NCBI GenBank assembly: GCA_049517415.1
Contig: JBEKSC010000025.1
Coordinates: 1-44,167, forward strand
Direction: 5' to 3'
Origin: Candidatus Bathyarchaeia archaeon
GTDB taxonomy: Archaea > Thermoproteota > Bathyarchaeia > 40CM-2-53-6
DNA length: 44,167 nt
Shown here piece after piece: positions 1 to 44,167 of this stretch. Position numbers and translations under genes: made by a program. Every line of letters begins with the position of its first letter. The first letter of the stretch is position 1. The notes below the pieces were generated by a model. The model ran no database searches. It was not told where the DNA came from and saw nothing but the letters and a program-made list of their open reading frames with translations.

Positions 1-1
1 T

Positions 2-463
2 CTCGGTGTCGGGTCAACTGCCCCGAACTTTACCCTTCAAGACGTAGCAGGGAGGACATTCACGTTATCTGACTTTCAGGGAAAGTCTAACGTCCTCTTA
101 TTCTTCAACGAAGGGTTAAGCTGCCAACCCTGCCTGCAGCAGATGCATGACCTTGACGAGTTAAGCGCGCAGTTTAGTGGCATGAACGTTCTGGCTGTCA
201 GCGTGACTGCAGACAGCGTTGACCAGCTGCGCGGTTGGATGGGAGCGGGTGGCCCGCAGTATGGTAAGGTGCTCTCCGATCCCGGGCTGGTCGCCTTCAA
301 CCTGTATCATCCGGTTGGTACTGGCGGCAGCATGATGACGCACACCTTCATACTGATCAACAAGGCCGGCATGGTGATCTGGAGGCAGGACTACGGACCC
401 GACACCATGTATGTCCAGAACACGGACATCTTGGCCGCCGTGACGAAAGCACTAGGGACGTAA
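2..463 (+). CDS. AhpC/TSA (peroxiredoxin/TlpA-like) redoxin, 5'-truncated by the window edge
   Basis: Frame is open from base 2: LGVGSTAPNFTLQDVAGRTFTLSDFQGKSNVLLFFNEGLSCQPCLQQM..., giving the APxFTL start and a CxxC (CQPC). The ORF-track start at 143 is internal. Confidence 0.85.
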   Translation, partial: LGVGSTAPNFTLQDVAGRTFTLSDFQGKSNVLLFFNEGLSCQPCLQQMHDLDELSAQFSGMNVLAVSVTADSVDQLRGWMGAGGPQYGKVLSDPGLVAFNLYHPVGTGGSMMTHTFILINKAGMVIWRQDYGPDTMYVQNTDILAAVTKALGT

Positions 464-470
464 TTGCGTA

Positions 471-737
471 ATGCCTACGATATGTTTCGTTACGAGTCTC
501 GGATGCACTCCGTGCCTACGCATCAAACACATCCTCAGCGAACTGCGGGCGGATATGCCGAATCTCACGGTTGAGGAAGTAGAGTTCACGTCCCCAGCTG
601 GAACCAAACTGGCAATGGAAAATGAAATTCTCTACCCGCCGGCTGTCTTCCTCAACGGCGTCATGATCGCGAAAGGCAAGATCGACGCTAACGCAATGGT
701 TCTGGAGATTCGTAAATCAAACGAGATTGGAACTTGA
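471..737 (+). CDS. Small thioredoxin/glutaredoxin-like protein
   Basis: CTPC active site, later cis-Pro region (YPPAVFLNG), 88 aa. Confidence 0.8.
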   Translation: MPTICFVTSLGCTPCLRIKHILSELRADMPNLTVEEVEFTSPAGTKLAMENEILYPPAVFLNGVMIAKGKIDANAMVLEIRKSNEIGT

Positions 738-1072
738 TGTCCTTACTACTTCTAGCGTACATTATTATCGCCTTTGTGGCGGGGGTAGTTGCTCTCGCTA
801 TGCCCTGCTGTTTCAGCGTCCTGATGTTCAGCACGATGGGAATCGTCACCGTTGCATTGGGCCTACTGGGGGAAATGATTCCAGCGCCCGGTTCTGTGCA
901 AATAGGAGTCTTGCAGGCCCAGCTCGCGCATCTTCTAACGGCTTACTTCGGGAATTCCTCTGGACTAGAATTAGTTGGAGTTCTTGGCGTAGCACTAATC
1001 CTCACTAGCGTTTTCGCTTTGAGAAACCACATCCGAAAACCCCTGGAACCCGCTAGAATCGAGGGGGACTAA
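737..1072 (+). CDS. Short CcdA/DsbD-like membrane protein (possibly internally deleted)
   Basis: AFVAGVVALAMPCCFSVL matches the CcdA first-helix PC motif, but the protein is only ~111 aa and has no second Cys motif. Confidence 0.5.
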   Translation: MSLLLLAYIIIAFVAGVVALAMPCCFSVLMFSTMGIVTVALGLLGEMIPAPGSVQIGVLQAQLAHLLTAYFGNSSGLELVGVLGVALILTSVFALRNHIRKPLEPARIEGD

Positions 1073-1076
1073 AGCG

Positions 1077-1334
1077 GTGAAATCAACCCCAGTGACCGAA
1101 CAAAAACGGATCGGGCGGGCAATCTTATCACTATCCAACTATGAAGGCGACGCACCAGCTCAAATCCTTCAGCGTACGCTGAAAAAGACATCTGGCATAA
1201 AGCATGTAGATCTCAATTATGCTGCTAACACACTAACTGTCTACTATGACCTAACCAAAATCACGATCGAAGGGGTAAGGGCAGTCATCAAGCAGCCACT
1301 GCTAGCTTGTCTTTCGAAACGCGGGAGGAAGTAG
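1077..1334 (+). CDS. HMA-fold (CopZ-like) protein lacking the CxxC motif
   Basis: [28 protein letters not shown] matches the HMA pattern; GMxCxxC is replaced by NYEGDAP; lies directly upstream of copA. Confidence 0.65.
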
Positions 1335-1335
1335 A

Positions 1336-3414
1336 ATGGCCAAGGACCCGATTTGTGGCATGTTTGTGGATGAGAAAACTGCGACCATTACTCGCACGAT
1401 TCGGGGAACAAAATGGTATTTCTGCAGCGAAACCTGCGCCATGATATTCGAGAAACCAGAGACCGAAATCAGACGTCTGAAGCTCTTGGTGACAATTGGC
1501 ATTGCGCTCACAGTACCAATAGGTTTGTCCACATACGTTGTGCTTCTTCCATCTTACATCAACAATTATCTGCTCTTCATTTTGGAAACGCCAGTACAAT
1601 TCATCGTGGGCTGGCGCTTCTACAGGGGCGCGTACGACGCTCTAAGAAATCGAATGGGCAACATGGATCTTCTAATTGCCATTGGTACGACTGCCGCTTG
1701 GGCATACAGTACCGTCGTCACTTTTCTCCCGTCAGTCTTTCCCACGAGCGGGGCATACTTCGATACCGCTGCAGTGATCATCACCTTGGTCCTACTCGGG
1801 AACATGTTGGAGCATATCAGTAAGGGAAGGGCTTCCGAGGCAGTTCGCAAACTCCTAGATCTACAGCCTAGGATGGCACACGTAATCCGCAATGGGGCTG
1901 AGGAGGAAGTCCCAGTAGAGTTTGTCAAAGTGAGCGATATTCTCGTTATCCGCCCTGGGGAAAGGATTCCGGTTGACGGGGTGGTGACTGAAGGCAGCTC
2001 TGCTGTCGATCAATCCCCTATTACCGGAGAAAGTATCCCCGTTGAAAAAACTGCGGGCGATGAAGTAATCGGAGCAACAATCAACACGTCCGGTCTTTTC
2101 AGAGTTCGCGCATCGAAGGTCGGGGCAGACACGGTACTATCAAAGATCGTTCAACTCGTCGAAGAAGCCCAGATGGCGCATGCGCCGATTCAACGCCTTG
2201 CCGACCAGGTTTCAACATACTTCGTGCCCGCAGTTATCTTAATCGCCACAGGGGCGGCGCTAGGCTGGTATTTCTTCGGTGGATTGGCGCTCAACTTCGC
2301 TTTATTGGCGTTTGTCTCAGTAATCGTCATCGCATGCCCGTGTGCACTAGGCATCGCTACTCCAGCCGCCATCCTTGTCGGAACAGCCAAAGGCGCTCAG
2401 AATGGGATTCTCATCAAAGGCGGTGAGTATCTAGAGACAGCCCATAAGCTACGAACAATTGTCTTTGACAAGACCGGCACTCTGACCAAGGGCAAACCGT
2501 CGGTAACCGACGTCATAGTCAACGGAAAGCACACGGAACGAGAAGTACTTCAGCTGGCCGCTTCAGCCGAGAAAGGGTCAGAGCATCCCCTCGGCCGAGC
2601 AGTCATAGAAGCTGCTGAGAAAAAGGGCATAAGCATACCTGACGCGACCTCGTTCAAAGCTGTACCAGGCGCGGGCGTAGTAGCAACGCACAATGGCAGA
2701 ACCATATTGCTGGGAAACAGAAAACTGATGGCAAGATTTGACATGAACCTCGCGCCAGTCGAATCAGACATATCTGCGCTTGAGGAAGAGGGGAAAACGG
2801 TCATGGTTCTATCCGACGGCCAAGAACCCCTTGGTGTCATCGGCCTTGCAGACACCCTCAAAGATGACGCTTCAGACACAGTCCGAGAATTGCAGCGAAT
2901 GAAGATTGAAGTTGTAATGTTAACAGGCGACAACGTCAGAACGGCCAAAGCCGTCGCTGGCAAACTGGGTATAGACAGGGTTGTGGCAGACGTTCTGCCA
3001 GAGCAGAAGGAGATGGTCATCAGAGAATTGCAAAAAGAAGGTAAGGTTGTGGCCATGGTTGGAGATGGAATCAACGACGCACCAGCTCTTGCAGCGTCCA
3101 ACATTGGAATTGCCATCGGAAGCGGAACAGATGTCGCCGTCGAGACAGGGGGCATTGTTCTGATCGGAAACAGCCTACGAGACGTAGTAACCGCCATCAA
3201 ACTCAGTAAGGCAACTGTCCGCAAGATCAAGCAGAACCTGTTCTGGGCATTCTGCTACAACGTTGCACTCATCCCCATCGCTGCAGGTGCACTCGTGCCA
3301 TTCCTCGGACCTAGTGTCTACAATTTCCTTCCATTCCTAGCTGCCGGAGCGATGGCTTCAAGTTCAGTTACTGTCGTCAGCAACTCCCTTCTGCTGAACA
3401 GGTTCAAGGCCTGA
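1336..3414 (+). CDS. copA: Cu(I)-exporting P1B-1 ATPase with N-terminal YHS/TRASH domain
   Basis: DPICGM...YFCSETC (YHS), TGES, CPC, DKTGT, SEHP, GDGIND, YN and MxxSS motifs. Confidence 0.95.
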
Positions 3415-3446
3415 TTCAGCTTCGACGAGAAAGCTGCAGAACAGCG

Positions 3447-4415
3447 TCATGGGAACTTTGGACTTAAAGATCCGTGTGGGCAGGCGTCGATGCATTCCAT
3501 GCACATGATGCATTCGGGGTCGTTGAATTTCTCCCACGACAAATCAAGTATGTTGATTTGCATCGGGCATTTGATTTCGCAGTGGGGGCATTTCATACAT
3601 TTTACTGGGTCTCTCTTGATTCCTGCTAAACTGTATTTCTGAAAGATCGCCATCATTGCTCCTGTCGGACAGGCGTAGCGGCACCAGAACCTGGGAATTT
3701 TCCACGCCGCGCCGAAAAACGCCACCAAGATTAGTATTCGAAGCGCAAGTAATGGCGGAACTTGAGTCAAATAGTACCAAACCTGTTGAATCGTCGGCGG
3801 CCTCGTCAATAGCGATGCGAAGTTATCGCGAGCCAAACCAACCAATGCAGGAATTACTCCGAACAGCGTGCCGTCCGGAGATATCGCGATGAACGGACCT
3901 GAAGCAAGTGCACCAAGTGCAGTTTTGTAGTCGGCTCCAACGCCGAGGTAAAGCGCAAGCCCCAAACTGCCGCTGATCAAGAGGGTTCCGAAGAACAGTA
4001 CGTACTTCAGCCTCTTTGCGCTATCATGGGTTCGCGGCGAAATGAAATCAAGCCGTCCCTTCAAGTTCGTTATGACGTCCTGAACGAACCCAACTGGGCA
4101 AACCCAACCACAAAATGCACGGCCTACGACGGCGCCTATCAAAAACACGGTTCCTAGAACTAGCCAGGGAAATTCGGGTTGTGCCAGCTCAACCTGGATG
4201 AGGTCAAATGAACTGTACACCGCCGAAAAGGGAGAGTTGACACTAGCCAAGATCGGCAGGCCGAAAGGGATAGCCTGCAATTTCAGGCTTGGGAAAATTT
4301 CGGTGAAAGCAATTGCGTTGACCGCGATTAGAGAAAGTAGCTGAACAATCATGCGTGGGAGGGTCCATTTGAATTTGAACCTTCTCAGGTCTTGCTCAGG
4401 TTCCGTTTGCGACAA
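3447..4415 (-). CDS. NapH/MauN-family membrane 4Fe-4S protein
   Basis: CGWVCP and CRYACP motifs, two ferredoxin motifs (CMKCPHCEIKCP, CIMCMECIDACP), several TM helices. In-frame TTG at 4415 preferred over 4496, which overlaps the upstream small gene. Confidence 0.85.
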   Translation of the reverse strand: MSQTEPEQDLRRFKFKWTLPRMIVQLLSLIAVNAIAFTEIFPSLKLQAIPFGLPILASVNSPFSAVYSSFDLIQVELAQPEFPWLVLGTVFLIGAVVGRAFCGWVCPVGFVQDVITNLKGRLDFISPRTHDSAKRLKYVLFFGTLLISGSLGLALYLGVGADYKTALGALASGPFIAISPDGTLFGVIPALVGLARDNFASLLTRPPTIQQVWYYLTQVPPLLALRILILVAFFGAAWKIPRFWCRYACPTGAMMAIFQKYSLAGIKRDPVKCMKCPHCEIKCPMQINILDLSWEKFNDPECIMCMECIDACPHGSLSPKFP

Positions 4416-4425
4416 GAATGAAGCC

Positions 4426-4551
4426 TCATGGGAAAAGGAAAACATACCTTTGCAAGATGTCTGCAAGCATCTTGTATTCATTGATGTAAAGTCCAATCAT
4501 CAAAGCCGTCAATCCCAATAGCACAGTAAATGCGGCAGCAGTGCGCTTCAA
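4426..4551 (-). CDS. 41-aa single-TM small protein upstream of the NapH-like gene
   Basis: TTG at 4551 gives MKRTAAAFTVLLGLTALMIGLYINEYKMLADILQRYVFLFP; BRE/TATA-like element ~55 nt upstream; stop lies 10 nt before the NapH-like start. Confidence 0.55.
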   Translation of the reverse strand: MKRTAAAFTVLLGLTALMIGLYINEYKMLADILQRYVFLFP

Positions 4552-4603
4552 AGACCCACTTCTCGACCTTGCAACAGATTTTAGTAGCGTTGAAACTCGC
4601 CTG

Positions 4604-4618
4604 TAAATAACCCTTTCC
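4604..4618 (-). promoter_or_regulatory. BRE/TATA-like promoter for the small TM gene and NapH-like gene
   Basis: Minus strand GGAAAGGGTTATTTA; same form as the element upstream of nuoN. Confidence 0.45.
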
Positions 4619-4709
4619 GACCTTCGACAAAAACGAACATTTGCGAAGTCAGCACGGTTCTTATTGCTCAACAAACCATTGGGAAACGATTCCCGAAGGC
4701 GATCAACAA

Positions 4710-6065
4710 TTGTTTCCAGAAGATAATGCGCTTGCAACCGATCTGTATGAGCTGACCATGGCAGCCGCCTATTTTGAAACTCATGAAGACGCTAAAGCCA
4801 CGTTCGAACTATTCGTAAGGAGCTTCCCGAAGAATCGCTCATATCTTATTGCAGCGGGCCTAGAACAAGCCGTAGAGTATCTGAGACGATTACGATTTAG
4901 AGACGAACATATCAGGTATCTGAAAAAAGACCCGAATTTCAAGAACGTGAGCAGCCGTTTCTTCCGATATCTTAAGAGGCTAAGATTCACCGGCGACGTG
5001 TACGCGATTCCAGAAGGAACAGTGTTTTTCACGAATGAACCGATTTTGCGGGTTACTGCGCCAATCATTGAAGCCCAAATCGTAGAGACGTACCTGCTGT
5101 CCACCATCAACTTTCAAACTTTGATTGCGACCAAAGCCTCGAGAGTTGTCCAAAGCGCAAGAGGAAGGGGAGTTGTCGAATTTGGGGGCCGGCGCGCGCA
5201 TGGCCCAGAGGCTGCGCTATTGGCGGCCAGAGCTAGTTACATAGGAGGTTGTATAGGCACATCCAACGTCTTAGCGGGATATTTGTACGGCATTCCCACT
5301 TATGGTACGATGGCTCATTCATTTGTAATGAACTATGATTCTGAGCGGGAGGCCTTTGAAAAGTTCTGCCGGGTCTTTCCTTCCAATCCCGCTCTTCTGC
5401 TTGATACATATGATACGATTGAAGGAGCGAAAATCGCTACTTCCATGAAGGTTGCCCCGTCCCTGGTTAGGCTCGATAGCGGTGACCGCTACGATCTAAG
5501 CTCAAGAGTTCGAAGGATCCTGGACGAGGCCGGCCTCAAGAAAACCAAGATATTCGTCAGCGGCGACCTCAACGAATTCGTATTAGACGAGTTAACTTCC
5601 AAAGGAGCACCGATTGACGGTTTCGGGGTAGGAACTGAGCTCGTGACATCCCGCGACGACCCTGCCCTGCCGGGAATATACAAGATTGTTGCCACGGAAA
5701 GGAATGGAAAGATAAGTTATCGCGTCAAGACAAGTGAGGATAAGCGAACGATACCTGGAATCAAACAGGTATACAGAACGTATTCAAAAGCGGGGGAAAT
5801 TGAAGGTGACAGCATAGCGCTCGACGATGAACCTCCCCCCATCGGGGCTGAGCCACTCTCGACTAGGATCATTCACCATGGGAAATTAGTTTACAGGCTT
5901 CCGAGGATCGATAGAATCCGTGACAGAACAATTAAGGAAGTTGCCCGGCTACCGGTAAAGTACAAGAATCTCCGAACTTCCGCGGAAGCTCCGGTAAAAC
6001 TGAGCCAGAAGCTTGAGAAACTAAGCGAGTCTTTGTGGAACAACCCAAACAAAGCACCGGCCTAG
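4710..6065 (+). CDS. pncB: Nicotinate phosphoribosyltransferase
   Basis: TDLYELTM, EFGGRRAH, GTMAHS (phospho-His), LLDTYD, VRLDSGD, DGFGVGT. Likely TTG start at 4710. Confidence 0.93.
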   Translation: MFPEDNALATDLYELTMAAAYFETHEDAKATFELFVRSFPKNRSYLIAAGLEQAVEYLRRLRFRDEHIRYLKKDPNFKNVSSRFFRYLKRLRFTGDVYAIPEGTVFFTNEPILRVTAPIIEAQIVETYLLSTINFQTLIATKASRVVQSARGRGVVEFGGRRAHGPEAALLAARASYIGGCIGTSNVLAGYLYGIPTYGTMAHSFVMNYDSEREAFEKFCRVFPSNPALLLDTYDTIEGAKIATSMKVAPSLVRLDSGDRYDLSSRVRRILDEAGLKKTKIFVSGDLNEFVLDELTSKGAPIDGFGVGTELVTSRDDPALPGIYKIVATERNGKISYRVKTSEDKRTIPGIKQVYRTYSKAGEIEGDSIALDDEPPPIGAEPLSTRIIHHGKLVYRLPRIDRIRDRTIKEVARLPVKYKNLRTSAEAPVKLSQKLEKLSESLWNNPNKAPA

Positions 6066-6300
6066 GTTTCGTGTAACAAGTCCTTTCCCGAAAACCCTGA
6101 AAGAAACCTTAAATTGAATCATCTTTTGTTACTCGCACAAATGTTTGAGAGCGAAAAAAACATCGGTGAGATTAATGACCCCAAGGATTCAGCGACTCGC
6201 TTTAAAGCAAAGAGTAATCTCGCACACGCATCGAAATTACACGAGCGCTTGCCTCTCGTGCTCTGATCTTGCGAATTGCTGTGGAAGCACGCCTTCTACA

Positions 6301-6855
6301 ATGCTTGAAACCGAATTCGATGGGGCTTCACCTACAAAGAAAAAGGGCCTCTCGAGGCGTAACGCCCTGAAAATCATGGGCGGCGTTTCAGCGGCCCTCG
6401 CGCTGGCACCCTTCGCAGCTGGGGGTTCATACCTCATCCCCACAGTGTCCACAAAATTCAGCCCGGTCCTGATCGCGAAAAAGGAAGACGTGGCTGTTAA
6501 TGATTCAACGATTTTTTGGTTTCCGTTCACAACAGACCCAACCTACACAAACATGTTGATCCATCTTCCACCGGACCTGGCCTCGGAAGCGGGGCAAGAG
6601 TTCGTGGCTTACAATCGAACTTGCATACACCTCCAATGTCTCGTCTCATATCTTTCAAATTCTGAAATCATCGGGTGCCCATGCCACGGAAGCGAGTACA
6701 GGCCCACAGACGGGTGGCCAGTTGCAGGCCCAGCCGCACAAATCGGCCGCTACTTGCCCAGCGTAAAATTACGAATAGATGACGACAGTATTTACGCCGA
6801 ATCCGTAGACTTGGATTTGATTGGATATGGCAGCAACACGCCCCCCTCCCAATGA
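6301..6855 (+). CDS. petC: Rieske [2Fe-2S] subunit of a Rieske/cytochrome b complex
   Basis: Tat motif SRRNALK plus TM helix; box I CIHLQC and box II CPCHGSEY. ATG at 6301 preferred. Confidence 0.92.
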   Translation: MLETEFDGASPTKKKGLSRRNALKIMGGVSAALALAPFAAGGSYLIPTVSTKFSPVLIAKKEDVAVNDSTIFWFPFTTDPTYTNMLIHLPPDLASEAGQEFVAYNRTCIHLQCLVSYLSNSEIIGCPCHGSEYRPTDGWPVAGPAAQIGRYLPSVKLRIDDDSIYAESVDLDLIGYGSNTPPSQ

Positions 6856-8209
6856 AGAGAAGAACCCCATCCAGCTCCTGATCGACTGGTTGAACCAGCG
6901 ACTTGAGCGAACAATATTCATGGGGCTTAAGTTCACACTTCCCAAGAAATTCGTAAGCCCTCTAGGATTCTTGGGCTTCTTGACCTTCACAACATTTGCT
7001 TTGCTCGGCATTTCCGGAGCGTTACTCATGCTATACTACAGCCCAACTGTCATCTTCAACACAGCAACTGGCGCGGTCACATCACCCTTCGACAGCGTAC
7101 AGAACATCAACAACGTTGTACCCTTCGGCTCAGCGCTGCGTAACATTCACTACCACGCCTCAAACGCCATGGTGCTTCTAGCTGTCGCCCATATGTTCTA
7201 CCAGTATTTCTCAGGCCGATACAAGCTGCGATATGAAGTCCTCTGGGTGACCGGAATCATCATCGGCATACTCACAATAATTGAAGCCTACACTGGCTAT
7301 GACCTTCTGCTAAACGTACGTGGCATGCTTGCCATCAACATTGGCAGAGCACTAGCCCGAAGCACCCCATTCATGGGGCCGATGGCATTTCGACTCATGG
7401 CCGGCACCGGACTTGCCGACCTAATCCTGAGGTTCTACGCTGTTCACGTGTTCATCTTCCCAATGCTAATGATTCTGATAATGATGGTTCACTTCCCACG
7501 GTACATGGTCCTTGACATTCCAGTTGTCTCGATGGTTGCCGGGGCCATAATGGTCATAGGAGGTCTGTTTCCGGTTGAGTTGGGAGCGAAGTTCATTCCC
7601 ACAGCTGAAGCTGGCATTACGATGCCCGAATGGTACCTTACGGGCATGTATGCAATCATACGGACTGGAATAGATCGGTTCACCGCGGGCGTAATCATAC
7701 CAATGATTTTTGTCATCGTCTTCTTGGTTGTTCCATTCATTGACACGAGTAGGAAACTGTTTGTCCGCGACCGTCCCTTCTATACCGCGATGGGTGTCGC
7801 TGGGCTGGCTCAACTCGCCCTCACAACTGTTTGGGGTTTTAGGGCGAACAACATCTTCTTACCGCTCGACAGCATTCCCCAACTTGAGATCGACCCCTTC
7901 GTTTTCTTTGGCTCAGTAATTTTCATCGGTGCCGCCGCATACGCCTTGATCTATTTGTGGTTGAAGGCCACAGCGCCGCCGCCTGGCGCGCGACCCATGC
8001 ACGCACGGAAACAGTTCCCAATCTACAAACTTACTCAGAACGAATGGCGAGCCGTTGTGCTCTCCCTGCTTGGGTTCCAAGTACTCTTCGACATATACTC
8101 GTTCCAAGCATTTCTAGCAAGTTTCAAGAACGTGGTTCTTTTGCAGATCGGCGTAGGGTTAATTGCATTTGGAATACTTGTCCATCTTTACCGAATTGGG
8201 GCGGAATAA
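6827..8209 (+). CDS. petB: Cytochrome b (fused b6 + subunit IV type, extra C-terminal TMs)
   Basis: Four heme His (RNIHYH...AHMF; AVHVF...VHFP), YTGY and PEWY Qo-site motif. Confidence 0.93.
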   Translation: MAATRPPPNEEKNPIQLLIDWLNQRLERTIFMGLKFTLPKKFVSPLGFLGFLTFTTFALLGISGALLMLYYSPTVIFNTATGAVTSPFDSVQNINNVVPFGSALRNIHYHASNAMVLLAVAHMFYQYFSGRYKLRYEVLWVTGIIIGILTIIEAYTGYDLLLNVRGMLAINIGRALARSTPFMGPMAFRLMAGTGLADLILRFYAVHVFIFPMLMILIMMVHFPRYMVLDIPVVSMVAGAIMVIGGLFPVELGAKFIPTAEAGITMPEWYLTGMYAIIRTGIDRFTAGVIIPMIFVIVFLVVPFIDTSRKLFVRDRPFYTAMGVAGLAQLALTTVWGFRANNIFLPLDSIPQLEIDPFVFFGSVIFIGAAAYALIYLWLKATAPPPGARPMHARKQFPIYKLTQNEWRAVVLSLLGFQVLFDIYSFQAFLASFKNVVLLQIGVGLIAFGILVHLYRIGAE

Positions 8210-8229
8210 CGGCAGGGAGCTTGTCTCAA

Positions 8230-8688
8230 ATGTCTCAAGAGCAAACTGTTCATGGGCCTTGGGTAGGAGCCACAGCTATACTCCTACTGCTGCTCATGGG
8301 CACTGGCATGTTCTACTACCAGTACTACGTGCTACCGGCACAGGCGGGTCCGCCACACGTACCCCAGAATATCACAATCAATATTGTCGCCGAACAATGG
8401 GCCTTCATGGTAAACGGCACAATTGACACTCAAACTTTTCCAATAGTTGTCCACGTCGGAGATAACGTCACATTCCATGTCCATGGCATATGGCAACAGG
8501 ATCCTTCGTTTAGCGAACATGGATTCTTCATTCAGGGAATCATGGATACTCCGATGACGGTGGCTAAAGGCCACGACATTACGGTCACAATCGTTCCGAC
8601 GCAACCGGGAGAATATACGATTATTTGCACAATCTTCTGCGGTGCAGGTCACGGAAATATGCATGGGCTCCTAGATGTTCTTCCCTAG
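8230..8688 (+). CDS. Membrane-anchored CuA cupredoxin (heme-copper oxidase subunit II-like)
   Basis: One N-terminal TM, QWAF, HGF and CTIFCGAGHGNM (H...CxxxCxxxHxxM CuA ligand set). Confidence 0.88.
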   Translation: MSQEQTVHGPWVGATAILLLLLMGTGMFYYQYYVLPAQAGPPHVPQNITINIVAEQWAFMVNGTIDTQTFPIVVHVGDNVTFHVHGIWQQDPSFSEHGFFIQGIMDTPMTVAKGHDITVTIVPTQPGEYTIICTIFCGAGHGNMHGLLDVLP

Positions 8689-8700
8689 GAGCACAAAGGA

Positions 8701-9588
8701 TTGCAAGTAACCATAACACAGAAAGTCAGAAATTACTTTGAAGTTACAAAACCGCCTATAGTCTTCCTGCTCGTCTTCACCTCCATCGCCACAATGATCA
8801 TTGCTTGGAAGCAGACCCTCCAACCCCTGACCCCTGCCTTACTGACCGTGGCCACTGTTGCGATAGCCGCCGCGAGTGCGGGTTGCGACACCCTCACCTC
8901 ATACCTTGACAGGGACATTGATGCCATAATGCACCGCACGAGGCATCGCCCGATTCCAAGTGGTCGAATCTCGCCAAGGAACGCCCTTCTCTGGGGCCTA
9001 TTTCTAGCAGCAATCGGGCTCGTACTGGCCTACTCGATCAACCCGTTATCTTTCCTTTGGATCGCGCTTGGGGTGCTCGACAACGTGGTCGTCTACAGCT
9101 TGTTATTGAAACGCAGAAATCCTCTCAACATCATTCTGGGCGGCGTGAGCGGGGGATTGCCCGTAATGTTTGGTTGGAGTGCCGTCACCAATGGGACGGA
9201 ACTACTTCCGGTTCTGCTTGCTGCATTGGTAGTTCTATGGATTCCCGGCCATATTTGGAGCTTAGCGATATTCACGAAGGCCGATTACAAACGGGCCCGT
9301 ATTCCCATGCTGCCGGTGGTCACGAAGCTTCGGACCGCGTTAAGATGTATCGTATCAACCGTTGTGCTGATGATTCCCTTCTCACTATGGATTTGGGTTG
9401 TGGGCCGGTTTGGCTGGCTCTACTTGGCCGTCGCAACGGTTTTTGGGCTCTGGGTACTCTACATCAATGCCCAGTTGTTTCTTCATCCAAACAACAAAAT
9501 GGCTTACAAGGCGTTCAAAATTTCAAGTCCTTACCTGTTTACGCTATTCTTTGCAATGATAATTGACAGCTTCATCCATGCCATTTAG
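8701..9588 (+). CDS. ctaB: Heme O synthase (protoheme IX prenyltransferase)
   Basis: DRDIDAIMHRTRHRPIPSG, LKRRNPLNI, WIPGHIWSLA, DYKRARIPMLP. Confidence 0.95.
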   Translation: MQVTITQKVRNYFEVTKPPIVFLLVFTSIATMIIAWKQTLQPLTPALLTVATVAIAAASAGCDTLTSYLDRDIDAIMHRTRHRPIPSGRISPRNALLWGLFLAAIGLVLAYSINPLSFLWIALGVLDNVVVYSLLLKRRNPLNIILGGVSGGLPVMFGWSAVTNGTELLPVLLAALVVLWIPGHIWSLAIFTKADYKRARIPMLPVVTKLRTALRCIVSTVVLMIPFSLWIWVVGRFGWLYLAVATVFGLWVLYINAQLFLHPNNKMAYKAFKISSPYLFTLFFAMIIDSFIHAI

Positions 9589-9590
9589 GG

Positions 9591-10757
9591 CTAGGAAACA
9601 AACGGCCCTAAGCCTCTCGGTGCCCTACAGGTAATTACGTCCTTGATTCCCTGAGTTCCAAGAACTTGCAGTAACATGTGAAAGACTAGGTCGTTTCCCA
9701 TAAAGTGGTCCGCGAGTCTTCTCAATTTGGTTGAGACGACCATTTCCTTGCCCAACGCTTGCTGCCACCTCTTTTCGTACTCGGAAAGTGGCACGCCTTT
9801 CTGAATGTGGTCGGCGGCAACTTGTCCAGCGATCTCGCCAGTAATCATCGCCGTTGAAATCCCCCCGCCATTCGTCGGCATTACCATCCCACCGGCATCG
9901 CCAACAGCCATCACATGTTCGGAACAAGTCCGCGGCAACGGCCCATCGACTGGAAGAACATCAGCGATCATAGGCCCCGATTTGCCACCTTCAAGTTTCA
10001 ATTTCGTCAAAGAACACTTGTCGAGGAAGAAGTGAAGGTAACTCCTGCCATCGTTCTTCTTTGAATACGAAGTCCTTATTCCGATCCCTACGTTCGCAGA
10101 ACGGTTGCCTTTAGGTATGATCCAACCATAGCCGCCTGGCGCAAACTCAGTTCCCATATACATCTCTGTCACGCTCTGGTCGACGGATAAATCGGTCATC
10201 AGGTATTCGTAATTGATCGCTACATTGTTAGGTGTCATGTAGTCGTCAGTGAAAATACCAGCCGATTTCGCGACTTTCGATGGGAACCCGTCCGCAGCAA
10301 TGACCACCTTTGCTTTGACGCCATCGCTCTTGTTCCTACCAACCGTCAGGTTGCCGTTTTCATAGTATAAGTCGACGGGTGTTTGTAGCTGAACGGTGCC
10401 CCCTAATTTCTCGACCTGTTTCGCCATGCTTTGTTCAAGTTTGGTTCTGTCGAGAATGTAAGCTTCAAAATCGAATTCGAACTCTTTTCCTTTGGGCGAT
10501 ATGACGCGAATAGTCTTGCAAGCATTGTCGACTGCCTCTTGGGGAACATCAAATACATGCATGTACTCACCAGCGCTCGGGAGCAAGTACGCCATCTCCT
10601 TTCGAACCGGGAAGTATTCACCGCACTTCACCGGTATCCCGATAACCGTCTTCTTGTCGAAGACGTGAACCGTTAGGCCTCTATTGAGAGCCTGCACTGC
10701 GGCATAGAGGCCCCCCGGTCCGGCCCCAGCTACAACGAGATCCACTGCCTTTGGCAA
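9591..10757 (-). CDS. Geranylgeranyl reductase family flavoprotein
   Basis: GAGPGG, PVKCGE, AADG, GYGWIIPKG, VGDAGG...PTNGGGI. Confidence 0.9.
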   Translation of the reverse strand: MPKAVDLVVAGAGPGGLYAAVQALNRGLTVHVFDKKTVIGIPVKCGEYFPVRKEMAYLLPSAGEYMHVFDVPQEAVDNACKTIRVISPKGKEFEFDFEAYILDRTKLEQSMAKQVEKLGGTVQLQTPVDLYYENGNLTVGRNKSDGVKAKVVIAADGFPSKVAKSAGIFTDDYMTPNNVAINYEYLMTDLSVDQSVTEMYMGTEFAPGGYGWIIPKGNRSANVGIGIRTSYSKKNDGRSYLHFFLDKCSLTKLKLEGGKSGPMIADVLPVDGPLPRTCSEHVMAVGDAGGMVMPTNGGGISTAMITGEIAGQVAADHIQKGVPLSEYEKRWQQALGKEMVVSTKLRRLADHFMGNDLVFHMLLQVLGTQGIKDVITCRAPRGLGPFVS

Positions 10758-10829
10758 GTTTTTCGCCGCATGAAGATTGCTTTCTTTGAACGGATAGAGC
10801 CGTGAATAAAATGGTTCGGTCTGTGTGTG

Positions 10830-12278
10830 TCAGGTAGGGGTGGGTAGAAGGTACTTTGCCACTTGGAACAGGTAGTTTAGAATGGGACCCGGGTACACGC
10901 CCACCGCGACGATGATTATGACACACACGACAAGCACAGCGACGAGCAAGGTTGGCTCTTTCAGCTTACTACTTGCAGTTGGTTCGTCGAAGTACATACG
11001 CTTCACCACCCAGCCATAATAGGCCATTGAGAATGCGCTATTCAGGACGCCGGCCAACGCTAGCCACCACAGCCCCCCGTCTACAGCAGCTGTGAACAGG
11101 ACGAGTTTACTCATGAAACCACTTAGGGGTGGAACGCCGGCTAGTGCAAATAGTGAAATCGTAAGCGTGAAGGCTGTGATCGGCATCCTTTTTCCTAAAC
11201 CGGAGTATGAATCGAGTGATGTAGTCGAGAGGCGGCTGTAGACCGAGGCCGCGGCAATGAATGCAGCCGTTTTCATTACGCCATGGTTCAAAATATGAAA
11301 CAACGCTCCCGCAATCCCGATCGGGTTGGGCGCGGCTAAGCCTATGAGTATGTAACCGGCCTGGGCAATGCTTGAGTACGCTAGCATTCTCGTGAAACTC
11401 TTCTGCATTAGGGCTGCGACGTTGCCGAGGGTCATTGTCAAGATCGCTATTATCGCGAAGGTGCCTGACCAATCCAATCGCAGCACAAATAATGCAACTG
11501 TGAAAACCCTGATGAGAGCTGCGAAACCGCCGTTCTTCGTTCCCGCGGCAAGGAATGCACCGACAGTAATCGGTGCTCCCTCGTAAGCGTCAGGAATCCA
11601 CATATGGAAGGGCACAGCTGCGACCTTCATACCAAATCCTGCCACGAACAAGACCATCGCGAGAAGCGCTAGGGGGTCAAGTTTCGGAAGGGCGGTCCCC
11701 ATACCCTGTGCAACAAGGTAAAGGTTCGTTGTGCCGGTTATACCAAAGGTTAAGGAAATCGCGTATACGATTAGCGCTGATGATAATGCGCTGAGTATGA
11801 AGAATTTCAGGGCGGCTTCGTTCGAAATCGGGTCATCTTTCTGGATTCCAGTTAGCACGTAACTTGGGATGTTCATTAACTCCCAAGCAAGAAACAAGGC
11901 GATCAGATCAACCGAGAGGGAGACCAAAATCATGCCAAAGGTGGCGAGTAAGAGCAGCGCAAAGTACGTGTCGAGGTTCTTGTTGCCACGCATATAGTAG
12001 ATCGAGGCGACCCCAATGAGCAACGTGATGCCCACAAAGATAGCAGAGAAGTAAACAGAAAAACCGTCTATGGAGAGAACGTTAAGAATTAACTGAGCTT
12101 GTGGGAAGCCTTGTGTAAGCATTACCGCTATTGCACCAAGGGTAAGGAGCAACCCCGCGACTGACCAGTAGGGAACAAGAGAGCGCACATGAATTTTGTC
12201 CGACAGCCCCCGGATTAGCGGGACAAGGATGCTGAAGAAAGGGAGTGTAAATAGCAAAAGGGTCGTCGTCAGCTGCAT
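10830..12278 (-). CDS. nuoN: Complex I subunit N
   Basis: AWELM, EAALKFF, GMKVAAVPFHMWIPDAYEGAP, RMLAYSSIAQAGY, GFMSK. Confidence 0.95.
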   Translation of the reverse strand: MQLTTTLLLFTLPFFSILVPLIRGLSDKIHVRSLVPYWSVAGLLLTLGAIAVMLTQGFPQAQLILNVLSIDGFSVYFSAIFVGITLLIGVASIYYMRGNKNLDTYFALLLLATFGMILVSLSVDLIALFLAWELMNIPSYVLTGIQKDDPISNEAALKFFILSALSSALIVYAISLTFGITGTTNLYLVAQGMGTALPKLDPLALLAMVLFVAGFGMKVAAVPFHMWIPDAYEGAPITVGAFLAAGTKNGGFAALIRVFTVALFVLRLDWSGTFAIIAILTMTLGNVAALMQKSFTRMLAYSSIAQAGYILIGLAAPNPIGIAGALFHILNHGVMKTAAFIAAASVYSRLSTTSLDSYSGLGKRMPITAFTLTISLFALAGVPPLSGFMSKLVLFTAAVDGGLWWLALAGVLNSAFSMAYYGWVVKRMYFDEPTASSKLKEPTLLVAVLVVCVIIIVAVGVYPGPILNYLFQVAKYLLPTPT

Positions 12279-12322
12279 CAGCTTCGCCTTTCCAAGAACG
12301 CCCTAGGTGAATTTCCTTCACG

Positions 12323-12336
12323 TAAATAACGTTTCG
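12323..12336 (-). promoter_or_regulatory. BRE/TATA-like promoter of the detached nuoN
   Basis: Minus strand CGAAACGTTATTTA, ~45 nt upstream of the nuoN ATG. Confidence 0.5.
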
Positions 12337-12408
12337 CAGTGAGATAGCAAACGTTTTTCTTATTGGCTCGGTGTTTCATGGCGACTTCCAGAAACGCGTG
12401 AATAATTG

Positions 12409-12726
12409 ATGTCAGGAATCGAGACGATCAAAATAATAGTTGACGCCGAGAAAGAAGCGGCGGAAATGCTACAGAAAGCCCATACGAAGGCGACGGAGAT
12501 ACGCAAAGAGCTGGATATGCGTATCAAGCTGGAGAGGGAGGAGATTTTGAAGTCAGCTAGGAAGGAGGCTGCAGCCATTATTGAGCATGCACAGCAGGAT
12601 GGGAAACTTGAGGCGGCGGTTTATGAAAAAGAAGCTGGACAGAAAACAAGGCAGATCGTTTCGAAAGCTTCGGCGAAGAAAAGCCCAGCCGTCGACAAAC
12701 TCGTTACTTTAGTTTTGGAGGGTTAG
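12409..12726 (+). CDS. atpH: A/V-type ATP synthase peripheral stalk subunit H (G)
   Basis: ETIKIIVDAEKEAAEMLQKA coiled-coil pattern, ~105 aa, first gene of the atp cassette. Confidence 0.75.
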   Translation: MSGIETIKIIVDAEKEAAEMLQKAHTKATEIRKELDMRIKLEREEILKSARKEAAAIIEHAQQDGKLEAAVYEKEAGQKTRQIVSKASAKKSPAVDKLVTLVLEG

Positions 12727-12730
12727 ACAC

Positions 12731-13348
12731 GTGTCCGAGACCAGCAAGTTCACCGAGGATATTCTAACAGCCGCCAAGGAAAGGTCAGAGCGCGTAGTCA
12801 GGGAAGCAGAGACCGAGACGCAGCATGCCTTCGAGGAAGCCAAGTCCCACATGTCGAGGGAAGCTGACGACATAATTCATAATGCGCAAGCGGAGGCGGA
12901 GGCGGTCAGACGGCGCGAGATGAGTGAAGTCCGGCATCGATTAAAACTTGAGGAGCAAGTGGAAAAAAGTAAGGTATTGTCAGAGGTCCTAGAGTCGACA
13001 AGGAAACGCGTTACTGAGATTGTGAACGATGAGGGCAGGTACTTGCCTTACTTAGCAGGTTACGTTGAAATCGGGATTCGTGAACTCGGCCTTGAGAACG
13101 TCACCGTTCACCTGAATGCCGTTGACCTGAAGCGAATTGATGCTGGCAAGCTTGAACGTGAGATCGCGAAACGGATGCAAAAGCCAGTCGCAATTGAATG
13201 GTCAAAAGAGCCAATTGAAGCCCTGGGCGGTGCGATCATTTCCAGCAACGACGGTAAAACGCGAATAGTAAACACTTTTGACGAACGCTTTGAGGCTTTG
13301 GAGTCGAAGCTCCTTATGGAAGCAGGAAAGCTACTCTTCGGGGAATGA
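12731..13348 (+). CDS. atpE: A/V-type ATP synthase subunit E
   Basis: N-terminal coiled coil; C-terminal LGGAIISSNDGKTRIVNTFDERF. Confidence 0.9.
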   Translation: MSETSKFTEDILTAAKERSERVVREAETETQHAFEEAKSHMSREADDIIHNAQAEAEAVRRREMSEVRHRLKLEEQVEKSKVLSEVLESTRKRVTEIVNDEGRYLPYLAGYVEIGIRELGLENVTVHLNAVDLKRIDAGKLEREIAKRMQKPVAIEWSKEPIEALGGAIISSNDGKTRIVNTFDERFEALESKLLMEAGKLLFGE

Positions 13349-13375
13349 GCGCGCCCCAGCGAGCTAAAAGTAGAC

Positions 13376-14401
13376 ATGACAGGAGCTGGAAGGTACGCCG
13401 AGTTAGCGGCCGCCGTCCGTTCCTTCAAAGCTGAACTCATACGTCCAAGCCAAATCGATCGGCTTATGGAAACTGGGTCTCTTTCCGAAACCGTTAACAT
13501 ACTTACCCACGGGAATGTGACGAGTGCCCATAGCTCAGACCTAACCCCAATAGAGTCTTACCTAATTCAGAACATCATCGAAATCACCCATAGGTTGACG
13601 GCGTATGCCCCTCACGACTCACGCGGCCTAATCAAATTGTTCGCGGCTTCACATGAATTAACTTGCGTCAAGGACATACTCAAGTCGATTGCTGATCAAA
13701 TTGACCCTGAAGAGGCAATTCGGCATATTGTGCCCGCGGGCAAGTTCACACTTGATAAGTGCAAAGAACTCCTCGAATCACATAACCCAAACAGGGTCAT
13801 CGAAACTCTGGATGACGAAGGCCTCAAACGCTTCCTAATCCCAAAGCTAACAGGCGAAAGGGGAGGAATGCTCGCCGTAGCAACAGTGGACCAATATTAC
13901 TACAGCAGGTTGTGGGCAGCATCAAATCTACCCGACCCATTGGACGCCCAATCTGCGAGAGGATTGGTGGGAGAAGCCATTGATCATCTAAACATCCTCC
14001 TGTCCTTTCGCGCTCGATTGATAGGTCTCGATGCGAGATCCACTTCAGATATGATGATACCTGTGAACTACGCACTTGGCCATGCATACGCCGAACTTAG
14101 CGAAGCCACGAATGCACAGAACCTGATCCGGGTGCTTGACAAGACGCCATACGCCCATTCCGCACAGGGGCTGGGGATCACGGAAGGTGCTGCTGTGGGC
14201 GTTGAACGCGCACTGAATCGAAGCCATGCAAATACCTGCCTAAACGCTTTCGCCGGGTCTCCTTTCAACGTTGGACTAGCATTGGCCTTTCTCTTTCTCA
14301 AAAATTACGAGCTGCATGACTTCTTTAGCATAATAAACGCCAAAGCAAACAATGTCCCCGCGGACCGAGTGTTGGAATCGTTGATTCTACGTACTGGTTG
14401 A
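13376..14401 (+). CDS. atpC: A/V-type ATP synthase subunit C (AC39/d)
   Basis: RYAELAAAVRSFKAELI, DHLNI, TPY, LAFLFLKNYE patterns; 341 aa; operon context. Confidence 0.85.
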   Translation: MTGAGRYAELAAAVRSFKAELIRPSQIDRLMETGSLSETVNILTHGNVTSAHSSDLTPIESYLIQNIIEITHRLTAYAPHDSRGLIKLFAASHELTCVKDILKSIADQIDPEEAIRHIVPAGKFTLDKCKELLESHNPNRVIETLDDEGLKRFLIPKLTGERGGMLAVATVDQYYYSRLWAASNLPDPLDAQSARGLVGEAIDHLNILLSFRARLIGLDARSTSDMMIPVNYALGHAYAELSEATNAQNLIRVLDKTPYAHSAQGLGITEGAAVGVERALNRSHANTCLNAFAGSPFNVGLALAFLFLKNYELHDFFSIINAKANNVPADRVLESLILRTG

Positions 14402-14463
14402 GTTAAGCAAAGGATTATAATGCGATGCAAGTTCTTACCGGAATCGATAGGTGCTGAGCAGTA

Positions 14464-14802
14464 GTGAAGCCCAAACGCCAACTAATTTTGAGCTTCCTGT
14501 TGATGCTAGTGGGCGTAATTGCGATCTCCGCGATGGTAGTCGTAGCCTTCTCCCAAAGCCCCGTACAGCCTGACCAAGCACTCACGAGCGAGAACGGACT
14601 ATTCATAGTCGGCGCGGGGATTGCTGCTGGCTTAGCATCCTGCGGTGCAGGAATAGGCCTAGGTACCGCAAGCGCAGCAGCTATCGGCGCTATCGCAGAG
14701 AAACCGGAAATGCTCGGCAGAACATTATTGTTCGTCGTCTTGATTGAAGCAATCGCGATATACGGTCTCGCGATGTTCTTCATCATCTATTCGAGGATCT
14801 AG
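14464..14802 (+). CDS. atpK: A-type ATP synthase proteolipid subunit K (c), single hairpin with N-terminal signal-like extension
   Basis: GAGIGLG, EKPE loop, IEAIAIYG with the ion-binding Glu. Confidence 0.93.
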   Translation: MKPKRQLILSFLLMLVGVIAISAMVVVAFSQSPVQPDQALTSENGLFIVGAGIAAGLASCGAGIGLGTASAAAIGAIAEKPEMLGRTLLFVVLIEAIAIYGLAMFFIIYSRI

Positions 14803-14813
14803 GCCTCGACGCT

Positions 14814-15272
14814 ATGAAGGGCGTCACGGAATTCAAGAACGCGCTGGAAAGTAAATCTCTTACAGCCTTAACAAAGTCTCTAAGCGAAATTGCAGACCAA
14901 CTGGCCTACCAGCTAAAGCCACCTTACACTGAAATCCTTGATTTCAGAGCGAGGGAACAGTCCGGTCGTTTCAGCGTCCACTTCAGTGCGAAACTGTATC
15001 TCCATTACTCCAGCCTCGCAAGCCAGGTGGAGGGTCTCCTTTTCATAATCCGGTTCGGTGGAGACGCCCTATCAGATACACCCACCCCGCCATCCGACGA
15101 ACTCTTCTACGCTGGAGTGGTGGAATCATTGAGAGTTCACGCATACGGTTCCAAGTGGCTTGGCCCGACGATAACTGTGAGCGAGGAAGTTATCAAGAAC
15201 CTGGAAGTTCCGTCAAAAGCGCTCACCGATATCGACGTTAACCGTTTCGTTCAACAATTGCAAAGAATGTAG
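14814..15272 (+). CDS. Hypothetical soluble protein, last gene of the atp cassette
   Basis: 152-aa ORF starting 11 nt after atpK and filling the space up to the convergent nuoM stop; no motif recognised. Confidence 0.65.
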   Translation: MKGVTEFKNALESKSLTALTKSLSEIADQLAYQLKPPYTEILDFRAREQSGRFSVHFSAKLYLHYSSLASQVEGLLFIIRFGGDALSDTPTPPSDELFYAGVVESLRVHAYGSKWLGPTITVSEEVIKNLEVPSKALTDIDVNRFVQQLQRM

Positions 15273-15273
15273 C

Positions 15274-16716
15274 TTAGTGCGGTATAGACTGGATGGCGGG
15301 AAGAATTACGTTAAGCAGCAGTGCCGGATAGAGTCCAAGAACTATCAAGGGAACGAGAAATGCGGCCAGGGTTATCAGAGTATAGTACGGAGCCTCCCTA
15401 GATCCAATAGGCTTGGCTTGCGGCGCAAACAGAACCCGCCGTAGCATCCACACAAAGTAACCTGCGGTAATTCCTGGAACAAGCACTGCTATCGCGTAAA
15501 AGGCGTTAACGGAAATGCCAGCCAAGATTATTGTGTATTCACTGATGAAGTTGCTAAAGAACGGAAAGCCCATAGCACATAGGGAAGCGAGTACAAGGAG
15601 AAAACTCGTCTTCGGCATGGCGCTTCCTAGGCCACCCAATTCTTTGATTGTACGTGTTCCCATGTGTTCGTGAATTACTCCTGACATCAGGAATAATGCC
15701 CCGATCGCCAAGGCATGGTTGAACATCTGGAAGACAGCGCCGCTGATTCCCGGCGTGGTCAGCGTGAAAGCTCCGAGGAGAATGTAGCCCATGTGGTTTA
15801 TGCTCGTGAAAGCGACCATTCGCTTGAAGTCCTGCTGAACCAGCGCTACGATAGCCCCATAGAACATCGTGAGGAGTCCGAAACCAATGAAGACTGGAGC
15901 GAGGAACTTGGAGGCTTCGGGCATAAGGAAGAGGTTCATCCGGATGAAACCATACGCGCCCATTTTCAGGAGCAAACCTGCGAGTAGGACACTAATTGGG
16001 GCAGGGGCCTCAACGTGGGCGTCAGGTAACCAAGTGTGAAACGGAACTATCGGAAGCTTGACACCGAACCCAATGAAAAAGCCAAGCGAAATCAGGATCT
16101 GTAGAGCTAGAGGAAGATGCAGATTCATCAGATCCATGAAGTTGAAAGTGTGGGGGGTTGAAACAACATAGAGTGCTATGAAGCTCAGGAGTAGCAAAAT
16201 GCTTCCCACATGTGTCATTATGAGGAATTTCATTGCGGCATACTTCTTGCGTGGCCCGCCCCACACGCCGATGAAGAAGAACATCGGGATTAGGACAAGT
16301 TCCCAGAATACGTAAAAGGCGACAAGGTTCAGGGACGTAAACACCCCGATTATTGCGCCTTCAAAGAGGAGGAGTAATGCGTTGTACTCTTTCACCTTTG
16401 AAGTGATCTGCTCCCACGACCCAGCAGCGGACAAGGTCGTCAGGAGAGTTGAGATTATCAAGAGGGGTAGACTGATGCCGTCTATTCCCACAACGTACGT
16501 CAGGCCGAAACTCGGCGCCCAATCGTAGGTTTCAACAAGTTGGAATCCTGGCTTGCTCCAATCGAATGTTATGAAGATGAATAGCACCAATGCAATGGTA
16601 GCAGCGGAAATCAGAATCGTCAGGACTTTGGAGACTTTATCCCCCATATATCCAGCTAGATATACGACAATTGCGCCGATGAAGGGCATGAAGATTAGTA
16701 GAGAGAGTAAGTACAA
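15274..16716 (-). CDS. nuoM: Complex I subunit M, second copy (canonical motifs)
   Basis: GIDGIS, FYVFWELVLIP, VKLPIVPFHTWLPDAHVEAP, LLLKMGAYG, FISEY. Confidence 0.95.
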   Translation of the reverse strand: MYLLSLLIFMPFIGAIVVYLAGYMGDKVSKVLTILISAATIALVLFIFITFDWSKPGFQLVETYDWAPSFGLTYVVGIDGISLPLLIISTLLTTLSAAGSWEQITSKVKEYNALLLLFEGAIIGVFTSLNLVAFYVFWELVLIPMFFFIGVWGGPRKKYAAMKFLIMTHVGSILLLLSFIALYVVSTPHTFNFMDLMNLHLPLALQILISLGFFIGFGVKLPIVPFHTWLPDAHVEAPAPISVLLAGLLLKMGAYGFIRMNLFLMPEASKFLAPVFIGFGLLTMFYGAIVALVQQDFKRMVAFTSINHMGYILLGAFTLTTPGISGAVFQMFNHALAIGALFLMSGVIHEHMGTRTIKELGGLGSAMPKTSFLLVLASLCAMGFPFFSNFISEYTIILAGISVNAFYAIAVLVPGITAGYFVWMLRRVLFAPQAKPIGSREAPYYTLITLAAFLVPLIVLGLYPALLLNVILPAIQSIPH

Positions 16717-16726
16717 GCTTTCGCCC

Positions 16727-18823
16727 TCATGTTAAGAAGAACAGGATCGCCACAACTAACGCGAATAATCCGAGGGCGAAGACTGCTACATACTCTTGCG
16801 GTATTCCGGTTTGGAGTCTTCTCAGCGCGGAGGAGAACTTTCGGCCCGTCAAAGCAATTCCGTTGATATAACCGTCAATGAAACCTAGGTCAATTCCCTG
16901 TCCGCCTCTGGATACGTCGATGGAAGCCAGGGCCACAGCGCCGCTGATCTTGTCGAAGAACCCGGTCTCAATCGTATTCTTCACGGCTGTTGCAACTGAG
17001 ATGGTTCCGTAAACGAACACGCGGTAGTATAACGGATTGATGTACCAACGGTTCCAGAGGAAGTTATAGATCGTGCGCCCGAAACCCGTCTCACCCACAA
17101 TCGCTGAGGGCTTCAGCCGGCCTGAAATATAGATTAGGTAACCAAACGTCCCACCTATGGCGAGCATGATTAGGGATCCGATGGTTGCTGTTATTGCGGC
17201 GGTCTGTTCAACAGCAGGGTTAAGCGGAGGGCCCGGAGCCGCCAAGGGAGTCGTCGTTAGGGCTAGGGCGTGGGTAAATGCGGATTCCACGAAAGGCCCA
17301 GCCAAACCGATAGCAACAGTTGCAAGCGCTAGAATTAGGTATGGGACCCACATTAACTTCGGCGCCTCATGAATCTGATGCCCCTCTTCCTCCAGCTTTT
17401 TGACATTCTCACTCTTTGGCGCCATGAAGACTAACCCGATTACTTTCAGGCTATACAGGAAAGTTAGCGCTACGGTACCCCACGCCAGTAGCATTAGCGG
17501 TATTTGCCCGGTCAAGACGGTTACTGCGATTACTGCGTCTTTGCTCCAGAATCCGCTCAGCGGGGGCACTCCCGAAAGTGCAAGCAAGGCAATTACCATT
17601 GAAGCAAAGGTGATTTTCATCGATTTGCGTAGCCCGCCCATATCATACATGTACCTTGATTCCACGGCGTGAAGTATTGCTCCCGCTGCCAGAAATGCGG
17701 CGGCTTTGAAGAGCGCGTGGGTCATAAGATGGAAGACTCCAGCGGTTAGCCCTGTAACAAATTCTGATGCCAGGCCCCCCGCCCCAATCCCTAGCATCAT
17801 GTAGCCAATTTGGGAGATTGTGGAGTATGCGAGGAGCTTCTTCAATTCCTTTGATACCACTGCTTGAGTTGCCGCCATGAAACATGTGAAGGCGCCAACC
17901 CAGGCAACTGCCTCAAAGAAGAACGTGGGCTGACCGTATTGCAAAACTGAGTTATAGAACATTGGACCCGCCCTTCCAGCCAAATAAACACCCGCCGTGA
18001 CCATGGTTGCCGCATGAATGAGTGCCGAAACCGAGGTCGGGCCTGCCATCGCGTCCGGAAGCCATTCATGAAGAGGGAACTGCGCCGACTTACCGATTGG
18101 CCCCCAGAAGAAGAGCAGGGCCACGGGAATCAGCAAGCCTACTCGGCTTAGTGGTAGAGCCCAAGAGACATTCTGGGATAGGGCGACGAAGTTCAAAGTG
18201 CCCGAGTAGCTATAGATCATGAAAATTGCAATCAGAAGGCCGATGTCCCCGATTCTTGTTACAATAAGAGCCTTCATCCCTGCATGGCTTGGTGAGTAGG
18301 CCATCGGTACCTTCAGCGATTTGTCCCCTATGGTTCCCACCCATTTGTCAAGTGGGTCCTTGTACCAGTGTCCTATGAGGGCGTACGAGCAGAGCCCTAC
18401 CCCTTCCCACCCGAAAAAGAGCTGAAGAAGGTTGTCGGACATTACGAGAAGTAACATGCTGCCTATGAAGAAGTTCATGAAGAACCAATATCGGGTCAAG
18501 CCGTCGTCGCCTTTCATGTAGGCGAGGCTGTAGACCATTATCAGAAAGCTAACCCACGCGACAACGTTCGCTATGATTATGCTAAGTGGATCAAGAAGGA
18601 CTCCTGCTTTGATGTTCAAGCTCGTTATCCAATTAATTTGAACATCTTGCACCGACCCAGACATGACTGAGGGAATCAAAAGTGCCGCCGAGATTGCCCC
18701 GAGCAATGCGAATGCGACTGAACTGAAGTCTCTGACCTTGGGGTGGATACGTGCCATTACTGGGGTTAGGAGCGCGCCAACGAATGGAAGTATCCAAGTC
18801 AGCCAACCAAAAATTTCGTACAC
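16727..18823 (-). CDS. nuoL: Complex I subunit L with extended lateral helix
   Basis: GWEGVGLCSY, GKSAQFPLHEWLPDAMAGPTSVSALIHAATMV, HALFKA, FWSKD, LQTG. Confidence 0.95.
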   Translation of the reverse strand: MYEIFGWLTWILPFVGALLTPVMARIHPKVRDFSSVAFALLGAISAALLIPSVMSGSVQDVQINWITSLNIKAGVLLDPLSIIIANVVAWVSFLIMVYSLAYMKGDDGLTRYWFFMNFFIGSMLLLVMSDNLLQLFFGWEGVGLCSYALIGHWYKDPLDKWVGTIGDKSLKVPMAYSPSHAGMKALIVTRIGDIGLLIAIFMIYSYSGTLNFVALSQNVSWALPLSRVGLLIPVALLFFWGPIGKSAQFPLHEWLPDAMAGPTSVSALIHAATMVTAGVYLAGRAGPMFYNSVLQYGQPTFFFEAVAWVGAFTCFMAATQAVVSKELKKLLAYSTISQIGYMMLGIGAGGLASEFVTGLTAGVFHLMTHALFKAAAFLAAGAILHAVESRYMYDMGGLRKSMKITFASMVIALLALSGVPPLSGFWSKDAVIAVTVLTGQIPLMLLAWGTVALTFLYSLKVIGLVFMAPKSENVKKLEEEGHQIHEAPKLMWVPYLILALATVAIGLAGPFVESAFTHALALTTTPLAAPGPPLNPAVEQTAAITATIGSLIMLAIGGTFGYLIYISGRLKPSAIVGETGFGRTIYNFLWNRWYINPLYYRVFVYGTISVATAVKNTIETGFFDKISGAVALASIDVSRGGQGIDLGFIDGYINGIALTGRKFSSALRRLQTGIPQEYVAVFALGLFALVVAILFFLT

Positions 18824-18826
18824 GTT

Positions 18827-20293
18827 CTAACCTCCCAAGACCATTTTCACGACAGGTAAGAGCAGTTTCTCAACGAGGTCTGGGTACACGCCGAGGACGA
18901 GTGAGATTGCGGCGAGTACAAGAAGCGGCCCGGTAACGGTCCAGGGTGCCTCGGTGACACTGCTCAACTCATCAGGCAATTTGCCAAAGAAAATTCGCTT
19001 CACAGCCCAAAGTGAGTAGCCTGCAGTTAGCGCTGTCGAGGCCACACCCAAGAACGAAAGCCCAATCCGCAACATCGAGTTTAACGCGAATGCTTCGTTG
19101 AAGCTCCCCGCAAAAATTAAGAATTCAGAAATAAAGCCAGTTGTTGGCGGGATGCCCATTATCGTGAGGAAACCGATTATTGCAGCGGTGGTTGTGATAG
19201 GCATCTTCGAGGCGAGCCCGCCCATTTTACGAATGCTCCGCAGGCCATGAGCCTGCATGATTATCGTGCCGGCCACCATGAAGAGAATTCCCTTTCCAAG
19301 CCCATGGGTGACATATTGAAACATGCTACCCGATACTCCCAGAGCTTGAACCGATGAAATGCCGAGCAGAATGTATCCCATTTGACTTATACTCGAATAG
19401 GCCAGCAGTCGCTTAATGTCGTCTTGCACCAGCGCCATGGCTCCGCCATAAAACATCGTAACTACAGCCCAGATTGCGAGAGCTGTGGAGATTTCAAAGA
19501 ATGCGGTAGGCAGAATTGTCATGACAAGCCGTACGATCGCGTAACCGCCTATTCCAATCATTGCCGGTGATAGGAGAGCGCTGACAGGCGTCGGAGCTTC
19601 TGCGTGGGCGTGGGGCAACCAAATGTGCAACCCAAATGCAGCCATCTTGACCAAGAGTCCCACAACCATTAAACTGACAATCCAAATCCGAAGATTCGCT
19701 GGGATAGCTGAGGCTACAATTTTTGCTAGGTCGAATTGAAATCCGCTCAGATACCCAACAGAGAGGATTCCCGCCAGGAAAGACAATGCGCCAATATGCG
19801 TCCACATGAAGTACATGAAGGAGATTCTATCCCTGTCGCCGTACCCCCATTTCGCTATTAAGAAGTAAGATGGTATGAGCATAAGCTCGAAGAACAGGTA
19901 GAATTCTATGAGGTTCGTTGCCAGTACTGCTCCCATCATTCCCACTGAATATAATGTGAAGAGCGCGTAGAAGAGGCCGAACTGTTTCTTATCGTCGCCA
20001 ATGATGTGCTGCATGTATGGCATTGAGTAGATGGACATCAAGGTGCACAGTAGTGCGATTGTGAAGAGAATTGGGACACTCAATCCGTCGGCGTTGAAGC
20101 CGAATAGCCCGATGGGACTCCAGTTATAGTATTCTTGAACCCCACCCTGCGAGCCCGCGAGAAGGGTCAAGAAGGTCGAGTAGGCAAGCGCTGCGAAGGA
20201 GAGCCAACCCGCTTTCGCTCCCCATCTAATGCCGGCTGCATAAGTGATGAAAACGAAAAGAAGTGGGACTAGAAGAATTTGGAGGAGCTGCAT
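18827..20293 (-). CDS. nuoM: Complex I subunit M, first copy (SPAMIG variant)
   Basis: FFELMLIP, VKMAAFGLHIWLPHAHAEAPTP, KRLLAYSS, FISEF. Confidence 0.92.
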   Translation of the reverse strand: MQLLQILLVPLLFVFITYAAGIRWGAKAGWLSFAALAYSTFLTLLAGSQGGVQEYYNWSPIGLFGFNADGLSVPILFTIALLCTLMSIYSMPYMQHIIGDDKKQFGLFYALFTLYSVGMMGAVLATNLIEFYLFFELMLIPSYFLIAKWGYGDRDRISFMYFMWTHIGALSFLAGILSVGYLSGFQFDLAKIVASAIPANLRIWIVSLMVVGLLVKMAAFGLHIWLPHAHAEAPTPVSALLSPAMIGIGGYAIVRLVMTILPTAFFEISTALAIWAVVTMFYGGAMALVQDDIKRLLAYSSISQMGYILLGISSVQALGVSGSMFQYVTHGLGKGILFMVAGTIIMQAHGLRSIRKMGGLASKMPITTTAAIIGFLTIMGIPPTTGFISEFLIFAGSFNEAFALNSMLRIGLSFLGVASTALTAGYSLWAVKRIFFGKLPDELSSVTEAPWTVTGPLLVLAAISLVLGVYPDLVEKLLLPVVKMVLGG

Positions 20294-20305
20294 GTACAAT
20301 GAGGT

Positions 20306-20614
20306 TCATCCCTTCAGTTTGTTCAGTTTCCTAACGTCTATGCTGCCGTTAAGTCTGAAAGCGACGAGAATGAGGGCTAGACCGACCGCCGCCTCCATGG
20401 CGGCAGCTGCGATAGAATAGAATACGATGACCTGGCCGGATACCTGGGGCGGACTCATGTACCGTGTGAATGCTGCGAAGTTCAGGTTAGCTGCGTTAAC
20501 GATGATTTCTATAGCGAACAGGAGGCGCATCGCATTCTTCTTCACGCTAAGCCCATAGACACCAATTCCGAGTAGCGCAGCTGAGACTATGAGGTAACTA
20601 GTTAAGGCGACCAT
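20306..20614 (-). CDS. nuoK: Complex I subunit K
   Basis: IEIIVNAANLN, GQV, AAMEAAVGLA, LNKLKG. Confidence 0.95.
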   Translation of the reverse strand: MVALTSYLIVSAALLGIGVYGLSVKKNAMRLLFAIEIIVNAANLNFAAFTRYMSPPQVSGQVIVFYSIAAAAMEAAVGLALILVAFRLNGSIDVRKLNKLKG

Positions 20615-21130
20615 TTACTGCTCCTCCAACTTTGCTAAGACCAGTGCTCCGAGAAGTGCTGCGGACAGGAGTAATGCAAGTATGAGGAGCGGAACGGGGT
20701 AGCTTATGGCAAGCACAGGCCCCAATTCGGAAACCGGCAAATTGGCCGGTGGAGCAGTTTCCGGGAGGTTAGGACCTGCTAGGGCCGCGACGCCAGCGAT
20801 TGAGACCGCGAGTAGACCTGCGATCCACAGGCCCATCGACCCCTCACCGCCTTCTTCACGCTCTGCTGTCTCTCCCGCAACTTCGCGTCGTACAAGCATG
20901 ATTGTAAAGAGAATTAGAACCACGACGGCGCCAACGTAAACCGCGATTTGAAGCATCGCGAGGTAAGGTGCGTCCAGAAAAACGAAGAAACCTGCAACCC
21001 CGATGAAACTGATCGCGAGTGAGATGGCTCCGTAGATGAGCTCTTTTGCTTGAAGAGCCATAATCGCTGCAACGACGGTTACTGTGGCAAGTATGATGAA
21101 AGGAACGTCTGGTGGAATGCCCAAGTCCAC
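20615..21130 (-). CDS. nuoJ: Complex I subunit J
   Basis: LDAPYLAMLQIAVYVGAVVVLILFTIML. Confidence 0.93.
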   Translation of the reverse strand: MDLGIPPDVPFIILATVTVVAAIMALQAKELIYGAISLAISFIGVAGFFVFLDAPYLAMLQIAVYVGAVVVLILFTIMLVRREVAGETAEREEGGEGSMGLWIAGLLAVSIAGVAALAGPNLPETAPPANLPVSELGPVLAISYPVPLLILALLLSAALLGALVLAKLEEQ

Positions 21131-21134
21131 TAGT

Positions 21135-22166
21135 TCAAAGCCCCCACGTAGACAGTATTCCTGAGTTTAGAATGAGGACGGTCAGGAAGACGTTAGCTAT
21201 GGCGATGATGAGCAACCGCGTCCACCCAATTCTGATGAGCATGTCAACCCTAATCCTCGGGTAGACTCCACGTGGTATGATTATGAAGGTTGCAACGAGT
21301 AAGGTCTTCAATATGAACCAGACCGGTTGGGGAAGGAACGCAGGCCCCCACCAACCACCAAGAAAGAGGACAGTGATGAGAGAAGACATCAAATACAGTT
21401 TCATGTAGAGCGCCAAGAATAACACCATGAAAATTGCTCCGCTCGATTCTGTGTACCACCCGGCTACGAGTTCAGGCTCCGCTTCCGGCAGATCGAATGG
21501 TAACCTTTCGAGCTCAGCCATGGCAGCTATGAAGAAAACGACGAAGGATAGAAACGCGGGAACGACGAACCAGATTTTCTGTTGAGCGTTGACTATGTCA
21601 ACCAAGCTAAGTGAACCTGCTAACATGACAACGCTAAGGGCAGAGATCCACATCGGAATCTCATAGGCGACTTGTTGAAATAGTGAACGCAAGCCGCCCA
21701 AGAATGGGTACTTGCTATTGCTCGCCCACGCAAAAATCAGAATCATACTAGGAAATAGCGAGGTCATCGCGAAGACAAACACCAATCCTACATCCAAGTT
21801 CGCGATTACCCAATGTTGCCCAAAGGGGATCACTGCGAACGGTACCGCGGCAGAGAAGACCAACGCGAGTGGCATCCAAATGAAAAGAGGCTTGTTCGCT
21901 TTGTACGGGATCATGACTTCCTTGAAGATCAACTTCACTCCGTCTGCAATCGGCTGCAGTATTCCTCCTGGCCCGCCGGCGTATAGAGGGCCGATCCTGA
22001 GTTGAATTCTCGCCAAGACTTTTCGTTCATACCAGGTCAGGAACATGACAACTAACATCAGGTGTATGAAGCCTGGAAAGAAGACGATTGTGATGAAGGT
22101 ATGCGATGTGATTACGGCGATAATGAAGGGGATAAGGTCGGCAGGTGTAGTAGGGAAATTTACCAA
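21135..22166 (-). CDS. nuoH: Complex I subunit H
   Basis: ERKVLARIQLRIGP, QPIADGVKLIFKE, AYEIP, ELERLPFDLPEAEPELVAG, PRIRVD. Confidence 0.96.
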   Translation of the reverse strand: MVNFPTTPADLIPFIIAVITSHTFITIVFFPGFIHLMLVVMFLTWYERKVLARIQLRIGPLYAGGPGGILQPIADGVKLIFKEVMIPYKANKPLFIWMPLALVFSAAVPFAVIPFGQHWVIANLDVGLVFVFAMTSLFPSMILIFAWASNSKYPFLGGLRSLFQQVAYEIPMWISALSVVMLAGSLSLVDIVNAQQKIWFVVPAFLSFVVFFIAAMAELERLPFDLPEAEPELVAGWYTESSGAIFMVLFLALYMKLYLMSSLITVLFLGGWWGPAFLPQPVWFILKTLLVATFIIIPRGVYPRIRVDMLIRIGWTRLLIIAIANVFLTVLILNSGILSTWGL

Positions 22167-22167
22167 G

Positions 22168-22530
22168 TTACCAATTCTCCCTGTGAAGAGCCAGGCGGAG
22201 CGAATAGCCTAAGGGCGCCGCTAGCAGAAACAGAAAGAGTAGCACGAGAAACGAAGCATTGAGAGGGATCACCCTGTAGCTCATTCCCCATGCAAACAGG
22301 AACATCCCGACGACGTCAAAAACAACGAACATTAGCAAGTATGGATAGTACTGCATGACCAATCGAGTTCTCGCCTCACCTTGCGGAACCTGCCCTGATT
22401 CGAACGGCATATCCCGGAAAGGGTCAGGCTTTCGACGGGACCAAAACATTGGCAATGTCAACAAGGGGCCAGTGAGGAGAAGGATGAGGACGGCCCATAT
22501 GATAATTGCCAGCCAGGGGTTTAACGCCAT
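22168..22530 (-). CDS. nuoA: Complex I subunit A
   Basis: PFESGQVP, QYYPYLLMFVVFDV; ATG at 22530 preferred. Confidence 0.92.
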   Translation of the reverse strand: MALNPWLAIIIWAVLILLLTGPLLTLPMFWSRRKPDPFRDMPFESGQVPQGEARTRLVMQYYPYLLMFVVFDVVGMFLFAWGMSYRVIPLNASFLVLLFLFLLAAPLGYSLRLALHRENW

Positions 22531-22580
22531 TGTTAGCACAAGCACGAGAGGTAAACGGGTTCCTGACTAAACCAACCGAA

Positions 22581-22589
22581 TATAAATAA
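22581..22589 (-). promoter_or_regulatory. TATA box of the nuo operon
   Basis: Minus strand TTATTTATA, ~50 nt upstream of nuoA. Confidence 0.45.
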
Positions 22590-22733
22590 TGCTAATACTC
22601 TGCGCAGAATCGCGCTCGCGCAACTGATTTCAGCGTAGGTATTTTCTTAAGCAACCAGAATTATTACTCGCCGTCTCCAATCTTCGACCACCAGAGACCT
22701 GTCTGAAACACAACGACACGAAGGAATGGGAAA

Positions 22734-22886
22734 ATGGCTTGGCATTCTGCAGGAACTACGCATTTCTGGTGTGCCAAATGCATGAAACAGGTTCCCGCAC
22801 AGTCTGAATTGGTCTTCAAGGAAGGCAAAGTTTTGTGGAAATGGAAATGCAGTTCATGCGGAACCGACTACCTGACCGAAGCATAA
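22734..22886 (+). CDS. 50-aa zinc-ribbon micro-protein (below the ORF-track cut-off)
   Basis: Manual translation MAWHSAGTTHFWCAKCMKQVPAQSELVFKEGKVLWKWKCSSCGTDYLTEA*: two CxxC knuckles; purine-rich sequence upstream; stop 7 nt from the convergent gene's stop. Confidence 0.7.
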   Translation: MAWHSAGTTHFWCAKCMKQVPAQSELVFKEGKVLWKWKCSSCGTDYLTEA

Positions 22887-22893
22887 GCAAAGG

Positions 22894-23811
22894 TTAGAAA
22901 GATCTCTCAAGCGAGTAATCAGCGAAATCTTCCAGTTGCTTACTCTTGCCCGGATCGCGAAGTCCCCTTAATTCCTTCTTTGCCTTATCGACCTGTTCAC
23001 GTGATTTGTTTAGGGCAAATTGCATAGCCTTTTCGTACAGTGCCGCAATCGCAACCTTGTCGGACTCCTTGTCCTCTAGAAGGTTGCTTACTCGTTCACG
23101 CTTCGTCGCTTCGTCCAGATAGTGCATGACTACTAGATTTACGCGCTCTTGCCTCTCCGGATCGCCCGATTGGTCGAGAATGTCATCTTTGATCTGGAAG
23201 GCTATTCCCACAGCTCTACCGTAATTATACAAGCAGTTAACCTCGTCCGCATTCGCACCACCAAGAACTCCGCCAATCCCAGCAGCAGCGCTGAATAGTG
23301 AACCTGTCTTGAGGTCAGCGATGTTTAGGTAATGGTCGATGTCAATTGCAAGCTCCGTTAGAGTATCTAAGATTTCTCCCTTGCTAAGGTCAACAAGTCC
23401 CCAACCCACGAGCCGGGTAATCCTTGGTTCCTTGTACTCAGAGAGAATTTGAACGCCTTTGGATGCGAGAAAGAGCCCAGAGCTAATCGCCTTATCATCA
23501 GCGTAGGCATGCTGGGTCGTGGGAAGACTCCGCCGCAGCCTGTGTTTATCGATAAGGTCATCAAAAATCAACGATGCCGCATGGAGAAATTCCATCGCGA
23601 CAGCGGCGTCGAGGGCATGTTCCATCTTTCCGCCGACACTCTCGGAAGCCAATAAGACCAATATTGGTCGGAGCCTTTTGCCGCCGGTTCTAAAGGTATA
23701 CTTCACAAGCTCGTTTGCTTCGCTTTGCTCAAAACCAGTTGAGAGCAGTTCGTCGAGTCGCTTATTGACGAAAGCCCGCTTTTCATCTAGCAGTGTTTGG
23801 AAGTCGTTCAT
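22894..23811 (-). CDS. trans-Polyprenyl diphosphate synthase
   Basis: GGKRLRP, FARM DDLIDxxxxRR, KT, SARM FQIKDDILD. Confidence 0.92.
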   Translation of the reverse strand: MNDFQTLLDEKRAFVNKRLDELLSTGFEQSEANELVKYTFRTGGKRLRPILVLLASESVGGKMEHALDAAVAMEFLHAASLIFDDLIDKHRLRRSLPTTQHAYADDKAISSGLFLASKGVQILSEYKEPRITRLVGWGLVDLSKGEILDTLTELAIDIDHYLNIADLKTGSLFSAAAGIGGVLGGANADEVNCLYNYGRAVGIAFQIKDDILDQSGDPERQERVNLVVMHYLDEATKRERVSNLLEDKESDKVAIAALYEKAMQFALNKSREQVDKAKKELRGLRDPGKSKQLEDFADYSLERSF

Positions 23812-23898
23812 CCGGCTCCACGAATCTGTTTTTGCGCGAAAGAGTGCGGTACCCGTTATAAATGCTAGCTATGAATGCTAGTCAGGGATCAAACACCC

Positions 23899-23912
23899 TT
23901 GGGAGTCAACCT
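23899..23912 (+). repeat. 14-bp direct repeat, copy 1 (TTGGGAGTCAACCT), abutting the tpiA stop
   Basis: Identical to 24644-24657. Confidence 0.6.
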
Positions 23913-24602
23913 CTAAGAGTACTTCTGAACGGCCTCGCAGAATTCTCGCAACACACGTTCTGGTGCAGGTGCCTTAACTATGCCACTTGCAACTAGAACT
24001 CCCTGTGTCCCAAGCTTCAACGCCGCGTGAACATCTTCCCCCGTCGTTATTCCAGCACCGCACAAGATCTTGACTTGGCCATTCACGGTGCGGATTCTCC
24101 TGACGGATTCGATGATAATCTCAGGTCTCTCTTTTGAAACAGCACGTCCTGATCCAATCAGTTCGGGTGGCTCGATGGCCACCATATCCGGTTCCAAAAG
24201 CGCGACTGCAGCACCCAACCTAGCAGTTCCAGCGCAAACCACCGTTGCCAACCCAACATCTCGAGCGTGTTCAATTGATTTCTCGATTTCTGGAAGTTTC
24301 AAGTTTCTTTCAGAATGATTGATGAGCGTTCCTGACGCCCCTGCCGCACTAACAGACTCTGCGAGTACGTGGCCAGTGAAAGCACCGGGTGATATTGGGT
24401 CTATGTGCTGGGCGAAGACAGGCATCTCAACATTGGCTGCAACCTGCTCGATGTCACAAAATTGAGGGGCCACCCCCACTTTAACGCCCGTCTCTGCTCC
24501 GACTTTTTCCAATTTGAGCGCGAGTTCAATCGCTTTCTTCCCGGTCGCCTCAAGATAGGTCTTGAAGTTGACCAGCAAGAAAGGTTCGATCTGAGTTGCC
24601 AT
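23913..24602 (-). CDS. tpiA: Archaeal triosephosphate isomerase
   Basis: NFKTY, AQHID, LINHSE, AIEPPELIG, CGAGI, VLVASG. Confidence 0.97.
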   Translation of the reverse strand: MATQIEPFLLVNFKTYLEATGKKAIELALKLEKVGAETGVKVGVAPQFCDIEQVAANVEMPVFAQHIDPISPGAFTGHVLAESVSAAGASGTLINHSERNLKLPEIEKSIEHARDVGLATVVCAGTARLGAAVALLEPDMVAIEPPELIGSGRAVSKERPEIIIESVRRIRTVNGQVKILCGAGITTGEDVHAALKLGTQGVLVASGIVKAPAPERVLREFCEAVQKYS

Positions 24603-24643
24603 GCTATGTCACTTGCCTAATGGCAGGGCACATGTAAGAAACT

Positions 24644-24657
24644 TTGGGAGTCAACCT
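24644..24657 (+). repeat. 14-bp direct repeat, copy 2, upstream of tpiA
   Basis: Identical to 23899-23912. Confidence 0.6.
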
Positions 24658-24775
24658 GGAGAGGGTGGTACAATATGAAGAGCTCGAGAGTATTGCAGCG
24701 GCATCGTTGGATAATGGCCTGATGAGGCACATTATTCACTTGGTTCAAGTCTAGTCGGGAGAGAGCGATTAATCT

Positions 24776-25681
24776 CTACGTTTTCATTGACTGTTCGAAT
24801 TCGTTAATTAGATCACGATTACCTACGTATGTTGGAACTCTTTGGTCATTGCTTGTTGGTTCAACATCAAGGATAGATGCTGTGCCAGTGCTTCCTTTGC
24901 CGCCAGCCTTTTCAGTTATGAAAGCAACTGGATTCGATTCGAACTGCAGCCTTAGTTTGCCGTTAGGTGTGTCGACGAGTTCAGGATAAGCAAAGACTCC
25001 GCCGTAGTAGAGTACCTGATTGAAATCACCCACGAATGACCCGCCGTACCGGAGTTTCAGCGCCCTCTTTTCGAGCGATTGAACGAATTCCTGAACTTTG
25101 GGCGTCCATTTTTGCTTTAGGCCTCCGATTCCGTAGACGCTTCCCTTCTCCGGAAGTGTATGGGGTTTTCCGTTAGAAAAGTATCGCTTGGATACGGACG
25201 CTTTTCCGGAAGGCGCGAAGATGTAGACACCGTCTTTGAGTGCGACGACTGCCTGCGTGTATGGTCCATAAAGGAAGTACATTGCCGCGATTTGATCTCT
25301 GCCCTTCGCTGGCAGACTAGTCTCGCGATAAACTCCGACGATAGTTCCCATCAGGTTGTTGCTTATAATGTTCGAGGAACCGTCGAGTGGATCCAGCGTT
25401 ACGGAAAACTCGCCCTGTTTGAAACTTAGTGGTTGCGGGATCTCTTCGGATGCGACCTGCTTCACTAAGTGGCTTTTGGCCAGCTTCTTCGTAATTAGGT
25501 CGTTTGTCCGGACGTCGATTTCTGCTTGTTTCTCGCCGTATACATTGTATTGATCGGTTCCGCCTAAGCTCTTTGGGATTTGTGTGGCAATTGACAGGCT
25601 GAGCTCAGCAAGAAGAAGGACAAGTTTGCGAAGGCTTCGGTCCTCACTATGCAGTACTTCACCAATGCTCGTTCGGGGCAT
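24776..25681 (-). CDS. fbp: Class 1 fructose-1,6-bisphosphatase
   Basis: NVYGEKQ, SEE, DPLDGSSN, RYGGSFVGD, GKLRLQFESNP. Confidence 0.93.
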   Translation of the reverse strand: MPRTSIGEVLHSEDRSLRKLVLLLAELSLSIATQIPKSLGGTDQYNVYGEKQAEIDVRTNDLITKKLAKSHLVKQVASEEIPQPLSFKQGEFSVTLDPLDGSSNIISNNLMGTIVGVYRETSLPAKGRDQIAAMYFLYGPYTQAVVALKDGVYIFAPSGKASVSKRYFSNGKPHTLPEKGSVYGIGGLKQKWTPKVQEFVQSLEKRALKLRYGGSFVGDFNQVLYYGGVFAYPELVDTPNGKLRLQFESNPVAFITEKAGGKGSTGTASILDVEPTSNDQRVPTYVGNRDLINEFEQSMKT

Positions 25682-25688
25682 CGCGTGG

Positions 25689-26474
25689 CTACCGGGCAAG
25701 TTTCCCAAGTGCTGTCTCGACGCTTTGGCCGTTAAGTATTATCTCTCTTAATGCTGCCGCCATTTCTAGAGGGCGTTCGTGTTGCCAGACATTTCTCCCG
25801 ACCGCCAGACCGGAGGCGCCTGCATCAATAGCACCCTTGACTTGCGTCAAAAAGGCTTCATCAGTTGGAGCTTTTGGCCCTCCCGACATGAAGACTCTTG
25901 CCGCGCCAGCCGATCTCACGGCCCACCTGAAGGCATCGGAATTACCTGTGTATTTGATCTTCACGGCGTCAGCGCCGACTTCTAGGCCAGCTCTTGCCGC
26001 ATATGCTACGATCTCAGGTGCTGTGTCGTTAGTCACTGCTTCGCCCCTCGGGTAGATCCATGCAATTGCAGCTAGGCCCAATTCGTGCGCCTCCTGTTGA
26101 ATCCTTCCAAACTCACTTAGCATGAGATTCTCGTGGGCGCTTCCCAAGTAAATTGTGTACCCTACGGCTTTGGCGCCTAGAGCTCTTGCCTGCTTGACAC
26201 TGCAGATCTGACTCGCTATAGGTTCTCCTTTCGGTAGACTTGTTTTGCCGTTGACCTTGATAACGAGGGGTACCTTTCCATCGTAATACTTCTCAGCGAC
26301 CCCTTTTTGGAATATGAGGCCTGTGAACTTCCCTTTCTCAGCAATCTCTAGAATGTAAGCGGGATCGACACTTTTCTCGTTGAAGTCTTTTGATGGCCCG
26401 TGCTCCAGACCTTGGTCATAAGCTAGTAGGATTCCTTTTCCCTTCCGTAAGAAAGGCCGCATTGAAGGCTTCAT
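25689..26474 (-). CDS. fba: Class I (DhnA-type) fructose-bisphosphate aldolase
   Basis: LAYDQGLEHGP, WIYPRG, GADAVKIKY (Schiff-base Lys), SGG, AVGRNVWQ. Confidence 0.92.
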   Translation of the reverse strand: MKPSMRPFLRKGKGILLAYDQGLEHGPSKDFNEKSVDPAYILEIAEKGKFTGLIFQKGVAEKYYDGKVPLVIKVNGKTSLPKGEPIASQICSVKQARALGAKAVGYTIYLGSAHENLMLSEFGRIQQEAHELGLAAIAWIYPRGEAVTNDTAPEIVAYAARAGLEVGADAVKIKYTGNSDAFRWAVRSAGAARVFMSGGPKAPTDEAFLTQVKGAIDAGASGLAVGRNVWQHERPLEMAAALREIILNGQSVETALGKLAR

Positions 26475-26675
26475 CTGCAATCAACAGATTCATCCCATGG
26501 CATTGAATAAAAAGTTCCCTTCAAATTACCTGAAACCGATTTTTGATTCACAAAACTGCTCGGGTAACGGCATTTCGCTCCGACGCCTACCTCACAGAAC
26601 TTCTTGGATCTTTGGGTAACAAGCGGCGTGCGTCAAGAACCATGTCAAGTAGGGAACAGGTGCAACCGAATCGAC

Positions 26676-27119
26676 TTAGGAGAGCAATTCAGCGAGCCGT
26701 ACGTGCTCGATCTTCATACAGCGATCCATGACCACACTCAGGCCCGCTTCTTTCGCCTTTGAGGCGGCCTCCTCGTTCACAATCCCCAGCTGCATCCACA
26801 TGGCTTTTGGTCTGCCAAAGCTCTTGTGCAGCTGAATCGCTTCATCTACTATCGGTGGCACATCATCGGTGCGCCTGAATATGTCGACAACATCAATCTC
26901 GTGTTTCAGTTGTTCCGGAAGGTCGAGTAACGACTTGTATGATCGTTCGCCAAGAACCTCGTCCACCATAGGATTGACGGGCACAATCCTGTAACCATGA
27001 GACTTCAAGTAGCTGGCAACATCGTTGCTTGGCCTCGATGGGTCTTTCGATAAGCCAACAACGCCAATGGTCTTTAGTTTCAGAATTTTAGCGATTAATC
27101 CGTCGGTTTCGGATAACAT
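26676..27119 (-). CDS. CoA-binding protein (YccU-like)
   Basis: VVGLSKDPSRPS, PVNP, DVVDIFR, WMQLGI, VMDRC. Confidence 0.93.
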   Translation of the reverse strand: MLSETDGLIAKILKLKTIGVVGLSKDPSRPSNDVASYLKSHGYRIVPVNPMVDEVLGERSYKSLLDLPEQLKHEIDVVDIFRRTDDVPPIVDEAIQLHKSFGRPKAMWMQLGIVNEEAASKAKEAGLSVVMDRCMKIEHVRLAELLS

Positions 27120-27284
27120 GGGCCATAGGGTAAGGGTGAAATCCGATTGATTAATTCATCGTTGAGATCCGTCTCGGGTTGACCTAATTACCACCGCGTT
27201 TGCCATATAGAGAGGTATAGGGACTTTTGGCGCCTTTCATAGAAGCTCATATTAGTGTTCAACATGAATCCCTTTCGATTTCAG

Positions 27285-28220
27285 ATGCCAAAAGTACTCG
27301 TCTGCGACCCCATTGCTCAAGACGGTCTTGCCATGCTGAAGAAGGCCGGTTTTACTGTTGAGGAGGTCCCTAACCTGACGCCTGATCAATTGGAGAAGAA
27401 AATAGGCGAATTTGACGCTGTGATTGTTCGCGGCCGAACTAAGATTACGAGTACAGTTCTCGATGCCGGTATTAAGCTGAGAGCGGTTGCGCGCTCCGGA
27501 GTGGGATTGGATAATATCGACCTGGAGACGGCCAAAAAGAAATCGATCCAAGTGATTTCGACACCGACAGCACCTACAACGAGCGTGGCGGAATTGGCAA
27601 TTGCTCTTATGCTGGCGGTGCTTCGCAAGATATCATTTGCCGACCGAGCGATGAAAGAAGGGCGGTGGGCTAAAGGGGAGTTGATCGGCTCCGAGTTGAA
27701 ATCGCAAACGGTCGGAGTGGTCGGCGCAGCCGGCCGGATAGGCCTAGAAGTGGCCCGGATTGCGGTGGAAGGGTTCGGCGCCAAGGCGATTGGTTACGAT
27801 GTGATCGACGTTACCGAGAAAGCGCGTCAAGTGGGTTTTCGCGCGGTCAGTCAACTGTCAGAGCTCCTCTCAGAATCCGACATTGTCTCCATCCACGTCC
27901 CCTACCTACCATCGACGCATCATCTAATTGGCCAAAACGCAATTAGCAGCATGAAGAAGGGATCCATACTGATCAACACTTCCCGAGCAGATATTGTTGA
28001 AGGGCAATCTCTGCTTGCAGCACTTAAATCAGGAAATCTTGGAGGTGCCGGATTAGATGTGTTTCACAAGGAGCCTCCGGGTGATGGGTGGGAAAAGGAA
28101 TTAGTCCTGCTACCCAATGTCGTTTGCACATCGCATGTTGGTGCCCAGACATTGGAATCCCAACGATTGGAGAGCACCATCGTTGCTGAAGAATTAATAC
28201 GTACATTCAGAGACAAATAG
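27285..28220 (+). CDS. D-2-hydroxyacid dehydrogenase, SerA-like catalytic domains (no ACT domain)
   Basis: VRGRTK, RSGVGLDNID, GAAGRIG, INTSR, GLDVFHKEP, HVGAQT. Confidence 0.88.
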   Translation: MPKVLVCDPIAQDGLAMLKKAGFTVEEVPNLTPDQLEKKIGEFDAVIVRGRTKITSTVLDAGIKLRAVARSGVGLDNIDLETAKKKSIQVISTPTAPTTSVAELAIALMLAVLRKISFADRAMKEGRWAKGELIGSELKSQTVGVVGAAGRIGLEVARIAVEGFGAKAIGYDVIDVTEKARQVGFRAVSQLSELLSESDIVSIHVPYLPSTHHLIGQNAISSMKKGSILINTSRADIVEGQSLLAALKSGNLGGAGLDVFHKEPPGDGWEKELVLLPNVVCTSHVGAQTLESQRLESTIVAEELIRTFRDK

Positions 28221-28251
28221 AGATATCAAAGCTTCACAAAGGCCTAGACAT

Positions 28252-28575
28252 ATGAGCGTATCATTCGAAGACTTCGAGAAACTAGTCTTGAAAGTCGGAA
28301 AGATTACTGCCGCGGAAAGAATCCCCGGGATGAAGAAAATTCTGAAAGTGCAGGTGGACATAGGGGGCATCGTTGCACAGGCAATTGCAGGCGGAGCCGA
28401 GTTCTACGAACCAAGCAGCTTCATCGGAAAGCAAGTCATCGTTCTAACCAACATGGAGCCAAAAACTATAGCTGGCATAAAATCCGAAGCCATGTTACTA
28501 GCAGCAGATTTGCAAGGTAAACCAATTTGGGCGACGGTGGAGGCTGATGTTCCAGCTGGAACAAAAGTTCGCTAA
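28252..28575 (+). CDS. OB-fold tRNA-binding protein (Trbp111/CsaA, MetRS C-terminal-like)
   Basis: SFEDFEKLVLKVGKI, NMEPKTIAGIKSEAMLL, PAGTKVR. Confidence 0.9.
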   Translation: MSVSFEDFEKLVLKVGKITAAERIPGMKKILKVQVDIGGIVAQAIAGGAEFYEPSSFIGKQVIVLTNMEPKTIAGIKSEAMLLAADLQGKPIWATVEADVPAGTKVR

Positions 28576-28725
28576 AAAACTAGCCCTATTTCTTGCGGCC
28601 AGAAGGACACTTACCTGGTACAATTTTCTTTACCTCACAAGAACCACCGACACTAATCTCGCTATTCTATGAACTAAGGCTCCATATTCCTCCTAGCCGC
28701 TCCCTGTAAAACAGAGGTACATGCG

Positions 28726-29934
28726 GTGGATTTTAACTTCAGCCCGGAGCACGAGTTATTCCGGAAAACCGTCAGGGAATTTTGTCGTAGAGAAATTGCG
28801 CCACACTCCAGAGAGATGGAACGTAACGCCCACATGCCAGATTCGATAATTCAAGGGCTTGGTAAGATGGGTCTGTTTGGGCTCTCGATTCCTCGTGAGT
28901 ACGGTGGTTCCGATGCGGATGCTGTTTCAGCAGGTATCGCAGGGGAAGAGATAGGCCGCGCTGACCTAAGTTGCGCGACAGCCGTGTTGTACTTGGTCCC
29001 CGTTTCTTGGAGCCACGTCTTAACAAAGTACGGTTCAGCAAGTTTGAAGAAAGAAAGGCTACCGAGGATTGCTGCAGGACGAGGTTTTCTCGGCATCGCC
29101 ACAACTGAAGCAGGAGTGGGGTCAGACTTAGCCAACATGACTACGACCGCGAAGCGAGTGGGTAACGAGTACGTTTTGAACGGTGAGAAGATGTACATTA
29201 GCGGCATTCGCGAGGCTGCAGAGCAGATGCCGGACAAGAGTGGATACCTGGTACTGGCTAAAACGGATCCCGCAAAGGGAACTAGGGGAATGTCGTTCTT
29301 CTATGTGCCGTTCAATAACACAAAAGGTCTCACGCCGAGCTACTTGGAGGAAATGGGAAGGAGAGGCATGTCAGCTGGAGGCTTCCTAATGAAGGATGTT
29401 CACGTCCCTGCTGAGTATATGCTAGGCGAAGAGAACAAGGGATTCTACTACGCAATGGAAGGGTTTGATTATGCTCGTGCAATAATAGCCGTGGTCTGCA
29501 TGGGAGCAGCCCAAGCATCGCTCGAAGCAGGCGTTGAGTACATAAAGCAACGCAAAGCGTTTACCCAACCAATCGGCCGATACGAGGGTGTGCAATTCAA
29601 ACTTGCAGAAGATTACGCACGGGTTGACGCAGTACGGTTACTTGCTTACAAGGCACTTTGGATGTACGAACAGGAGCAACGGAATCAAGCAATCGATCGA
29701 TTTGAAGTCAGCAGGACAATTGCGGAAGCAAAAATGTTGGCACCAGTGGTTGCATTCGAAACGATAAATGACGTGCTACAATGGTATGGGGCCTTCGGCT
29801 ACACGTTAGATTGCCCGATCGAGATGGGCCTACGCGGCGTCCGCTCATATATGCTGGCAGAAGGATCTACGGAAATAATGAAGATAATTGTAGCACGAGA
29901 ACTGCTCGGAAAGGATTTCATGGCCCACCACTGA
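28726..29934 (+). CDS. Acyl-CoA dehydrogenase
   Basis: TEAGVGSD, LNGEKMYIS, RKAFTQPI, GAFGY, AEGSTEI (catalytic Glu). Confidence 0.93.
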   Translation: MDFNFSPEHELFRKTVREFCRREIAPHSREMERNAHMPDSIIQGLGKMGLFGLSIPREYGGSDADAVSAGIAGEEIGRADLSCATAVLYLVPVSWSHVLTKYGSASLKKERLPRIAAGRGFLGIATTEAGVGSDLANMTTTAKRVGNEYVLNGEKMYISGIREAAEQMPDKSGYLVLAKTDPAKGTRGMSFFYVPFNNTKGLTPSYLEEMGRRGMSAGGFLMKDVHVPAEYMLGEENKGFYYAMEGFDYARAIIAVVCMGAAQASLEAGVEYIKQRKAFTQPIGRYEGVQFKLAEDYARVDAVRLLAYKALWMYEQEQRNQAIDRFEVSRTIAEAKMLAPVVAFETINDVLQWYGAFGYTLDCPIEMGLRGVRSYMLAEGSTEIMKIIVARELLGKDFMAHH

Positions 29935-30010
29935 TGCCTCTGTTTGAACTTTAAATAGTAAGCGCCTTGTGATTGCGCTACAACATAACAATGACGAGCA
30001 GTGCTGAATA

Positions 30011-30934
30011 TTGCGGGCCGCGGCAATCTTAATTTTATTCGTAATAATGGCTTCCCTATTCCTTGTCCCAGCCTATGCGTCTGATGTTACGATAACCATC
30101 CAGAACCAGCAAGTGCAGGCAAGGCTCTTACTTTCACTTCAGCAGAATATAACGCAGCTACCGGTCCAGTCAAACATGTTGAGCATGGCCTCGAACGACG
30201 ACCTATCATCTGCCTTCACAAAAGCTTTGACGGACGCGTATCCTGGTGCCGCCCCAGCCGGCTTGATGTTGAACCTTGACTCGGCTGAGCAGTGGCTGAA
30301 CGTTAGCGCAACAATGACAGTCTCAGGTGTTTCAGTGCGAAATGGGGACTTACTATCGGCTAATATGACATGGAAGAATTTCGACATCTCTTCAAACCTT
30401 CGCGCTGGCAATCTCAGCTACAATACTGTAGGAGAGCAATACCTCAGGCCCGTTGCAGCATTCTACTCAAACGCCAGCCGATTCGTGGGTCGACGAAACT
30501 CAACAATTACTGGCGTAAATTTTTTTGTTAACAGTACAAGCGTTAGCGGACCGGTGGCGATGAACTATCTGGGGAATTTTACGGTTTTCGATTTCAGGGC
30601 TCTAACCGTCCCCGTTGAAGATTGGACACGTACGTATACATTGAACAATAACACGACAACATGGCGGTATGCTCCTCCTCAACTTCTCGACATCTCAATC
30701 GGCGTTGAAAGGTTGAATGTGACCACGACCTTTTTCGCTCGTTATGGGTACGAGGCTGAAATTACTGTTCAAGGGATAGCACGAGCCCAAGGGGATAATC
30801 TGCTTCTGGACGTGGGCACTGGCCAGAAGGAATGGGCTATGGCTGGTTTAATTGTCTTGGCAGTAGTTCTCGCCATTATTGCGCAGTTGTCGTATAGAGC
30901 GAAGAGGAAGAGCATCAAGTTAGGGCGATGGTAG
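30011..30934 (+). CDS. Secreted, C-terminally anchored cell-surface protein
   Basis: Signal peptide (PAYA), 11 N-x-S/T sequons, C-terminal TM followed by a basic tail. Confidence 0.75.
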   Translation: MRAAAILILFVIMASLFLVPAYASDVTITIQNQQVQARLLLSLQQNITQLPVQSNMLSMASNDDLSSAFTKALTDAYPGAAPAGLMLNLDSAEQWLNVSATMTVSGVSVRNGDLLSANMTWKNFDISSNLRAGNLSYNTVGEQYLRPVAAFYSNASRFVGRRNSTITGVNFFVNSTSVSGPVAMNYLGNFTVFDFRALTVPVEDWTRTYTLNNNTTTWRYAPPQLLDISIGVERLNVTTTFFARYGYEAEITVQGIARAQGDNLLLDVGTGQKEWAMAGLIVLAVVLAIIAQLSYRAKRKSIKLGRW

Positions 30935-30937
30935 TTT

Positions 30938-31462
30938 TCAGCCTCGAATTCTTTCCTTCGCCATCTTTTCTAGTTCAGCGGAATCAAAAATCCCCTTGAA
31001 ATGTTCCTTCAGTATCCCTGAATATAACGCAATTTCATCGTCACTCATGTATTGGAACATGTAGTCGCCGCGATAGGGAGACGGTTCGCCTTCCCTTGAA
31101 ATGTATTCGATATGCATCAAGGGGTCACCGCGTTTGATGGTTATAGTCTGCCGCGTGTTGTTCAAGTTGACAAGTTCCAACGCAAGCCGCCCCACAAAGC
31201 CGCTGTGGACTTTGGCAGCGTTCAGGAAAGAGAGGCCCATTCTCCCATACTTACTTTTCGCGGTCAGATGTGAAACATAGTTTGGAGGTGTGAACACTAC
31301 TTCGTATGATACGACGTTTCGATGCTCAAGATAATGGAGAGTCGTTTCATCCCGCACAGTAAGGACGTAGCCATCACCGTCCAGAAGTGCGTAATCAAAT
31401 GGATGTATGCATTTGTAAGCTGAGATCAGTTTGGTGATTTGATCTCTTCCAGCGACTGCCAA
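30938..31462 (-). CDS. dcd: Divergent dCTP deaminase/dUTPase-family protein
   Basis: KSKYGRMGL...VHSGFVGRLALELVN, PYRGDYMFQ. Confidence 0.7.
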   Translation of the reverse strand: MAVAGRDQITKLISAYKCIHPFDYALLDGDGYVLTVRDETTLHYLEHRNVVSYEVVFTPPNYVSHLTAKSKYGRMGLSFLNAAKVHSGFVGRLALELVNLNNTRQTITIKRGDPLMHIEYISREGEPSPYRGDYMFQYMSDDEIALYSGILKEHFKGIFDSAELEKMAKERIRG

Positions 31463-31520
31463 TGTTTAATCCCCACACTCTAGCCGTACGCTCACTATTT
31501 TTGAGTTGGCATTGTCAGCA

Positions 31521-32030
31521 TTAAGAGACTTCGGTTACCGTTACGTTCATGGTGGTCTGGAAAAACTTCGAAGTCCCAATCACTTCTTGCTGACCCCCCA
31601 GAAGGATGGTGATGGTTAGCGGTTTGCCGGCCACCAGTGTGAATTCGATATTCGCATCCAAATTAGACGAAGCGGTTAACAAGTTGGTAGTTGTCTTGTT
31701 GAACACCCAGGTAACGTTCGATAGACTGAGGCGGACAGAATCATAACGTGCTACAGAAACCTTACTTGTGACTAGCGGCTTTGTCGAATTCTCAAGGGAG
31801 ATTAAGTCTACGGTTTGTGATTGGTTGGACACTGACTTCCATCCGGTCGAACTTGACTGGCCCCTCTCGTGAACCCATACTCCGTAAATTGTAACGTAGA
31901 CATGATCTGCATTATCGATCTTCAGCCCACCTATAGATACTGCAATATTGCCAGTTGAGACGGCAGGGTATATCAGAATGATTAGCAAGAGGACCACGGA
32001 AAGCGCCGCAACGACCTGTTTCGAATTCAC
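31521..32030 (-). CDS. DUF4382-like membrane-anchored protein
   Basis: N-terminal TM, HVYVTIYGVWVH...W...TVDLISL...YDSVRL pattern. Confidence 0.7.
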   Translation of the reverse strand: MNSKQVVAALSVVLLLIILIYPAVSTGNIAVSIGGLKIDNADHVYVTIYGVWVHERGQSSSTGWKSVSNQSQTVDLISLENSTKPLVTSKVSVARYDSVRLSLSNVTWVFNKTTTNLLTASSNLDANIEFTLVAGKPLTITILLGGQQEVIGTSKFFQTTMNVTVTEVS

Positions 32031-32110
32031 GGCCTATCAACGTCGGCCTATACCTAACGTTTCCTTAAAAGTCTCATGACCGAAGCACGTTACCAGTTTG
32101 GGCGCCCAAC

Positions 32111-32863
32111 TTGAACCTTAAGGATATAGCGTCGGGACTCAAGAGGACCGACCTCACCTACTTGAGGGAGATGGATAAGAGTCATGACGAGGCTCAGATC
32201 ATCAAGATCGTCCCTGAAAAAGGCACCCATGTGTATCTCATTCTTGACCGGACAATTTTTCACCCGAAAGGAGGCGGACAGCCATCCGACCGGGGCAACA
32301 TATGCTCCACCAATTTTGAACTTAACGTAAAGAAGGCACTTTACTACCAGGGTGTCGTTATCCATTGGGCGAAGATCATTAGCGGAGAGCCCCTGATTGG
32401 TCCAGCGACATGCGTGATAGACTGGCCGTTCAGGCAGTTGGTTATGCGGAGGCATACCGCAGCTCACTTGCTCGACCACTGCTTGGCATTAGAAACCTCG
32501 AGACGAGTTGAAACTACAGACTCTTGGCTGGACGAACCCTGTTACGTTGGTTACGCCGGAAATGTCCCCAACGAAGACGTACTGCGTCGAGTTGAGACTC
32601 ACGCAAATAGGATGGTTTCGCAGGGAGGAGATGTGAAAATAGATTACTTAACAGTAGAGCAAGGAAGAGCGCTTCTTCGAGCAGCGCCGAATTTTGAAAG
32701 ACTTCCTGAACTCGATGAGATCAGGACTGTGACGATAACTGGGTGTGCCCCGATTCCTTGCGGTGGCACGCATGTCGCGGACATTTCACAGATCGGCAGA
32801 ATTTCAATAATTCGGGCGGAACCGATGCCGAACTTCACTTTCCGCCTGCACTTTTCAGTGTAG
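32111..32863 (+). CDS. alaXM: AlaX-M alanyl-tRNA editing protein
   Basis: LDRTIFHPKGGGQPSDRG, HTAAH, PCGGTHV. Confidence 0.9.
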   Translation: MNLKDIASGLKRTDLTYLREMDKSHDEAQIIKIVPEKGTHVYLILDRTIFHPKGGGQPSDRGNICSTNFELNVKKALYYQGVVIHWAKIISGEPLIGPATCVIDWPFRQLVMRRHTAAHLLDHCLALETSRRVETTDSWLDEPCYVGYAGNVPNEDVLRRVETHANRMVSQGGDVKIDYLTVEQGRALLRAAPNFERLPELDEIRTVTITGCAPIPCGGTHVADISQIGRISIIRAEPMPNFTFRLHFSV

Positions 32864-32865
32864 TG

Positions 32866-33120
32866 TCAACGCTTGCGCAACTTGGCGCGGCGATGACGAA
32901 TGGGAAATCGCCCAAACCGCCTTAGAATTGCAGTAGGCGCCCGTTCGAGTACTAGCCTCTTACCGGCGACTCTCACGTACAGCTTCAATGAACCTTTCGC
33001 GAACGGAAAGTTCGAGTCCGTTGTCAGCTTCGTGGGCAGGTAAATTCGCGGCGACTCGTAAATTCGCCCGTTCTGCATTCTTTTTTTCGTTACGACGAAA
33101 CTTGCTACGGCTTCTTTCAC
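32866..33120 (-). CDS. Small AbrB/MazE-like protein, paralog 1 (DSxFPF type)
   Basis: RIYLPTKLTTDSNFPF...LYVRVAGKRLVLE swapped-hairpin pattern; similar to 42358-42534. Confidence 0.65.
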   Translation of the reverse strand: MKEAVASFVVTKKRMQNGRIYESPRIYLPTKLTTDSNFPFAKGSLKLYVRVAGKRLVLERAPTAILRRFGRFPIRHRRAKLRKR

Positions 33121-33293
33121 TTGCTACCACTTCGGGTTCAAATTCGGATTCATTTTCTGACGGAAAGTACGTATAGTAGTTACAGGCATCAACCAGTCAA
33201 TTTTGACAGCGTGTGTGACACGTTCTACGGCCTTCCGGTGACAATGTTTAAAGAGGAAATGACAGTCCGGATGAAATTTGTCGTGCTCGAACC

Positions 33294-33722
33294 TTGATAC
33301 ATGTTACCGTTTTTGTGACGAGTATGTCGGCAGAACGTTTCTGGGAGATCGATAGACCAATGCCTACCCAGGTCCAGATTGGGGTCAACATAAACATGCT
33401 GGACATCGACCAACGTCCGGATGGCGGACTTGATGCTCCCTTCCTTTTCACAATAAGTTTCACCCCTTCAATTGCACAAATTAGCATCAAGGGAAAAGCG
33501 AGAATTACTGGTGAGAGCGAGGACACGAAGAAGATCATTGAGGATCATAAGGCGCAGAAACCGCCTCCCGTTCAACTAGTACAAGCAGTCTCAAACGCAG
33601 CAATTGCAGACGCAATTTTGATTTCGAGAAGCCTGAATATTCCACCGCCCTTACCGCCGATTCCGCAGCCACAAGTCGGACCCCCTCAACCGAGCAAGGG
33701 AGACACGAGGTACACAGCCTAA
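33294..33722 (+). CDS. Arcadin-1-like protein
   Basis: SAER...PFLFTISFTPSIAQISIKGK...ILISRSLNIPPPLP resembles Pyrobaculum arcadin-1 as recalled; crenactin lies 9 kb away. Confidence 0.7.
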   Translation: MIHVTVFVTSMSAERFWEIDRPMPTQVQIGVNINMLDIDQRPDGGLDAPFLFTISFTPSIAQISIKGKARITGESEDTKKIIEDHKAQKPPPVQLVQAVSNAAIADAILISRSLNIPPPLPPIPQPQVGPPQPSKGDTRYTA

Positions 33723-33765
33723 TCCAAAAAATTGGAGCATCATGAGACCCTCCAGAAAACTGGAG
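33723..33765. repeat. Pair of related 15-bp palindromes between convergent genes
   Basis: TCCAAAAAATTGGAG (33723-33737) and TCCAGAAAACTGGAG (33751-33765). Confidence 0.65.
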
Positions 33766-33768
33766 AGC

Positions 33769-34227
33769 CTAGTTCGCTTGTTTCGCGACCAAGTAATTAT
33801 CCCAGTATGAGGCAAGATCCCTTAGTCGATTTGCGAATTGAACACTGAGTTTTGTCGGTTCATTCCTATATTTCTTCTCAAGGAGACCGCTTCTGAGCAT
33901 CGCCTTGTAGGTGTCACTAAGGGTCTGAGCGCTGACCTTGATTCGTTCCAATACTTTATGGTGCAAATCTCTCAGGTACATCGCGCGTTTCTCTTCAACT
34001 AGGATCTGAATTATCGCTTTTGCCACTCCTTGCTTTTTGATGCTGTGAGGGAAAAGTATGGTGCAGAAACTGTCGAGGTCAACAATCTGGTTTAATGTAG
34101 AATGCTTATCGATCTTGGGGAAGATCCATACCCAACGCTTTTGCCGTTCAGCATAGTAATCCTCCCTAGCGATTCTTCCGATCCTTGGACGCTCGAGAAG
34201 ATCAAATTGTCTTAAGCGGTTGGCCAT
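33769..34227 (-). CDS. Putative winged-helix DNA-binding protein
   Basis: YLRDLHHKVLERIKVSAQTLSDTYKAMLRSGLLEK resembles an HTH plus wing. Confidence 0.6.
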   Translation of the reverse strand: MANRLRQFDLLERPRIGRIAREDYYAERQKRWVWIFPKIDKHSTLNQIVDLDSFCTILFPHSIKKQGVAKAIIQILVEEKRAMYLRDLHHKVLERIKVSAQTLSDTYKAMLRSGLLEKKYRNEPTKLSVQFANRLRDLASYWDNYLVAKQAN

Positions 34228-35715
34228 AGGAAATCAAAGTGGCAACGTCCCCCGGAGAAGAAAGCAGTTCAGAACACAAAGCGCGGCAGAAGCAGGATGA
34301 TTGGTCTGTGGAATTCGCTCAAACAGTTCAATTCTGATACATATCGGGTGAGGGGAATTTCTCGTCGCCCTAACCAATCTCTGAACCCTCTCAGAATTGG
34401 CAGATCCTTGCGGTAAAGAATCAGGATTGCGCACCAAATAGCTTTGACAAGAGCTGAATTCTACATGGCATAAGAATTAGGGGAAAATCCGCGTCTACGA
34501 TCCTTCGAAACGGATTTTCGTTCTGTTCATTTTAGCAAGACACCTTTTCACAAACTACCCTAAAGTACGGAATAAAGAGAAACAGCGCCGTAGATGATGA
34601 ACAAAGTATCAAACCGTTCACCCCCAACGCGATACAGAGTGGCGTCAACTTGCATAACAAGAGAGCTAAACCCCTAACATGAGAAACATGCCGACGAGAC
34701 CAATGAAGAACCAACTTTCCCAGGCCAATCAACGAGTAGATCCGTGATCGAAGAGAAGTAACGCGGGGACTAAAACGGAATGATAGCCCCATCCTAATTG
34801 GCGTTCAAATCCACTAATACTTTGTAAAACACAAAAGGCTCCGAGCAACTCCAGGAGAGGTCGGAGGAACCAAGCCGCGAGGCAGCAACGAAAGAAGGGG
34901 TATAATGCAAACACATCTCTGAATCAAGTTAACATAATTGCGAATTATGACCTGTTGTTCATCCCATTCGAAAATGAGGGACCAGTATAGATTCCGTGCG
35001 AATTATCAGGCTCTTCTTGATGAAGAGAAATCACACCGAGAAAGGGTTACCGCCGCTCAGAGGCACTCCTGCAACACAGCACTCATATGGAATTGCAAGT
35101 TCCCTTTGTCACAATTCGTGCTTCAAACCTTCGCAGAGATCGCGATGCACCGTACGCGTTCGCTCAAGTGAAAAATGCGGTGTGGCTCAGATTTTTTGAC
35201 CGCGGCTCACTCGATTCACACTATTCATCCAATTATCGAAGGGGTTCTTCGTCACGTTACTCTCCAATAAATCGAAGGATGTAGAGTTGCCACATAGCGG
35301 CGAATATCTCTGTCACTTGATTTAGTTGCGATAAATCCAAGGTAACGTAAATTCGGGTTCAAATTCCTTTGGAAATTGGGACGGAATCTGAACGAAGGGA
35401 AATTGAAAAAAGGAAAATACTGAGAAACTTAGGAAAAAGAGACAAAATGATGCGCGGCGGCTGAAAAGGTCCTCAGTGGAAAATGGCGAAAGAGGCTGAG
35501 AAGGCCCGCCTGGGAAGCCAGACGGCCGGTTGGCCAGCCGGTGCACGAGAATGGTACCTTTCATTCCCCACTGTGCCTACTGAATACCTCTAAGGGATTT
35601 AGGGGTGAGAGTTAGCTGCTAGGAAAAGCGGGCAAGGAATATTACGTCGGGCGGGAGTAAGCTTGAAGAAGTCGCTTAGCAAGGGTGACTGACGAAAAGA
35701 CTGGAGTCAAGAGTC

Positions 35716-36087
35716 TTGGAGCAAACCAGCCGCTGCATCATTTGTGGCCAGCAGATGCAGTATATCTTCGGAAGGCCTCGGAAACTTTGCGGAAACAAAT
35801 CTTGTTACTTGGAATGGAAGAGACGCCGATATTCGAATCTTCAACTGATTGCCCATAGCCGTCGCCTTTCGAGCGCTGACTTCGAGTACGCCGAACCTAT
35901 ATGCACTTGCGGGAGCGACAACTTCGCCTGGACGATGGAGGGCGTTTTCTGCCTAAAGTGCGGGCTCCAGGAGGAACTCTTCTCGTTAGAACCGTGGATC
36001 CCCGCCGAATTTGCCCCTAAACCAGTCTGTACTTGCACTCGAATCTGCAAACAGTCATCTGCCTACAAGCTATGGGCGTATGTGTAG
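35716..36087 (+). CDS. Cys-rich putative multi-zinc-finger protein
   Basis: CIIC, CGNKSC, CTCG, CLKCG, CTC...C; GGAG upstream of the TTG start. Confidence 0.55.
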   Translation: MEQTSRCIICGQQMQYIFGRPRKLCGNKSCYLEWKRRRYSNLQLIAHSRRLSSADFEYAEPICTCGSDNFAWTMEGVFCLKCGLQEELFSLEPWIPAEFAPKPVCTCTRICKQSSAYKLWAYV

Positions 36088-36201
36088 AGGGACTTTTTGC
36101 CCACCAAAGCGTGTATTATATGAAGTTCTAGGCAGGGTTTCTGCGGCAGTGAGTTTTCTGAACTGCCCCATCCGTTCAAAGAGTTTTGAATAATCTGGGG
36201 G

Positions 36202-36720
36202 TTATTGGAGCAGACGGCCCTCGCGGTCTATACGCCCACGACGAATTCGCGTCGATGATATAGGGCGTCTGTCCTCCGCCATAATCAGATCGATCGGATC
36301 GATGATTAGTGGTTTTAGGCCGTGGGCTTTCCTTCTAGCATTTATCTCATACGCTGTTTGGAGCGTACGCCGACTCACAACAAGCGCTTGGATTTTTGAT
36401 TCGCGAACCGTCGGTCCATAACGATCCTTTAACGGAACAATTTCCGCTCTCGACAAGACGCCCCACCGCGAGAGTAGGCGCTCAACATCCCTCTTCCTTT
36501 TCGCGTACGCGTCGAATCTGTGAGGCTTGTGCAGTGTCCTTGCAAACTCATCGCTAGTGATTCCGATCATAACCCTGCGCCCAACGGTGAAGGCTTGCTT
36601 TAGGAGCCGCCTGTGACCTCTGTGCAGCACATCAAAGGTACCGCCCATAGCGACGACGCGGTATCTCTTCTTGGGCTTTGTCCCAGCTTGCTTATGTTTT
36701 TGGCTTATCTGCCGCACCAT
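36202..36720 (-). CDS. coaD: Archaeal phosphopantetheine adenylyltransferase
   Basis: GGTFDVLHRGH, GITSDEF, DRYGP, ISSTRIRRGRID. Confidence 0.93.
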   Translation of the reverse strand: MVRQISQKHKQAGTKPKKRYRVVAMGGTFDVLHRGHRRLLKQAFTVGRRVMIGITSDEFARTLHKPHRFDAYAKRKRDVERLLSRWGVLSRAEIVPLKDRYGPTVRESKIQALVVSRRTLQTAYEINARRKAHGLKPLIIDPIDLIMAEDRRPISSTRIRRGRIDREGRLLQ

Positions 36721-36758
36721 CGCAATGCAACGCTCTCGGAGCTGGTGGAAGAGTGCAT

Positions 36759-37706
36759 TTAGTGCTTTGGATTGGCGCGTTCTACGAGGTGAACGCCCCT
36801 TGTAGCTAGGTTGCTGACGAATATCGTAGCTGATGGGAATTCTTTTCGAAGTTTGATGAGTGCCCGGTTAGCCTTGTCGCTGCGAATCACTCCGTGGACT
36901 GCTTCGCCGATCATATTCTGTGCTGCGCCAACAGCCCCAGCCGAGACCGTTGCTTCAATCAGACGCGCAATATTGGGAGATTGGAAACCAACCGTTTCAC
37001 CGAATTGCCGTGCCTCACCCAGAAACGTATGCAATTCAGGTTTCCGGCGGATACGGGCCATGGCTCTGCGCGCCGCAGGATTAACCCTGTTAGCCAAATC
37101 CGACCGAGAAAGGACTTCGCGGGTTTCGATAGGTCCTAAGTAAGCACAGACCACCACATGATCTTTGGGGTACAACAACCGATCCACTGAACCGATGCCC
37201 GGAGCGCCGGGTTCTGTAACTAGAACAAACCCGCCGGTTAACATCGCCGACGCGGTTCCCAGACCCGTCTTGTTTACAACTTCCGCGATATGTGTAATCC
37301 GTCCCAAATCGTTCAGCGTCATTGGAACATTAAGTGCGTCCACCAAGGCTAAGCAGCTTGCTAAAGTGCCTGCTGCACTAGTCCCGAAACCGGCCCCGAT
37401 TGGTACTCTGAGCCTTAAGTCCACATGGACATCCACTACGGTTCTTCCTGTTCTCAGGATTTCATTAATCGCCCATCGAGTGGTTTGTGCTTCTGGGGCA
37501 GGTTTTGAATTGATACGGATGTTGACCCGAGACTTCGAGGCCTTTCTAGTCGCTACCTTTGACGTTACTCCCTTGGAGATTGCGAAGCCTCCGCCTCTGG
37601 AACCTATGCGAGCGGGATCGATGATCGAGTTTCCGGCGTCGTCTGTTTCACAAACTTCGAAGAAACTCGAAATGCCGGCGGGACAAAACGCCTCCGACAC
37701 TGGCAA
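36759..37706 (-). CDS. Pantoate kinase (GHMP family)
   Basis: AFCPAGISSFF, PIGAGFGTSAA, HIAEVVNKTGLG, PGAPG, AQNMIGE. Confidence 0.9.
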   Translation of the reverse strand: MPVSEAFCPAGISSFFEVCETDDAGNSIIDPARIGSRGGGFAISKGVTSKVATRKASKSRVNIRINSKPAPEAQTTRWAINEILRTGRTVVDVHVDLRLRVPIGAGFGTSAAGTLASCLALVDALNVPMTLNDLGRITHIAEVVNKTGLGTASAMLTGGFVLVTEPGAPGIGSVDRLLYPKDHVVVCAYLGPIETREVLSRSDLANRVNPAARRAMARIRRKPELHTFLGEARQFGETVGFQSPNIARLIEATVSAGAVGAAQNMIGEAVHGVIRSDKANRALIKLRKEFPSATIFVSNLATRGVHLVERANPKH

Positions 37707-37718
37707 GGATCATCCGAC

Positions 37719-38516
37719 TTAATGTTGTTTGATTCCTCTGGAGCTGACGTTAACTCGCAGACTGGGAAAAGCAGCTCTGCAGGCTGCGACAATGGGGGGT
37801 GTGAGTAGAACAAGAAACGGGATTTCAGAAAGGTAAGTGAATGTGGTGGCAGCGTAGATGACCGAGATCGGGAGGAGCCCTGTTCCCACAACTGCGGGCA
37901 AGGTGAACAACGAGCTGTAGGCTACAATCCCGATGCCGATGATGATGCTACCGATGCCAAGGCCAATTGACGCTGCAGCCTCGAAGTCTGCCCACTTGTT
38001 GCGAACAACGGCCAGGCCGAGGATTGCGACCACGACGACTAGTCCGACGAACGCTACAAGAACCTGAGGAGAGGCGAAAAGATTAGGCCCTGCCAGAAGG
38101 TAGATCCCGTAGGCCGCGAGGATCACTGGAATAAGCAGACTGAGGATAATCATGCCTCGTTTGGCTGAGGCAGCTCTGTTCCTGTTCGTGAGCCAACCTA
38201 TGATGAAGAATCCGAGGAAATTTGACGGGACCCCCACCAGCAAGCTCAGTAAAGCGTCGTGATGACCGTAAATGACGTCAGCGAGGAAGATCCCGATGGC
38301 CGCTCCAACACCTCCCGTCCAGGCCCCAAATAGAACGCCAAATGTTGCTGGCACGAATACCTGCGGCCAGAACCGTATTCCATAGACCGTTATGGGGAAA
38401 ACGGTCCACAGCGCTCCAATGCCAAAGTAAACGGCAGCGTTCATCGCGGTCATTATCAGTTGAAGGGACGTTGGGGACCCCTTACGGCTCAAGGTTACTC
38501 TCTTTTCACTCAACAT
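37719..38516 (-). CDS. ECF transporter S-component with internal hydrophobic insertion
   Basis: TAMNAAVY, RFWPQVFVPATFGVLFGAWTGGVGAAIGIFLAD, GVPSNF; 265 aa. Confidence 0.8.
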   Translation of the reverse strand: MLSEKRVTLSRKGSPTSLQLIMTAMNAAVYFGIGALWTVFPITVYGIRFWPQVFVPATFGVLFGAWTGGVGAAIGIFLADVIYGHHDALLSLLVGVPSNFLGFFIIGWLTNRNRAASAKRGMIILSLLIPVILAAYGIYLLAGPNLFASPQVLVAFVGLVVVVAILGLAVVRNKWADFEAAASIGLGIGSIIIGIGIVAYSSLFTLPAVVGTGLLPISVIYAATTFTYLSEIPFLVLLTPPIVAACRAAFPSLRVNVSSRGIKQH

Positions 38517-38578
38517 GGTCCGCCTATTCTAAGTTATCCTCAATGCAGTTTGGACATGCTACGCTTTGCTTAGTCCAA

Positions 38579-38591
38579 CGAAATATTAAGA
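38579..38591 (+). promoter_or_regulatory. BRE/TATA promoter of tRNA-Gln
   Basis: CGAAA-TATTAAGA ending 30 nt before the tRNA 5' end. Confidence 0.6.
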
Positions 38592-38620
38592 TAAGCCAAT
38601 CCAGCTGGGTTGCACGCGGT

Positions 38621-38781
38621 AGCCCGGTGGTGTAGTGGTCAATCCACGCACGTGGGACTATGCATAGCATTGGCGCCAGATATCGGCCAATAGAAGGCTC
38701 TGGATCCCCTCCACCAGAGGAGAGACCTGCCGACGGGAGAGATAGATGCAACCCCGAATTCGAATCTCCCCCGGGCTACCA
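38621..38781 (+). tRNA. tRNA-Gln(CUG) with four predicted introns and encoded CCA
   Basis: Exons 38621-38642, 38662-38669, 38696-38703, 38725-38739 and 38759-38781 join to the 76-nt AGCCCGGTGGTGTAGTGGTCAAGCATAGCAGGCTCTGGACCTGCCGACGGGAGTTCGAATCTCCCCCGGGCTACCA, with fully paired acceptor, D, anticodon and T stems and the archaeal Gln A1-U72 pair. Confidence 0.92.
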
Positions 38782-38949
38782 ATCATACAGTTGCAATCTC
38801 GAGTAGTCAACAAATAGAAACAGCAGACTCGAACCGGCCTTTAGGTAAATTATTCGATCTTTCTGATGAGTTCAAAAACCGCACTAGGGTTGTTCTAGGA
38901 GACTCTCGCGAGTCTAACTTATCTTGCATAACTACAGTTTGACTGTCAT

Positions 38950-40245
38950 TCACTTGTAGGTTGCCACGCCCCATGTTTCAAGGGCTCGTTGAAGTTCCTT
39001 GTGTTGGCGAGCGTAGTCTTCGAGGTTTGTTCCTTGCATAGCCACCTCGATGGCTTGCCTCAAGGCACCGGCGCCCGCTTTGCCGCCGTCTGGGTGTCCC
39101 CAGATGCCTCCTCCCGCTTGTATGATTATGTCAGCGCCTACGATTTTGACGAGGTCGGGGATTTGGCCCGGATGGAGACCACCGGAACACACCGGGAAAA
39201 CAGGTTTGACGGTGCCCCAGTTTTGGCCTAGGCTGAAATCTTTCGAATCGACGTTCTTTTGTTGCAGGTTGTCCCTGAGCGCAAGGACCTCCTCCTTGGG
39301 TGATTCGAGTTTGCCGATGACAGTTCCAATATGTAGTTGGTCTACGCCAACAAGGCGCGCCACATCCGAGAGCGCGAGCATGGACATTCCATGAAGTGGG
39401 TTCCGAGTAAAGGCCGCGTGGAAAGCTCGGTGGGCATGAATTGCGAGTTTGAGAGCCTCACATTCCTCGCGGATTGTTTGGAGGCTGCCCCATCCGCAGG
39501 TGATTATGTCCACCATCACATATTCGCCTCCCGCCTCTGCGACCGCTTTGGCTCGACTAACCATCTCCTTTGTCTCCGCGGATATGTTGATCAAGTAGCT
39601 CTTTCGTTCCCCTGTGACTTTTTCGGCCTTGTCACGCAGTCTGAAACACTCGTTCACCCTTTCCTTGAATTTGTTGAACGGTTGCGAAGTAAGGTTCTCA
39701 TCATCCTTTAGAAGGTCTACGCCCCCAACCCAAGCCTCGTATCCGGCTTTGGCATGTTCCTTTGCTGTAAGACCGACCTTGGGCTTGGGCACTGTGGCTG
39801 TGAGAGGCCGTTTCCTTACTTTGAAGAGCTTGCGGATTCCACTCAAGCCAAGCCTCGGGCCACAAAAGCTATTCAAAATCCTTCTAGGCCACCGTATACA
39901 TTCTAACCTTAGGTTCTGGACAGCTTTCATTCCGAAGACGTTGCCAGCGACGGAGCTGAGAATTTGGGGCATATTCCCATACTCGAATAGTTGAGGCGGA
40001 TAAGAGACTTTCACTAAGTTGCCGTGGATTTCGTAAGCCTTAGCCATCAATCTTCGAATCCGAGGCTTCATCGTAGTCACTTCAGTCCAAGTCCCCACGG
40101 AAGATTCTGATGCGACCCTCCCCGCAGCGTCCTCGATTGAGAATCCAGACGCTGGCTCTACCCTGAAGAGGCAAAGTAAGTCCTCCGAACTCGGATTATA
40201 CTCAGCATCAACGAATTCGTGGTACCATTCAGTCAACTTGCTCAC
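38950..40245 (-). CDS. rbcL: Form III RuBisCO large subunit
   Basis: ESSVGTW, GN, PKPKVG, DLLKDDEN, HAHRA, HIGT, GKL, SGG, GGG: complete active-site set, so not a RuBisCO-like protein. Confidence 0.96.
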   Translation of the reverse strand: MSKLTEWYHEFVDAEYNPSSEDLLCLFRVEPASGFSIEDAAGRVASESSVGTWTEVTTMKPRIRRLMAKAYEIHGNLVKVSYPPQLFEYGNMPQILSSVAGNVFGMKAVQNLRLECIRWPRRILNSFCGPRLGLSGIRKLFKVRKRPLTATVPKPKVGLTAKEHAKAGYEAWVGGVDLLKDDENLTSQPFNKFKERVNECFRLRDKAEKVTGERKSYLINISAETKEMVSRAKAVAEAGGEYVMVDIITCGWGSLQTIREECEALKLAIHAHRAFHAAFTRNPLHGMSMLALSDVARLVGVDQLHIGTVIGKLESPKEEVLALRDNLQQKNVDSKDFSLGQNWGTVKPVFPVCSGGLHPGQIPDLVKIVGADIIIQAGGGIWGHPDGGKAGAGALRQAIEVAMQGTNLEDYARQHKELQRALETWGVATYK

Positions 40246-40267
40246 GCGGCTAATGAAACAGGTTGGA

Positions 40268-40277
40268 TTATATATTT
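40268..40277 (-). promoter_or_regulatory. TATA box of rbcL (probably leaderless transcript)
   Basis: Minus strand AAATATATAA ending ~23 nt before the GTG start. Confidence 0.5.
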
Positions 40278-40452
40278 GCTCAAGTGGCGCCTGCTAGTTT
40301 GGGTCTACGGTTGCCTTTCGATCAGGGGTTGGGACAGGCACAGACGTCTGATGAAAGAAAGCCTACTGTCGCTGCCGGAGCGGCCTGAAGCGTGAAGATA
40401 GCCGAGTAGTCAATAAATAGAAGCCACAGCACCTCGCCTTTCAGGTTGGAAT

Positions 40453-41394
40453 ATGAAATTCGGGATACAGCATCCAAACTTCACTTACGATGGCCAAGGT
40501 TCTCGGGTCGTTGATTCTCTCCAGGAACTCGCAACGGAAGCTGAGAGTATTGGATTCGACTCGTTTTGGGTGATGGACCACTTTCACCAAATTCAATACG
40601 TCGGGCAGACTAACGAACCAATGTTGGAATCTTGGACCACCCTTGCCGCCCTTGCAGGAATGACCTCGAAGATCAAGCTGGGACCCCTTGTCACGGGGAA
40701 CGTTTACAGGCACCCCTCAGTTCTGGCCAAGATCGGGGCGACGCTCGACATTCTTAGCAAGGGGCGATTATTCATGGGAATCGGCGCCGCCTGGAATGAA
40801 GAAGAATCGAAGGCGTATGGGATCCCATTCCCCGCAACCAAGGAACGTTTTCGGCGCTTGGAGGAGGCCGTCCAGATTATTCGGAAGATGTGGACCGAGG
40901 ATAGGGTTGACTTTGACGGCCAGTTCTACAAAATTAAGGGCGCGTACTGTAACCCAAAGCCGGTCCAGAAACCGCACCCTCCCATAATGATAGGTGGCGC
41001 TGGTGAGAAGGAAACGCTCAAACTAGTTGCTAAGTACGCCGACGCCTGCAACGTCTTCGGCTCACCTGACACATTTCGCAAGAAAATGAAGATCCTCCTA
41101 GACCACTGCAAAACGGTGGGGAGAGACTACGATTCAATTTTCAAAACGAAACTTGGCGTAGTATGGATCGATAACGACCGGACAGCGTTGGAACAGCGAA
41201 TTGCGACGAGATACAAGGACGTTCCGAAACAGATGCTGCGAGAGATGGTGACCTACGGCGACGCTGAGGAGGTTCGACAACAGTTGGAATTGTTCCGGGA
41301 CGCTGGAGTTCAGTTATTCATAATGAGTTTCGAACCCGACCGACAATTGGATGAACTGAAACTTTTCGGGAGTGAAGTTGCGAAACACTTCTGA
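40453..41394 (+). CDS. LLM-class (probably F420-dependent) oxidoreductase
   Basis: GFDSFWVMDHF, ESWTTLAALA, YRHPSVLAK, GIGAAWNEEE, PPIMIGG. Confidence 0.9.
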   Translation: MKFGIQHPNFTYDGQGSRVVDSLQELATEAESIGFDSFWVMDHFHQIQYVGQTNEPMLESWTTLAALAGMTSKIKLGPLVTGNVYRHPSVLAKIGATLDILSKGRLFMGIGAAWNEEESKAYGIPFPATKERFRRLEEAVQIIRKMWTEDRVDFDGQFYKIKGAYCNPKPVQKPHPPIMIGGAGEKETLKLVAKYADACNVFGSPDTFRKKMKILLDHCKTVGRDYDSIFKTKLGVVWIDNDRTALEQRIATRYKDVPKQMLREMVTYGDAEEVRQQLELFRDAGVQLFIMSFEPDRQLDELKLFGSEVAKHF

Positions 41395-41524
41395 TCACCA
41401 CGTGTTCATTCTAATAGAAGCCATAAAGAAACGGGACCGCAAGCCTTGAGCGTTACTCACAGGTCAACACTCTTTGAGTAGCAGCATTTATCATTCCGTG
41501 GCAGCACACGCAACATGAGAGTCC

Positions 41525-41782
41525 TTGCTACTAATAGTAAATCTTTCTTCGACGGGCGAAGCTTTCCCGATTCAGGTTTTGAAGGAGGTCGACTCAGCGT
41601 TGGCCACTGTTGGCTTCAAAAAGGAAGTTCACTCGGTCGTGGTACCGGGAAAAGAGTTCTCAGTCACCTATGAGGGCCCTAATATGGACAGGGTTCGAAT
41701 TGAAGAAATATTGAAGCCCGTGGCAGAACAAAACCAAATTGGCTTTTCTGTTGAGGTAGAGGAATCTGTAAGATTCCCCTGA
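41525..41782 (+). CDS. Hypothetical small alpha/beta protein
   Basis: 85-aa ORF with protein-like composition and TTTAT upstream; no motif recognised. Confidence 0.55.
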   Translation: MLLIVNLSSTGEAFPIQVLKEVDSALATVGFKKEVHSVVVPGKEFSVTYEGPNMDRVRIEEILKPVAEQNQIGFSVEVEESVRFP

Positions 41783-41787
41783 TCCGT

Positions 41788-42213
41788 TTAATCAGCCATG
41801 ATTCTCATATCGTCAAGATGAAACGTCGAGCGGTCTTCACTGAGGATCCATGCTGCCACGCCCTTTGGTTCTCCGTTTTGCACGGATACAACCAAATAGG
41901 TATACCATGGCCACGTGTTCTCTAGGTCGACCTGCGAAGGCTGAGGAGGCGCGTCAGGGTGTGAGTGATAGATCCCTATCAAATCGAGGTTAGCCCTTCG
42001 TGCTTCTTCGTCCGCCCTTACGAGTTCCATCGGATCAATGTTGAATCGATTTTTGCGTGAACTTCGATTGGTGTTCTGCGCCGACAGCGCGCGTACTATT
42101 ATTCGAGGGTCGGAATCCCTGCCCAAAAGAAAGCCGCAGCACTCCTCTGGATATGTCGAACGAGCATGGTTCATTATGAATTGCAGTTGGTCCCGTGTTA
42201 TGTATACGACCAT
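41788..42213 (-). CDS. JAB/MPN+ (M67) metalloprotease
   Basis: PEECCGFL and YHSHPDAPPQPSQVD JAMM motif. Confidence 0.93.
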   Translation of the reverse strand: MVVYITRDQLQFIMNHARSTYPEECCGFLLGRDSDPRIIVRALSAQNTNRSSRKNRFNIDPMELVRADEEARRANLDLIGIYHSHPDAPPQPSQVDLENTWPWYTYLVVSVQNGEPKGVAAWILSEDRSTFHLDDMRIMAD

Positions 42214-42357
42214 TTATGTGGCTCCTATCCAACGTTCCTATCCTAGGATTGCGCTTTAGTTTTACTCAGCTCACTACCCACAGCCTTACCACGCGCCGTT
42301 AAATCTTCAACTCAAGGGCAGTTAGTTTGCATTGTTGATTGCACGGTGAAATACCTG

Positions 42358-42534
42358 ATGCTCGAAGGCTATGCAAAAATGATCCTACCAACCCGCAGCG
42401 ATCGAAGTAAAACAGGGATTCTGTACATCCCAGCCGATATTGTCAAAGATTCATCATTCCCGTTCAGCCCAGATCAAGAAGTCGTAGTGCGGATCGATGG
42501 CAATCGCTTGGTTGTAGAGGAGTCGAGAGCATGA
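42358..42534 (+). CDS. Small AbrB/MazE-like protein, paralog 2, coupled to crenactin
   Basis: LYIPADIVKDSSFPFSPDQEVVVRIDGNRLVVE; stop overlaps the crenactin start (ATGA). Confidence 0.75.
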   Translation: MLEGYAKMILPTRSDRSKTGILYIPADIVKDSSFPFSPDQEVVVRIDGNRLVVEESRA

Positions 42535-43808
42535 CCGCAGAAACAGACTATCGAAGTCAGTACACTTTCGCTATGGACTTCGGGACAAGTGACTTCAAGT
42601 ATGGTCCCATAACATGCGGTGAAACGCCGAGAATTGTCAACAACCGAGGTTATTTTCCAGACAAGAACTCCGTTGTGTACAAGGCGTTTGAATCGACAGA
42701 TGAAGTCATTGTAGGGGAAGACGTTCCGCTCTACCTACAATCTGCTGAAGACCTATCAAGTCGCTTGGTTTACCCCATGCGCAACGGCATGATCGACAAG
42801 GCCGATGACACTGCATGGCAAGTGGTAAGCGCCCTAACCAACCTCGGGCTGAATACCTTCAAACCTGAACCGAACAATGGGTTTCAAGGATACTACGTCG
42901 TAGCATCGCTCTCGTCAGTATCACCACGTTACATGTACGAAAGGCTCTTGGACCTCTTCAAGCAAAACAACGCTAACGGAAATGTCAAGGCAATAACGGT
43001 CATACCTCAGCCATTCGCCGTAGCAATAGGTCATGGTGTGACGACTTGCGTCGTGATAGAATCAGGCCATGGCAATAGCCAAATCTGCCCTATCTCTAAG
43101 TACCCCATCCGCGCAGCGCAAGTTGTTCTCAACCGAGGCGGTGGCGACGCAAACGCAATTACGTCTGAGATCTTGAAAGACACGGGATACGGTGATCTTG
43201 CAAATGAAGAAGCGTTCGTTCGTAAAGTCAAGGAAAACATAGGACTTGTACCAGCAGACCTCGACGCTGCCCTAGACGAAGCGAAGAGGTCACCACGGAG
43301 ATTCAGGGCCAAGTATAAAGTGCCAGGAACGAGGGTCGAGATTGACTTAGAAAAGGACTCGTGGAGTAGGTTCCTGATCGGCGAATACGTGTTTAACCCG
43401 AACCACGAAGTTTTCGAGAGCTACTTCGGGCGAGGGATGCCGAGACCTAGGGACGTTAAGATGGGCGATACCACCTTCCGCGGGATGCTGGACTTCGGCG
43501 ATGCCATTGTTACTTCAGTAGAGCGATGCCCAGTTGAACTCCAACCGATGCTCTACCGTGAGGTGCTGTTGTCCGGCGGGAACTTCAGTTGGACCGTCCC
43601 TGAACGACTCGAAGATATCGCCGTCGACGCCCCCACAAAAATCAAGTCGCTACTTCGACAGAAGGGAATCAAGAATGTCTCTGTCAAGATGACAAAATCA
43701 CCTCAATTTTCTGTCTGGCACGGCTGCCTGATCTATGGCTTCGCTGTCCCAGATGACTACGAGTGGGATTGGCAACGCCTCGAGGGGTGGATGAAGCTCA
43801 GTGGCTAA
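42531..43808 (+). CDS. Crenactin (archaeal actin)
   Basis: DFGTSxxKYGPIT, PQPFAVAI, ESGHGN, LNRGGxxANAITxEILKD, RFLIGE, LSGGNFSW, PQFSVW, EGW, colinear with Pyrobaculum crenactin as recalled. Confidence 0.95.
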   Translation: MTAETDYRSQYTFAMDFGTSDFKYGPITCGETPRIVNNRGYFPDKNSVVYKAFESTDEVIVGEDVPLYLQSAEDLSSRLVYPMRNGMIDKADDTAWQVVSALTNLGLNTFKPEPNNGFQGYYVVASLSSVSPRYMYERLLDLFKQNNANGNVKAITVIPQPFAVAIGHGVTTCVVIESGHGNSQICPISKYPIRAAQVVLNRGGGDANAITSEILKDTGYGDLANEEAFVRKVKENIGLVPADLDAALDEAKRSPRRFRAKYKVPGTRVEIDLEKDSWSRFLIGEYVFNPNHEVFESYFGRGMPRPRDVKMGDTTFRGMLDFGDAIVTSVERCPVELQPMLYREVLLSGGNFSWTVPERLEDIAVDAPTKIKSLLRQKGIKNVSVKMTKSPQFSVWHGCLIYGFAVPDDYEWDWQRLEGWMKLSG

Positions 43809-44167
43809 CTTACCTATTGAGGATAGGTTGCTGCACTACTTTCTAGCAATGGGCGCGCATCAGACCGAGAGGTCCGAAATACCACAAAATAACCTCGCAT
43901 TCATTTCAGGTTCCGAGAAAGTTCACGTCGTCGTATTGAGGAGCGAGGACTTCGTTGAGAGAAACAAGGTTATTGAAGCCATACTCAGCCTGACATCTCT
44001 TCGGAATTCATCTCAATTGCTCTATTTGGCCGCACCACGACTACTGGGAGCTTCAATCGACGCCGCAATCTTCAAGCCCTACGGAATAGGCCTGCTCCTT
44101 TTCGACGAACGCAGGATCGACGAAGCTGTTCCTCCGCAATTAATGCAACCCCCAAATCTGACGCAGC
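43801..44167 (+). CDS. Arcadin-2-like protein, 3'-truncated by the window edge
   Basis: GTG overlaps the crenactin end and the frame is open to the edge: MANLPIEDRLLHYFLAMG...LYLAAPRLLGASIDAAIFKPYGIGLLLFD; resembles the arcadin-2 N-domain as recalled. Confidence 0.65.
   Translation, partial: MANLPIEDRLLHYFLAMGAHQTERSEIPQNNLAFISGSEKVHVVVLRSEDFVERNKVIEAILSLTSLRNSSQLLYLAAPRLLGASIDAAIFKPYGIGLLLFDERRIDEAVPPQLMQPPNLTQ

Follow-up and report, generated by a model that had tools for sequence, protein, structure and literature searches.

A four-intron tRNA-Gln(CUG) gene in a Bathyarchaeia genome with heavily fragmented tRNA genes

A tRNA-Gln(CUG) gene interrupted by four introns was identified in a 44,167-nt stretch of DNA from a Candidatus Bathyarchaeia archaeon (contig JBEKSC010000025.1, here called the window). 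We estimate at roughly 0.9 the probability that this is a functional, single-copy gene which is transcribed from its own promoter and spliced by EndA and RtcB, a reading that is drawn from sequence. Removal of the four inserts leaves a canonical cloverleaf with the conserved bases, as is expected of an archaeal multi-intron gene of the bulge-helix-bulge (BHB) type, and ARAGORN recognized this spliced form as a complete 76-nt tRNA-Gln(CUG) with an encoded CCA. The five exons are colinear within 161 nt behind a single upstream promoter and the gene is thus not of the split or permuted kind. The upstream motif listed in Table 1 is presumably a BRE/TATA element, in keeping with the general picture of archaeal promoters. 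The GGT at the end of the leader may be able to pair with A73-C74-C75 and would then lengthen the acceptor stem in the precursor.

Table 1. Features of the tRNA-Gln(CUG) locus (window positions) and other tRNA genes of the genome with four or five introns
Feature	Coordinates	Strand	Basis
BRE/TATA-like archaeal promoter element (presumed)	38579..38590	+	motif 41-43 nt upstream of tRNA start, 17/17 genus copies
Leader end GGT	38618..38620	+	GGT in 12/17, NGT in 17/17 genus copies
Exon 1, tRNA positions 1-21, 22 nt	38621..38642	+	ARAGORN, parser, relatives
Intron 1 at 21/22, 19 nt, HBh' type	38643..38661	+	central 4/4, inner 4, outer 0
Exon 2, positions 22-29, 8 nt	38662..38669	+	identical in 17/17 genus copies
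Intron 2 at 29/30, 26 nt	38670..38695	+	weak central helix 2/4, inner 4, outer 2
GCCAGA loop motif of intron 2	38675..38680	+	invariant in 17/17 genus copies
Exon 3, positions 30-37, anticodon CUG, 8 nt	38696..38703	+	ARAGORN, parser, relatives
Intron 3 at canonical 37/38, 21 nt, hBHBh' type	38704..38724	+	central 4/4, inner 2, outer 3
Exon 4, positions 38-53, 15 nt	38725..38739	+	ARAGORN, parser
Intron 4 at 53/54, 19 nt, hBH type	38740..38758	+	central 4/4, outer 3, inner 1
Exon 5, positions 54-76, encoded CCA, 23 nt	38759..38781	+	ARAGORN, parser
Lys(UUU), four introns	C2:31013-31198		census
Leu(CAG), four introns	C4:118814-119004		census
Met(CAU), four introns	C19:42131-42273		census
Pro(CGG), four introns	C19:52410-52580		census
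Pro(GGG), four introns	C6:94952-95127		census
Tyr(GUA), four introns	C2:37345-37542		census
Glu(CUC), four introns	near C11:14022		re-parse
Trp(CCA), five introns (10/11, 28/29, 37/38, 45/46, 59/60)	G000:C24:5196-5420	-	L097/L101

The locus was also read with an intron-aware cloverleaf parser, which uses base frequencies from the general tRNA consensus and rewards BHB shape with a bonus. From 320 nt around the locus, with no coordinates supplied, the parser placed introns at the same four positions with a score of 52.2, against a maximum of 13.4 in 100 dinucleotide shuffles of the locus. The coordinates and lengths of the original prediction, in which 161 nt collapse to a paired 76-nt cloverleaf once four segments are taken out, were thereby reproduced exactly by ARAGORN and by the blind parser. 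BHB geometry had been predicted for each intron and it holds for introns 1, 3 and 4, which have a 4-bp central helix, 3-nt bulges and a flanking helix; in intron 2 only two of the four central pairs are formed, and the prediction had itself listed two Watson-Crick pairs there. Its helices for intron 3 (central CTCT/GGAG, outer AGG/CCT) and intron 4 (central CGGG/CCCG, outer CGA/TCG) agree in pair number with the parser, as do the full central helix and the missing outer helix of intron 1, but the inner helix of intron 1 is shortened from 5 to 4 bp, since 5 bp would leave a loop of 2 nt. Intron 2 can be shifted leftward by a single base, and intron 3 by a single base in either direction, with the same product, so the 29/30 and 37/38 borders rest on BHB geometry. 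The 37/38 border rests on its canonical position as well, because no Gln(CUG) relative free of this intron was seen among those parsed, except by construction of the searches.

The expectation that standard annotation would miss the gene was borne out. In its unspliced form, ARAGORN reported no gene and Rfam gave no match at the gathering score in the whole window, and with one intron allowed ARAGORN miscalled or failed to call the other intron subsets. The locus is no assembly error, since single contigs of three public DNA runs (X17, X19 and X20, not flagged as a possible source) span positions 38471-38782; a fourth run (X18) covers them in pieces only. The contamination estimate of the genome is 6.86%.

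Strong conservation of the exons was found among the relatives. A full-length copy is present in 16 of 22 genomes of the same genus, four genomes (76-93% complete) gave no match and two a partial one only. The parser assigns four introns to each of the 17 genus copies, counting the present one: 13 have them at the same positions, three have a 59/60 intron in place of the 53/54 one and one (L008) has an odd T-loop. Mature bodies are identical in 15 of the 17 and L017 differs at three places, including the replacement of the G49-C65 pair by A-U, while the introns occur in 15, 14, 13 and 16 distinct versions (introns 1 to 4). In the four public DNA runs, all 26 variant places inside the gene fall in the introns (85 nt) and none in the exons (76 nt), with a Fisher p of 7e-9 that is to be read with non-independent sites and a mixture of strains and relatives. 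The exons are under strong purifying selection and the introns drift.

More distant homologues lack individual inserts. Intron 1 is absent, with contiguous exons, in L020, L024, L030, L066-L086, L088 and L090, and intron 4 is absent in L030 and L066-L086, and in other genera without intron 1, the T-arm intron or both the exons join exactly at the predicted borders. This presence and absence is direct for introns 1 and 4, and for intron 2 it comes by way of L022, L027 and L029, which are other Gln(CUG) or Gln(UUG) genes from the order and have no 29/30 intron. A set of 95 distinct homologues was assembled from genomes and metagenome loci (80 of at least 120 stretches) picked for having a 29/30 intron; 12 of 141 matches were left out of it (nine scored as non-tRNA, three cut short or low), and L018, L019 and L023 were missed in the first parse of relatives, L019 and L023 being parsed in the wider set. 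Seven intron sets occur in it: 29+37 (40 genes), 21+29+37+53 (32, plus L008), 21+29+37+59 (9), 29+37+53 (7), 10+29+37+53 (4), 10+29+37 (1) and 10+29+37+59 (1). Four introns are carried by 47 of the 95 and five by none. The four introns were probably gained and lost one by one, and their number would be a load typical of the lineage and no special device.

The T-arm intron lies at 53/54 (L001-L014) or 59/60 (L015-L017) within one genus, and at 59/60 also in L087 and L089, and CCCGAA lies at or close to the end of both forms. A single intron may have slid by six bases, in place of a loss and a new gain. In L008 (G013:C34, near 81685-81850) intron 4 ends in a short duplicated stretch that disturbs the T-loop; this may reflect decay of the copy, an intermediate of sliding or a fault of assembly. 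Families f55 and f59 (L130-L134, L141), which belong to another class of the phylum, have Gln(CUG) genes whose exons are almost identical to those here and whose 29/30 intron is related; the tRNA gene may have come down vertically from an old ancestor or have been transferred.

The genome is predicted to encode a two-subunit EndA of broad specificity together with the RNA ligase RtcB. It has an RtcB gene and two EndA genes (PF01974); aligned to Aeropyrum EndA alpha, the catalytic subunit keeps Y125, H133, K164, W183 and the loop residue K44, and the second gene is without the His stretch and fits the structural subunit. The loop with Lys44 has been tied to cleavage of non-canonical and relaxed motifs, and the residue roles are described in the same work (PMC3241643). 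The closest relatives of the catalytic subunit are Bathyarchaeia records, the best with 93% identity.

From these elements we infer how the precursor is transcribed and spliced. A precursor of about 170 nt would be made from the gene's own promoter, the two-subunit EndA, with its broad-specificity loop, would cut the four BHB or relaxed-BHB motifs and RtcB would ligate the five exons. Intron 1 would leave early, because its motif is the most stable and its removal adds a pair to the outer helix of intron 2, which has two pairs with intron 1 present and three once it is out, as the relatives without intron 1 show. As read from the sequence, the intron 2 motif requires G30 to be bulged and G31 and C32 to be paired to C23 and G22, and the intron 3 motif requires G30 and G31 to be paired to C40 and C39 with C32 in the central helix. 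The two motifs are mutually exclusive because both need G30, G31 and C32, and since the full anticodon stem under intron 3 forms only after intron 2 is removed, intron 2 would be cut before intron 3. Intron 4 could be removed at any time. The order 1, then 2, then 3, with 4 free, is somewhat favoured, and it is put forward as an inferred order since ViennaRNA does not show the motifs of introns 2-4 forming unaided: over all intermediates the central-helix probability is 0.69-0.94 for intron 1, 0.00 for introns 2 and 3 and at most 0.15 for intron 4. Removal of close-lying introns in order has precedents (PMC8450103, PMC3978253), and so has a 37/38 intron that leaves last, in Cyanidioschyzon merolae (PMC3728597).

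The loop of intron 2 holds the sequence CCAGA, which is the complement of U33-C34-U35-G36-G37 of its own tRNA. It could be a built-in helper strand that pairs with U33-G37, so that the weak 29/30 motif forms and is cut first; the GG upstream of it would pair with C39-C40 or with the first bases of intron 3. Both the anticodon stem and the motif at 37/38 would be blocked, and intron 2 would be cleaved before intron 3. We regard this role as rather unlikely. Within the genus, GCCAGA is constant in all copies while loop positions 12-16 vary. Of the 69 distinct introns at 29/30, whose lengths run from 20 to 42 nt, 59 have CCAGA, and it persists through introns of 22-42 nt whose stems differ. By eye five further introns carry variants that keep the pairing by G-U wobble (UCAGA in two, CCGGA in one, CUGGA in two), three of these five being in families outside the class; the motif is kept in f55 and f59, which lie outside it. 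In the first set, all 42 distinct genes that have a 29/30 intron carry CAGA; it occurs in none of the 21 introns at 21/22, in none of the 18 at 53/54 and in 13 of the 44 at 37/38. In the fold of the intron itself the motif is largely unpaired, and every one of the 95 distinct genes with a 29/30 intron has a 37/38 intron too.

Against a helper function, the motif is absent from four of the 69 introns (L019, L023, L199, L216), three of them with clearly related stems, one variant (CGAGA) breaks a pair, the relatives are not independent and the complementarity in this gene amounts to only 5 bp. The helper role is unproven, because four homologous introns are without the motif and no two-sided compensatory change was found. 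In f55 and f59 the last three motif bases can pair within the intron hairpin, with one compensatory change by eye (L134 vs L141). There is no general rule either, as 20 anticodon-stem introns of the genome have no excess complementarity to their own anticodon loops (p 0.31; mean rank 0.54). In the nested folding model the helper helix displaces the intron 2 motif, with P of 0.15 for the full precursor and of 0.63-0.88 after removal of intron 3. A Gln(UUG) gene with a 29/30 intron, which would allow covariation to be tested, was found neither in 105 genomes of the order and 401 of the phylum nor among the 80 metagenome loci; one Gln(UUG) match in the order has, by eye, its intron elsewhere and one in the phylum parses with an intron at 25/26. 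A guide RNA would have boxes C and D flanking a guide of 10-12 nt; no Rfam match was obtained in the window and by eye neither box is seen in the 69 distinct 29/30 introns listed. That the 29/30 intron is a selected antisense element, common to Bathyarchaeia and another class, which sets the cutting order or acts as a box-less guide for anticodon-loop modification, is a tentative proposal to which we give about one chance in four.

The weakness of intron 2 also bears on whether EndA removes it at all. Retention of this intron, or its removal by another route, is improbable. Its central helix has two of four pairs in six of the 17 genus copies, including this gene, which places it below the 'relaxed' class (3/4 pairs) of preprint 10.64898/2026.10.13.758758, and its predicted helix probability is 0.00-0.01. 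Homologous introns nevertheless have, in the same register, three of four pairs (11 of the 17 genus copies) or four of four (f8, f55, f59), the inner helix and the 3-nt bulge spacing are kept, and the EndA of this genome has the loop linked to relaxed-motif cleavage. Retention would, moreover, break the anticodon stem.

A decaying pseudogene or an assembly artefact, with CAG read by tRNA-Gln(UUG), is slightly more improbable still. Wobble reading of CAG by tRNA-Gln(UUG) is possible in principle, a Gln(UUG) gene with two introns does exist in the genome, and the weak intron 2 motif would fit with decay. On the other side stand the purifying selection on the exons, the conserved promoter, the independent contigs that cover the gene and, again, the many homologues with four introns. 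A second Gln(CUG) gene, which the original prediction had proposed to look for, was found neither by exon search nor in the census of the genome described below, and the codon CAG is used 8162 times in its long ORFs. A three-intron reading would merge introns 1 and 2, with exon 2 between them, into a single intron of 45 nt and use the end of intron 2 as exon. It becomes the top parse when the BHB bonus is switched off, but its D and anticodon stems contain mismatches and its merged intron has one of four central pairs. The relatives rule it out: exon 2 is invariant, it is joined directly to exon 1 where intron 1 is missing, and the bases that this reading needs at the end of intron 2 differ in most of them.

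The four-intron tRNA-Gln(CUG) gene has to be viewed within its genome. A tRNA census of 5216 windows chosen by anchors (not every base), with loci kept at a score of at least 45, gave 43 loci with 102 introns: one gene has none, eight have one, 17 two, nine three, seven four and one five. Re-parsing adds two genes, Glu(CUC) and Leu(UAG), which have four and three introns respectively; this makes 45 loci and about 2.4 introns per gene, and brings the four-intron genes to eight with tRNA-Gln(CUG) included. The gene is thus ordinary for its genome and below the maximum, given the seven other four-intron genes and the five-intron tRNA-Trp. The only intron-free gene of the census is Arg(CCG) on C29, and no Ala(GGC) gene was found in the 5216 windows. 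For tRNA-Trp, relatives were gathered by DNA search, a loose Trp pattern having been dropped for its many chance matches; five introns are present in all 11 complete genus copies parsed and in four of seven well-scoring copies of other families (L117-L120), two of which have a 17/18 intron in place of the 10/11 one. Over the whole genome ARAGORN called 28 tRNA genes, several of them misassigned, and Rfam RF00005 gave 17 loci over the cut-off. Copying of introns from other tRNA genes, as in the transposition known from Thermoproteales, was set aside: no near-identical introns are shared, no copies of the four Gln(CUG) introns within 3-4 mismatches were found in other tRNA genes of the genome, and the best global alignment scores against 98 other parsed introns are only 2-5.

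Some further loci were noted in the course of the census. By eye, the 37/38 intron of tRNA-Trp resembles a box C/D guide. In Ser(CGA), what was called as one of the introns probably represents the variable arm. tRNA-Leu(UAG) (G000:C5:2259-2452, plus strand, L100) has an unusually long, G+C-rich intron of 63 nt at 59/60. An Arg-type locus (G000:C2:49683-49827, minus strand, L098), probably CCU, gave no clear parse; by eye, a fit may require three or more introns and C33.

The tRNA region is flanked in the window by a type III RuBisCO gene (38950-40245, minus strand, over the cut-off) and a JAB/desampylase-like gene (41788-42213, minus strand, under the cut-off), and no link of these to the tRNA is implied. 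A crenactin-like gene (42531-43808, plus strand; NF053560, E 2e-161, 537.6 bits, under the cut-off of 630) and a pantoate kinase-like gene are also among the neighbours. Between the tRNA and the convergent RuBisCO gene lies a hairpin (38900-38944), a 44-nt stretch that is single-copy in the genome and matches high-depth contigs with other flanks in the four runs. A sigma-70 promoter scan was discarded as not applicable to archaea.

This study adds to the Asgard families another archaeal lineage, a Bathyarchaeia group, in which nearly all tRNA genes are fragmented, and common tools miss such genes outright. Of most note are the unreported lineage-wide intron load in this group, the series of intron states and the candidate motif in intron 2. 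The homologues carry from two to four introns, in seven position sets or more; with the switch between 53/54 and 59/60 within one genus among them, they form a natural series which can serve as material for how tRNA introns arrive and move. The gene offers a compact test substrate for ordered splicing, because its 8-nt exons make adjacent splice motifs compete for the same bases. If the helper role were true, a 26-nt tRNA intron would be a folding switch and not neutral cargo, and if the motif is functional, short tRNA introns would act in their own processing.

Among known systems, the intron of archaeal pre-tRNA-Trp carries a box C/D guide directed at the anticodon arm of the same tRNA. Intron 2 is similar in that part of it is complementary to the anticodon region of the tRNA it interrupts, and it differs in its length of 26 nt, in showing no box C/D by eye and in offering only 5 bp. 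For a complementary intron element of this sort no paper was found in the literature searched, and none is mentioned in the passages of the Asgard preprint that the analysis covered. In Cyanidioschyzon merolae tRNA-Ile(UAU), which likewise has several BHB introns, RT-PCR shows that the 37/38 intron is out last (PMC3728597); that system differs in its eukaryotic enzyme, in having three introns with none in the anticodon stem, and in motifs that do not compete.

The Thermoproteales share with the present genome short BHB, hBH or HBh' introns at 37/38 and at non-canonical sites, a two-subunit EndA and close introns that need ordered removal, and 29/30 and 53/54 are among the positions listed for them (PMC4090602). 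They differ in having three introns against four here and 1.54 per gene against about 2.4 (Pyrobaculum calidifontis has 71 introns in 46 tRNA genes; PMC8450103, PMC4090602), as well as in their transposed intron families, whereas close intron copies are not found in other tRNA genes here. The original prediction held that known archaeal tRNAs have at most three introns, in line with the 'up to three' of the tRNAscan-SE 2.0 paper (PMC8450103, 2021), but its suggestion of an undescribed degree of fragmentation did not survive, since an Asgard tRNA gene with up to five introns is reported (10.64898/2026.10.13.758758) and the tRNA-Trp of this genome has five. In the literature searched, no other case of four or five introns in an archaeal tRNA was found beyond that preprint, the per-gene table of PMC11291895, which lies outside this scope, perhaps listing some; nor was a study of four-intron tRNAs or heavy tRNA fragmentation in Bathyarchaeia found in it, subscription papers being mostly outside its scope.

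A further close likeness is to the Asgard tRNAs. Introns were reported in 92-95% of the tRNA genes of three Asgard genomes (Valentin-Alvarado 2024, PMC11291895), and the preprint (bioRxiv, October 2026) gives 2.2 introns per gene for Asgard families and up to five in one gene, none shown spliced. In both lineages nearly all tRNA genes are interrupted, with 2.2-2.4 introns per gene and up to five, the genes are missed by annotators, gains appear repeated and separate with few introns common to different tRNA types, and splicing is a prediction. The lineage is different, Bathyarchaeia being a word absent from the main text of the preprint. The tRNA-Gln(CUG) gene belongs to the known archaeal multi-intron BHB tRNA genes; its four introns exceed the long-standing three and stay below the five of the Asgard families and of tRNA-Trp in its own genome, which makes it an extreme case and no record.
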